Shown here piece after piece: positions 1-45,526 of a stretch of 45,526 nt of DNA. The stretch covers positions 1-45,526 of IMG/VR virus record IMGVR_UViG_3300022178_003431; one strand, written 5' to 3'. Each line of letters starts with the position of its first letter. Position 1 is the stretch's first letter. Below the pieces are notes generated by a model. The model was not told where the DNA came from. It made no database searches and worked only from the letters and a program-made list of their open reading frames with translations. The stretch comes from a virus (Duplodnaviria > Caudoviricetes). The translations under genes and the position numbers were made by a program.

Positions 1-715
1 ATTATGGTAACAGTACACTCCGTTAACAATTATCACACCAATCACGGTGAGAGGGTAGCATCATCGCTTTAATCGGACATCTAAGTGGCAGTACAGACGG
101 ACAACCGATCTTGATTGCTGCAACCGCGACAGCGGGAACAACAGTGCACACAGCAGTAGCGGCAACAGATCAAATTGACATGGTGCATCTCTATGCGCTG
201 AATGGGCATACATCATCTGTCGCAGTAACAGTAGAATGGGGTACAGCAACAGCGACTAGCAATCTAGTAGTTACGATACCGGCGGATTCTGGCCTGGTAC
301 GCATCACGCCGGAGGGTGGGCTGCCAGCGCAAAACAGCAATGTTATTGCAGTGTTTGCGGGGACAACCAATGTTGTTGCGATCATGGGCAAGGTCGTTCG
401 GTCAACTACTGACGAGGCGTTCTAATGTCTTATAGCACAAACAATAGCAATTACTGGAAGAGCACAATAAGCAAGCGCGTAGGGTTTCCTGCTGACTCTA
501 TAGAATCAGAAGTAATCACTCTCAATTCTGGACTTGCTACGTTGTCTGGCGTGGATGGTGGTAGCTTTTATTCTGGGGGTACTGATGTGTTAGATCAAGT
601 ATTCTACTTCGATCAAACTGTTTCTAGTTATCCAGCTAATAAAACCTTTACAACCGTTTCCGCCGACAACACTAGTGAGATACAGTATCATAGTGAGGGT
701 GTATTTGCTCAGGTT
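1..715 (+). repeat. Diverged copy of the tail cassette at 44871-45526
   Basis: 75-490 homologous with many synonymous changes; 491-715 matches 45302-45526 except at 562 and 588. Confidence 0.95.
63..425 (+). CDS. Tail-associated beta-rich protein, allele of 44874-45236 (start uncertain: ATC at 63 or TTG at 111)
   Basis: Frame reads GHLSGSTDGQPILIAATAT from 75 as in the other copy; GAGAGGG at 49-55 precedes ATC at 63; in-frame TGA at 48-50. Confidence 0.7.
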   Translation: MALIGHLSGSTDGQPILIAATATAGTTVHTAVAATDQIDMVHLYALNGHTSSVAVTVEWGTATATSNLVVTIPADSGLVRITPEGGLPAQNSNVIAVFAGTTNVVAIMGKVVRSTTDEAF

Positions 716-1093
716 ACATCTGACACAAATATACGTTTTTTGTCTTGGCAAACATCAGCTACTGCTACAAGTTTGGATATTGTACGACACTACATACCTG
801 ACAGTTCACCTATGGAGGTTCGGCATGGGTGGTTATACTGGACGACAAACGGCCTAACCGCTGCAATTACTATTAGTGAAATCCCATCTGATGCGTTTCT
901 TTTCGCGCCTCACTATGGGCAATATACACCAAGAAATATGAAATGGGATAGTGGTCAATCCGTCAGCTCTCGCCCGATACACACTGTAATAACAAACACA
1001 ACGACAATGACTGTAACGCTTTCAGATTCTATAACTGGATCAAAAGGTAAATTAGTACCATATCAAATAATAATGCCTAGCGGGGATCTATGA
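425..1093 (+). CDS. Putative tail-tip/receptor-binding protein
   Basis: 222 aa, S/T-rich beta character, TAATG coupling, downstream of the tail fibre genes. Confidence 0.55.
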   Translation: MSYSTNNSNYWKSTISKRVGFPADSIESEVITLNSGLATLSGVDGGSFYSGGTDVLDQVFYFDQTVSSYPANKTFTTVSADNTSEIQYHSEGVFAQVTSDTNIRFLSWQTSATATSLDIVRHYIPDSSPMEVRHGWLYWTTNGLTAAITISEIPSDAFLFAPHYGQYTPRNMKWDSGQSVSSRPIHTVITNTTTMTVTLSDSITGSKGKLVPYQIIMPSGDL

Positions 1094-1698
1094 TGCAGCA
1101 CAGATTTTTTAACTTAGACGGTACTCAGCTGGAAGGGTTTGGGGGACAGCGGCCTCTTGTTGAACTAGTTGCTGGACTGGAGCTTAATCTTAATCTGGAC
1201 CGCAGTGAATATGCGGTTTTTGAGTATGATCCGGCTTTATTCAATATGCCAACAGGTAATTTATTGGCAAACATTGATCTCACCGACCCTGAAAATCCTA
1301 TTGTCTCCAGCGTTTTTCCCGACGCGCTAAAAAATGAAGCAGAGCAAAAAGCTCGTTTGTCTTTATACGCAGAAGAGCAGTCATTAAGGCACGGTGCTAA
1401 CATGATAGACCCTAACTCTGCCACGTTTGAGACTGTAGCAGACCCAACAAGCGATGCTAACGAGATTCGGCAAGCAACGGGTAGAGCAAGAGCCAAGATG
1501 CACAATGGCAAGGCGCGTGGTGCGGATGGAGGTAACTCGTCTGTAGTCGGTAGCAAAGCACGAAACAATGCAGCGCAAGCTGTTGAAGAGTCGCTAGGCG
1601 TGGTGCTTGTTAATATCGAGCTGGATATTGCGAGTGGGTTGATAACAACTGAGGCTGAGGTTGACGTGCGTATAGCCGTAGTGGATCTAACATATTAA
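1090..1698 (+). CDS. Hypothetical protein, possibly tail fibre assembly factor
   Basis: 202 aa, ATGA overlap; function from position only. Confidence 0.5.
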   Translation: MMQHRFFNLDGTQLEGFGGQRPLVELVAGLELNLNLDRSEYAVFEYDPALFNMPTGNLLANIDLTDPENPIVSSVFPDALKNEAEQKARLSLYAEEQSLRHGANMIDPNSATFETVADPTSDANEIRQATGRARAKMHNGKARGADGGNSSVVGSKARNNAAQAVEESLGVVLVNIELDIASGLITTEAEVDVRIAVVDLTY

Positions 1699-1699
1699 C

Positions 1700-1816
1700 A
1701 TGGCCGAGTCTGTCAAAATATCCACCTTCTGGATTAGCGTCCTGCTCGCGGTTGTACTCCCTGCCATTGCACAGTACATCACGATTCAGGCACGGATAGA
1801 TACTTCATACCAGTAA
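1700..1816 (+). CDS. Small single-TM protein, 38 aa (not in ORF track); possible holin remnant
   Basis: Translates MAESVKISTFWISVLLAVVLPAIAQYITIQARIDTSYQ; fills the intergenic gap. Confidence 0.4.
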   Translation: MAESVKISTFWISVLLAVVLPAIAQYITIQARIDTSYQ

Positions 1817-1834
1817 AAACAAAAGGGACTCGAT

Positions 1835-2044
1835 ATGGCAGACGACGATCATTTCTCCATCAAAGAACACATCACCAGCATGGACGCTAGAATGTCCAAG
1901 CGCCTTGATGAAATACTTGACCAAGCTAAACGCACGAATGGCAGAGTCCAGGAGTTAGAACGATGGAGAGCATATCTTATGGGGATTGGTGCTCTCGCCA
2001 TAGCCCTAGGAATCCCGAACTTAGTAAAGATGATGACGTCATGA
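1835..2044 (+). CDS. Holin-like coiled-coil plus C-terminal TM protein
   Basis: RTNGRVQELERW followed by hydrophobic helix; AAGGGA RBS; lysis-cassette position. Confidence 0.6.
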   Translation: MADDDHFSIKEHITSMDARMSKRLDEILDQAKRTNGRVQELERWRAYLMGIGALAIALGIPNLVKMMTS

Positions 2045-2490
2045 TTAGACAAAAATCGAGCCATACATTTATCATGCTAACCTTATGGGTGTTGGTGGGC
2101 TGGACCGCCACAGTAGGACTAATGCCTTTCATTCCGCTGTCATGGGTTGTCGATCATAAGTATGTAAAGTATGCCGACGTATGTGTCGGTGACGACGTTC
2201 AATCGGTTACCACAAACCGCTATGTTCCGTTTGCATTGTCTGCTACGAGTACCGGAGAAGTACATAAGATTACTGATGGCATACGGGAGGAAACTACCAT
2301 TCGTCGGCATGTTGATTTTGTATACCAGAAAACAAATGAAACTATTGTATATATAATTGAATGGGATACACCGTTTCAAGTTGCTGGTGTGTACGAAGCA
2401 TTGCAGTTTATAGAAGTTAATCTAGGACTCATAACCATATCTGGTGAAGCACCGCGAGGGCGTTTCAAAGTAATTAACTGTGGAGATTGA
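2041..2490 (+). CDS. Membrane-anchored hypothetical protein
   Basis: ATG at 2041 overlaps previous stop; N-terminal TM (FIMLTLWVLVGW) then beta-rich domain. Confidence 0.55.
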   Translation: MIRQKSSHTFIMLTLWVLVGWTATVGLMPFIPLSWVVDHKYVKYADVCVGDDVQSVTTNRYVPFALSATSTGEVHKITDGIREETTIRRHVDFVYQKTNETIVYIIEWDTPFQVAGVYEALQFIEVNLGLITISGEAPRGRFKVINCGD

Positions 2491-2878
2491 TTCGTATGTA
2501 CAGACTATTGGATTTCTTAGAAGGAATGGTCTACCGAGCGGTACAGTTATTCGTAGCCCTACCAGCGTTACTAATGGAGTGCGTGATGCATACGCTACCG
2601 GAAAAAGTATGGCAGGATTTAAACGAGCCTGCATCGAAGAAAGCATTTGGGTTTGCGCGTTGTTCGGCTGCACTAGTCATTTGCATATCCATCATATTAT
2701 TCCTGTTAGCGTTGCTCCTCATCTCGCTGCTGACTGGACTAATATGTGTGTTCTATGTCGTAAGCACCATTATCACGTCGGACATTTGGGCAAGAATTGG
2801 CAGTCGTATAACGCAGACTTGTATGGGACGATCCTGGTAATGCAACGTAACTTGGTAGAAACACATGCAGCGGTATAA
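2480..2878 (+). CDS. HNH endonuclease
   Basis: CALFGC...HIHHIIP...NMCVLCRKHH...GH pattern; start uncertain. Confidence 0.8.
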   Translation: MEIDSYVQTIGFLRRNGLPSGTVIRSPTSVTNGVRDAYATGKSMAGFKRACIEESIWVCALFGCTSHLHIHHIIPVSVAPHLAADWTNMCVLCRKHHYHVGHLGKNWQSYNADLYGTILVMQRNLVETHAAV

Positions 2879-3260
2879 ATTAAAAGACAAGACAGTAAAC
2901 ATAGAGCACCTTCACCCTGTAATGTATAGGGCGCTGGGTGATATTGCAGATGAAGTGCGTGACTATTTAGGTTATACTCCTGTTATAACCAGTGGATGTG
3001 ACGGCACTCATAGTGGATTATTCCATCACATAGGATGCGCTACAGACTGGCGAATATGGCGGACTGGAAAAGATTCACGTAAAATAAGTGAAGAACAACG
3101 TAGAGAGTTGGGTGCGTTGATTCAAAAAACACTTGACAAAATTTATGGACGCGGCGTGTTTCGTGTGTACTTAGAACATAGTACACATATACACGTTGAT
3201 CTTAAAGGGACTAATCGTAAACCGCTCCGTTGGGAGCATGACGTATGGGTACAACAATGA
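2865..3260 (+). CDS. Endolysin, peptidase M15-like Zn peptidase
   Basis: PVITSG...HS...H..G.ATD and HIHVD motifs. Confidence 0.78.
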   Translation: MQRYKLKDKTVNIEHLHPVMYRALGDIADEVRDYLGYTPVITSGCDGTHSGLFHHIGCATDWRIWRTGKDSRKISEEQRRELGALIQKTLDKIYGRGVFRVYLEHSTHIHVDLKGTNRKPLRWEHDVWVQQ

Positions 3261-3622
3261 ACCATGATGAACCAACATTAGATTACACAGCTAAGGCAGA
3301 ACCTAAACTACGAGTACTAACTCCTGAAGAGTACCCTACATGGGAACAGGCTCTTGATTGGGCGTATGACCAAGGGGAAACTCACGGTATGAAAGTGGCT
3401 ATGGCTACTGAAACCCCTCCTAAGCACTGGATGAATAGCTCAACTATCATGGCCGCTCTCAAAATACTTGGCGCACAGTTACCCGTAGCTCTCGCCTATG
3501 CTGCGACTCTGTTCATTGATGGTGACTTTGTAGGTTGGGGCGTGGCGCTAACAAGCGCTATGACGATATGGCAAGTACCCAACGTTATGAAAGGCAGAAT
3601 CAAAGCAGGGGGAATATTATGA
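3257..3622 (+). CDS. Holin-like protein with two C-terminal TM segments
   Basis: ATGA overlap with endolysin; two hydrophobic helices and basic C-terminus. Confidence 0.5.
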   Translation: MNHDEPTLDYTAKAEPKLRVLTPEEYPTWEQALDWAYDQGETHGMKVAMATETPPKHWMNSSTIMAALKILGAQLPVALAYAATLFIDGDFVGWGVALTSAMTIWQVPNVMKGRIKAGGIL

Positions 3623-4026
3623 ACAAAGTATTTTTAGGCGGCACATGTAACGAATCAACGTGGAGATCGAAATTAATTCCTGTACTTGATGTTGAATACT
3701 TTAATCCAGTGGTTGAGGACTGGACACCAGAGTGTCAGCAGATAGAAGAGTATGAAAAGGCAAACGTCTGCAATATCCATTTATATGTCATTACTAATAG
3801 AATGAAGGGTGTTTTCAGTATCGCTGAGGCAATTGAATCCGCAATGACACGCGACAAACAAACAATTCTTCATATAGTTCCCGAGGGTTTTAGTAGCGCC
3901 CAGTTATCATCTCTTCAAGCGGTGGCTAACATGGTGAGAAAGCATGGGGGAATATCGTATCTTTCCGAGGATCTTCATAGAACCGCCAGAGTGATAAATA
4001 ATAGCTATTCAAGTAAGGTGGCATAA
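3619..4026 (+). CDS. Nucleoside 2-deoxyribosyltransferase-like domain protein
   Basis: KVFLGGTC...WR...YFNPVV.DW and FSIAE motifs; ATGA overlap at 3619. Confidence 0.72.
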   Translation: MNKVFLGGTCNESTWRSKLIPVLDVEYFNPVVEDWTPECQQIEEYEKANVCNIHLYVITNRMKGVFSIAEAIESAMTRDKQTILHIVPEGFSSAQLSSLQAVANMVRKHGGISYLSEDLHRTARVINNSYSSKVA

Positions 4027-4027
4027 A

Positions 4028-4186
4028 ATGAAACTACTACCAACCGATAAGATCGGCGCGTATGTGTTTGGCATACTACTTGTGATGTTTGTATCTGCAA
4101 TACTATTTTCAGGAGGGTGTGCAATGTTCGATCCTTGCGCGTACATACCTACTGATTACTCTAATGGAGAATCAAAATGTTTATAA
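4028..4186 (+). CDS. Small membrane/lipoprotein, 52 aa (not in ORF track)
   Basis: MKLLPTDKIGAYVFGILLVMFVSAILFSGGCAMF...; hydrophobic core then SGGC; AAGGTG upstream. Confidence 0.5.
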   Translation: MKLLPTDKIGAYVFGILLVMFVSAILFSGGCAMFDPCAYIPTDYSNGESKCL

Positions 4187-4866
4187 ACAAAAAAATCCTG
4201 CTAGCCACTGCACTGGCTTTAGCTCTTGCAGGGTGCAACACCACTCTTAACTGGAAGTCTGTAACTAATCAGAACAATGGCGACGGTAGCATGCAGTACA
4301 CGCCGTCAAATGATTCTGCACTCAACAACAATACTATCGACCAGATTGGTAACAGTGGTGACACACTGATTGCGCTATACAAAGCATTGCTTGAGAGTAA
4401 AGCAATACCAATACCCAAGATCACTGGTGGAGATTGTAGTGACAAGTCGTGGCAGTTCTGGAAAGAGAAATGTCAAGAAGTCATTGTAGTTCCTGATGTT
4501 GATATAAAGCCGAAGCCTGACGTTGTTGTCACACCACTACCTGATCCTGATGTACCACCAGTTATTAAGACACCTGTTACATCTGATAGTTGGAGTGGAG
4601 GTAACTTGTGGAAACCTATTGCGGAGTCAAGAGGCGGCGTACCTGCTATACTTACTAAACCTTCAATCGGTCAAGCAGACTTACGTTTGTTTACAGAGGA
4701 AGGTGACGAGATACAAGTCAACGAAGAAAAGCGTGGACGTACTAATGGTAATCGAGAGACATACTTTCTTATTGGCATCAAGGCACGTACACTACCGAAG
4801 AACTTGATTTTACATATTGGTGATAGGACTTGGTTAGTTCCTGATCCGAATCAACGTTACGAGTAA
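4177..4866 (+). CDS. Lipoprotein with Pro/Val-rich linker
   Basis: Signal peptide II with LAGC lipobox; GGAG RBS. Confidence 0.8.
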   Translation: MFINKKILLATALALALAGCNTTLNWKSVTNQNNGDGSMQYTPSNDSALNNNTIDQIGNSGDTLIALYKALLESKAIPIPKITGGDCSDKSWQFWKEKCQEVIVVPDVDIKPKPDVVVTPLPDPDVPPVIKTPVTSDSWSGGNLWKPIAESRGGVPAILTKPSIGQADLRLFTEEGDEIQVNEEKRGRTNGNRETYFLIGIKARTLPKNLILHIGDRTWLVPDPNQRYE

Positions 4867-4867
4867 T

Positions 4868-4896
4868 AAAAAAGGCCCCTTAATTGGGGCCTTTTT
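4868..4896. terminator. Bidirectional intrinsic terminator
   Basis: AAAAAAGGCCCC-TTAATT-GGGGCCTTTTT between convergent genes. Confidence 0.88.
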
Positions 4897-4897
4897 A

Positions 4898-5203
4898 CTA
4901 TTCGTAGTCCAGGATTTTACACCTTTGACTTGTCCACCCTACCTCCTCTATCCTCATACCATTTAGCTTTATACTTTCTATTACGTTTAACCACGACCTG
5001 TGTGAATGCATAACAGACTTGCCTGTAGGTACTAACACTCTAGTTTTAAACTTCGTGTTACCTTCACGTTTAACGTCTTCTTGAGTAGTGTAGAACACTA
5101 GTCTAGGCCACGTAGGATCTCCTGGTATTACAGAGAAGGGTTCTATGTACTCTCCTAATGGCTGTATAGGTGAGTACACTAATGCTTCTTTATACATGTA
5201 CAT
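4898..5203 (-). CDS. Hypothetical protein
   Basis: 101 aa, AAGGAG RBS, overlaps ligase stop. Confidence 0.65.
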   Translation of the reverse strand: MYMYKEALVYSPIQPLGEYIEPFSVIPGDPTWPRLVFYTTQEDVKREGNTKFKTRVLVPTGKSVMHSHRSWLNVIESIKLNGMRIEEVGWTSQRCKILDYE

Positions 5204-6407
5204 GTCTCCTTATTCGTTTAAACACTGGTAAGAATAAGCTGTTAATTTCTTTAGACTTACTCTTAACTATGTCGTTGTAACATACCTCCACCAACTGGTC
5301 TTTGTAGTTGTCATTGAAGTCCAGGCCTCTGTCATAGTCACTTAGGCCTGTGCCCACCTTGACTTCTACTTTAACTCCTTCAACAGTGCCTTCACATATC
5401 AATGCACCTAACATAGACTGGTACTTGCCCCTGCCTTCTTCGTAGTCAACACACATAAGTACACAATCTTTTATGGCCTTTTTCTTTATAAGCCTGGGCG
5501 TTCTAGCCCATACATACGGATCATTCATGTACCTAATTATAATGCCTTCATAGCCTAGTCTAAGCTTAGTTTCAAACAGCATATCCACTTCTTTAGGCTG
5601 CTCTATTATAAATTGTGTAGCCAACATTACGTTAGGTAGCACAGGCATACTGTGTAATTTACTATATCTATCGCTATACAGCTCTGTGGATGTTTCAGTA
5701 GCCCAGTCTGTAAGACTAACTACGTCAAACACACAGTACTTATAGTTGTTTATTTCATTTGTAGATCCTTTAAGCACCTTGTTAACGTCACCTGTTATGG
5801 CTGTTCTGCCTGCCTGCATACCATTGCCATGCACCAGTTCTCCGTCATACACGCCTTCAGCACACGTAGCCATCTGCTCTTTTAGTGATGTAAGATCAAG
5901 CTCTTTACCATTACGAGTTTTAAGCTGAACTCCATCTTTAGTTACAAAGGCTAGTATACGGACACCATCATACTTTGTGGATACAGCTACAGGCCAACTG
6001 TCTATCTCTACGTCCTTAGCCAGCATAACCTTAAACTCGTTTATTAGCCCAGGGTACGCTTTGTTAATGGATGTAGTTGATACACCTGCCTTCAGGCTAC
6101 CGGATAGTATTAACCTAAACATTGCCCCGTACTGCTGAGAACAGTGCAGGGCCATGTCCCTTGCTCTATTACCTACATACTGTCTGGAGATAAACGCACC
6201 AATAGCTGTAAACATTTCTTTACAGTCTAGCTCGTCATCAGGTATAAACGTGTTATCCTTAGGAGCTGACACATAGTAGTTAATAGAAGTATCGTACATG
6301 AGCCGAAGACATTCTAGCCAATCTTCGTTGTGCTCTTGAGTTCGTAATACGTCCAGTTTCTTTGTTGTACCTTTAGCTCTTCTAAGCTCATGCACGATAT
6401 TCATCAT
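5190..6407 (-). CDS. lig: ATP-dependent DNA ligase
   Basis: KYDGVR, YDGEL, FDV, EGIIIR motifs and OB-fold VGTG...LPVF. Confidence 0.95.
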   Translation of the reverse strand: MMNIVHELRRAKGTTKKLDVLRTQEHNEDWLECLRLMYDTSINYYVSAPKDNTFIPDDELDCKEMFTAIGAFISRQYVGNRARDMALHCSQQYGAMFRLILSGSLKAGVSTTSINKAYPGLINEFKVMLAKDVEIDSWPVAVSTKYDGVRILAFVTKDGVQLKTRNGKELDLTSLKEQMATCAEGVYDGELVHGNGMQAGRTAITGDVNKVLKGSTNEINNYKYCVFDVVSLTDWATETSTELYSDRYSKLHSMPVLPNVMLATQFIIEQPKEVDMLFETKLRLGYEGIIIRYMNDPYVWARTPRLIKKKAIKDCVLMCVDYEEGRGKYQSMLGALICEGTVEGVKVEVKVGTGLSDYDRGLDFNDNYKDQLVEVCYNDIVKSKSKEINSLFLPVFKRIRRHVHV

Positions 6408-6420
6408 GTTAAATTACTCC

Positions 6421-7314
6421 TTAAACTTCGTTGTTAATAATTTGGTTGAACAGATGCTCGAATGGTACGTTGCACCTATACTCATCACGAGGTAGTGGAT
6501 TATCAAATGTAATACCAGTCCAGTCAACGCCACGTTTCTTAAGCTCAGCTGCATGCTCCTTATCAGGCGGATAAGTATTAACATTAAACTTAGACTGTAT
6601 GGCAGTCATGTATATACCTAACAAAGGTTTAGGAGGCATCTTAGCTTCTAGCATAGGATAGAACTTAAGTAGCTGTTGTCTACATCTTGCCGCTAGTATG
6701 TTGTCAGAAGTTGGTTGATTAGTTCTGTCCAGTCTGGTGTTTATAAACATCATCCAGGACTTAAGATCGCCTGTCATCATATACTTTTGCTCTTGACAGA
6801 AAGGCATGTAATGTCTGGCATCGTAGAACGTCATACCGCTGTCTAAGGCATCCTTGTACAGCTGAAGGGAGTCATTACACAGAGTTATGGCTCTTTCAGC
6901 CAGTTCGCTGTTTTGTACGTATGCTTCGTTATGTAGAAAATCATGCCCTTCAAGTGAGCCCCAGCCAGAGCTCTGGGCCGAGAAGCCAAACATACGATGG
7001 CGAAGTATGTGAGTAACGTTAGTCATGTCCAGGCCTTCAAGAGCCATGGTTATACGAATTGTTTCCATAGCTGTAGGAAGTGTTCTACCTTCAAACATTT
7101 CCATAACTACATCATGCCTGTTCATGCCCTTAAGCTCCATGATTTTTTCTACTTGGCCGTTCTCTTCCAGCCATGTCATACTGACAAACTCAGGTATATA
7201 CTCTTCCAGGTCCTTTACTGTAGGGGCCTGGATTATAGTGGCAGCTATACTTGACAGATGCATTTTATGTTTGGCTGTACCTGTTAAAGGATTTGCTCTA
7301 GTTGATTTACTCAT
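6421..7314 (-). CDS. Divergent ThyX-like flavin-dependent enzyme
   Basis: RHR-x7-S, DARxxxP, GDLKSW..F...R motifs; several catalytic-site positions non-canonical. Confidence 0.8.
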   Translation of the reverse strand: MSKSTRANPLTGTAKHKMHLSSIAATIIQAPTVKDLEEYIPEFVSMTWLEENGQVEKIMELKGMNRHDVVMEMFEGRTLPTAMETIRITMALEGLDMTNVTHILRHRMFGFSAQSSGWGSLEGHDFLHNEAYVQNSELAERAITLCNDSLQLYKDALDSGMTFYDARHYMPFCQEQKYMMTGDLKSWMMFINTRLDRTNQPTSDNILAARCRQQLLKFYPMLEAKMPPKPLLGIYMTAIQSKFNVNTYPPDKEHAAELKKRGVDWTGITFDNPLPRDEYRCNVPFEHLFNQIINNEV

Positions 7315-7595
7315 GTGTTTTTACCTCGTGCTATTGTTTCACTTAATCTTGCGTACCCTTGAATGTCATGCCAGCTATCCACATGATATGGAGTTACTGA
7401 CAGACGGCACAACTTATTTACTATGTCCCACAACATGCCTTTGGCCACTTCAGGCATTTCGACATCACCATTGTTACGTGCATAGTCTTCGGCCAACACT
7501 CTCATAATCTCGGCCCTTGACTTTACGCCTGTACCATAGTCCCCATACACGCTACCCCTGGCCTCAAGGGTAGAGTTAATTGTTTTCTCGCTCAT
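7311..7595 (-). CDS. DUF6378-like protein
   Basis: RG..YG ... K..R ... H.DSW.DI.GYA pattern. Confidence 0.7.
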   Translation of the reverse strand: MSEKTINSTLEARGSVYGDYGTGVKSRAEIMRVLAEDYARNNGDVEMPEVAKGMLWDIVNKLCRLSVTPYHVDSWHDIQGYARLSETIARGKNT

Positions 7596-8079
7596 ATATT
7601 ACATATTCCTCTTCAAATAGTTTAATGCGTTCTTTAGACGCCTCTAACACCTCAGTCATATAACCAGAGTTACCTAGCTTAACCTCGGTCTGTGAAAATT
7701 GCATACACTGTATAGCGTCTGCAAACTTAACCATCTTAGCTTCGACCTTAACGCCCTTCTCATAACTGGCTAGATAACATCTAACTACATATGGTAACTT
7801 CTTTAAGACTTCCTTTTCACTTTCCTTGAATGCTTTAGCTATCAAAGGGTACTTAACCTTTATAGTTCTAGGCACGTCATTCAATTCTATTTCAGGCATG
7901 TCGTGGACAATGGCCATAGCCACTGCTATGCTTATGTCGAAGGCATACTTCTCATGTAGTTTGAATAAGATGGCAGCCACAAAAAATGAATGGCTAGCTA
8001 CACTCTCGCTACGTATTGTATGTACAGTACTATACCTTTTGATATGGTCTAGTACATATATGTCCTCATAATAACTCAT
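7576..8079 (-). CDS. HD-domain nucleotidase (YfbR/DatZ-like)
   Basis: KRY, ESVASHS, VHD..E...D, VKFAD motifs. Confidence 0.88.
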   Translation of the reverse strand: MSYYEDIYVLDHIKRYSTVHTIRSESVASHSFFVAAILFKLHEKYAFDISIAVAMAIVHDMPEIELNDVPRTIKVKYPLIAKAFKESEKEVLKKLPYVVRCYLASYEKGVKVEAKMVKFADAIQCMQFSQTEVKLGNSGYMTEVLEASKERIKLFEEEYVIYERENN

Positions 8080-8510
8080 TGCATATTGCCCTTGTACTGT
8101 CTAAAGGATATTTCACCGTAGGTTATCAACTCTGCAAGGGCCAACTCTAAGTCAAAGTAATCTGTAATAACTTTAGTAGCTGTAGCTGACAGCATGATAT
8201 TGAACGGATGCTCAGTGTTAGTGTAGTAGTAACTAACAGGTATATGCATGGCATGTGCGTATCCACACTCCCACAACGTTCCCATGTCTTTGCCAGCTGT
8301 ACTGGCTATCACAGTTAAACAGTTGTCTATGGCACTTATGTTACCCTGCACTAACGCATAAGGCTGGTCTCCAGGTTTCCAGATGCCTGCCTTACGAGGA
8401 GAGAAGTATGAAACTCCACTCACCTCACACGCATTCTCTATATCTTCAACTGCTTTAAGTTGGTCTGGGCTAAACCACCCACCTGCTATGTATACTTGTA
8501 TTGCTTCCAT
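8076..8510 (-). CDS. Nucleoside 2-deoxyribosyltransferase / nucleotide N-glycosidase family
   Basis: VYIAGGWFS, FSP, DMGTLWECGYA, N.ML motifs. Confidence 0.88.
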   Translation of the reverse strand: MEAIQVYIAGGWFSPDQLKAVEDIENACEVSGVSYFSPRKAGIWKPGDQPYALVQGNISAIDNCLTVIASTAGKDMGTLWECGYAHAMHIPVSYYYTNTEHPFNIMLSATATKVITDYFDLELALAELITYGEISFRQYKGNMQ

Positions 8511-9193
8511 TATGCTCTCTCCGCCACTATGGCTACTTGGGTTGCTAAATCGGGTTCAATGTTCATAGAGTTAATAGCTCTTGATAGGCCCATAGGCATA
8601 CCATCAAACGTATTAATGCTGGTAACAAAAGGTACACGGCTATGCCAGCCTAACTCTACAGTTAACTTCCACCCACTGATCTTTAGTAGATGGCACAACT
8701 GGTCCCAGGTTAATTCATGGTCATGGCTGTCTGGCCATACTAACTCTCCAGGGCTATGAGGTGATGGGGTAGTTAGAATAAGTTTTCTACCTACTCTATG
8801 AGCCTCTTCAAGTACATATTGCATTCTATCTAGTGGAAAATGCTCAATGACTTCAGCCATAACTACAGCGTCCACACTGTCATCGAGCTGAACCAATCCG
8901 TCTTTGGCTACATCCCTATACTTAATGTCAGAGTCCAGAGGTGGATTAATGTCATAGCCTATGTATCTAATACGAGTATTGAAGTTAAGCTCTAGGTAGC
9001 CACGTAGTTTACTGTCTGCTGCACCTATCTCCACCACTTTGTCACAGCCTATAAGGTTGTTACAGATAAACACATTCTTAAACAGGGTGGACCAGGACCA
9101 GTGCTTTGTCCAGTCACACTTATGAAATAGGTGGAACTCTGAGTTAGCGTTAGTGATGCTGTTACCATCAACACGAGGTATGTTGTTAATCAT
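8510..9193 (-). CDS. Class I SAM-dependent small-molecule-type methyltransferase
   Basis: VVEIGAA, YIGYDI, DAVVMAEVIEH, LILTTP; ATG at 9193 preferred because it couples to the upstream gene. Confidence 0.85.
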   Translation of the reverse strand: MINNIPRVDGNSITNANSEFHLFHKCDWTKHWSWSTLFKNVFICNNLIGCDKVVEIGAADSKLRGYLELNFNTRIRYIGYDINPPLDSDIKYRDVAKDGLVQLDDSVDAVVMAEVIEHFPLDRMQYVLEEAHRVGRKLILTTPSPHSPGELVWPDSHDHELTWDQLCHLLKISGWKLTVELGWHSRVPFVTSINTFDGMPMGLSRAINSMNIEPDLATQVAIVAERA

Positions 9194-9461
9194 TTGGTCT
9201 TGTACCTTTTCTATAGTTGTATAAGGGGCAGAGTAGAGTACTACATGTACGCACCTCCACCATGCTTCCACCTTGACACTCAAGGCAGTATTCTCTAACA
9301 GCTTTGACAGGTGTTCTAGCTGCGTTCATTGATCTTTTACCTCTTCTGTTATGCCACAATGGGCATGTAGTTATCTCACAGGATCTAGCAGCTGACCTAC
9401 TGCCTGCGCAGTCTATACAGTTAAACCTTATAGCCTTCAACGGCGTAAGCTCTAATTGCAT
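9186..9461 (-). CDS. Tandem Cys4 (zinc-finger-like) repeat protein
   Basis: Two units TPxKAxRxxCxxC...C....CPL...R.G; start 9461 or 9500. Confidence 0.75.
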   Translation of the reverse strand: MQLELTPLKAIRFNCIDCAGSRSAARSCEITTCPLWHNRRGKRSMNAARTPVKAVREYCLECQGGSMVEVRTCSTLLCPLYNYRKGTRPND

Positions 9462-9593
9462 AATTTCTTCTGCTACTTTAATAGTGGTGTATATTGTCAT
9501 ATTAAATTTTATCATTAATATATCTATGATAATCAATTCTGTGCTCTAAAATGATGAGCTATCTAATGATTTTTATATTTCTAAAGATTATCT

Positions 9594-9622
9594 ATCATAT
9601 CATATCAATAAGATATTGTCAA
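9594..9622 (-). promoter_or_regulatory. Sigma70-type promoter for the nucleotide-metabolism operon
   Basis: TTGACA-17-TATGAT with extended TG on minus strand. Confidence 0.82.
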
Positions 9623-9676
9623 GATAAAGTTTAGACTTATAAAAATAGTCCACTTACCTTGCTTTGTTATTGCGAA

Positions 9677-9871
9677 CTATAGTTCATATACGTCTACTTG
9701 GTTAACAACCGATTGATACGCTTTTTTAATCTCGGGAACTTCCCCTGATTCGTTGTATAAGTCACGCAAAGCAGCCGCCATTTTTTCAGCGTTTTCTATA
9801 TGAAAACTTCTGTCACAATCGAGCCACATATTTTTGTCTCGTAACTCTTTAATTATTTCTCTTTCACTCAT
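9677..9871 (-). CDS. Hypothetical protein
   Basis: 64 aa from ATG at 9871 (ATGA overlap, GGAG RBS). Confidence 0.55.
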   Translation of the reverse strand: MSEREIIKELRDKNMWLDCDRSFHIENAEKMAAALRDLYNESGEVPEIKKAYQSVVNQVDVYEL

Positions 9872-10218
9872 GTTCTTACTCCGGGGCAGGTATCCCATTG
9901 GGAGACACCCCATGTTTTAACAAAATGTTTCTCTGATAAACCTCTATTCCATGCAAGCCCTTCAATTCTTTTTGCCCACTCGTAAGCTGTTCTCTCGTCA
10001 GCTTTCTTAGCAGCTTTTTCCATTCGTTTTCTTCTACGTTCCATTTCCTTTTTTCCTTGGTGCGGTTTTTCATGGTATGAATTACTCACTCTAATTGACT
10101 TTAATCCCCACTCATCCCACGGAACACGTCGTTTAGGCTGCTCGTGACGAGGATTTATATACTCTATGTTAGGGATAGCGGCTATGGCAGCCATCATTGC
10201 TAAGGTTGAAGTTTTCAT
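9868..10218 (-). CDS. Hypothetical basic protein
   Basis: 116 aa, TAATG coupling. Confidence 0.6.
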   Translation of the reverse strand: MKTSTLAMMAAIAAIPNIEYINPRHEQPKRRVPWDEWGLKSIRVSNSYHEKPHQGKKEMERRRKRMEKAAKKADERTAYEWAKRIEGLAWNRGLSEKHFVKTWGVSQWDTCPGVRT

Positions 10219-10658
10219 TATACACTATCCTCATCGTCCCACTGTGACTCTTCAAACTCTCTTTCAGCTTTTCTACGCTTGTACCATTGAACTAATCTAT
10301 ACGACTTTAGTTTTGGTTCTACACCCTTACTAGTCTCAGGCACTACAGGAGGCCAGTTTATATGTGCCCTAGTGTTAAGCTGTAAATAAGCTACAACTGG
10401 GTATATACGTACGTAAGGTACATAGTCTCTTACTGTATGGTCGAACTGTATTTCAGACACTCTTAGTCCTCTATAATTCTCTGGCCGTAGGCCTTGAAAG
10501 CTTACAACTTTTATATCCTGTCTATGTATTTTAACGCATAGATCCCGGACATAGCCTATCATAGGGCCTGTTGCTACTATAAACGTAGCCTTATGTGATA
10601 GCGCTTCCAGCTGTCTAGTGGTTCTGCCGGACTGTCGTAGTCCTGTTAACTTAGTCAT
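10218..10658 (-). CDS. Hypothetical protein with degenerate P-loop
   Basis: GLRQSGRTT near N-terminus; TAATG coupling with polymerase. Confidence 0.6.
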   Translation of the reverse strand: MTKLTGLRQSGRTTRQLEALSHKATFIVATGPMIGYVRDLCVKIHRQDIKVVSFQGLRPENYRGLRVSEIQFDHTVRDYVPYVRIYPVVAYLQLNTRAHINWPPVVPETSKGVEPKLKSYRLVQWYKRRKAEREFEESQWDDEDSV

Positions 10659-12340
10659 TACGCAAACTCCCATGTTTTATTGTGTTGAGCTTCAGGTGGC
10701 ATGACCAAATCAGGTATAGCCATGTCTTTAATAACATAGTACCATGCCTTAATCATGCATTCGTTAAGTCTTTCTACCCACATGTCTGCTTCTTGCACGT
10801 CTTGTTCCAGGGCTATAGAGTCATGCACTACGTTTATAACTGTAGGCTGCTCAGGGTAACTGGTGTGGAGGTAGTACAGAGCCATCTTAGTTACCTCAGC
10901 AGACGAACCTTGTATTGGAAAGTTGTATGAGTCAGGTAAGTACGTAGCTCTTATGTTTCTGCCCAGGCCTGTAGTAGTGTCTACGTAGCCATACACATTA
11001 AAGTACTTCTTATGTAGGTCATGCCAAGACTCAAAATAACTATACAAGCCTAACCACTTGGTTCTAAGCACATCGACCGTAGTACGAGGCAAGTCTATTC
11101 GGCCCTGGGCTCTTAGCAATGCTCGTAGCGTGTTAGTGCCTGCACCATACACCGTACCGAAGTTAAAGAACTTAGTAACTGTGCGTTCATACTTAGGTAA
11201 TGTCTCAGGAGTTTTATCAAACAGATGGCAGCCTGTGTATGTGTGTAGGTCCAGGCCTTTCATCATCATAGCAGCCATGGCTGGTTCACCTACATACGCA
11301 ACAGCCATACGTAGTTCTAGACCAGAGTAGTCTTTGTATATTATAGTCTTACCGTCAGGAGCCTCAATGGCAGGAAAGATGTGCCTAGGTGGATTCTGGT
11401 TGTTCTCATAAAAATACCTGTCACCACCGTTACAAGTCATACGAGATGTTCTAGCTCCACATGCATTGTGGAAAGCTCTGATCCTGGGGTGGTCATACTT
11501 ATCAATAAAGCCTGATAGCTTATGAGCCTTACGTGCCTGTATAAGGTTCTCTGCGTCTTCATTACCTGTAAGAGCTTCAACACCCAAGGTAGTAGCATCT
11601 GTAGCGTCAGTGCCTAGCCACTCTTTACACTGCTTAGGGCTGTTGATATTGACAGGAACTTTAGAAGAGTACTTCTCTAGCTGTAGTAAGTTCTTCTGCC
11701 TCATGACTGCCAGTGTATCCTGGTTTATAGGCAGTCCCTTACGATCGTAGTTAACTGCATACTCCAGGTTGGCTATGTCTAACGCATATGACTCGTCCTT
11801 AGACTCTTCTATAATGTTGTACAGTAAGCTTAGGTAAAGTACGTCACATGCTGCGTACATGAGTAGTGTAGGCGTAAGCTCTTTACTCCAGTCTGTAGTT
11901 TGATTGGCTTTTTTATCTATGCCTCGTATGGTTTCATCAGACACCTTTGCATAGTCCAGACACTTATAGAAGTCAAACTTATCTTTGGTCCAGAAGTGTG
12001 CCTTACTAAGATAGAAGGTATCGTCAAGTTTCTTGGGTAACCAGGTTTTCTTGGTGTAGCAGTTTATTGTATGTAAGTCATATGATGCGTTATGAAATAC
12101 TAAATGGCTTGGTTGTAACAGGTCTAAAACTTTATGCAAGTTTATAAAGAAACAGTCTATAAGAATGGCGTTGTCCCAGCCATACTGGTACAGTTGAACC
12201 ATCCTAACCTTACCGTATAGCCCTCCGTCAGTTTTACCTAGATCTTTACAAGTCTCGGTGTCGCAGTGGATAGGCTTGTTAAAGTCAATCAATTTTGCTG
12301 TAGCCTCAAAGGCTTCTGGTGTTCTTACTAGTATGTACAT
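10658..12340 (-). CDS. polA: Family A DNA polymerase with 3'-5' exonuclease
   Basis: DTET, HNASYD, YAACD; DYSGLELR, K..NFG..YG, VHDS. Confidence 0.96.
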   Translation of the reverse strand: MYILVRTPEAFEATAKLIDFNKPIHCDTETCKDLGKTDGGLYGKVRMVQLYQYGWDNAILIDCFFINLHKVLDLLQPSHLVFHNASYDLHTINCYTKKTWLPKKLDDTFYLSKAHFWTKDKFDFYKCLDYAKVSDETIRGIDKKANQTTDWSKELTPTLLMYAACDVLYLSLLYNIIEESKDESYALDIANLEYAVNYDRKGLPINQDTLAVMRQKNLLQLEKYSSKVPVNINSPKQCKEWLGTDATDATTLGVEALTGNEDAENLIQARKAHKLSGFIDKYDHPRIRAFHNACGARTSRMTCNGGDRYFYENNQNPPRHIFPAIEAPDGKTIIYKDYSGLELRMAVAYVGEPAMAAMMMKGLDLHTYTGCHLFDKTPETLPKYERTVTKFFNFGTVYGAGTNTLRALLRAQGRIDLPRTTVDVLRTKWLGLYSYFESWHDLHKKYFNVYGYVDTTTGLGRNIRATYLPDSYNFPIQGSSAEVTKMALYYLHTSYPEQPTVINVVHDSIALEQDVQEADMWVERLNECMIKAWYYVIKDMAIPDLVMPPEAQHNKTWEFA

Positions 12341-13932
12341 TAAAATGAACTCTGTAATATGTTAGGATAAGTTCCTGAAGAATCTACGTATATTTTTGTT
12401 GGTTGCTTAAGTGTATACGCAGACTTCAGTACACTGACGTTATTCATGGGACCAGTATAACCTCTATACTTTACTACATGCCTGGACTTCTTACCAAAGT
12501 AGCCAGACCTCTCTACTCCCCAGAACTCTTGAATAGTTTTGATGCCACACCAATAAGTAACTTTGATACTATCAGGTACACCCTGCTTGTAACTACGATG
12601 AAGTATGTACGAAACTTTCTTGACCTTGTACCATCGCTTCTTTTCATCCTGCCTCTGTATTAGCTCCTCCATACTAGCTGTTGTAGTTAGTTTAGTACGT
12701 ACTGGAAACACATGACCACATACATTACACTCCTTAGCGCTTATCGGAAGTATGGCAGGGCATTTAGGACAGTTACGTGTCATAGGCCCACCTTCACCTG
12801 TTGACTTACCTTTAACAGGTATCTTCACATTATTAATGGGTCCTAGTCTTGCAGTGTTACCTGCAAAATCTAGTACCAAGCAATGCTTCTTACCTGGTGC
12901 AGGCCTTAGCCCTCTACCTGCCATTTGAACATGAAGTCCTGGTGACATAGTAGGTCGTAGTAAAGCTATAAGATCTATGTCAGGTACGTCAAAGCCTGTA
13001 GTAACCATACCTACTGACACTAAGGCTCGCATCTTACCTGATCTAAAGTTAGTCTCAACTACACTACGGTCGCCTTTTATACGTGAATGAAGTACTCCTG
13101 CTACTATGCCCTTACGTATTAACTGCTTGTGTATGTGATTGGCATGGTCTATGTCTATTGCAAAGACTAACCATTTTTTATAGTTCTTACCATAGTATAT
13201 TATCTGGTCTACAGCTATCCTGGTTATACTATCTTGGTCATGTTCCAGGGCCAAAGCCTTTATGTTGTAGTCTCCAGCAGACTTCTTAATGTGATCCGAC
13301 TTAAGCTGTAGTTTCTCCGGGGTTATAGGTAGTAGTGGACTAAGATAGCCTTCCTTAATTAGCCTATCAAAATTTTCCAGTGAAGTAAGATCGTAAGCTA
13401 CTTTAGTAAATAGAGCATTAGCGCCTTTGTGCAGGTACCCATGTCCTGTTCTAAATATTGTAGCAGATAATCCGATCTTAATAGCAAGGCTGTCGTCCAG
13501 AAACTTTCTGTACATGCCTTGAGACTTGTGGCTAACTGAGTGTGCTTCATCAATGATGACAAGATTAAACCACTTAAACTTAGGTATAGCATTGTATACC
13601 GACTGAATCCCAGCGACCGTAATTTGTTCGATAGTTTTCGACTCAAGACCAGAACTCCATAGCCCAATATCTTTCTCAGGGAAATATGACTGTAGCGCGA
13701 GTAGGTCCTGTTCGAGGATGTTCTGAACATGACTGAGTATAAGTACCATATCATCGGGATTCTCCTTCAAGTAGTTCTCTACAAATCTGCTTATTATTAT
13801 AGTCTTGCCGCTGCCTGTAGGAGCAGCGACCAGTGGATTACACCCAGGTTCTTTAACAGCTTCAGTCAGGGCTTCAACAGCGCCTGTCTGATACCATCTG
13901 TCTTCAAACTTCTTGTTGGAGCTGGACATAAT
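12340..13932 (-). CDS. SF2 DEAH helicase with C-terminal Zn ribbon
   Basis: APTGSGKT, IIDEAH, SAT, TGFD, QMAGRGLR, CPKC..C..C; start approximate. Confidence 0.94.
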   Translation of the reverse strand: MMSSSNKKFEDRWYQTGAVEALTEAVKEPGCNPLVAAPTGSGKTIIISRFVENYLKENPDDMVLILSHVQNILEQDLLALQSYFPEKDIGLWSSGLESKTIEQITVAGIQSVYNAIPKFKWFNLVIIDEAHSVSHKSQGMYRKFLDDSLAIKIGLSATIFRTGHGYLHKGANALFTKVAYDLTSLENFDRLIKEGYLSPLLPITPEKLQLKSDHIKKSAGDYNIKALALEHDQDSITRIAVDQIIYYGKNYKKWLVFAIDIDHANHIHKQLIRKGIVAGVLHSRIKGDRSVVETNFRSGKMRALVSVGMVTTGFDVPDIDLIALLRPTMSPGLHVQMAGRGLRPAPGKKHCLVLDFAGNTARLGPINNVKIPVKGKSTGEGGPMTRNCPKCPAILPISAKECNVCGHVFPVRTKLTTTASMEELIQRQDEKKRWYKVKKVSYILHRSYKQGVPDSIKVTYWCGIKTIQEFWGVERSGYFGKKSRHVVKYRGYTGPMNNVSVLKSAYTLKQPTKIYVDSSGTYPNILQSSF

Positions 13933-14737
13933 TAGAGCAACCTTTGCGTTGTACATCTAGTGGGATTGGAGGAACTACATCTTCAACACCGAAAAAGGTG
14001 CATCCCCATTCGCCTTCAACCATTGGTACTACATACTCGCACGTTCTGCAGTTCTTATCCATGTCAGCACCTGACCAGCATGTATTAGAAGCAGCACACC
14101 ATCTACATTTAAAGAACGACTTGTTAGGGAATGCCCTAGAAGGTGGAGAGCCTGCTATTACTATGGACTCACCTTTGCGTACCAAGTCTTCGGCAAAACC
14201 TTTGTCATACTTTATCCTTTCCACGTGATAAGAGTCGTCATTCTTATTTACAGCTATAAACAGGGTACGAGTAAGGTCAAAGAAATGCATGTATAACTGT
14301 ACCTGGGCGTAGTACACTGGACTATACTTTTTAACCTTCTCGGTTACTAGCTTTTTAAAGCCTTTATCATTTACAGTTTTAAACTCTAGTAAATGCCTGG
14401 TCTTTGGAGCCTCTATAACACCTATAGCTGAACCATCTTTATGCCCTTTGATATGGCCGAAGCCAGCTATTACTTCACCCTGGTCGTCATCACATGTTAT
14501 ACCTATCTTTTCAAGTTCGGCTATGATAGCTGGTTCTTCTCGGTGCCCTCGGGCCCAGAGCCTTATCATACGGGGCGTAGTTGAGTCAGAGAACGCCCAT
14601 CGAAAGCTGTACCAGATGTACCTGGAGCACTCATGGCCTAAGCCACTCATACCCAGGTACGGTCTGTGTTCTAGCTTAACAGAGCCTCCATCCAACAAGT
14701 GCTTTGTTGTTTTGAAGTGTTGAGTTAGATTTGCCAC
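13904..14737 (-). CDS. Cas4-like PD-(D/E)XK exonuclease
   Basis: C.R..WY, GH.DG, LEFKT, Q.Q.Y and CRWC.....C cluster. Confidence 0.85.
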   Translation of the reverse strand: MANLTQHFKTTKHLLDGGSVKLEHRPYLGMSGLGHECSRYIWYSFRWAFSDSTTPRMIRLWARGHREEPAIIAELEKIGITCDDDQGEVIAGFGHIKGHKDGSAIGVIEAPKTRHLLEFKTVNDKGFKKLVTEKVKKYSPVYYAQVQLYMHFFDLTRTLFIAVNKNDDSYHVERIKYDKGFAEDLVRKGESIVIAGSPPSRAFPNKSFFKCRWCAASNTCWSGADMDKNCRTCEYVVPMVEGEWGCTFFGVEDVVPPIPLDVQRKGCSNYVQLQQEV

Positions 14738-14741
14738 GGTA

Positions 14742-15158
14742 TTAATCCTTATCGCCTAGTAAAGCAGTGTTAGTTGTTAGAGCTGTATACTGATCGAGCA
14801 GCTCCTTGATTCGAGGGTTCTGTGCAGCCATAGACTGATACACAAACATCTCGTCATGCAGTTCTTTAGCTGCTCTTAACTCTGTTTTAATTTCCATTAC
14901 AGTCATTAAGGTAGCCTCCCTTGCTTCATGCGCTTTCTTATCTATCTTGCAGTACAGTAGACAAGCGGCTGAATCAAGTTCCTGCTTAGATAGGCCCGAT
15001 ACTTTCATAACCCTGGCTATCTTGAATGCATTACTGTTATTAACAGGCGCTACAACTATATCCCATCGTTGTACGTCAAAGTCTGTCCAGTAAGAGTACG
15101 TTTTTTCTGAGTCTCGTAAGCCCAACTGTACTGTAACTACTCGTAAATTGCTTTTCAT
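14742..15158 (-). CDS. Hypothetical protein
   Basis: 138 aa; beta N-domain (KTYSY..D...DIVV) and helical C-terminus. Confidence 0.7.
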   Translation of the reverse strand: MKSNLRVVTVQLGLRDSEKTYSYWTDFDVQRWDIVVAPVNNSNAFKIARVMKVSGLSKQELDSAACLLYCKIDKKAHEAREATLMTVMEIKTELRAAKELHDEMFVYQSMAAQNPRIKELLDQYTALTTNTALLGDKD

Positions 15159-15180
15159 TGTATTGTCTCGTGTCTTCGTT

Positions 15181-15270
15181 AGTAAGGTGCCCGGATATTA
15201 TAGAGCCCCGGGCAGGCTCTTACTTCCCTCTGGCTTCGCTGAAGCTGTCAGGCAGGCTCCGGCAGAGGTC
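15181..15270 (-). other. Structured intergenic RNA with H-type pseudoknot
   Basis: Minus strand AGAGCC-U-GCCCGG-GGCUCU-AUAAUAU-CCGGGC (15220-15189), preceded by CCUCUG/CAGAGG helix enclosing a GCUUC/GAAGC hairpin. Confidence 0.6.
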
Positions 15271-15278
15271 TTACTTAC

Positions 15279-15770
15279 TTATTCCCAAGGCTTCTTAGCA
15301 GGAGCTTTGACAACGCCAGGTACAGCAGCTGCAGGATTAGCATTAGCAGTAGCATTAGCAACTGGAGCATCAGCCGATGCATACGCTACAGTATCATTAC
15401 TAGCAGGGTATGTTTCAGTTGCCGGTGTAACCTTAACTGTTACCAGCATAGGAATTTGAAGTAGCTCGTCAGAGTCTTCAACACCTTCAAGATCACACGC
15501 CTGACAGATAGAGTTCAACTCTTTGTTGGCAATCTCAACCGCAACAGGGTTAGGATTATCCAGGTTTAAGTTGGTAAACAACGATCGGCCAGTGTACGAG
15601 CCCTCCAGGACTTTAAACTGAATAGCCAGGTAGTGGCCAGTCTTTGCTTTGGTTGCTTTAAACTCCGTCTTAACGATATGCGCTACATAGTCGCCATCAG
15701 GCAACGGGCTACGATCATCAAGTCCGTCTTTGTTATCTTCAGTGTTTGCTTTGTTAGGTAATAAAGGCAT
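15279..15770 (-). CDS. DUF669-family putative ssDNA-binding protein
   Basis: PLPDGDY, G.YL...F.VLEG...GR..F..LNL, AVEIA..EL..IC, C-terminal KPW; follows AAA ATPase. Confidence 0.82.
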   Translation of the reverse strand: MPLLPNKANTEDNKDGLDDRSPLPDGDYVAHIVKTEFKATKAKTGHYLAIQFKVLEGSYTGRSLFTNLNLDNPNPVAVEIANKELNSICQACDLEGVEDSDELLQIPMLVTVKVTPATETYPASNDTVAYASADAPVANATANANPAAAVPGVVKAPAKKPWE

Positions 15771-15785
15771 AGTATATGTCCTGTG

Positions 15786-16517
15786 TTATGTTTTAGGTTT
15801 AATAGGGTTTTTGTTCGTACTTTCTTTTTCAGTTTTCGCTGGTTTGTTTACCTCTAGTATCTTGTTAATAATGTAAGTCAAGTCAGGCTTCTCCTGTGGT
15901 AGCAATAGTCCTGATCTATCTTTGGCTACGTGTCTAGCCCCTGCAGAGGTGGATAAATATCTATACACCTCTCTATCCTTGGTCTTACCCAAGGTTAGTA
16001 AAAATACTTCATCAAAGAAGTATGGAAGGTTGTCAAGCATGGCTTTACCAGGCACAGAAGGCATGATGGTTATGGCACCAGTAGCTTCATCCACCACCTT
16101 CTTTTGTTTGGCTGTGAAACATACATGCATAGGTAAGTCTCTGAAGCCTCGTACTAATACTGCAAGCTCTTCGGCCATAACACCATACGCTTGTCTTGCG
16201 TCTTTTGTCCTGGCCTTTTCGTCGTTCAGAAGTACTTCAGCAATTTCGCTTAAAGAGTCGAGCTCTACAGTTTCATATTTAGCTGCCTCTTCACTACCTT
16301 TCAGCCAGTCATACACTTCATCAACATTTTTTCGTGTCTTAACTTCAAACACGTCAATGTTCTTACCCCGAAGGGGCATAAGGCCTGCTTCAGCACTTAT
16401 GATTAGTGGACTAGGCGCAGTACCACATAGCGTAGTCTTACCTATACCAGACTCCCCGTACACCAGCATATTAACATACTGTACAGTTACGTCTGTGTTA
16501 GTTAGCTTGATAGCCAT
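15786..16517 (-). CDS. AAA_24 / Sak4-like ATPase
   Basis: YGESGIGKTT, SAEAG, LDSLSE, FFDEV, AKDRSG. Confidence 0.88.
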   Translation of the reverse strand: MAIKLTNTDVTVQYVNMLVYGESGIGKTTLCGTAPSPLIISAEAGLMPLRGKNIDVFEVKTRKNVDEVYDWLKGSEEAAKYETVELDSLSEIAEVLLNDEKARTKDARQAYGVMAEELAVLVRGFRDLPMHVCFTAKQKKVVDEATGAITIMPSVPGKAMLDNLPYFFDEVFLLTLGKTKDREVYRYLSTSAGARHVAKDRSGLLLPQEKPDLTYIINKILEVNKPAKTEKESTNKNPIKPKT

Positions 16518-16519
16518 CG

Positions 16520-16942
16520 TTAGTCTCCTATTGTTTTGTATTCAAGTGTTGGCATTGCAAAAGAAACTACGACTACATCCCTTAAAACACTGTCTTCTGG
16601 CAACTCATGATAGTTTTTCATTATCAGAGTAGGTACTAACTTCATTGCAGCCTTTTCGGTAGTTGTAAGCTCATCCCATACCTCGGCTAGTTCTTTAAGA
16701 TCTAGTTTGTATGACAGGGTTTGTTTAGCCTTTGCAATCCTACCATCCAGGGTTTCTGTAGCAATGGCGGTGCCCTTAGCAGTCATGTCAACTCCGGCTA
16801 CAAGCTCGGCACATATGCTTCGTCTTAATTCAGCTTCTTTTGCCTTAGACTTTTTAAGTATGTCTGCTTGTTCTACCCATTCGTTGAACTCTTGTATTAG
16901 AGTTGCGTTGTCTTCGTTTCGTTTCGGTTCAAGTAGTGCCAT
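16520..16942 (-). CDS. Conserved-looking phage replication-region protein
   Basis: 140 aa, K..E.ELR..I coiled coil, C-terminal PTL. Confidence 0.7.
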   Translation of the reverse strand: MALLEPKRNEDNATLIQEFNEWVEQADILKKSKAKEAELRRSICAELVAGVDMTAKGTAIATETLDGRIAKAKQTLSYKLDLKELAEVWDELTTTEKAAMKLVPTLIMKNYHELPEDSVLRDVVVVSFAMPTLEYKTIGD

Positions 16943-17174
16943 TGTCTATTCCTGGTTTAATGTGAGTTTTGTATATAAGTTTAAATTGAGCAACATCAGC
17001 ATCGCTAGGCTCGTCTATGTTGTTGTCTTCAAAAAAGTTTGAAGGATCGCAGCTAGGGTATTCATATTTGCCCGAGGCCAACGTCATGAAGTAATCAGAC
17101 AAGTATAGCTTATCAGTTGTGGCGTAGTAAGTAGCCATTCGTTCGTAATACTTTAGAGTGTGCTTAACTTTCAT
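16929..17174 (-). CDS. Hypothetical protein
   Basis: 81 aa ORF filling gap in operon. Confidence 0.55.
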   Translation of the reverse strand: MKVKHTLKYYERMATYYATTDKLYLSDYFMTLASGKYEYPSCDPSNFFEDNNIDEPSDADVAQFKLIYKTHIKPGIDNGTT

Positions 17175-17202
17175 TTTCGTTAGTGCGTTCGTGTGTTAGT
17201 AG

Positions 17203-17240
17203 GTGGATAAGAAGCCCCGGTTAAAGGGCTCCTTATTTAC
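17203..17240 (-). other. Intergenic hairpin (terminator or processing site)
   Basis: AUAAGGAGCCC/GGGCUUCUUAU stem directly after the 225-aa gene. Confidence 0.55.
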
Positions 17241-17246
17241 TGCTTG

Positions 17247-17924
17247 TTACATTACGGGATCTTCAGCCTCATCGTCAGACTCTTCAGCAGCCTCAACTTC
17301 AGGTGCGTCATTGTCAGCAGGAATCGGGAAGTCTTTAACACGCTCACCAGCAGCAGCCAGTGATTCGTTGTTAGCAGCTGCCACAAGAATAGTGTAAAAC
17401 ATATTCATGTAATCAATTGCATTTCGATGCCCTTTGACAAGCGGTCGAACTACTGCGTAAAACTCTTCACGAGTAGGCAACTGGTTAGCTGCAAACAAGT
17501 CAGCCATTGCGCGAGGTACCTTACCGCCGGCTGCACGAGTACCTCCAGACTTACTTGCTTTAGGCTTGACAGGTAGCTCAATCTCTTCGTCACGACAAAA
17601 TGATCGTACAAGAGTTGTTACTCGAGCTACTGTAGCGCCATCCACAGAATCGCAAATTGCATTGATTATGTCTTCCACACTTGACCAAGTTTCACACTCG
17701 TCCCAAGCTACCTTTTCAACTTTCTCGTTGATGTCGTTAGTGACAGTCTTTGGATCGACCATCAAGCCCTGTTCGATAGCTATACTTCTAAACAAAGAGT
17801 TTAGCTTACTGAAAGGGATCTTAGCACCAAACATATCCATCTTGATGTCGTCTTCGCCTTTACCTGCTTCGAAGCCTGCAGTGATAATGCCTAGGGCCAG
17901 TGTTTTTAATTCTTCTGTGTTCAT
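17247..17924 (-). CDS. Unknown helical protein with acidic tail; paralog of 26103-26429
   Basis: First gene behind minus-strand promoters; shares N- and C-terminal blocks with the 108-aa ORF. Confidence 0.8.
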   Translation of the reverse strand: MNTEELKTLALGIITAGFEAGKGEDDIKMDMFGAKIPFSKLNSLFRSIAIEQGLMVDPKTVTNDINEKVEKVAWDECETWSSVEDIINAICDSVDGATVARVTTLVRSFCRDEEIELPVKPKASKSGGTRAAGGKVPRAMADLFAANQLPTREEFYAVVRPLVKGHRNAIDYMNMFYTILVAAANNESLAAAGERVKDFPIPADNDAPEVEAAEESDDEAEDPVM

Positions 17925-18080
17925 CTTAATACCTGTGGTGGTGGTTGAAATAGAATCGAATTTATTTTTCGATTTTCAAATAATATCATATAGAAATAAA
18001 AAAAGACATATAAATTTTGAAATAAATGAAAATAATTTTTAAAATTTTTATACCTTATTAATACGCGTAACGTGTACGTG

Positions 18081-18109
18081 ATTATATATCATATAGAATT
18101 AAATATCAA
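18081..18109 (-). promoter_or_regulatory. Sigma70-type promoter for replication operon
   Basis: TTGATA-17-TATAAT; a second extended -10 (TGATATTAT) at 17980-17988 shares ATATCATATAGAA. Confidence 0.75.
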
Positions 18110-18167
18110 GATATATTTTATTAAATAAAATTAATGATAGAATTTAATATCTATATTATATAAATAA

Positions 18168-18176
18168 TGATATAAT
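18168..18176 (+). promoter_or_regulatory. Extended -10 promoter for primase operon
   Basis: TGATATAAT about 70 bp upstream of ATG 18245. Confidence 0.6.
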
Positions 18177-18244
18177 GATGATGCTTTCTGCTGTTTAATA
18201 TTTTTTAGACAGTTTATACTAACCTTCTACACTACGGGATTCAT

Positions 18245-20791
18245 ATGGTCAAACTAGCTAGTTTTACTGAAACCAAAACGTCCGATGTGATGGAAACTTC
18301 TTTATCACCGATAACATCTAAGTTCTTATGGCATTTCAAAGGTAACAAAACCATAACTACTATAAGAGACGGTGACGTTAGAAGCTACATCAACCCATCT
18401 ACTGAAGAGTGGGACTTGATTAAAACAAGAAACCAGCAGGGATACGGAGTATATTTTAACGTAAATGAAACGTCTTTGAAAGGACGAACCAAAGAGCACA
18501 TGGAAAAGATACGATGTATCTTCTGTGACCAGGATACTCCAACCCCAATGCCAAAGCATGACTGGCCTATAGCGCCAAGCTTAATAATAAAAACTAGTAA
18601 TCATGAAGCAGGCAATAAGTACCACTACTACTGGCTAACTACAACACCTAACGTAGCTCAATGGGAAGATGTTATGTCAGCCCTGGTTAAAGACTACAAA
18701 ATGGATATAGGTGTTAAAGACATAACACGTATCCTCCGTCTTCCTGGTTTTACAAACTCTAAGACTTCTCCACCTTCTAACGTAGACATAATATCAAGCC
18801 CAGGCACCGTATATAAATGGGAAGAAATAGTTCTGGCTTTTCCGCCTATAGACTCCAAAGAGCGTTTGGCTATAGAAGGTAGAGACATGACAGGCGAGTT
18901 TAATGTCAACACACATAAGCAAAGGTTCTTATGTCCTGAAGGTGATGGGTTTGTAACTAATAGCTTGAACTCATTGATAGCTCATTGGTGTCACCACTAC
19001 AGCGACAAGGCAGTCAGGATCCAGGTGGATCAGTTGTACGACGAGATTGATACTGACCAGCTACGTGACAACAGCGTCAGGTATATGGAGGCCAGGAAAC
19101 AAGTAAATAAGTTTATAAAGAGTGCCAGGGAATCTGTAAGGAAGTTTAGAATGGCATCGGCCGAGAGGCCTGTTAATGTAGAGCCTTTATTTGCTGAGAT
19201 GCCTGATTCACTTGAATGGGATTGGTCTGTGTTGGCTAACACTGAACTGCCTGAGGACTGTCTTCCCGAATACCTGGATGTAGCAGCAACTGAGGTAGGG
19301 GAGTGGAATGGCATAGGTAAAGAGCCTGCTGCCCTGTCTGCCATCTTTATGACGTCTGCTCTTTTAACTAAGAATGTTCTAATACACGAAACATACGACA
19401 GTCTAACCCATGCATGTAGGCAAGGCTTAATAATAGTCATGGACACAGGAGCCAGTAAGAGTTCCATCTATGAGCACATGAACAAACCATTCTTTGAGTA
19501 CGAAGACAAACTTAGAGCTGATTGGGAAGCCAACAAGAATGTAAACGAACAGTTGGCTAAAACATACAAAGCTTTACTGACCAAGAATGCTGCAGACTTT
19601 ATGAAGAAGGCTGATCCTACAGAAGGCGAGATGCTAGAACATGCCAAGCTCCAGGGCAGTATACAAGGTAGAATAGACAAGCTACCTTTGATAGAACCTT
19701 CACTGTACAGTACTGATTTAACAGAAGAAGCAGTGTTTAGGAAGATGCACCAGAATGACGGGTCCCTTGCTCTTGTTAGTGATGATGCTCGTAAGGCTAT
19801 AAACATACTGTTAGGTGACTATAAACAGAGCCAAACAGGTGAGTCTATATACATCAACGGCCTGTCAGGCACTACTATCATACGTGATAGAATGAGCCAA
19901 GACAACGAAATGCGTATCAGGTATCCTGCACTTAACGCATTGTTCTTTGTGCAGCCTGATAAAGCATTGGAGCTTAAGAACTCTGAAATGTACGTGCCTT
20001 CAGGTCTTGCTGCCAGGATGCCTATGTACTTCTATCCTACTAGCGGGGTGGACATAGTTCGTAAGAGACAACGAAGAGCTATAGACGCAAATAAGATGCA
20101 AGCTTACTATGAGCATATGCGTGCTATATGTGTTCGTCGTTTCGATAATCCACTTCACGTGCGATTGGATGATGCTGCTATGATACGAATGAAAGAGCTA
20201 GACAATGAGTTTGCTACTCTACTTGAGAGTAAGTGGCAGAATGCTCATAACATAACCAACAAGATGGTGTCTAGTGCTCTTCAATATGCTACTTGCTTTG
20301 CTGCTCTTGACGATCAAGGCTTTAAAGACGTGTATGGTGACATAACTACACCTGATGGAGAGTATTGGTTAAGTGTGCGTTACATAAACATGGGCTTCAT
20401 GTTTGCTAAGTCCCTGTTCGCTCAGTCTATAGCTACTAACAGATCATTAAGTGATGAAGGCATACCTCGTATGGCTCAAACTGTAGTGACTAGACTTGAG
20501 AATCTTTATGCCCAGGATAAGATATTTGAAGGCTTCGTTATACAAGGTGACTTTAGAAATAGCCTGTCAGTAGGTGTTCGTAATGATCTACCGTTTATAA
20601 TGGACTTTCTACTTGAAAAGAAATGGGTGTATACTACTAAGCATGTAGGTGAAAGACGTAAGTTAAACTACGGATTCCCGAACAAGATAGTAGACACCAA
20701 CGATCTTATATATCATCTAAATGTTAAAGGCATTGAGAAGCGCAAGGGTATGAACCTGGAACACATAGAATCTGGAATGCAAGGAAACTAA
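18245..20791 (+). CDS. RepB-type (AEP) primase fused to DUF3987-like helicase-derived domain
   Basis: VYFNVN, FCDQD, PSLIIKTS, KYHYYW, RILRLPG; C-half DTGASKS, D.TEEA, SDDA, QP, SGLAAR. Confidence 0.85.
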   Translation: MVKLASFTETKTSDVMETSLSPITSKFLWHFKGNKTITTIRDGDVRSYINPSTEEWDLIKTRNQQGYGVYFNVNETSLKGRTKEHMEKIRCIFCDQDTPTPMPKHDWPIAPSLIIKTSNHEAGNKYHYYWLTTTPNVAQWEDVMSALVKDYKMDIGVKDITRILRLPGFTNSKTSPPSNVDIISSPGTVYKWEEIVLAFPPIDSKERLAIEGRDMTGEFNVNTHKQRFLCPEGDGFVTNSLNSLIAHWCHHYSDKAVRIQVDQLYDEIDTDQLRDNSVRYMEARKQVNKFIKSARESVRKFRMASAERPVNVEPLFAEMPDSLEWDWSVLANTELPEDCLPEYLDVAATEVGEWNGIGKEPAALSAIFMTSALLTKNVLIHETYDSLTHACRQGLIIVMDTGASKSSIYEHMNKPFFEYEDKLRADWEANKNVNEQLAKTYKALLTKNAADFMKKADPTEGEMLEHAKLQGSIQGRIDKLPLIEPSLYSTDLTEEAVFRKMHQNDGSLALVSDDARKAINILLGDYKQSQTGESIYINGLSGTTIIRDRMSQDNEMRIRYPALNALFFVQPDKALELKNSEMYVPSGLAARMPMYFYPTSGVDIVRKRQRRAIDANKMQAYYEHMRAICVRRFDNPLHVRLDDAAMIRMKELDNEFATLLESKWQNAHNITNKMVSSALQYATCFAALDDQGFKDVYGDITTPDGEYWLSVRYINMGFMFAKSLFAQSIATNRSLSDEGIPRMAQTVVTRLENLYAQDKIFEGFVIQGDFRNSLSVGVRNDLPFIMDFLLEKKWVYTTKHVGERRKLNYGFPNKIVDTNDLIYHLNVKGIEKRKGMNLEHIESGMQGN

Positions 20792-20792
20792 T

Positions 20793-21251
20793 ATGACTAA
20801 CGAACTAATAAACATCAACGACCCTGATGTACAGGCTTCGGCCCAGGAACTAAAAGAGTACTTCCTTCAGAATGCCAAGGGCCTAGTACAACAGTATGTA
20901 GATGCTGCTATAGGTACAAGTACACTGGCCAGTACAAACTCTGATGCTCGTAAAGAAGTGTGGGACGTACTTAAGAAACTTATACTATCATCCAGCGACA
21001 GGCTAGGTGTTGAAATAGATAGTGTAGAGTCTATACTAAGGGCAGTGTCACAAGGTAAGTGTACGTTTGAAGAAGGCGAGAAGCTACTTGACTTGTTTAA
21101 GAAGGCAAAAGAAATATCAACTATGGGTAAGTTACCAGCAGGTGGAAAGGGTGCCTTAGAGGGTGGATTAAATATAAGCATATCAACTGGAGGCGGGGCT
21201 GCTCAGCCTATAACTATTGCGCCTGCTGGAGATGCACTAGAACATGGCTAA
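20793..21251 (+). CDS. Hypothetical protein; terminase small subunit candidate
   Basis: 152 aa, helical with C-terminal beta strand (GGLNISIS); function is inference only. Confidence 0.5.
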   Translation: MTNELININDPDVQASAQELKEYFLQNAKGLVQQYVDAAIGTSTLASTNSDARKEVWDVLKKLILSSSDRLGVEIDSVESILRAVSQGKCTFEEGEKLLDLFKKAKEISTMGKLPAGGKGALEGGLNISISTGGGAAQPITIAPAGDALEHG

Positions 21252-21651
21252 GCGTATAAATGTTAGGGCCAAAGGAGCAAACGGGGAAAGAGAGGCAGGT
21301 AAATGGTTGGCTGCTGCTTTCAAGCTAAGTAAGGTGCCTGAACGAAACCTGGAACAGGTCAGAAGTGGAGGTCACGACTTGAATGGTTTTCCACCCTTCT
21401 GCATAGAGGTAAAGAGGTGCGAGACCTTGAGCAAGAAAGACTGGTGGTTACAGGTCACTAAAGCTGCTAGAGAAAACAGTGAAGGCTATGTACTACCAGT
21501 AGTCATGTATAGACAGTCTAACCAGCCGTGGAGGTTCCTTATCTCAGCCAAATACATTGGTGCCAGGAATGGATTTGTGGAACTAGAGGAGCGAGTATTC
21601 AAGATGTGGGTTGAAACAGTTTTACAGAGATTATCGGATAAATCAGAATGA
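21244..21651 (+). CDS. Hjc-like Holliday junction resolvase
   Basis: KGANGERE, GGHDL, IEVKR, WW.Q, PVVMYR...W. Confidence 0.85.
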   Translation: MAKRINVRAKGANGEREAGKWLAAAFKLSKVPERNLEQVRSGGHDLNGFPPFCIEVKRCETLSKKDWWLQVTKAARENSEGYVLPVVMYRQSNQPWRFLISAKYIGARNGFVELEERVFKMWVETVLQRLSDKSE

Positions 21652-21778
21652 TAATGAATATGATATTAGAATCAATCCTGTGGTACCTGAGGTCCTCCAG
21701 GTTGAACGATCTATTTCTAATCATATCATCATATCAGAAAATATATAAAATCGAAAGTCTCGACTTATAAAAATCAAT

Positions 21779-21809
21779 AAAAAGGCCCAACCGAAATGGA
21801 AGGGCCTTT
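21779..21809 (-). terminator. Intrinsic terminator of early region (possibly bidirectional)
   Basis: AAAGGCCC...GGGCCTTT with A-tract on left, 20 bp after minus-strand stop. Confidence 0.72.
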
Positions 21810-21829
21810 GCAGTATTTGCAGGTTAAGG

Positions 21830-22360
21830 TTAGTGACCGCTTCGCTTCATTGGCACGAACACACTATTAACTTGCTTGTCCTGGCTAAACTCTCCAGCAC
21901 GTGCCGCTGTAATGTGTACAGTGTATATGTGACCTCCAGGCACCGTAGTTACGTCCAGGTTCTTGGTAATTAACTTAGTCTTAAACATAGGTAGGTTGTA
22001 AAACTCTGTTTCAGTGACTGATACCTTGTCCACTTCCTTACGTGGCTGTACAGGGTATTCCACCTCCTCCTCATCCACGGGGCAGTCGTCCTTGCTTGTA
22101 ACTACCAGGTGCTCATCAATCCAGGCTATAAAGTCCTTTAGCACTATTGTGGCAGGTACCATGTAGTCAGCCTTTAAACTATTGGCAAAGTAGCTATCGT
22201 TGTATGTCATACTCATACCCCCATGATAGCCGTTAGCGTTGTACAGGTTGTGCACCTTTACTCTTAGCTTTTCTAGGTCATAGTCAGTTCGGATAAGTCT
22301 GAACAAACTCATGTACTTTTTAGGCATGTTGCGAAGTGCTTCATCGTTTACATTTAGCAT
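21830..22360 (-). CDS. Hypothetical protein
   Basis: 176 aa, AAGGA RBS. Confidence 0.7.
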   Translation of the reverse strand: MLNVNDEALRNMPKKYMSLFRLIRTDYDLEKLRVKVHNLYNANGYHGGMSMTYNDSYFANSLKADYMVPATIVLKDFIAWIDEHLVVTSKDDCPVDEEEVEYPVQPRKEVDKVSVTETEFYNLPMFKTKLITKNLDVTTVPGGHIYTVHITAARAGEFSQDKQVNSVFVPMKRSGH

Positions 22361-22632
22361 AGTGGTATTTTCCTTAGTCGTCGTACGTTAGAAGGTGTTA
22401 CTGGAACTTTAGTAAAGGTTCCTGAGTATATACATGTTTTGCCGTTACGGGCGTCCACATGTATTATAAACCCATCGCCTGTTACTCTTAGCAGGATTAT
22501 TTTACCTGACAAGTTGTAGAAGTGACGCTCAACAGCTGCCTTACCTGTCAGGCCAAACACTGTAGCGTAGGTTGTAGTCCTAAGTTTTACAAGCAGAGTT
22601 TGCTGCCTGTTATATTTAAGAGAGTATATCAT
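22354..22632 (-). CDS. Hypothetical basic protein
   Basis: 92 aa, GAGGAGG upstream. Confidence 0.6.
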   Translation of the reverse strand: MIYSLKYNRQQTLLVKLRTTTYATVFGLTGKAAVERHFYNLSGKIILLRVTGDGFIIHVDARNGKTCIYSGTFTKVPVTPSNVRRLRKIPLC

Positions 22633-22634
22633 AG

Positions 22635-22967
22635 TTAGCCCTCCTCAGTTGGTGATGTATTGGGCGTATGTATATATATATACTCCTTATTGAGTAAGCC
22701 ACGCTCATTGCCCCATACGTTTCTGTCGTAGTAACGATGGTGATTCGGAGAGGTGCCAAGCAGCTGGTGCAGCCTGGCTATCTCAAGATTTGCCTGATTA
22801 AGCTTGGACTGTAGCAGCTGTATTACGTCCGTGTTACTCTTGTGTAGTTCTTCCCATTCTAAGCTGTCCACCCGCCACTGACTTACCTCACGTTCTAACT
22901 TAGCTCGAGCCGTCTGGGCCTGGCGTGTTATGGCAAAGAAGTTTAGTTCCTGCGCGTCTTCAATCAT
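22635..22967 (-). CDS. Hypothetical coiled-coil protein
   Basis: 110 aa, AGGA RBS. Confidence 0.65.
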   Translation of the reverse strand: MIEDAQELNFFAITRQAQTARAKLEREVSQWRVDSLEWEELHKSNTDVIQLLQSKLNQANLEIARLHQLLGTSPNHHRYYDRNVWGNERGLLNKEYIYIHTPNTSPTEEG

Positions 22968-23083
22968 TTCATAGTTCCTACTTTAAATGCTTCAATTATG
23001 TCTGTTACAGCGAAGTATAAACAGACTCCTATTACTACTACTAACAATGCTAGCCCTATTCCTGCTAATTTTTGTTTAAGCAC
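22964..23083 (-). CDS. Small single-TM protein, 39 aa (not in ORF track)
   Basis: GTG start after GAGGAG; LKQKLAGIGLALLVVVIGVCLYFAV...; ATGA overlap with next gene. Confidence 0.55.
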   Translation of the reverse strand: MLKQKLAGIGLALLVVVIGVCLYFAVTDIIEAFKVGTMK

Positions 23084-23333
23084 TTTTACGCTCCTCTTCT
23101 AAAAGGTGTTTAGCTGAGGTACCTTTGACTATACGAAAGTCCTTATGAGTACCTTCAAAGTCACTTGCTCGTGCCATAGCATAGTCAACATTAACACTGC
23201 CAGCTAGTACTTCTTCTACCCTGCGGTATCCGCCTGGCTTCTGTTTCTTGGCTACACCTACTAGGAAGTACTTAGTAGCCATGTTGTTAACTATTGATAC
23301 TACGAAACGATTGTTAGGCATGTTAAAATCCAT
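23076..23333 (-). CDS. Hypothetical protein
   Basis: ATG at 23333 after AGGAGATATACA. Confidence 0.7.
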   Translation of the reverse strand: MDFNMPNNRFVVSIVNNMATKYFLVGVAKKQKPGGYRRVEEVLAGSVNVDYAMARASDFEGTHKDFRIVKGTSAKHLLEEERKSA

Positions 23334-23420
23334 TGTATATCTCCTGATATTAGTTGAGTTAAAGTGAGTCAGTATGACTCTCAATGCAGACTGTACATAG
23401 GCACAGACTGCATTAGGAGG

Positions 23421-23750
23421 TTACTTGGCTACATATATCATGTGAGGTGCAGGCTTATCACTTCTGCCCCAGGCTGTTCCTTCCAGGCCTACACTGTCGT
23501 CTACAAACGCATCACGCGCATTGTCGTATATCAGCAGAGTATGACAGCCTTCGTCGTCAGTGCCTGTGCTCCATAGGTAAGTGTCAGTCCATGCATGGCC
23601 ATTGTACACCCACACAACAACAAACTGCTTATCGTACCCAGGTTCAGGTATTGAGTTTAACATGTCAAATGAGCTCATAAGCAGTATGGCTTTAGCACCA
23701 ACAACTGGGTTAACTGGGCTTGTGTTAGGTACTTCGTTTTCTTTGGTCAT
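23421..23750 (-). CDS. Hypothetical protein
   Basis: 109 aa, AGGA RBS. Confidence 0.65.
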   Translation of the reverse strand: MTKENEVPNTSPVNPVVGAKAILLMSSFDMLNSIPEPGYDKQFVVVWVYNGHAWTDTYLWSTGTDDEGCHTLLIYDNARDAFVDDSVGLEGTAWGRSDKPAPHMIYVAK

Positions 23751-23754
23751 AGTA

Positions 23755-24021
23755 TTATCCTATTAAGTTAAAGACGTAGCTTACGAAGCTACTTAGGTAG
23801 TTTGAGAAGCCTTGTAGAAAAGGCCACCCAGTAAATTCAGCTGCAGCAGCGATGGTGGACAAGAAGCACAGTATGAGAAACGACAAAAATATAATAAGTA
23901 TAGTTATCATGAACATACCTGAAATGAATGCACTAGCTCGTGCTCGATACGCTTCGTCACTCTCAGCAGGCTGCTGGCCTTGGTACCACTTGTACAGTGG
24001 CTGTCCTGGTTTATCACTCAT
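23755..24021 (-). CDS. Hypothetical membrane protein
   Basis: Long hydrophobic segment; ATG 24021 overlaps upstream gene end. Confidence 0.6.
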   Translation of the reverse strand: MSDKPGQPLYKWYQGQQPAESDEAYRARASAFISGMFMITILIIFLSFLILCFLSTIAAAAEFTGWPFLQGFSNYLSSFVSYVFNLIG

Positions 24022-24238
24022 CGTCGTCCACCCTGGCAAACACAAGGTCCGCCATGTAGTCCTGGTTTATAAGATACCGTGTATCATCACCTTCAATTTT
24101 AGATACAAAGCCTTTCTCCAGAGCCAGGGCCAATATTTCATCAGCACCAAGCTCGAAGTTAAAGGTCGGCGCGTATTGCATGAATAGACCGTGCGCTGTT
24201 ATGTGTGTGGCAGGTTTGCCAGGTTTTTCAGTACTCAT
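24014..24238 (-). CDS. Hypothetical protein
   Basis: AGGAGGT RBS before ATG 24238. Confidence 0.7.
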   Translation of the reverse strand: MSTEKPGKPATHITAHGLFMQYAPTFNFELGADEILALALEKGFVSKIEGDDTRYLINQDYMADLVFARVDDDE

Positions 24239-24329
24239 ATTATCCACCTCCTGGTGGTTGGTTGGTTGAAAAGTAATATTAAGTAATGGCCCAGTGTGCC
24301 TAGGCCATTAGGTTAATGTCACTCGGTTA

Positions 24330-24734
24330 CTATGATTTAAACTCAAACTCCATGTTTAAGTTCAAGCCTTCTCGCACTGCCATGAGCCCGAGTTCAGTAG
24401 GCCACAATTCAATGTCACAGCAGTCGTGTAAGTGTTGAAGCTCACGTATAATGTGGTGCAACTCTACAGGGTACAACTCCGCTAGTTGTGAGTGCTTGGT
24501 GTCATTCAGTATTGAGCCACCCAGTCTACCCTCCATACTAGGTTGATACAACTCATCAGGTATTAAACACCCGAAGGCACACTGAGTATTGTCTGTGCCA
24601 CGGTACAAGCAGCCTGAGGTGAGATTTGTGTTGGCTATTGAAGCGCCTTCAGGGTACGTACCCATGGATCTACACTTCTGAGTTAGAAGGTGGGTAGCTA
24701 CTTTGTCAAATAGCTGTTGTTTGGTAATTGTCAT
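24330..24734 (-). CDS. Conserved-type phage early protein
   Basis: Q..FD....HL..Q, CLYRG....CAFGCLI.DE.Y, LQ.LHD; AGGAG RBS. Confidence 0.75.
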   Translation of the reverse strand: MTITKQQLFDKVATHLLTQKCRSMGTYPEGASIANTNLTSGCLYRGTDNTQCAFGCLIPDELYQPSMEGRLGGSILNDTKHSQLAELYPVELHHIIRELQHLHDCCDIELWPTELGLMAVREGLNLNMEFEFKS

Positions 24735-24844
24735 ACTATACTACTCCTGTTGTTACTGGGTTGAAATGATGATAGTTATCATCTGTACACTCTCTGATCG
24801 GCTAGGGCCAGGACCAGAGAGTGTAAGGTTGACAACTTAACTAA

Positions 24845-25525
24845 CTAGGCAAACACATTACCAACGTCAACTCCGTACTCAGTGGCATGCTTTTCTAGCA
24901 TGTCGTAGGGTAAGTCACAGAACTGAGATAGTAACATCAAGTACACCCCCACAAACACCGGGCCATGATTCATCATAGGTCCCCAGTCTTCTCCACGAAG
25001 AGCAGCAAGGTAGCAGGCAGCTGCATGTGCTGTCTCGTGGGTTACGACCTGGGTAGTATGCGCCCATTCCTTAACACCGGGTAACGTTATAGAGTTATCC
25101 CCGAGCATAGCCAAAGAGGCATGGCGTCCAGGTTCGAACCAGGAATACAGATCATGAGTAGTCCCGGCTAGGTCCGCATCAAGCGAACATGATAAGGTGG
25201 AATGGTTGGGCTCGTTATCCAGGTTAACCTGGTTAAACAGCTTGGCCACATTTCCATGATGAGTTATCTTGTCCGAGTAGATCGGGCTAGTGTAGTAAGC
25301 CCTGGACTTAAGCCTGGGCCTAAACTCAATGGTTGGGTGCATCCACAGTGGTATGTCAAAGGAATTCAACATCTGTGTTACTGCACTCGGTATGATTGAC
25401 TTAGGAAGTGGATCAAACATTAACAACCCATCTTCCTGGTCGTAGTCACTTAGTAACTGTTTGAGCTCCGGAGAGTTCTCCCAGTTATAAAGCTTTCTGA
25501 TTTGATAATCTCGTACTAGAGACAT
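24845..25525 (-). CDS. HEXXH zincin-like metalloprotein (Rv0185/SprT-like)
   Basis: RDYQ...LY.WE, VVTHETAH, HGP.F; ATG 25525 has AGGAG RBS (ORF-track start lies within the promoter). Confidence 0.78.
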   Translation of the reverse strand: MSLVRDYQIRKLYNWENSPELKQLLSDYDQEDGLLMFDPLPKSIIPSAVTQMLNSFDIPLWMHPTIEFRPRLKSRAYYTSPIYSDKITHHGNVAKLFNQVNLDNEPNHSTLSCSLDADLAGTTHDLYSWFEPGRHASLAMLGDNSITLPGVKEWAHTTQVVTHETAHAAACYLAALRGEDWGPMMNHGPVFVGVYLMLLSQFCDLPYDMLEKHATEYGVDVGNVFA

Positions 25526-25627
25526 TTTGCTATACTCCTGTATTGATACTAGGTTTTTGAAAAATTTGGGCCTATCCATGACCACGCTTATTGAATGAGA
25601 CTTTGTAATGACTGATTCAATATCTTG

Positions 25628-25656
25628 ATAATATATCATTATTTCGACTTTGTCAA
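25628..25656 (-). promoter_or_regulatory. Sigma70-type early promoter
   Basis: TTGACA-17-TATTAT. Confidence 0.78.
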
Positions 25657-25679
25657 GAACTATTTCAACAAAGTTTTTT

Positions 25680-25990
25680 AGTAGCTAGGTGCTAAATCTA
25701 AATTATATAATGATCTATTAGTTGATGACTAAGCCTAATGCAGGGCTAGAAGTGCTAAAATAACGAGGCTTTTATAAAATTTTATAGAAAATTAGATAAT
25801 TTATCTTATGCATCTGAGAATATATATATATATATATATAATTAATTTATTTCATATGATAAATGATCTAAATTATTATAAGCCCATCTACAGGCCTTTT
25901 ATCCCAGATATAGATTTTTAGACAAGTTAGATTTAGACTTTAGATAATATAGATAAATCTATAAATACTATAGCCCTACGACTTGGTCAT
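25680..25990. repeat. AT-rich non-coding region with (TA)10 and short direct/inverted repeats; candidate origin
   Basis: (TA)10 at 25821-25840; ATCTAAATTAT twice; imperfect IR 25725-25748/25971-25990. Confidence 0.5.
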
Positions 25991-26102
25991 TTTGCTGCAT
26001 TAAATTTTAAAAGAACAGGAATTAATAAACTTTCGTCTATTCGACTGAGCCCTGGAGTCCAGGACTCAGTAGGATAGATTGGCCATCCTTGGCCAAGGTG
26101 GA

Positions 26103-26429
26103 TTAAGCTTCCTCGTGGACTAAGTTCGCGAGCTTGCTCATCATGTCATAGAAGTACTTTGAGTACTTTTCAACATCTTTGACTTCGTCTGTTATCAAGT
26201 CTTCGAACTCAGCTTGAGTTAGATACTTATTTTCAGCAAAAGCCGCTACTACTTTCTCTCTCCAGCCGTCACCTTTAGCTCGGCCGAATTTCAACTCTGC
26301 ATCCTTTAAAACTTTTGGAACTTTAGAGAAAGCGCAGCCCTCAGCCATTAAGCTTGAAGCTATATCATTCTTGCTAGAACCTTCGTTGAAAAGAGATTGA
26401 GCTAATACTACTAGGTCTTCATGTTTCAT
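26103..26429 (-). CDS. Unknown helical protein; paralog of 17247-17924
   Basis: 108 aa, AGGAG RBS, first gene behind 26500-26527 promoter. Confidence 0.8.
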   Translation of the reverse strand: MKHEDLVVLAQSLFNEGSSKNDIASSLMAEGCAFSKVPKVLKDAELKFGRAKGDGWREKVVAAFAENKYLTQAEFEDLITDEVKDVEKYSKYFYDMMSKLANLVHEEA

Positions 26430-26499
26430 GTTTGATACTCCTGTTTAAATTATAAAAGATCGACCGAACCGAGAAAGTTTTTCTTGATTCGATGGAGCT

Positions 26500-26527
26500 A
26501 TAATAACAGAAATAAATCATCTGTCAA
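26500..26527 (-). promoter_or_regulatory. Sigma70-type promoter with upstream A/T tracts
   Basis: TTGACA-16-TATTAT with extended TG; A/T tracts 26530-26590. Confidence 0.72.
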
Positions 26528-26593
26528 TAACTTTTTTGAAAATAATTGAAAAAAGTTGAAAATAAATTTTTTTCTTTTTTTTGAAAAGAAGAA

Positions 26594-26940
26594 GCGCGCG
26601 TGCGCGTGCGTGCGTCGTACGCGTTACGTGCGTTGTGCGTACGCGTGTGCACGTGTGTGCACCTGCATACGTGCACCTGCATACGTGTACGTGTGTGCGT
26701 GTGCGTACGTACACGTACGTGTGTGCGTGCGTACGTGTGTGTGCACGTGTGCGTACGTGCGTGCGCACCTGCATACGCGCGCGCTCGTGCTCGCGTGCGT
26801 GCCCGCGCCCCTGGGCGTGCGTGCGTACCCGGCCGAGCGCGCGCCACGCGTCACCCGCGGCCGTACGCGCGTGTCGTACGTGCGCGTGCGTGCGCGTGCG
26901 TATACGCGTGTGCGTGCACGACGCGCGTACGTAGGCGTGC
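26594..26940. repeat. Alternating purine-pyrimidine tract (Z-DNA-prone)
   Basis: Mostly GC/GT/AC/TA alternation, aperiodic; GCACCTGCATACG at 26659, 26673, 26765. Confidence 0.92.
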
Positions 26941-27085
26941 CGGGGGAAAAACGAAAATGTCGATCATATCATAATGACCAAAAATGTGTTTGTGGCTTTT
27001 TTACACTGTATTCGTGTGTACACCCCTGCGATTTAAAATCATAATATTATCTTCATATTATTTCAAGTTACTGTCGCTATGCCTA

Positions 27086-27114
27086 TTGACTTTATATTAT
27101 ACATAGTGTATCAT
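27086..27114 (+). promoter_or_regulatory. Sigma70-type promoter for packaging/virion operon
   Basis: TTGACT-17-TATCAT. Confidence 0.68.
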
Positions 27115-27237
27115 TATATGCATCGTGAAAGATCGATCAGCATAGCAATCTATCTAATTGATCTATAAACTTAGCTACTCTAAAAGGCCTTATATCACAT
27201 AGCACCAGCTACCAAGCTAACGCTACCCTGACATACT

Positions 27238-27450
27238 ATGGATTACTTTAACTTAACAAAACAGGATCTACAGCAACTGTTGCCTTACCAAAGGGTAATG
27301 TACGATGCTGCCAATAATCCTGTTACGTTACCATATATGCCTAAGGCACGTAGAGCAGGCAAGGGCGAACTTCGTGTAACCTTAATGGACAGACAAGCTT
27401 ATGAACTAATGCAGACAGAAGCAGGACTGGATAACGATGAACTTATCTAG
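27238..27450 (+). CDS. Hypothetical protein
   Basis: 70 aa, contains LLPYQR and RRAGK; weak RBS. Confidence 0.5.
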   Translation: MDYFNLTKQDLQQLLPYQRVMYDAANNPVTLPYMPKARRAGKGELRVTLMDRQAYELMQTEAGLDNDELI

Positions 27451-29335
27451 TACCAATACGCTACACCCTGACCACACAGCAGAGTATGCGCCTCTGCTCC
27501 AGTACACCTTGTGTTTTAACCCAGCTGACTCAGCTACTCCAAATAGTCCACTGGTTGTGTCTGGCCAGGCTCCAGGTACTTCACCACTGGAGGTGGATAC
27601 TAAAGGTTTTTCTCGTGTTCCCCTTGAAGTATCCACACCAACCGTTAATGAAGCTAATCTTGCAGGTACTGCCGTAGATAAGGTTCCTCCTATCCCTGAA
27701 ACTACGCAAAACCATTTCACCAAAGCATCTTTAACGGATACAGACACCCCTCACGGGGTTGACGATTTACCCGATTCTTTCCCTGAATCTCCTCCGGCGA
27801 CTATGAAAGCTACGTCGTCACTTAAGTCTGAAGCTAATGTATTGAGACTACCATACGGGCTAGACCTTCGGGACTATCAACAGCCCGTATGGGACTATTT
27901 TATGCAGGATAAGCCAGGCTTAAGAGGCCAGACTATATGGCCTAGGCGGAATGGAAAGGACTTAGTTGCATTGAATATCCTTATAGCTAAGGCTATTCAA
28001 CGAGTTGGCTTATACTTGTATATAGGTCCGCTACACACCCAAACGAGGCAGATAGTCTGGTTGGGTGGTACAAATGAAGGTAGGAAGTTCTTAGACTTCT
28101 TCCCTCAGCAGTTAGTGGCTGCTAAAAGAAACAGCCAAATGGAGATTGACTTAGTCAATGGTTCCATGGTTAAAGCTGTAGGCAGTGATCAGTATGATAG
28201 TTTAATGGGCCTTAATGTTATGGGTGCTATCTTCACTGAGTACTCTCTACAGCGTCCAGAAGCTTGGGACTATATTCGTCCTATGATGGCGGCTAATGGT
28301 GGATGGGCACTGTTTAACGGTACACCTCGTGGTATGAATCACATGTACGTTATGAGTGTAATGGCTCAGAAAAACCCTAAGTGGTTCTATCAATATCTTA
28401 CTAGAGACGATACAGGCTATCCTACTCTAGAGGCTATTGAAGAAGATCGTAGGGCTGGCATGAGAGAGTCTCTTATAGAGCAGGAGTACTATTGTTCCTG
28501 GACTGCTTCTACAGAAGAAGCTTTCATACCTCTTGACATTGTGGCACCAACTACTAAGCCTGATGCTGTCCTGTCACGTAAAGCTTATGAGCATGCACCT
28601 AGAATACTAGGTTGTGACGTTGCATACGCTGTCAAAGGTGATAAAGCGGTTATATCTTACAGACAAGGTAGAAAAGTTCATTGGCTTAGAGGTTATCAGG
28701 GAATGGATAATATGGCCTTTGCTGATGAAATTGTGCGTTATATTAAAGTCGTTAGACCTCATGCAGTACGTATTGATGCTGGTCGAGGTGAAGGTGTTAT
28801 TAGTAGACTATATCAGCTAGGTTACAGCCATCTGGTAGAGGGAGTTCACTTCAATGGTAAGGTATACAAAGAAGGTATAGCTGACATGAAGGCTCTCATG
28901 TGGATAAGGATGCTAGAATGGTTTAAAGATACCAACATTCCTGACTTGTCGGGTATAGCTGAGCATCCCGAGACTAACGAGCTTGACGTTGTTGAACAAC
29001 TAGTTACTGAACTTACTACTCCTAACATGATACGTGACGAAAAGAACCGTGTCAGAGTGGAACCTAAGTCTTCACTTAAGAATAGAGGCCATAGGTCTCC
29101 AGATTTCGCTGAAGCTTTAGGCTTAACATTCTCGGAAGAAGACGAGAACATTCAAACTGATGGAGCTCTTTCACAAGAGTTGATAGACTTAGGTGTTACT
29201 GCAGAAATGCTGGAACTAGCTCAAGCAAGTAAGGCTGCTGAAAGCTACAATCCTTTAACATACATGCAAGACTTAGAGTCTGGTCAGTCATACGATAACA
29301 ATGGTGCATTCGAGTCACGATATGGATTCAACTAA
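27437..29335 (+). CDS. terL: Terminase large subunit
   Basis: LRDYQ, WPRRNGKD, AIFTEY, NGTPRG, QEYYC, GCDVA, SPDFAEAL; start may be 27803. Confidence 0.95.
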   Translation: MNLSSTNTLHPDHTAEYAPLLQYTLCFNPADSATPNSPLVVSGQAPGTSPLEVDTKGFSRVPLEVSTPTVNEANLAGTAVDKVPPIPETTQNHFTKASLTDTDTPHGVDDLPDSFPESPPATMKATSSLKSEANVLRLPYGLDLRDYQQPVWDYFMQDKPGLRGQTIWPRRNGKDLVALNILIAKAIQRVGLYLYIGPLHTQTRQIVWLGGTNEGRKFLDFFPQQLVAAKRNSQMEIDLVNGSMVKAVGSDQYDSLMGLNVMGAIFTEYSLQRPEAWDYIRPMMAANGGWALFNGTPRGMNHMYVMSVMAQKNPKWFYQYLTRDDTGYPTLEAIEEDRRAGMRESLIEQEYYCSWTASTEEAFIPLDIVAPTTKPDAVLSRKAYEHAPRILGCDVAYAVKGDKAVISYRQGRKVHWLRGYQGMDNMAFADEIVRYIKVVRPHAVRIDAGRGEGVISRLYQLGYSHLVEGVHFNGKVYKEGIADMKALMWIRMLEWFKDTNIPDLSGIAEHPETNELDVVEQLVTELTTPNMIRDEKNRVRVEPKSSLKNRGHRSPDFAEALGLTFSEEDENIQTDGALSQELIDLGVTAEMLELAQASKAAESYNPLTYMQDLESGQSYDNNGAFESRYGFN

Positions 29336-29906
29336 ACACTACAACGCGTTAATAGACAAGCTAATTTCTACTGGCTTGTGTAACTGTTACTTGATAATGC
29401 CTATGAAGGCTATACCTCAAGAAAGAGTACTTGACTATTTTACTGACTTGCATAACGCAGACCTGTTACATGACAGATTTGCTGACAGCGAGTTGGCTGA
29501 CGGTCCTACTATTCAAGACACATTGGGACTTGTAGACAGTCCAACTAACTTTGCAGTCGTGGATATAGTATCTAAAGAAATTGTTGCTGAATTTATGCTA
29601 AGCAACTTCGTAGGTAAGGCAGCTCAAATACACTTTAGCTTACAGCCTGGCTTGTCTTTTGTTGAAAAAGTAGAAATAGGTACTGAAGTAACTAACCAAA
29701 TACTACTTAACTGGAAAGATGTTAGCAGATTACCTGAAAGCTATATTGACACTTTATACGGGTTAAGCCCTGTAACTAATAGGCCTTCATGCATATACGT
29801 ACGTAAGCTAGGCTTTGAAAGATTAGGTATATTACCGAACAGCGCTGCGTATAAAGGCAGCATCGTGGATTCACTAGTAACTACAAAGGTAGCTTCAAAT
29901 GGGTAA
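29301..29906 (+). CDS. GNAT-like acetyltransferase
   Basis: AQIHF and GLSP..N.PS....RKLGF...G.L motifs. Confidence 0.68.
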   Translation: MVHSSHDMDSTKHYNALIDKLISTGLCNCYLIMPMKAIPQERVLDYFTDLHNADLLHDRFADSELADGPTIQDTLGLVDSPTNFAVVDIVSKEIVAEFMLSNFVGKAAQIHFSLQPGLSFVEKVEIGTEVTNQILLNWKDVSRLPESYIDTLYGLSPVTNRPSCIYVRKLGFERLGILPNSAAYKGSIVDSLVTTKVASNG

Positions 29907-30483
29907 AGGTTCTAAACAACAGGCCGCTCCTGTATTACCAGACCAGCCGATAGGTCCTTCTTATATAGTCCCTGACTTTAAATTTGACATGCCTGACTTT
30001 TCTGCAGACTTTGCTGCGTCTCAGGCTGCATCTCAAGCTGCTGCAGATAAAGCTGCGGCTAAAGCTGAAAAGGCTGCACAGCGAAGAGAGCGTGATGACT
30101 TGTACAGTGGGTACTTGGATGCTGCAAGTTCTGCTACAGACCACATAAACAGCTTAATATCTCAGGAACAGTCGAATGCAGACTTACTAGGTATTGACTA
30201 CAAGATTGATGAAGCTAGTAAGTCTACTAGAATCAGTAACTATTTTGCAACTATATGGAACGACGGTGATCAACAGAGACTTGAAGGCTTATTTAAGAAA
30301 GCAGGAAAACCAAAAGGTTTCGATGGCTTCGCAATTACGGCAGGAGATGCTTCTGCGGCTGATGGGAAGCCTAATAAAACTGCTGATAAAACGGTGTCTA
30401 CATCCGGAACCAAAAAACGAACAGGCTCCATTGTAGGCGATGAAGAGGAAACTCTTGCAACTAGTTCTTTATTAGGTCAGTAA
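29899..30483 (+). CDS. Putative virion protein
   Basis: Starts MGKGS, ends TSSLLGQ; between TerL and portal. Confidence 0.6.
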   Translation: MGKGSKQQAAPVLPDQPIGPSYIVPDFKFDMPDFSADFAASQAASQAAADKAAAKAEKAAQRRERDDLYSGYLDAASSATDHINSLISQEQSNADLLGIDYKIDEASKSTRISNYFATIWNDGDQQRLEGLFKKAGKPKGFDGFAITAGDASAADGKPNKTADKTVSTSGTKKRTGSIVGDEEETLATSSLLGQ

Positions 30484-30485
30484 TT

Positions 30486-30842
30486 ATGGGTAAAGGATCA
30501 AGCGCACCAGCACCGCCTCCTGTAGACACTACAGCAGACGACATGGCTATGCAAAACATGATGAATGCTATGACTCAAATGATGGGCCAGTCTCTGACTG
30601 CCATAAGTAGTGCTCAACAAGGTATGATGCAGACTATGGCCAGTAACACTCCTCTTCCTACTATTATAGAGGAACAGGAAATAGACTGGACTGATAGAGC
30701 CAATCAGCTACGTAATAAAGCTTCAGCAGATTACCAGAAAGATTTAAGACAGAAACATGGCAGAAGTGACACAGTTTTGACTTCCCCACTACTGGACTTT
30801 GAGTCTGCTGAAGTTACATCTTCTCTATTGACAGGCGAATAA
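30486..30842 (+). CDS. Putative virion protein (pre-portal type)
   Basis: MGKGSSAPAPPP...GRSDTVLTS...TSSLLTGE directly before portal. Confidence 0.65.
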   Translation: MGKGSSAPAPPPVDTTADDMAMQNMMNAMTQMMGQSLTAISSAQQGMMQTMASNTPLPTIIEEQEIDWTDRANQLRNKASADYQKDLRQKHGRSDTVLTSPLLDFESAEVTSSLLTGE

Positions 30843-32563
30843 TGACTAATTTTGCAGATAAATACAGCGTAGAAAAAGTCCTACAGATACATCAGGACTT
30901 ACGCAACGATCGCTCCGAATGGGAGGCCGAATGGCGTAAGATCAGTGACTGGTTGCTTCCAGGACGCGGTATTTACCAAACTTATACTAAGCCTCCTAAA
31001 CGAAAGCTTACTAATAAGAACATTATTAACCCAGCTGGGGAAGATGCTCTAAATGTATTGGTATCTGGGCTGTATGGCCGTATGTCGTCTCCTAGCATGC
31101 CTTGGTTTAAGTTCACATGGCCTGCTCATTTGCAAGGTATAGAACCATTAGTAGCATGGCTGCAAGAAAGTCAAAAATTAACTAATGCAGGTATGTTATC
31201 TAGCGGCTATTACTCTGTTCTTGAGGGCTTTTACACAGAATTTTGCGGATATGGTACAGCTTCTGACTACACTGGTAGTGATTCAGACGATCCTCTTATC
31301 CCTTTTAACTTTGAGCTCCTAACTGCAGGCGAGTATTGCTTCGCTAAGACCAAGGCTGGTGCTACTGATTCATTCATTCGTACGTTGTTCATGTCTCAGA
31401 AACAGCTGGTTGACGAATTCGGTGCTGATAAAGTAAGCGATTCTACTAAAAAGGCTGTAAATGAAAACATAGCAGGCATACATAAGGTAGACAGAGCAGT
31501 AATAGAGTTAACTGTTAAAGACACTTACAAAGACAAACCTTATGGTAGAGTATTTTACGAAGTCACGGGTGCTGATAGCGCTAATCGTTCCCCTAGGCTA
31601 CACTCTGTGCCTTTACGTACAGACGGTTTTTACGAATGTCCGTACACTGTTTCCACTTGGGGAAAGATTGGACAAGATACCTACGGTGTAGGTCTTGGTT
31701 CCAGGTCTATACCTGACATACGACGATTACAGGAAATGGAGAAGGCTTTCTTGATGGCTACACATAAGTCTATTGAGCCACCTTTGAATGCACCTGCTAA
31801 AATGAAGGGCAAACTTAACTCACTTCCTGGAGCTAAGAACTATTACGCTAATCCTGCGGAAGTTGTTACACCTTTGTACAATGTTAATTTTGACTTCTCA
31901 GGTGTAAGTGCTGCAGTTCAAAGGGTAGAAGAACGTATTCAACGAAACTTCTTTAATGAAGTGTTCTTGACTGCTTCTAGAGACCCTAATGCTTCACCTC
32001 TTAAGGCAGCCCAGGTACACAACACTCAATCTGAGCAGATGTATAGGCTAGCTCCTGTAGTTGAGAAGCTCTATATGGAAAAATTTACTCCACAGCTTAA
32101 ACGATGCTTTAACATAATGCTTCGTAAAGGCATGTTTCCACCATTAGATCCTGCTCTTGCTGAGCTGGCTGAAGACTTCAGTGTAACATTAGTAAGCCCA
32201 CTGGCTACTTCCTTACTCACGTTGCAAGGTCAGAATACAGACAAGTTCATGAGTTACGTTGGAGCTATGGCACAGTTTGATCCTGAGGCTATTGACAATG
32301 TAAACATAGATGAGTCTATAGCTGAAAGAGCCCGTATAGAAGGGGTGGACTATGGGGTGTTACGTAAGTCTGACGACCGCGATGCCATACGAAAGAACAG
32401 AGCTGCTATGCAACAGGAACAAGCTCGTAAAGAAGAAGGTATGCAAGCGTTAGAACGTGGAGGTGTTATCAACAACCAGGACGCTAACACTAAAAAATTA
32501 AATGCAGAGTCTGGTGCTATATTGGCAGAGACGTTTGCAACAGCTAATACGTTACCAATATGA
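30842..32563 (+). CDS. Portal (head-tail connector) protein
   Basis: R..WE..W..I...LLP, L..GL....SP..PWF, YG.G, RI...FF, L.PV..L..E, SPL; 573 aa. Confidence 0.93.
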   Translation: MTNFADKYSVEKVLQIHQDLRNDRSEWEAEWRKISDWLLPGRGIYQTYTKPPKRKLTNKNIINPAGEDALNVLVSGLYGRMSSPSMPWFKFTWPAHLQGIEPLVAWLQESQKLTNAGMLSSGYYSVLEGFYTEFCGYGTASDYTGSDSDDPLIPFNFELLTAGEYCFAKTKAGATDSFIRTLFMSQKQLVDEFGADKVSDSTKKAVNENIAGIHKVDRAVIELTVKDTYKDKPYGRVFYEVTGADSANRSPRLHSVPLRTDGFYECPYTVSTWGKIGQDTYGVGLGSRSIPDIRRLQEMEKAFLMATHKSIEPPLNAPAKMKGKLNSLPGAKNYYANPAEVVTPLYNVNFDFSGVSAAVQRVEERIQRNFFNEVFLTASRDPNASPLKAAQVHNTQSEQMYRLAPVVEKLYMEKFTPQLKRCFNIMLRKGMFPPLDPALAELAEDFSVTLVSPLATSLLTLQGQNTDKFMSYVGAMAQFDPEAIDNVNIDESIAERARIEGVDYGVLRKSDDRDAIRKNRAAMQQEQARKEEGMQALERGGVINNQDANTKKLNAESGAILAETFATANTLPI

Positions 32564-32826
32564 CACCTGAAGAAAGAGAAGAGTTAGCTCTTCATGAAAA
32601 CTATAGGGACTGCCTAAAGAGCGGTTCTGCTTCTGCGGTGTTATGGGACATCCTAAGCATGTGCGGTATTTACGACACAATGTATGGTACCGAAAACGCG
32701 CAACTTAATAGGCAACTAGGTCGACGTGAAATCGGCTTAGAAATACTGGCTAAGCTAGAGGACGTAGATCCTACAGCTTATCCTACAATGGTAATAAAAC
32801 ATATAAAGGACAACACTGATGACTGA
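32560..32826 (+). CDS. Post-portal conserved protein (Bbp19-like)
   Basis: VLWDIL..CG and GRR.IGL.IL; synteny. Confidence 0.72.
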   Translation: MTPEEREELALHENYRDCLKSGSASAVLWDILSMCGIYDTMYGTENAQLNRQLGRREIGLEILAKLEDVDPTAYPTMVIKHIKDNTDD

Positions 32827-33487
32827 TATACAAGAAAATACTGACGACACTCCTGCTACTGACGCTACTACTGACGCTGCTGCTACTGACGCTGCTGCTA
32901 CAGATGTAAACGCAGCAGCAGCAGACACTGATTCTAAGACAGCAGACGCTGATGCGGCTACTGACAAAGATACTTCGGAGGCCCCCGCCGATCAAGACGC
33001 AGCGGCTACAGACGATTCGGCCCCACAGCCGGATGAACGTGTGGTACCTGCGGTTGATGACTATACCCTACCGGAAGGCATGCCTAAACATATTGCCGAA
33101 TTTGCACACAAGAACGATATGACTCAAGCTCAACTTGACAACACTCTTAAGACGTTTGCAGGTATTACTGCTGCGGCTGGGGAGAGTGAGAAAGTAATGC
33201 TACGACAGCAGGGTGAGGCTCATGTTAAATCTTGGGGCGAAGAAGGCGGTTACAAAATGGCATTAGCAAAACAGGCTTTAGCTCTTAATGACCCTGACGG
33301 GAATCTAAAAGCTTTGCTTGACAGTACTGAGTACGGAAGCCACCCAGCTGTGCTGGACTTCTTTGTTTCTTTAGGTAACGACCTAAAGGAAGGCGGCTTT
33401 ATAAAGGGATCGGCTTATACCAATCCTGCTAAACATACCGCTGCTCAAAAAATGTTTGGCAATTCACATCCTAGTAAATCTAACTGA
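32819..33487 (+). CDS. Capsid scaffolding protein
   Basis: Acidic TDAAA repeats, Y.LPEG, WG, G.HP....F..LG; precedes MCP. Confidence 0.8.
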   Translation: MTDIQENTDDTPATDATTDAAATDAAATDVNAAAADTDSKTADADAATDKDTSEAPADQDAAATDDSAPQPDERVVPAVDDYTLPEGMPKHIAEFAHKNDMTQAQLDNTLKTFAGITAAAGESEKVMLRQQGEAHVKSWGEEGGYKMALAKQALALNDPDGNLKALLDSTEYGSHPAVLDFFVSLGNDLKEGGFIKGSAYTNPAKHTAAQKMFGNSHPSKSN

Positions 33488-33498
33488 GGTAATTTTAA

Positions 33499-34527
33499 AT
33501 GGCTTATACCCCATATAACGGCGGGGAACTGCCGAATCTGATCAACGTTACTAAACGACTTGATCCAGATGGTTCCATCGCTTCTATTGCAGAACTGTTG
33601 ACACAGGCTAACCCTATTATGGAGGACATTCCTCTTGTAGAAGGTAACTTGCCTACTGGTCACCGTACTACAATTCGATCGGATACTCCTACACCTACCT
33701 GGCGCAAGCTGAACTATGGTGTACGTCCTACGAAAAGTACTACCTCTCAGGTAGACGACAGCATCGGTATGCTGGAAGACTTTGCAGAGGTTGATAAAGA
33801 CCTTGCAATGTTGAATGGCAACACTGCTGAGTTTCGTATGTCAGAAGACAAGCCTCATATTGAAGGCATGTCTAACACCATGGCGTCTACTCTGTTCTAT
33901 GGCGATACTGATACAAACCCTGAGCGTTTCTTAGGTCTTGCTCCTCGCTATGACACCCTGGCCTTGGCTACAAAGCCTAGTGCAGTACAGCCGTCCACCA
34001 CTTACTTACCTAATGTAATTGATTTTGGCGGTTCTGCAGGCGACATGACAAGCTTATGGTACATTGTTTGGGGCGAAGACACAGTACATGGAATCTTTCC
34101 TAAAGGTTCTACTGCTGGCTTACAGATGAACGATCTTGGTGAAGTAACCCTTACTGATAACGATGGCGGCCGCTTCCGTGGTTTCCAATCCCATTACCAA
34201 TGGAAAATGGGCATGTGTATCCGTGATTGGCGCTACATTGTTCGTGTAGCTAATATCGACCTGGCTCAGCTTGATGACGCTACTCACCAGAAACAGCTGT
34301 ATGCTAGCATGATTAAAGCAATGCACGCTGTTCCTGCAGGTGGTCGTGGTCGTGGTGTGTTCTATTGCGGAGCTGCTGTTGCGGCTATGCTGGATCTTGC
34401 TGCTGTCGAGAAGACAAACGCCGCTCTTGGCATGACTGAAGTATTCGGTCAACAAATAATGTCCTTCCGAGGACGCCCTATACGCTCTTGTGATGGTATC
34501 CTAGAAACCGAAGCTCGAATCGTTTAA
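33499..34527 (+). CDS. Major capsid protein (BPP-1/epsilon15 type)
   Basis: ELL.Q.N.I.ED, TGHRTT.R, WRKLN.GV, VDKDLA, F.GL.PRY, DWRY.VR.ANID, FRG.PIR..D.IL.TE. Confidence 0.95.
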   Translation: MAYTPYNGGELPNLINVTKRLDPDGSIASIAELLTQANPIMEDIPLVEGNLPTGHRTTIRSDTPTPTWRKLNYGVRPTKSTTSQVDDSIGMLEDFAEVDKDLAMLNGNTAEFRMSEDKPHIEGMSNTMASTLFYGDTDTNPERFLGLAPRYDTLALATKPSAVQPSTTYLPNVIDFGGSAGDMTSLWYIVWGEDTVHGIFPKGSTAGLQMNDLGEVTLTDNDGGRFRGFQSHYQWKMGMCIRDWRYIVRVANIDLAQLDDATHQKQLYASMIKAMHAVPAGGRGRGVFYCGAAVAAMLDLAAVEKTNAALGMTEVFGQQIMSFRGRPIRSCDGILETEARIV

Positions 34528-34544
34528 TCTAACGGAGATATATA

Positions 34545-34895
34545 ATGTTGTTAGACAAAGACACTCTATGGGCTGATTCGTTAGCCCATAACGGAACTCC
34601 AACAACCCTGAACCTGGGTAATGCTAAATCCGGACCTGGACAACCGATCAAATGCTTCATTAGTGTTGAAGCAGCTCTGACAGGTTGTACTGGTGCTATA
34701 TTTTTGCATGACGCCGATGGTGACGCCGATGAGCCTTTAATGACTCTTGACGAATCCATTTTCGCAGCTGTTGGCACTTATGAGTTTTACCTTCCTGCTT
34801 CTTGTAAGCAGTATGTGGTTATCGACCTCGAAGGTACTACTTCGGCTGGCGTTTACTCCGCTGGTATTGTATCAGACGTTCAGACTAACGTCTAA
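34545..34895 (+). CDS. Capsid cement protein (Bbp16-like)
   Basis: MLLD start, G.G.P, C-terminal G..SAGIV; follows MCP. Confidence 0.72.
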   Translation: MLLDKDTLWADSLAHNGTPTTLNLGNAKSGPGQPIKCFISVEAALTGCTGAIFLHDADGDADEPLMTLDESIFAAVGTYEFYLPASCKQYVVIDLEGTTSAGVYSAGIVSDVQTNV

Positions 34896-34904
34896 GTAAA
34901 AAAC

Positions 34905-34929
34905 TGAGTGCCTTGTAATGAGGCACTCA
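34905..34929 (+). terminator. Hairpin after capsid genes (weak terminator/stabiliser)
   Basis: TGAGTGCCT-7-AGGCACTCA; poor U-tract. Confidence 0.55.
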
Positions 34930-34948
34930 ACTACTTTGGAATAATACG

Positions 34949-35284
34949 ATGAATAAATATGCATGTGTTAGAGACTGCCAGATTCGATTGTCTGCCAAGT
35001 CCAGCATACGTTATATCCTGGCTGATGAAGTTGTTACAGCTGAGGAGAACCCTAATGAACGCTGCTTTAGACTAATAGGCGCTGAAGAAGTAAACTTCGG
35101 TGCAGCTAAAGAAGAAGAGTTAATGTCGTCTAAGTGGCGAGCTAGCGACCTTGTTAAGTTTGCGTCTGAAACATATTCTATTGACATAAAATATGATGAC
35201 AAGACGTCCAAGTCAGAACTAGTTGCTGCTCTGTTGGATGCTAGATTTAGACATGTAGACTCCACGCATATCCCTACCTCTTAA
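34949..35284 (+). CDS. Hypothetical protein
   Basis: 111 aa; C-terminal helix-loop-helix-like segment. Confidence 0.7.
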   Translation: MNKYACVRDCQIRLSAKSSIRYILADEVVTAEENPNERCFRLIGAEEVNFGAAKEEELMSSKWRASDLVKFASETYSIDIKYDDKTSKSELVAALLDARFRHVDSTHIPTS

Positions 35285-35297
35285 TAGGTAATAGCAA

Positions 35298-35915
35298 ATG
35301 GCTTATTCAAAAGTTAGTATTAGTAACATGTCCCTAGCATACTTCGGTGTTGATAGTATAAGAGCCATGGATGAAGACAATAAACGAGCACGTCTATGCT
35401 CTGTATTCTTTGATCCACTACGGGACTTACTTCTACAACGATTTGATTGGCCATTTGCACGTGGCTTCATAAGACTTCAGCAACTTGCTGAAGACTTTAA
35501 CTACCCTGATAATGTGTCAGTGTATCAAGTGCCTAATGACTGTGCAGCCTCTCGTGACATATGGCCTCGTGGCGGCAGAGACGACTGGGAAGTTGTAGGT
35601 AACACAATACACTGTAGGCTAGACGCTGTTTACTTGTACTACACTAAACAGATTCAAAATCCTGCATTGTTTTCACATGGGTTTGTTCATATACTAGCCA
35701 TGTTAATGGCTACCAAAATAGGTATGCCTCTTACAGCAGACGCCCAGGCAGTAGCCGGCATAACTAGAGAGCTACCGTTCGAGATGAACAACGTGCTTGA
35801 GTCTGAAATGAACATGGGTAACGTGTACAAGGCATACAATGACGATCCTAACAAAGACACGTTTGTAAATCCAGATGAAATACTAGGATTTGTAGACACA
35901 GTGGTTAGAGTGTAA
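35298..35915 (+). CDS. Tail adaptor (tubular protein A, T7 gp11-like)
   Basis: I.N.SL...G...I, W.FA, Y..P.D, F...F...LA. Confidence 0.88.
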   Translation: MAYSKVSISNMSLAYFGVDSIRAMDEDNKRARLCSVFFDPLRDLLLQRFDWPFARGFIRLQQLAEDFNYPDNVSVYQVPNDCAASRDIWPRGGRDDWEVVGNTIHCRLDAVYLYYTKQIQNPALFSHGFVHILAMLMATKIGMPLTADAQAVAGITRELPFEMNNVLESEMNMGNVYKAYNDDPNKDTFVNPDEILGFVDTVVRV

Positions 35916-37960
35916 TGGCTATACATAGACTTAAACATTCGTTTACAGCCGGGGAGCTACACCCGTTAATGGACGCTCGTGTAGATTTTGCACGATATAA
36001 TAACGGCTGTAAAATACTACTTAACATGCAGAGCACTGTACAAGGCCCTGTTACACGTAGAAATGGCTTTAAGTTTATATATGACTTAACATCCCTAGGT
36101 CTTGACATTGCAGACCCTAGGGTACGAATTATACCGTTTGTATTTAATGAGTTACAAGCGTATACTCTTATATTCTTTATGCACACGGACGGTGATACAC
36201 GTATGGTTATAGCTACTCAGGAAGGTCTTGTTGTTCATCCAGACCCTGTAGATACCTACTGCCCACCTGATCCTTACACTGTAGCTTACACAGGCTTAGC
36301 TGCATACAATATACCTATTGATATAGCTGCAGCAGGCGACGTTGTAGTTAAGCATACAGCTTCAGATGGTACTGAGACAGACTTAACATTAACTACACAT
36401 TACACTGTAGTAATTAACACTGATCCTACGGCTGACGTTATAACAGTTACATCAGGCCCTAGTTCATCAGACGGCACCTTAGACTTCTATCTAGTAAACC
36501 AAGCGTCTCCCGGTGACGTAGTTACATTAGTGCTGCCAGCTACATGGGACATAGATATATTCGATTGGGCTCAGTCTGCTGATGAAATGTACATAGCTCA
36601 GTCAGGCCTTACACCGTACGCTATTAAAAGATACGGTCATGCTTGCTGGTCTCTTAACGAATTAGGCTTCACAGATGCTCCGTCTGTATGGTCCTCAGAT
36701 AATGGATGGCCTGAAAGGCTGTCTTTTCACCAGCAGAGGCTGGCTTACGGTGCGTCCACAGTAAGTAGACAAACAGTGTGGATGTCTAAAGCCGGAGACT
36801 TTCTAGACTTCGGTGTAAGTGCTCCTTTAGTTGATGCAGACAGTGTGTCATTTACACTTGACTCTGGAACTCAGAACAAAATAGCATGGATGGCTTCTCG
36901 TAAAGCCCTTAACGTAGGTACTATAGGCAATGAGTGGACAGTATCAGGTAACAACCAAGCTGCCTTAACTCCATCTAATATATGGTCACAGCCACAGACT
37001 AAGATAGGTGGAGCATTTCTTAAGCCTTTAGTTGTAGCTAATGCTACTATATTTATAGACAGACATAACAGAACAGTGTATGAGTTTGTATACGACTATA
37101 ACCAGGACAGCTTTACTACGTCTGATGTAACTATACTGGCACCTCACTTAACTGAACTTTATAACATAACTGACTGGTCCTATAAAGATACTCCAGACAA
37201 AACAGTGTACGCTACTAGATCAGACGGCATTATATTAGGCTTAACGTATCAACGTCAACATGAAGTAGTAGCTTGGCATAGGCTAGTAACTGATGGTAAG
37301 TTTAAAAAACTAACTACAATTCCTGGTGATAGAGAGGACGAGTTATGGACAATAGTAAATAGAACAATAGATGGTGTAGAAAAATACTACTTGGAGAAAA
37401 TGGCTCCTAACGCTTATACTGAAGTAGCTAGTGACTATAAGTTTTTTGATAGTTACTTAGAGTATAGTGGAACAGCTACTTCTACTATAACAGGTCTAGA
37501 CCACTTGGAAGCAAAGACTGTTAAAGTAACTGCAGGTGGAGCAGTACACCCTGACCGAGTAGTTACTTCAGGCGAAATAGAACTAAACGCTGAATATACT
37601 GACGTTACAATTGGGTTAGGCTTTACCTCAGAAGTATGGCCTAATCTTGCTGAAGTACCGCAAGATGATGGCGCAGGCTTCGGTAGAATGCAACGCTTGG
37701 TTAAAGTGTATTTAAGTTTGTACAGAAGTCTAGGCTGTATAATAGGTAGAGTAGACGAAGAAGGTAATGAAGTTACGGAAGAAATTCCGTTCAGGGTACC
37801 TGCTAACTTGACAGGTCAGTCGCCTCCTTTGTTTACAGGTATTAAAAACATAGACTTTCTGGAAGGCGCTGACAGAGATTACAAATACTTTATACGACAG
37901 ACTTCACAGTTACCGTTAACTGTTAGGTCTGTAACTGACATAGTGGAGATAACCAAATGA
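35915..37960 (+). CDS. Tail nozzle (tubular protein B, T7 gp12-like)
   Basis: SFTAGEL.P....R.D...Y, G...RR.G, FHQQRL, V.AWH, GLDHLE. Confidence 0.92.
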   Translation: MAIHRLKHSFTAGELHPLMDARVDFARYNNGCKILLNMQSTVQGPVTRRNGFKFIYDLTSLGLDIADPRVRIIPFVFNELQAYTLIFFMHTDGDTRMVIATQEGLVVHPDPVDTYCPPDPYTVAYTGLAAYNIPIDIAAAGDVVVKHTASDGTETDLTLTTHYTVVINTDPTADVITVTSGPSSSDGTLDFYLVNQASPGDVVTLVLPATWDIDIFDWAQSADEMYIAQSGLTPYAIKRYGHACWSLNELGFTDAPSVWSSDNGWPERLSFHQQRLAYGASTVSRQTVWMSKAGDFLDFGVSAPLVDADSVSFTLDSGTQNKIAWMASRKALNVGTIGNEWTVSGNNQAALTPSNIWSQPQTKIGGAFLKPLVVANATIFIDRHNRTVYEFVYDYNQDSFTTSDVTILAPHLTELYNITDWSYKDTPDKTVYATRSDGIILGLTYQRQHEVVAWHRLVTDGKFKKLTTIPGDREDELWTIVNRTIDGVEKYYLEKMAPNAYTEVASDYKFFDSYLEYSGTATSTITGLDHLEAKTVKVTAGGAVHPDRVVTSGEIELNAEYTDVTIGLGFTSEVWPNLAEVPQDDGAGFGRMQRLVKVYLSLYRSLGCIIGRVDEEGNEVTEEIPFRVPANLTGQSPPLFTGIKNIDFLEGADRDYKYFIRQTSQLPLTVRSVTDIVEITK

Positions 37961-38940
37961 GTGCAGCTACTTCAGGCTTCGTTTCGGGAGCAGCCCAGGG
38001 CGCAGCTACAGGCGCTTCCATAGGTGGCCCTTGGGGAGCTCTTATAGGAGGTGTCGCAGGCGGCGTTTTAGGCCTTGTTGGAGGCAGTGCACAAGACGCT
38101 GAGCAAGCAAACAGAGAAGCATGGGCAGCTTATAATAACCAGATGTCTTATAGAACTACTATGAGAAACCTGGAAGCGTCCATGGCCATAACAGACATGA
38201 ACGTTAACGCTAGAATGGCTGCAGCTCGTATGGACGCTAACAGCCAAATAGCTGTAGCAGAATACAACATGTCGCTTATAGCTACCACTACAGACTATAA
38301 CAACTCACTGTTGGCTGCTGACTTACGTCGAGTATGGAAAGCAAGCGATCTTGAATTGGAGCAGCTGGAAATGTATGCTGCCCGAGAAAGAGGCAGTATA
38401 GAGGCTAACCAAGCAGCGTCTGGAACAGTAATGGGTGAAGGCTCAAATGCTGACGTCATAATAGACCAAAAAACTTTAAGAGCTATGGACGCTGCTATAA
38501 TACAGCACAACGCTGACATAGCTACAGCAGACATACTCAACTCCATGGCCAAAAGCACTTGGGAAGGTCAAAGAGCTATAGAGCAAACAGCCTTTAATGG
38601 TAAGATGGGAGCTCTCAGAAGTTTCTCTGATGCTGCTATAAGTTCATCGGTAGAAGTAGCTCAAGCAGGCATAGGCAATGTTGCAGGCGGCATATCAGCT
38701 TTTAGAGCTCTAGAGTCAGGAGAGGCTAACATAGCTCTTGACAGATCACAGTTTGAAACTACAAACACCAACAACATGATTTCTGGGTTGTTCCAAGGAG
38801 CTAGCACTGCTGCAGGAACATACTATAATAACAAGGTGCCTGGCTCGGCTACTACAGTACCTAGAGGTTACACTAATCTAAACAATGGACCTATCGTCAG
38901 AGGACGTGGCGCAGGCTCCTCACTATTGACTAGCCCATAA
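37957..38940 (+). CDS. Internal virion/ejection protein (gp14-like)
   Basis: N-terminal glycine zipper GAAQGAATGASIGGPWGALIGG, A/N/Q-rich helices, AASG; synteny. Confidence 0.72.
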   Translation: MSAATSGFVSGAAQGAATGASIGGPWGALIGGVAGGVLGLVGGSAQDAEQANREAWAAYNNQMSYRTTMRNLEASMAITDMNVNARMAAARMDANSQIAVAEYNMSLIATTTDYNNSLLAADLRRVWKASDLELEQLEMYAARERGSIEANQAASGTVMGEGSNADVIIDQKTLRAMDAAIIQHNADIATADILNSMAKSTWEGQRAIEQTAFNGKMGALRSFSDAAISSSVEVAQAGIGNVAGGISAFRALESGEANIALDRSQFETTNTNNMISGLFQGASTAAGTYYNNKVPGSATTVPRGYTNLNNGPIVRGRGAGSSLLTSP

Positions 38941-38941
38941 T

Positions 38942-40633
38942 ATGCCAAACTATAAACTATCAAGTACTCCACTTAGTACAGGCAACGCTTCTAGGGGCGG
39001 CAGTTTAAATACGTCTCTACTTGGTGCAGGCTCCAGCGTTAGTGTTATGCAGGGGCTTGGCGGAGGCGTCAACCCGAACGTAGCAGCTATACGTCACACG
39101 CCTACTAACGTGCCTGTTGTAAATGAAGACATAACTTCTAAAAGCTTTCAAAGCTTTATGGCTGTAACTGCTGATGCTGCTTTTAGGTATCAGGACAGAG
39201 AGAGCACTTACAAAGCAAATGAGGCTAGACTAGCGTTTTCAGACCAGCTTAACAGCTTGTACAATGGCACCGAAAACGACGATGGATCGTTCTCACAAGG
39301 CTACAGTTCAAGCAGTGGGGCTCTTGCTATTGATGGTTACTCCGGGTTCGAATCCAGGGTTAATGAAGCTTTTGACAATATTATAGAAGGCCTTGAGCCT
39401 AGAGTAAAGCAGAAGGCTATGGTAGCCATGTATGGCGCCAAGAGCACCATAATGGGTAAGGCTGCTAATCATAAAGCTGGAGCTATGAACGACGCTATAG
39501 AGGCTCAAAAGTATGAACTCCAGAAGTCAGCTATGTTAGAAGTAGCTGCCGACCCTATGTCTATTTACACTCCTGATGCTATAACAGGTATGACAGCTAA
39601 GGACAGATTTTATAGCCAGTTTAATGACTCTAAAACAGCTGACACTGCTTGGTACAGCTTTATACAGCAGACTGGTGAGACAATGTACCTTAATGAAGTT
39701 GTAGCTACAGGTAACATTAGTAAGGCCGTAAAGAAAGCTTCAGCGTTCTATAATGAGATAGGTATGCACGAATTGGCTGCGTCTCCTGTTCATAAGTCTG
39801 CACTACAGTCTAATATACAAAGATGGTCTGGAGAAGCAGTAAGAGCCGAGAACTCTAGTAGAGACATAACTATTAAGCTTGAAGATAGAGCTCGTAAGGA
39901 AAGACATAGAACTGGTGCACAAACTCTTGTAGTAGCCCAGGTGTCTAATGAGCCTATCAGTAGAGCCGATCTTGCTGTAATGGTACTGTCAGACAACATT
40001 AAAGCTTCAGACGCTGAGGCCTACATACGTAGAACCTACGGAGAGGTGGATAACAGATCGACGCCTGAGGCTATAACTAAATGGGAGTCAATTCTTAAAG
40101 GCACTGCAGAGAGCGACTTTAAGTCAGGTGACATGGACTTAAAATACCAATTTTACAAAGACCCTGAGCTTAGTAATACAGACGTTCAGTATCTTGCTTT
40201 GTTACAACGTGATCTACAAAACCCTGAATATATGAATAAATATAAAAGGGGCTCTGAAACTATAGACACATGGATGACTGACCCTTTCTGGGACACTGGG
40301 CTACACGCCCAGACTAAAGGCGTTGCTCGTAATGATGCGTCAAGAGAACTGCATGCCAGACTAAGTAAAGGCGAAGATCTAGACAGGGTGCTAGCAGACA
40401 TGCAGCCCAGGTACGACGTTATTAAGTTTTCTTTTGACAAACTTCCTAAGATACGTGGTATAAGCTACAAGCCTGAAACTATAGAAGGCATAACTAACGC
40501 CCTTGAGATAGTTAGAACTACGTTCAAAGATGACCCTCGTCAGTTGGCTATAGAAGAAGCTAAACTTAACAGGTACATAGCTTGGTTTAAGGAGGCTACA
40601 ATTAAAAGACTAAACGAAGGTAAGAAACCGTGA
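38942..40633 (+). CDS. Internal virion/ejection protein (gp15-like)
   Basis: 563 aa helical; synteny. Confidence 0.65.
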   Translation: MPNYKLSSTPLSTGNASRGGSLNTSLLGAGSSVSVMQGLGGGVNPNVAAIRHTPTNVPVVNEDITSKSFQSFMAVTADAAFRYQDRESTYKANEARLAFSDQLNSLYNGTENDDGSFSQGYSSSSGALAIDGYSGFESRVNEAFDNIIEGLEPRVKQKAMVAMYGAKSTIMGKAANHKAGAMNDAIEAQKYELQKSAMLEVAADPMSIYTPDAITGMTAKDRFYSQFNDSKTADTAWYSFIQQTGETMYLNEVVATGNISKAVKKASAFYNEIGMHELAASPVHKSALQSNIQRWSGEAVRAENSSRDITIKLEDRARKERHRTGAQTLVVAQVSNEPISRADLAVMVLSDNIKASDAEAYIRRTYGEVDNRSTPEAITKWESILKGTAESDFKSGDMDLKYQFYKDPELSNTDVQYLALLQRDLQNPEYMNKYKRGSETIDTWMTDPFWDTGLHAQTKGVARNDASRELHARLSKGEDLDRVLADMQPRYDVIKFSFDKLPKIRGISYKPETIEGITNALEIVRTTFKDDPRQLAIEEAKLNRYIAWFKEATIKRLNEGKKP

Positions 40634-43600
40634 GTAATTCTTTAGAAGACATGTCGGTAAATGACTTATACGAAGACCACCGTATAATAGAAAACGATCA
40701 TGCGTCTACAGGTGCAAGCCTGGATGCAGGTCTAGCAGAATTAAGAGCATTAACAGGAGGCGCTCCTAAGGCAGCACCTTCAGTAGATGAAGGCTTATCC
40801 GAAATTACGTCTTTGGACGCACAAGCTACTGCTCAAGACACTGCTGCTATAGGCACATTTAACTCCGCTGTCATAAACCCAGGCGACCCAGACGGCCCTG
40901 GACCTGCTGCTGCAGAAGGCCCTGGTGTATGGGGTAAGATAGGAAGTGCTGCTCAATTTCTAGCTGCGCCACTTGCCTCGCTAGGCAGTGCTGCCCTTGC
41001 TCCTATAGCCCATGAGTACGAATCTGAAGGTGTACTAGACACAGTTGGTGAAGCTTTTCAAGTATCAGGTAAAGCTTTAATGGACCAGCTGTTCCCTACG
41101 TATGGTGAGTCCAAATCGTATGGCAGCGACATATCTAAAAACTTACTTCCAAACGCTTCTCCAGACGTACAAGTAGCTGTAGGAACTACTCTTGAAATGA
41201 TAGCTGATCCTACCATATCTTTAGGCTTACCTATGTTTAAGGCCATACAGACAGGTTTAAGAACAGCAGCTAGCAGTCGAGCAGCTACAGGCGGAGAGAC
41301 TACAGCTGGTATTATAGAGAACGGCTTGCATGAGTTGTTTACTGTAGGTAAAGCTCCTGACACTTCCCTTATCACTGACATAGGCTCGTTGGCAAGAAAA
41401 GCTGATGCAGGAGACGCTGCTTCACTAGTAGAGCTTAACATTAAATTGGACTCTGATCCACTGTTACAACGACTAACAACAGCTGCAGATGACGTAGACG
41501 TTGAAGCATATTTGGCTAAAGTGGATGACTTAATGGGCAACACAGACGCTCCTGACTTCCATTTTGGAGAAGGAGTCGATGACATGGACGCTATTCTAAG
41601 GTCTACTATGTTGACTAACGACGCTGCAAAGCCTGTTACTCTTAACGTTAGTAAGATGCGTACCACTGAAGACATGGATCGTATACTAAATAACGTTATA
41701 GAGGTGTATAAGGCAGACTTTCTTAAGGTTAAAGGTTACCAGTCCAACAGCGCTACAATGGCTAAAGCCCAGAATAAGCAGCTAGTGGATCTATTAGGTA
41801 CTAAGGCTAAATCTTTTTTACCTGAAGAAGCGTATGCTCTTAGACAGGCCCTGGTGTCTTCTGCTTATAACTTAAAGACTCTTGCTCAACGTACTTTAGA
41901 CGACTCGTCTGGTATAGCTGAATTGGCGTTTGAGCGATCAATGATAGTTCATAGAGCTATACAAGAAAAAGTTACTGGCGTAGGTGCTCATGCTGGTAGA
42001 CTATTACAGTCGCATGCTATAACTGCTTCTGCAGGTAGGGCTAGAGTTAAAGATGTACGTAAACTTATTGAGAACATAGACGGTAACCCACATACAAGAC
42101 GTGTTATTAAACAGTTTTTGGCAGGTACATCTGACGCTTCGCAGCTTAACAAGATTATACATAAGACAATGTTTGCTAAAACTACTGACGCCTTGTTTGA
42201 GGTATTTACTAACTCAATACTAAGTGGTCCGATAACTCATATGGTTAACATAGCGTCTAACGGTGCTATGCTGGCATGGGCTCCTACAGAGACAGTACTT
42301 AAAGGTATGTCTGCCGCAGCTAGAGGTAACTTTCTTGGAGCCAAGAATGACTTCTCCGAATCAGCAGCAATGCTACAAGGTATATCGGAAGGTATAGGTG
42401 ATGTGTTCAGGCTGGCGTCTAAGTCAGCTGACTGGAACGGTCTAAGGCTGCCACAAGAAATGCTTGAAATGCATGAAATGGCTAAGCTTCAAATGAGACC
42501 TGCTATAACATCTGAGGAACTAGGTGTGTCAGGCGTTCTAGGACAGTTTGTAGACTACGCAGGAAAGGTAATAAGATTTCCAGGAAGTGCACTAGTAGCT
42601 GAAGATAAGGCGTTTAAGCTTATACAGTACAGAATGCATACTGCTTCACAAGCAACCAGAAAAGCTAATGTAGTAAATGGCACAGCTGCAGATAAGGCCG
42701 CTGTGTTTAATGCTTTTAAGAACAACCCTACTGACGTAATGAAAGCCAATTCAATTGATATGTCTAGTTACTACACTTTTACTGCTGAGTTAGGAACTGC
42801 CGGTAAAGCTATGCATACCTGGATAAGGTCTACTCCAGGCGTTAGGTATCTTGCTCCGTTCTTTAAGACTCCTACTAACATAGTAAAGATGGGTACCAGA
42901 AATTCAGTAGTAGGCAACGTGTTTAAAGACCTTAATGCTGCAACTGGTCTTATGAACGAGGCAGGTGATCTTGCTAGAGCCAGGCTTGCTATGGGTACTA
43001 TGGCGCCTATGGCTCTTATAAGCATGGTTGACTTGAATAACATATCAGGTGGCGTTGACATGGCTACAGAGCAAGGAAGATTTAAAGCCTCACAAGGTGT
43101 GCCTCCATACTCCATAAGACTAGGTGATACCTGGTACAGCTACGAAAAAATAGAACCTTTAAGAGCTGTTTTAGGGCTTATAGTCAACTACGCTGAAGCC
43201 ATAGACGGTATAGAAATGACGGATCCTGAGACAGGCGAAGACACTGATCTGTACACAGAGGCATTTACTACTCTAGTGTCACCGTTTATTCAGACTGTAG
43301 GCGATGCTTACATGCTTGAAACTATAGGAGGTGTTATGAACATGCTGGATGGTATACGGTCTGGCAGCCCTGAATATGCAGGTCAGCACTTGCAAAAAAC
43401 CATGGCTTCCATGACTGTTCCTCAGCTACTACAACAACTTAACACAACGTATTTTGATAAGAACTACAGAATGGCTGACGGCTACTTAGACATGCTTCGT
43501 AAAAGAATACCCGGCATGTCCAGTGATCTAGCGCCTAACAGAACTATATGGGGCGATGAACAGCTCTATGGTGAAGGCTTAGGGGTGGATATAATTTCAC

Positions 43601-43986
43601 CTATTAAAACCTCCACTAAAAAGCTTGACAGCCTAGACGAAGAGCTACTAAGGTTAAATGTTCCTATACCTAGTATGCCTAAGGAAATAGCCATTAAAGG
43701 TATAAACCTAGAATTAACTCAAGAAGAAAGAAGTGAGTTTAATCGTATCAGAGGCCAAGGCTTTGAAGGAGGTCCCACTCTTAAAGATACGTTTCTTGAA
43801 GTGTTTAACGATCCTGCTTTTGCTGTGCTGTCTGACATAGACAAAAAGGAAATACTAACCAAACAGTTTAACGACGCTACGGAGTCAACTAAAATGTTTA
43901 CATTCGGTACTAGTAAAAGTTTACAAGACCAGTACTTTAAGAAACTTGAAGCTAGAGAAATACAACGCAGGAGTACTCAACAATGA
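40630..43986 (+). CDS. Large internal virion/ejection protein (gp16-like)
   Basis: 1118 aa; N.ILSGP.TH..N, L.A.D..FK, PFFKTPTNI, PYS; synteny. Confidence 0.75.
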   Translation: MSNSLEDMSVNDLYEDHRIIENDHASTGASLDAGLAELRALTGGAPKAAPSVDEGLSEITSLDAQATAQDTAAIGTFNSAVINPGDPDGPGPAAAEGPGVWGKIGSAAQFLAAPLASLGSAALAPIAHEYESEGVLDTVGEAFQVSGKALMDQLFPTYGESKSYGSDISKNLLPNASPDVQVAVGTTLEMIADPTISLGLPMFKAIQTGLRTAASSRAATGGETTAGIIENGLHELFTVGKAPDTSLITDIGSLARKADAGDAASLVELNIKLDSDPLLQRLTTAADDVDVEAYLAKVDDLMGNTDAPDFHFGEGVDDMDAILRSTMLTNDAAKPVTLNVSKMRTTEDMDRILNNVIEVYKADFLKVKGYQSNSATMAKAQNKQLVDLLGTKAKSFLPEEAYALRQALVSSAYNLKTLAQRTLDDSSGIAELAFERSMIVHRAIQEKVTGVGAHAGRLLQSHAITASAGRARVKDVRKLIENIDGNPHTRRVIKQFLAGTSDASQLNKIIHKTMFAKTTDALFEVFTNSILSGPITHMVNIASNGAMLAWAPTETVLKGMSAAARGNFLGAKNDFSESAAMLQGISEGIGDVFRLASKSADWNGLRLPQEMLEMHEMAKLQMRPAITSEELGVSGVLGQFVDYAGKVIRFPGSALVAEDKAFKLIQYRMHTASQATRKANVVNGTAADKAAVFNAFKNNPTDVMKANSIDMSSYYTFTAELGTAGKAMHTWIRSTPGVRYLAPFFKTPTNIVKMGTRNSVVGNVFKDLNAATGLMNEAGDLARARLAMGTMAPMALISMVDLNNISGGVDMATEQGRFKASQGVPPYSIRLGDTWYSYEKIEPLRAVLGLIVNYAEAIDGIEMTDPETGEDTDLYTEAFTTLVSPFIQTVGDAYMLETIGGVMNMLDGIRSGSPEYAGQHLQKTMASMTVPQLLQQLNTTYFDKNYRMADGYLDMLRKRIPGMSSDLAPNRTIWGDEQLYGEGLGVDIISPIKTSTKKLDSLDEELLRLNVPIPSMPKEIAIKGINLELTQEERSEFNRIRGQGFEGGPTLKDTFLEVFNDPAFAVLSDIDKKEILTKQFNDATESTKMFTFGTSKSLQDQYFKKLEAREIQRRSTQQ

Positions 43987-44867
43987 CAATCAGTGATACA
44001 ACTCCGTATGTTAACCTAACATACACAGGGGCTGGTACATACTCATTTAGTTTTTTGGCACAGCTGACCACTGACGTTGTTGTAGAGCATACTACTACAG
44101 CAGGCGTTACGTCCACATTAGTTGTGTCTACTGACTATTCTATAACTCTTAACCCTTCTACTCCAGGAGGAGACGTAGTAACTACCTATGCTACTACATC
44201 TGGTACGTTAACTATACGTCGCGTTACGCCTATTACTCAAGCAGTGGACTGGGTAAATAATGACGCCTTTGACATGACTATACTTGAAAATAGCCAAGAT
44301 AAGACTATGGCATCAATTCAAGAGCTTAGTGCTGTACAGGCTAAGACTATACGTCTTGACTTTGTAGCAGGCACTGTTGACGCTCTACCGACGCCTGTCG
44401 GTGATGGAGTATGGAAGTGGAATGCAGCAGCTACAGCTATAGAATGGTACGCTCTAGGTGACATTGCAGCGGACGCAGCCTCTGCTGCAGCAGAAGCAGT
44501 GGACGCAGCTGCAAGTGCGGCAGCGGCTCTGGTTAGCGAGAATGCAGCAGCAGCTGACCTTGCATTAACCAACGCTGATGTCGTGTTAACCAACGCCGAT
44601 GTAGTATCCGCGGAAGCTGCACGTGTAGCTGCTGTAGCTGCACAGGCAGCAGCTGAAGCAGCTAACCCGCCATTGAATAATTTCGTAGCAACAACAGACC
44701 CTGCAGTGACTGACGACTCGGGGGATGGGTATGGCATTGGGAGTCGATGGGTTAATCTTACAACTGACGCATCATTCACTTGCGTTGACGCGACGGTTGG
44801 TGCAGCGGTGTGGTCGTCTGGTGGTGGTGGCTACTCATATTTTTCAGCAGACTTATTTTCAGGATAA
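43983..44867 (+). CDS. Tail fibre protein (T7 gp17-like N-terminus)
   Basis: YTG...YSFSF, DY, IRR.TP..Q, E...DK.....Q; Ala-rich coiled coil; C-terminal DD...GY..GSRW.N domain. Confidence 0.85.
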   Translation: MTISDTTPYVNLTYTGAGTYSFSFLAQLTTDVVVEHTTTAGVTSTLVVSTDYSITLNPSTPGGDVVTTYATTSGTLTIRRVTPITQAVDWVNNDAFDMTILENSQDKTMASIQELSAVQAKTIRLDFVAGTVDALPTPVGDGVWKWNAAATAIEWYALGDIAADAASAAAEAVDAAASAAAALVSENAAAADLALTNADVVLTNADVVSAEAARVAAVAAQAAAEAANPPLNNFVATTDPAVTDDSGDGYGIGSRWVNLTTDASFTCVDATVGAAVWSSGGGGYSYFSADLFSG

Positions 44868-44873
44868 TATATT

Positions 44874-45236
44874 ATGGCAACAGTAGGACATTTGAGCGGC
44901 AGTACCGACGGGCAACCGATTCTTATAGCAGCAACAGCAACAGCGGGAACAACAGTACATACCGCAGTAGCGGCAATAGATCAGATCGACATGGTGCATC
45001 TATATGCACTGAACGGGCATACGGCGTCGGTAGAAATCACAATAGAATGGGGCACAACAACTGCTACCAAAAATCTGGTTGTGACGATACCAGCAGATTC
45101 CGGTCTGACACGCATCACGCCGGAGGGTGGATTACCAGCGCAGAACAGCAATGTTGTTGCAGTGTTTGCGGGGACAACCAATGTTGTTGCAATCATGGGC
45201 AAAGTGGTTCGGTCTACAACTGATGAGGCGCACTAA
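44874..45236 (+). CDS. Tail-associated beta-rich protein
   Basis: 120 aa, AGGA RBS; allele of 63-425. Confidence 0.8.
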   Translation: MATVGHLSGSTDGQPILIAATATAGTTVHTAVAAIDQIDMVHLYALNGHTASVEITIEWGTTTATKNLVVTIPADSGLTRITPEGGLPAQNSNVVAVFAGTTNVVAIMGKVVRSTTDEAH

Positions 45237-45526
45237 TGGTATTTAGCACTAATAATAGTGGGCAATGGGAAAATTCAGTTAGTAAGAGAGTGTCGTTCCC
45301 CGCTGACTCTATAGAATCAGAAGTAATCACTCTCAATTCTGGACTTGCTACGTTGTCTGGCGTGGATGGTGGCAGCTTTTATTCTGGGGGTACTGATGAG
45401 TTAGATCAAGTATTCTACTTCGATCAAACTGTTTCTAGTTATCCAGCTAATAAAACCTTTACAACCGTTTCCGCCGACAACACTAGTGAGATACAGTATC
45501 ATAGTGAGGGTGTATTTGCTCAGGTT
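45236..45526 (+). CDS. 5' part of tail-tip protein; continues into 716-1093 on the circle
   Basis: MVFSTNNSGQWENSVSKRVSFPADS... vs MSYSTNNSNYWKSTISKRVGFPADS... Confidence 0.8.
   Translation, partial: MVFSTNNSGQWENSVSKRVSFPADSIESEVITLNSGLATLSGVDGGSFYSGGTDELDQVFYFDQTVSSYPANKTFTTVSADNTSEIQYHSEGVFAQV

Follow-up and report, generated by a model that had tools for sequence, protein, structure and literature searches.

The 347-base stretch in which purines and pyrimidines alternate (an RY tract) is a real feature of this freshwater phage genome. We suggest, with a probability of about 0.55, that it is a lineage-specific expansion of simple sequence filling a variable spacer at a likely genome terminus or concatemer junction, beside a box that is likely cut by the terminase. 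The tract is real and extreme, and nothing so far shows a job for its flipping into Z-DNA; the interesting part is the recurrent order of RY tract, G-run and A-run before terminase genes. The window, by which we mean the whole 45,526-nucleotide stretch of DNA that was analysed, is an uncultured podovirus-like genome from freshwater metagenome runs.

The tract occupies positions 26594-26940 (347 bp, 69% GC, no strand assigned), is G/T-rich on the plus strand and re-uses the words GTGC, GTGT, CGTACG and ACGT. Purine and pyrimidine alternate at 89% of its steps, against a genome mean of 51% and 69% in the best 100-nt window elsewhere in the genome. The longest perfect RY run, 91 nt from 26678 to 26768, lies within it; the best run outside is 21 nt long and is an (AT)n. 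That run is part of a phase-coherent core at 26634-26770, the segment predicted to flip to Z-DNA, which also holds three copies of GCACCTGCATACG (at 26659, 26673 and 26765, with no further copy in the genome). Alternation falls to 0.69-0.73 in a central GC-rich break at about 26800-26865 (GC 80-86%), and a second perfect run, of 46 nt and opposite phase, is found at 26875-26920. A block of A/T tracts at 26526-26593 separates the early promoter from the tract. The initial annotation had described this tract at these coordinates, with its three repeated units and central break, and all of this holds. It had also described abrupt edges against A/T tracts, and here the right edge needs correcting, as CCGGGGG comes first and A5 only after it.

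Separately assembled contigs carry an identical tract, namely single contigs of runs X1, X3, X5 and X7 and locus L001; this support consists of assembled contigs only, X5 and X7 representing one sample and X1 and X3 perhaps not independent of the window. Runs X6 and X9 have gaps inside the tract, and in X10 and X11 the region is uncovered. An assembly artefact, or a chimera with a eukaryotic microsatellite, was rejected, several contigs running across the tract; short eukaryote-like contigs do map on it at 90%. With low-complexity filtering, a blastn search of GenBank phages gave no match to the region. Protein coding was rejected as well, the six-frame ORFs being low-complexity products of stop-free RY DNA, as was a non-coding RNA or special hairpin on folding and Rfam results: as single-strand DNA the tract does not fold better than its dinucleotide shuffles (z -1.12), and all 23 Rfam matches in it fell below the gathering score, the sub-threshold ones being RY-rich miRNA hairpins.

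The initial annotation held that an RY pattern is maintained here rather than a repeat unit. The alternation is indeed there, but the pattern is not a free one: this is low-complexity sequence with tandem rows. Tandem Repeats Finder reports 11 overlapping rows in the tract, every one of even period (4-24). The core has 51 distinct 6-mers, compared with 78.7 +/- 4.2 in RY-preserving shuffles, and the tract holds CGTACG 9 times and TACG 15 times, where such shuffles hold them 2.2 and 5.2 times. Relative to shuffles that keep the R/Y string, ACGT is re-used while AT, CATG and GCGC are avoided, and the core's sole phase-keeping transversion comes down to a single word in three copies. The tract is pieced together from duplications of even period, its complexity below that of the controls and its duplications in register, as expected for simple sequence derived by slippage. 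Duplication in a two-base register would keep the alternation without any selection for it. Slippage is not evidently ongoing. Thirty sites vary in 25000-28500 and none of them in the tract, where 3.0 would be expected; at P of about 0.15 after merging neighbours, this absence is uninformative. Nor did the five spanning contigs, which as contigs drop rare variants, show any indel or substitution in the tract, and hence no length polymorphism. Around the tract, the population variants at 25227-25228, 25280-25281, 27034-27043 and 27276-27277 are adjacent double substitutions in or near short palindromes. Inversions were considered for three of these pairs (25227-8, 25280-1 and 27276-7), which read as reverse complements, and were rejected, as the flanks gave no clean inversion.

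The word content bears on an idea in the initial annotation that the tract is a decoy array of restriction sites, which we regard as very improbable. CGCGCG, GCGCGC and ACGCGT occur 6, 5 and 4 times in the tract against 0, 0 and 2 times elsewhere, but CG-containing sites are low because CpG is depleted genome-wide (observed/expected 0.66, against 1.82 in the tract). The most avoided hexamers of the genome (GATATC, ATCGAT, TGATCA and AGATCT) are absent from the tract, TACGTA is not avoided but over-represented outside it (1.45), and a restriction enzyme would cleave sites in the genome instead of just binding them. Besides those four hexamers ACCGGT is avoided genome-wide, and CAGCTG and CTGCAG are 3-4 times over-represented.

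Our preferred reading, a spacer at a terminus, draws first on position. The genome combines T7-like tail tube genes, an epsilon15/BPP-1-like portal and a ZP6/HTVC010P-like terL with DNA polymerase A, helicase, primase and ThyX; no match to a single-subunit RNA polymerase was found in this phage. Its two arms diverge at the tract and converge at a hairpin, the early arm being interrupted by a plus-strand primase, a small gene and a resolvase. This symmetric hairpin (A6-GGCCCC-loop-GGGGCC-T5, 4868-4896, no strand assigned), seen in the sequence and unlisted by the terminator scan, looks like a bidirectional terminator. The tract sits in a non-coding gap of 809 bp (26429-27238), the largest among the genes checked (111-29335), so that a large non-coding gap lies at the divergence of the arms upstream of the terminase, as expected of a terminus region. 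The two-arm layout, the gap and the hairpin at the convergence together recall the terminal-repeat layout of cobaviruses (PMC6775973). The outward-facing promoters announced by the initial annotation were both found, as sigma-70-type promoter-like sites. The one for the early arm, at 26500-26527 on the minus strand, scores 11/12 and has a TG extended -10, and the one for the packaging and structural arm, at 27086-27114 on the plus strand, scores 10/12; they are among 15 matches of a promoter scan in which 6.8 were expected.

As had been said, the tract lies upstream of the gene for the terminase large subunit, terL (phrog_2, 27437-29335, plus strand), which is preceded by a 70-aa ORF at 27238-27450 on the same strand. 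The ATPase begins near residue 135 and the start is uncertain: the part at 27437-27835 encodes a 130-aa low-complexity N-terminal extension that is absent in relatives, and the real start may be downstream. A candidate gene for the small subunit (terS) lies at 20793-21251 on the plus strand, between the primase and a RusA-like resolvase. It has no family match, and TerS is proposed as its product on grounds of size, conservation and resemblance. Its distance from the tract, 5.3 kb, counts against the preferred reading. It lies 6 kb from terL, in the same place in genomes G001 and G002; in more distant relatives a small gene directly precedes terL.

Three further observations concern the genome as a whole. 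An AT-rich block at 25640-26030 (no strand assigned), with (AT)10, a 100-bp imperfect palindrome and TAGA/TCTA repeats, is likely a candidate replication origin separate from the tract, 560 bp away; similar blocks occur in G001, L003 and L136. The ends of the window overlap (75-715 and 44886-45526, 86% identity over 641 nt), which suggests a circle that is almost complete and was joined across two variants, or two paralogs, of genes associated with the tail; its CheckV completeness is 73%. A nucleotide-metabolism cluster at 3535-9283 comprises two nucleoside deoxyribosyltransferase-like genes, an HD 5'-nucleotidase, ThyX, DUF6378 and a SAM methyltransferase; tblastn did not find it in G001 or G002, and base modification or nucleotide-pool defence is a possible role.

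Relatives were gathered by scans with terL and the capsid protein. The initial annotation had named absence of the tract from relatives as evidence against a function, and all three of the closest relatives with an intact slot (L003/L048, L129 and L132, terL 70-72%) lack it, while L003, L129 and L132 keep the first early gene and both promoter registers (TTGAC..TA(T/C) in the case of the late promoter). The slot holds a short GC patch in L003, a AGAGTATTT-type array in L129 and an AATGAT/GAGAAT array in L132, with best 50-nt alternations of 0.52, 0.60 and 0.70 and not one CGTACG. In G001 (L002, terL 74%) the contig is broken at the slot at both ends, in repeats. More distant relatives L136 and L137 (terL 48-55%) have partial RY blocks (0.84 and 0.80), and in L463, L514 and L459 a repeat array adjoins the box on its other side. 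The tract itself is not conserved; what is conserved is the adjacent box, the promoters and the first early gene. Elsewhere in G002 (L003:1-60 and the end of L045), a perfect 12-bp tandem array of GTCTTTCTGCTT is found at the start of the primase region. Host prediction from the MAG bin names of distant relatives was abandoned, as the names contradict one another.

The box, CCGGGGGAAAAA at 26940-26951 on the plus strand, is present in a single copy in the window, as is GGGGAAAAA, and is a candidate site of terminase recognition or cleavage. In the form YYGGG(G)AAAA it is found at most 2 kb upstream of terL in 12 of 15 non-redundant phages, the window included, a count that leaves out L130, L133, L135 and L450, whose upstream sequence is short, and L140, a near-duplicate of L516. 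The downstream background of the pattern YYGGG+AAAA is 3 matches in 76 kb (0.04 per kb). The box is missing in L048 (which has the variant GTGGGAAAAA instead), L137 and L516, and the match in L518, at an atypical distance, may be due to chance. A weakly conserved block (..AAT(A)GACC..TTTT) lies 3' of it at 26952-27005 on the plus strand in an alignment of six phages. A conserved, single-copy cis element of this kind is expected of a terminus region, and we believe that the GGGGGAAAAA box likely marks the packaging cut in the genome. No locus with this clade's terL came out of a scan for the box plus AATAGACC. Two points weigh on the other side: assembled contigs run straight through the region, and the terminus is deduced from sequence features rather than from read mapping.

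The first early gene (26103-26429, minus strand) encodes a 108-aa protein, which the initial annotation had proposed, as one of a paralog family, to read the tract. It does have a 225-aa relative at 17247-17924, and its family has 59 representatives in 110-aa and 200-aa forms. The predicted structure (pLDDT 87) consists of six helices and no strands, arranged as two three-helix units that are weakly HTH-like, there is no Z-alpha among its fold matches, and the gene is kept, in synteny, in L003, L129 and L132, where the tract is absent. Searches with this gene returned only loci already known, and a broader alignment yielded no usable pattern. The fold matches that were obtained are bipartite HTH repeat-binders (Pax6, SETMAR and a CRISPR-repeat binder), at E values of 0.3-2.3, which are not significant. 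They would fit a tract made of iteron- or operator-like words (CGTACG, ACGT and TACG), bound as B-DNA by this two-unit helical protein or by TerS. The enrichment of CGTACG and TACG, the avoidance of AT and CATG and the presence of CGTACG near the late promoter of the cultured phages ZP6, VP2 and 69E27.1 are in keeping with such an array. Duplication alone accounts for the enrichment, however, the words are irregularly spaced (6-90 nt), and the three relatives retain the protein with no CGTACG in the slot; we therefore consider an array of binding sites improbable.

The initial annotation called the tract prone to form Z-DNA. We estimated B-Z transitions with a rough two-state model and approximate energy values. 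In this model the tract is the best Z site of the genome: the first flip comes at sigma of about -0.04, and at sigma -0.06 in a 5-kb domain 80 bp flip, at -31 kcal/mol compared with -6 for the best site elsewhere. The description is upheld to the extent that this rough energy model predicts competence for Z-DNA; selection for it was not seen, and the order of the letters is not Z-optimised. By summed YR-step energy, 80-82% of RY-preserving shuffles were more favourable than the actual sequence in the three segments compared. A whole-tract comparison, in which all 150 shuffles were more favourable, was set aside in favour of these segment-wise tests because shuffling shifts C-rich letters from the break into the core. 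Measured against what is expected of a flipon, a long tract able to flip at physiological supercoiling is present as a prediction only, alternation at the syntenic site is kept in none of the three closest relatives with an intact slot (maximum 50-nt alternation 0.52-0.70), and none of the three segments has a Z-optimised letter order. The tract fails two tests for a functional Z-DNA switch.

The initial annotation had proposed just such a switch between early and late expression, one that senses supercoiling. On this reading, divergent transcription would drive the tract into Z-DNA, which would absorb about 15 negative turns and re-tune both promoters. The geometry is right, the promoters lying 66 and 145 bp from the tract edges, and the modelled flip and its energy speak for it too. 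Both promoters and the first early gene are nevertheless retained in relatives that lack the tract, and supercoiling would be lost from the linear molecule if the genome ends here. Nor is a reader apparent, as no Pfam match to Z-alpha was found among the 46 ORFs scanned. C5-methylcytosine, which had been suggested as an aid to the transition, finds no support either, since no C5-methyltransferase family match was found in the genome, whose only methyltransferase match is to a generic SAM-dependent one (8510-9283). We think such a switch has little chance of being the explanation.

The structural packaging or terminus signal that the initial annotation also entertained has, by comparison, gained support, from the position of the tract, from the analogy with ZP6 described below and from an association with terL in unrelated phages. 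We scanned IMG/VR with a 30-nt GC-rich RY pattern chosen to match the window's tract; about 260 stretches match, of which 120 were listed, 80 of them with flanks. The window's tract is the longest among the 120 matches listed (340 nt by the scan measure; median 62). Forty-six flanked loci have at least 60 nt, and dropping the window's own phage, one duplicate and one locus without ORFs leaves 43. For each locus terL was called from the longest ORF on a side, in flanks of 3.0 kb (2.5 kb for controls). Among these listed matches, terL points away from the RY tract within 3 kb at 14 of 43 loci and toward it at 1; in a control of 80 loci from the unrelated pattern scan (box plus AATAGACC), it points away in 4. 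Fisher's test gives P 8e-5, and 1e-3 after merging relatives into 11 groups, the loci not being independent and RY tracts being the sole repeat class compared. Contig ends near RY tracts were not counted as evidence because repeats break assemblies. At most of these loci, read in the orientation of terL, the RY tract is followed by a G- or C-run, often an A-run, and then a promoter and the terminase, and L235 has GGGGGCAAAAAACG at the position of the window's GGGGGAAAAACG. RY-rich blocks are also present at the same junction in L136, L137, L517, ZP6, VP2, BUCT555 and 69E27.1. One RY-adjacent terL has its nearest cultured relative in Caulobacter phage RW, which shows no RY tract in the 8.9 kb examined. 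Many RY tracts of 35-60 nt in viral contigs (L175-L294) have inverted iteron-like flanks, as in L217, L191, L264 and L283, and may be origin-like.

This recurrence could mean that the alternation is itself selected. Ahead of the G-run and A-run, the RY part would be bendable or Z-forming DNA whose shape is read by the terminase or a helper, having arisen convergently in unrelated phages; it would bend or flip to Z-DNA under the torsion of concatemer transcription or under terminase wrapping, and so position or time the cut. The repeated RY character of tracts near terL exceeds what a slot tolerant of any array would lead one to expect, the CpG-rich tract persists against the CpG-depleting trend of its genome and is its best modelled Z site, and bending is reported to favour Z-DNA (PMC9335521). 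We consider this reading unlikely all the same, on several grounds: the three closest relatives with an intact slot lack the tract, its YR-step energy is no better than that of shuffles, and the G-rich strand, which is the terL sense strand in the window, is the opposite one at 11 of the 14 other loci. Moreover, what little non-coding DNA phages have gathers at this junction, where low-complexity tracts of any kind would consequently be over-represented. Across 41 non-redundant loci of the terL family (2.5 kb each side), upstream RY content was not significantly above downstream (P 0.10), which speaks against our preferred reading.

We favour the spacer at a terminus, and suggest that events may have run as follows. 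A short element of the CGTACG/GTGC type, as found near the late promoter of cultured relatives, would have grown into the tract by slippage in a two-base register. The box would be the conserved element that the terminase recognises or cuts, and the slot, which would tolerate any array, is probably flexible spacer DNA inside or next to a terminal repeat. The small terminase and host proteins would handle this spacer during cutting and duplication of the ends. A flip to Z-DNA is predicted for some 70-100 bp in supercoiled circles or concatemers; it would be a by-product of the physics of the DNA and not a selected switch.

It is an open question by what means terminases recognise genome ends with almost no sequence in common, and we know of hardly any documented case of a natural Z-DNA element at work in bacteria or phages. 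The single-copy conserved box would predict the terminus for a whole uncultured clade, and a long natural Z-prone tract can be synthesised and tested on gels and with reporters without culturing the phage. Should shape prove to be the signal, the window's tract would be the best natural substrate on which to test a Z-DNA role in viral DNA packaging; should the alternation be dispensable, it would amount to a hypervariable repeat of the end region, of use chiefly for marking termini in metagenomic phage contigs. In our literature search, no paper connected phage termini or terminase with Z-DNA or with tracts of alternating purine and pyrimidine. In its accessible part, a preprint on Z-DNA across the tree of life (10.64898/2025.12.30.697008) describes prokaryotic and viral evidence as limited and does not use the word phage.

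Cultured phages with known or proposed ends allow a comparison. The termini of the Alteromonas phage ZP6 were mapped by its authors with PhageTerm (PMC8515928), and the supplement to that report gives a terminal repeat of 643 bp. This repeat takes up the final 643 bp of the record, spans the first early gene with its promoter, and ends in the most alternating 100-nt window of the genome (0.76; next 0.69), about 175 bp before the late promoter. ZP6 is nevertheless distant from the window, its terL showing 41% identity across 36% of the query, and has a weak RY block. Short RY elements are found at this junction in VP2, BUCT555 and 69E27.1; for phiVC8, a relative of VP2, a cos site there was only proposed, from a tree (PMC4802629). 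In Pf-WMP3 the 234-bp terminal repeat starts within the top 50-nt RY window (0.80; next 0.76), beside a C6 run; this window is not the top one at 100 nt. A-4L, likewise of the Saffermanviridae, has a C6 run and no RY maximum at its ends, and the terminal repeat of ICBM1 starts with C-runs and is not RY-rich. Of the four phages with mapped ends, two (ZP6 and Pf-WMP3) thus show an RY feature there, if weakly. In cobaviruses, which are two-armed as well, direct terminal repeats sit where the arms diverge, and the 5' end of the repeat carries a conserved G+C-rich block (PMC6775973).

ZP6 (Mareflavirus), the cobaviruses (Zobellviridae) and Pf-WMP3 (Saffermanviridae) thus share with the window a big non-coding gap at the arm divergence, G-run blocks and outward sigma-70-type promoters. 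The RY-richest window is found at a mapped end in ZP6 and Pf-WMP3, whereas the window's end is a predicted one. Its RY block is also longer and nearly perfect (347 bp, against about 130 bp at 0.68-0.76 in ZP6), its candidate terS is displaced, and there is no sequence similarity to these phages. Short phage RY tracts with inverted iterons, represented by many matches below 60 nt among the 120 listed, use the same GC-rich RY vocabulary, but such flanks are absent from the window's tract. Its alternating chemistry and predicted B-Z transition are shared by eukaryotic compound (GT/GC/AC)n microsatellites and engineered (CG)n/(CA)n Z-DNA inserts; unlike these, the tract is single-copy and aperiodic and lies in a CpG-depleted phage genome at a fixed functional landmark. 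A comparison with T7 and T3 concerns the short-repeat arrays (SRL and SRR) that flank the terminal repeat, and PacB/PacC. The likeness is that of an imperfect array of short repeats that differs between relatives and adjoins a place of concatemer processing. The unit is a fixed 7 bp in T7, in contrast to the RY patchwork of the window, which has a terL of another family and no match to a single-subunit RNA polymerase. With an end that we infer rather than map, the tract region would by analogy resemble the repeat-filled ends of T7-like and two-armed podoviruses.
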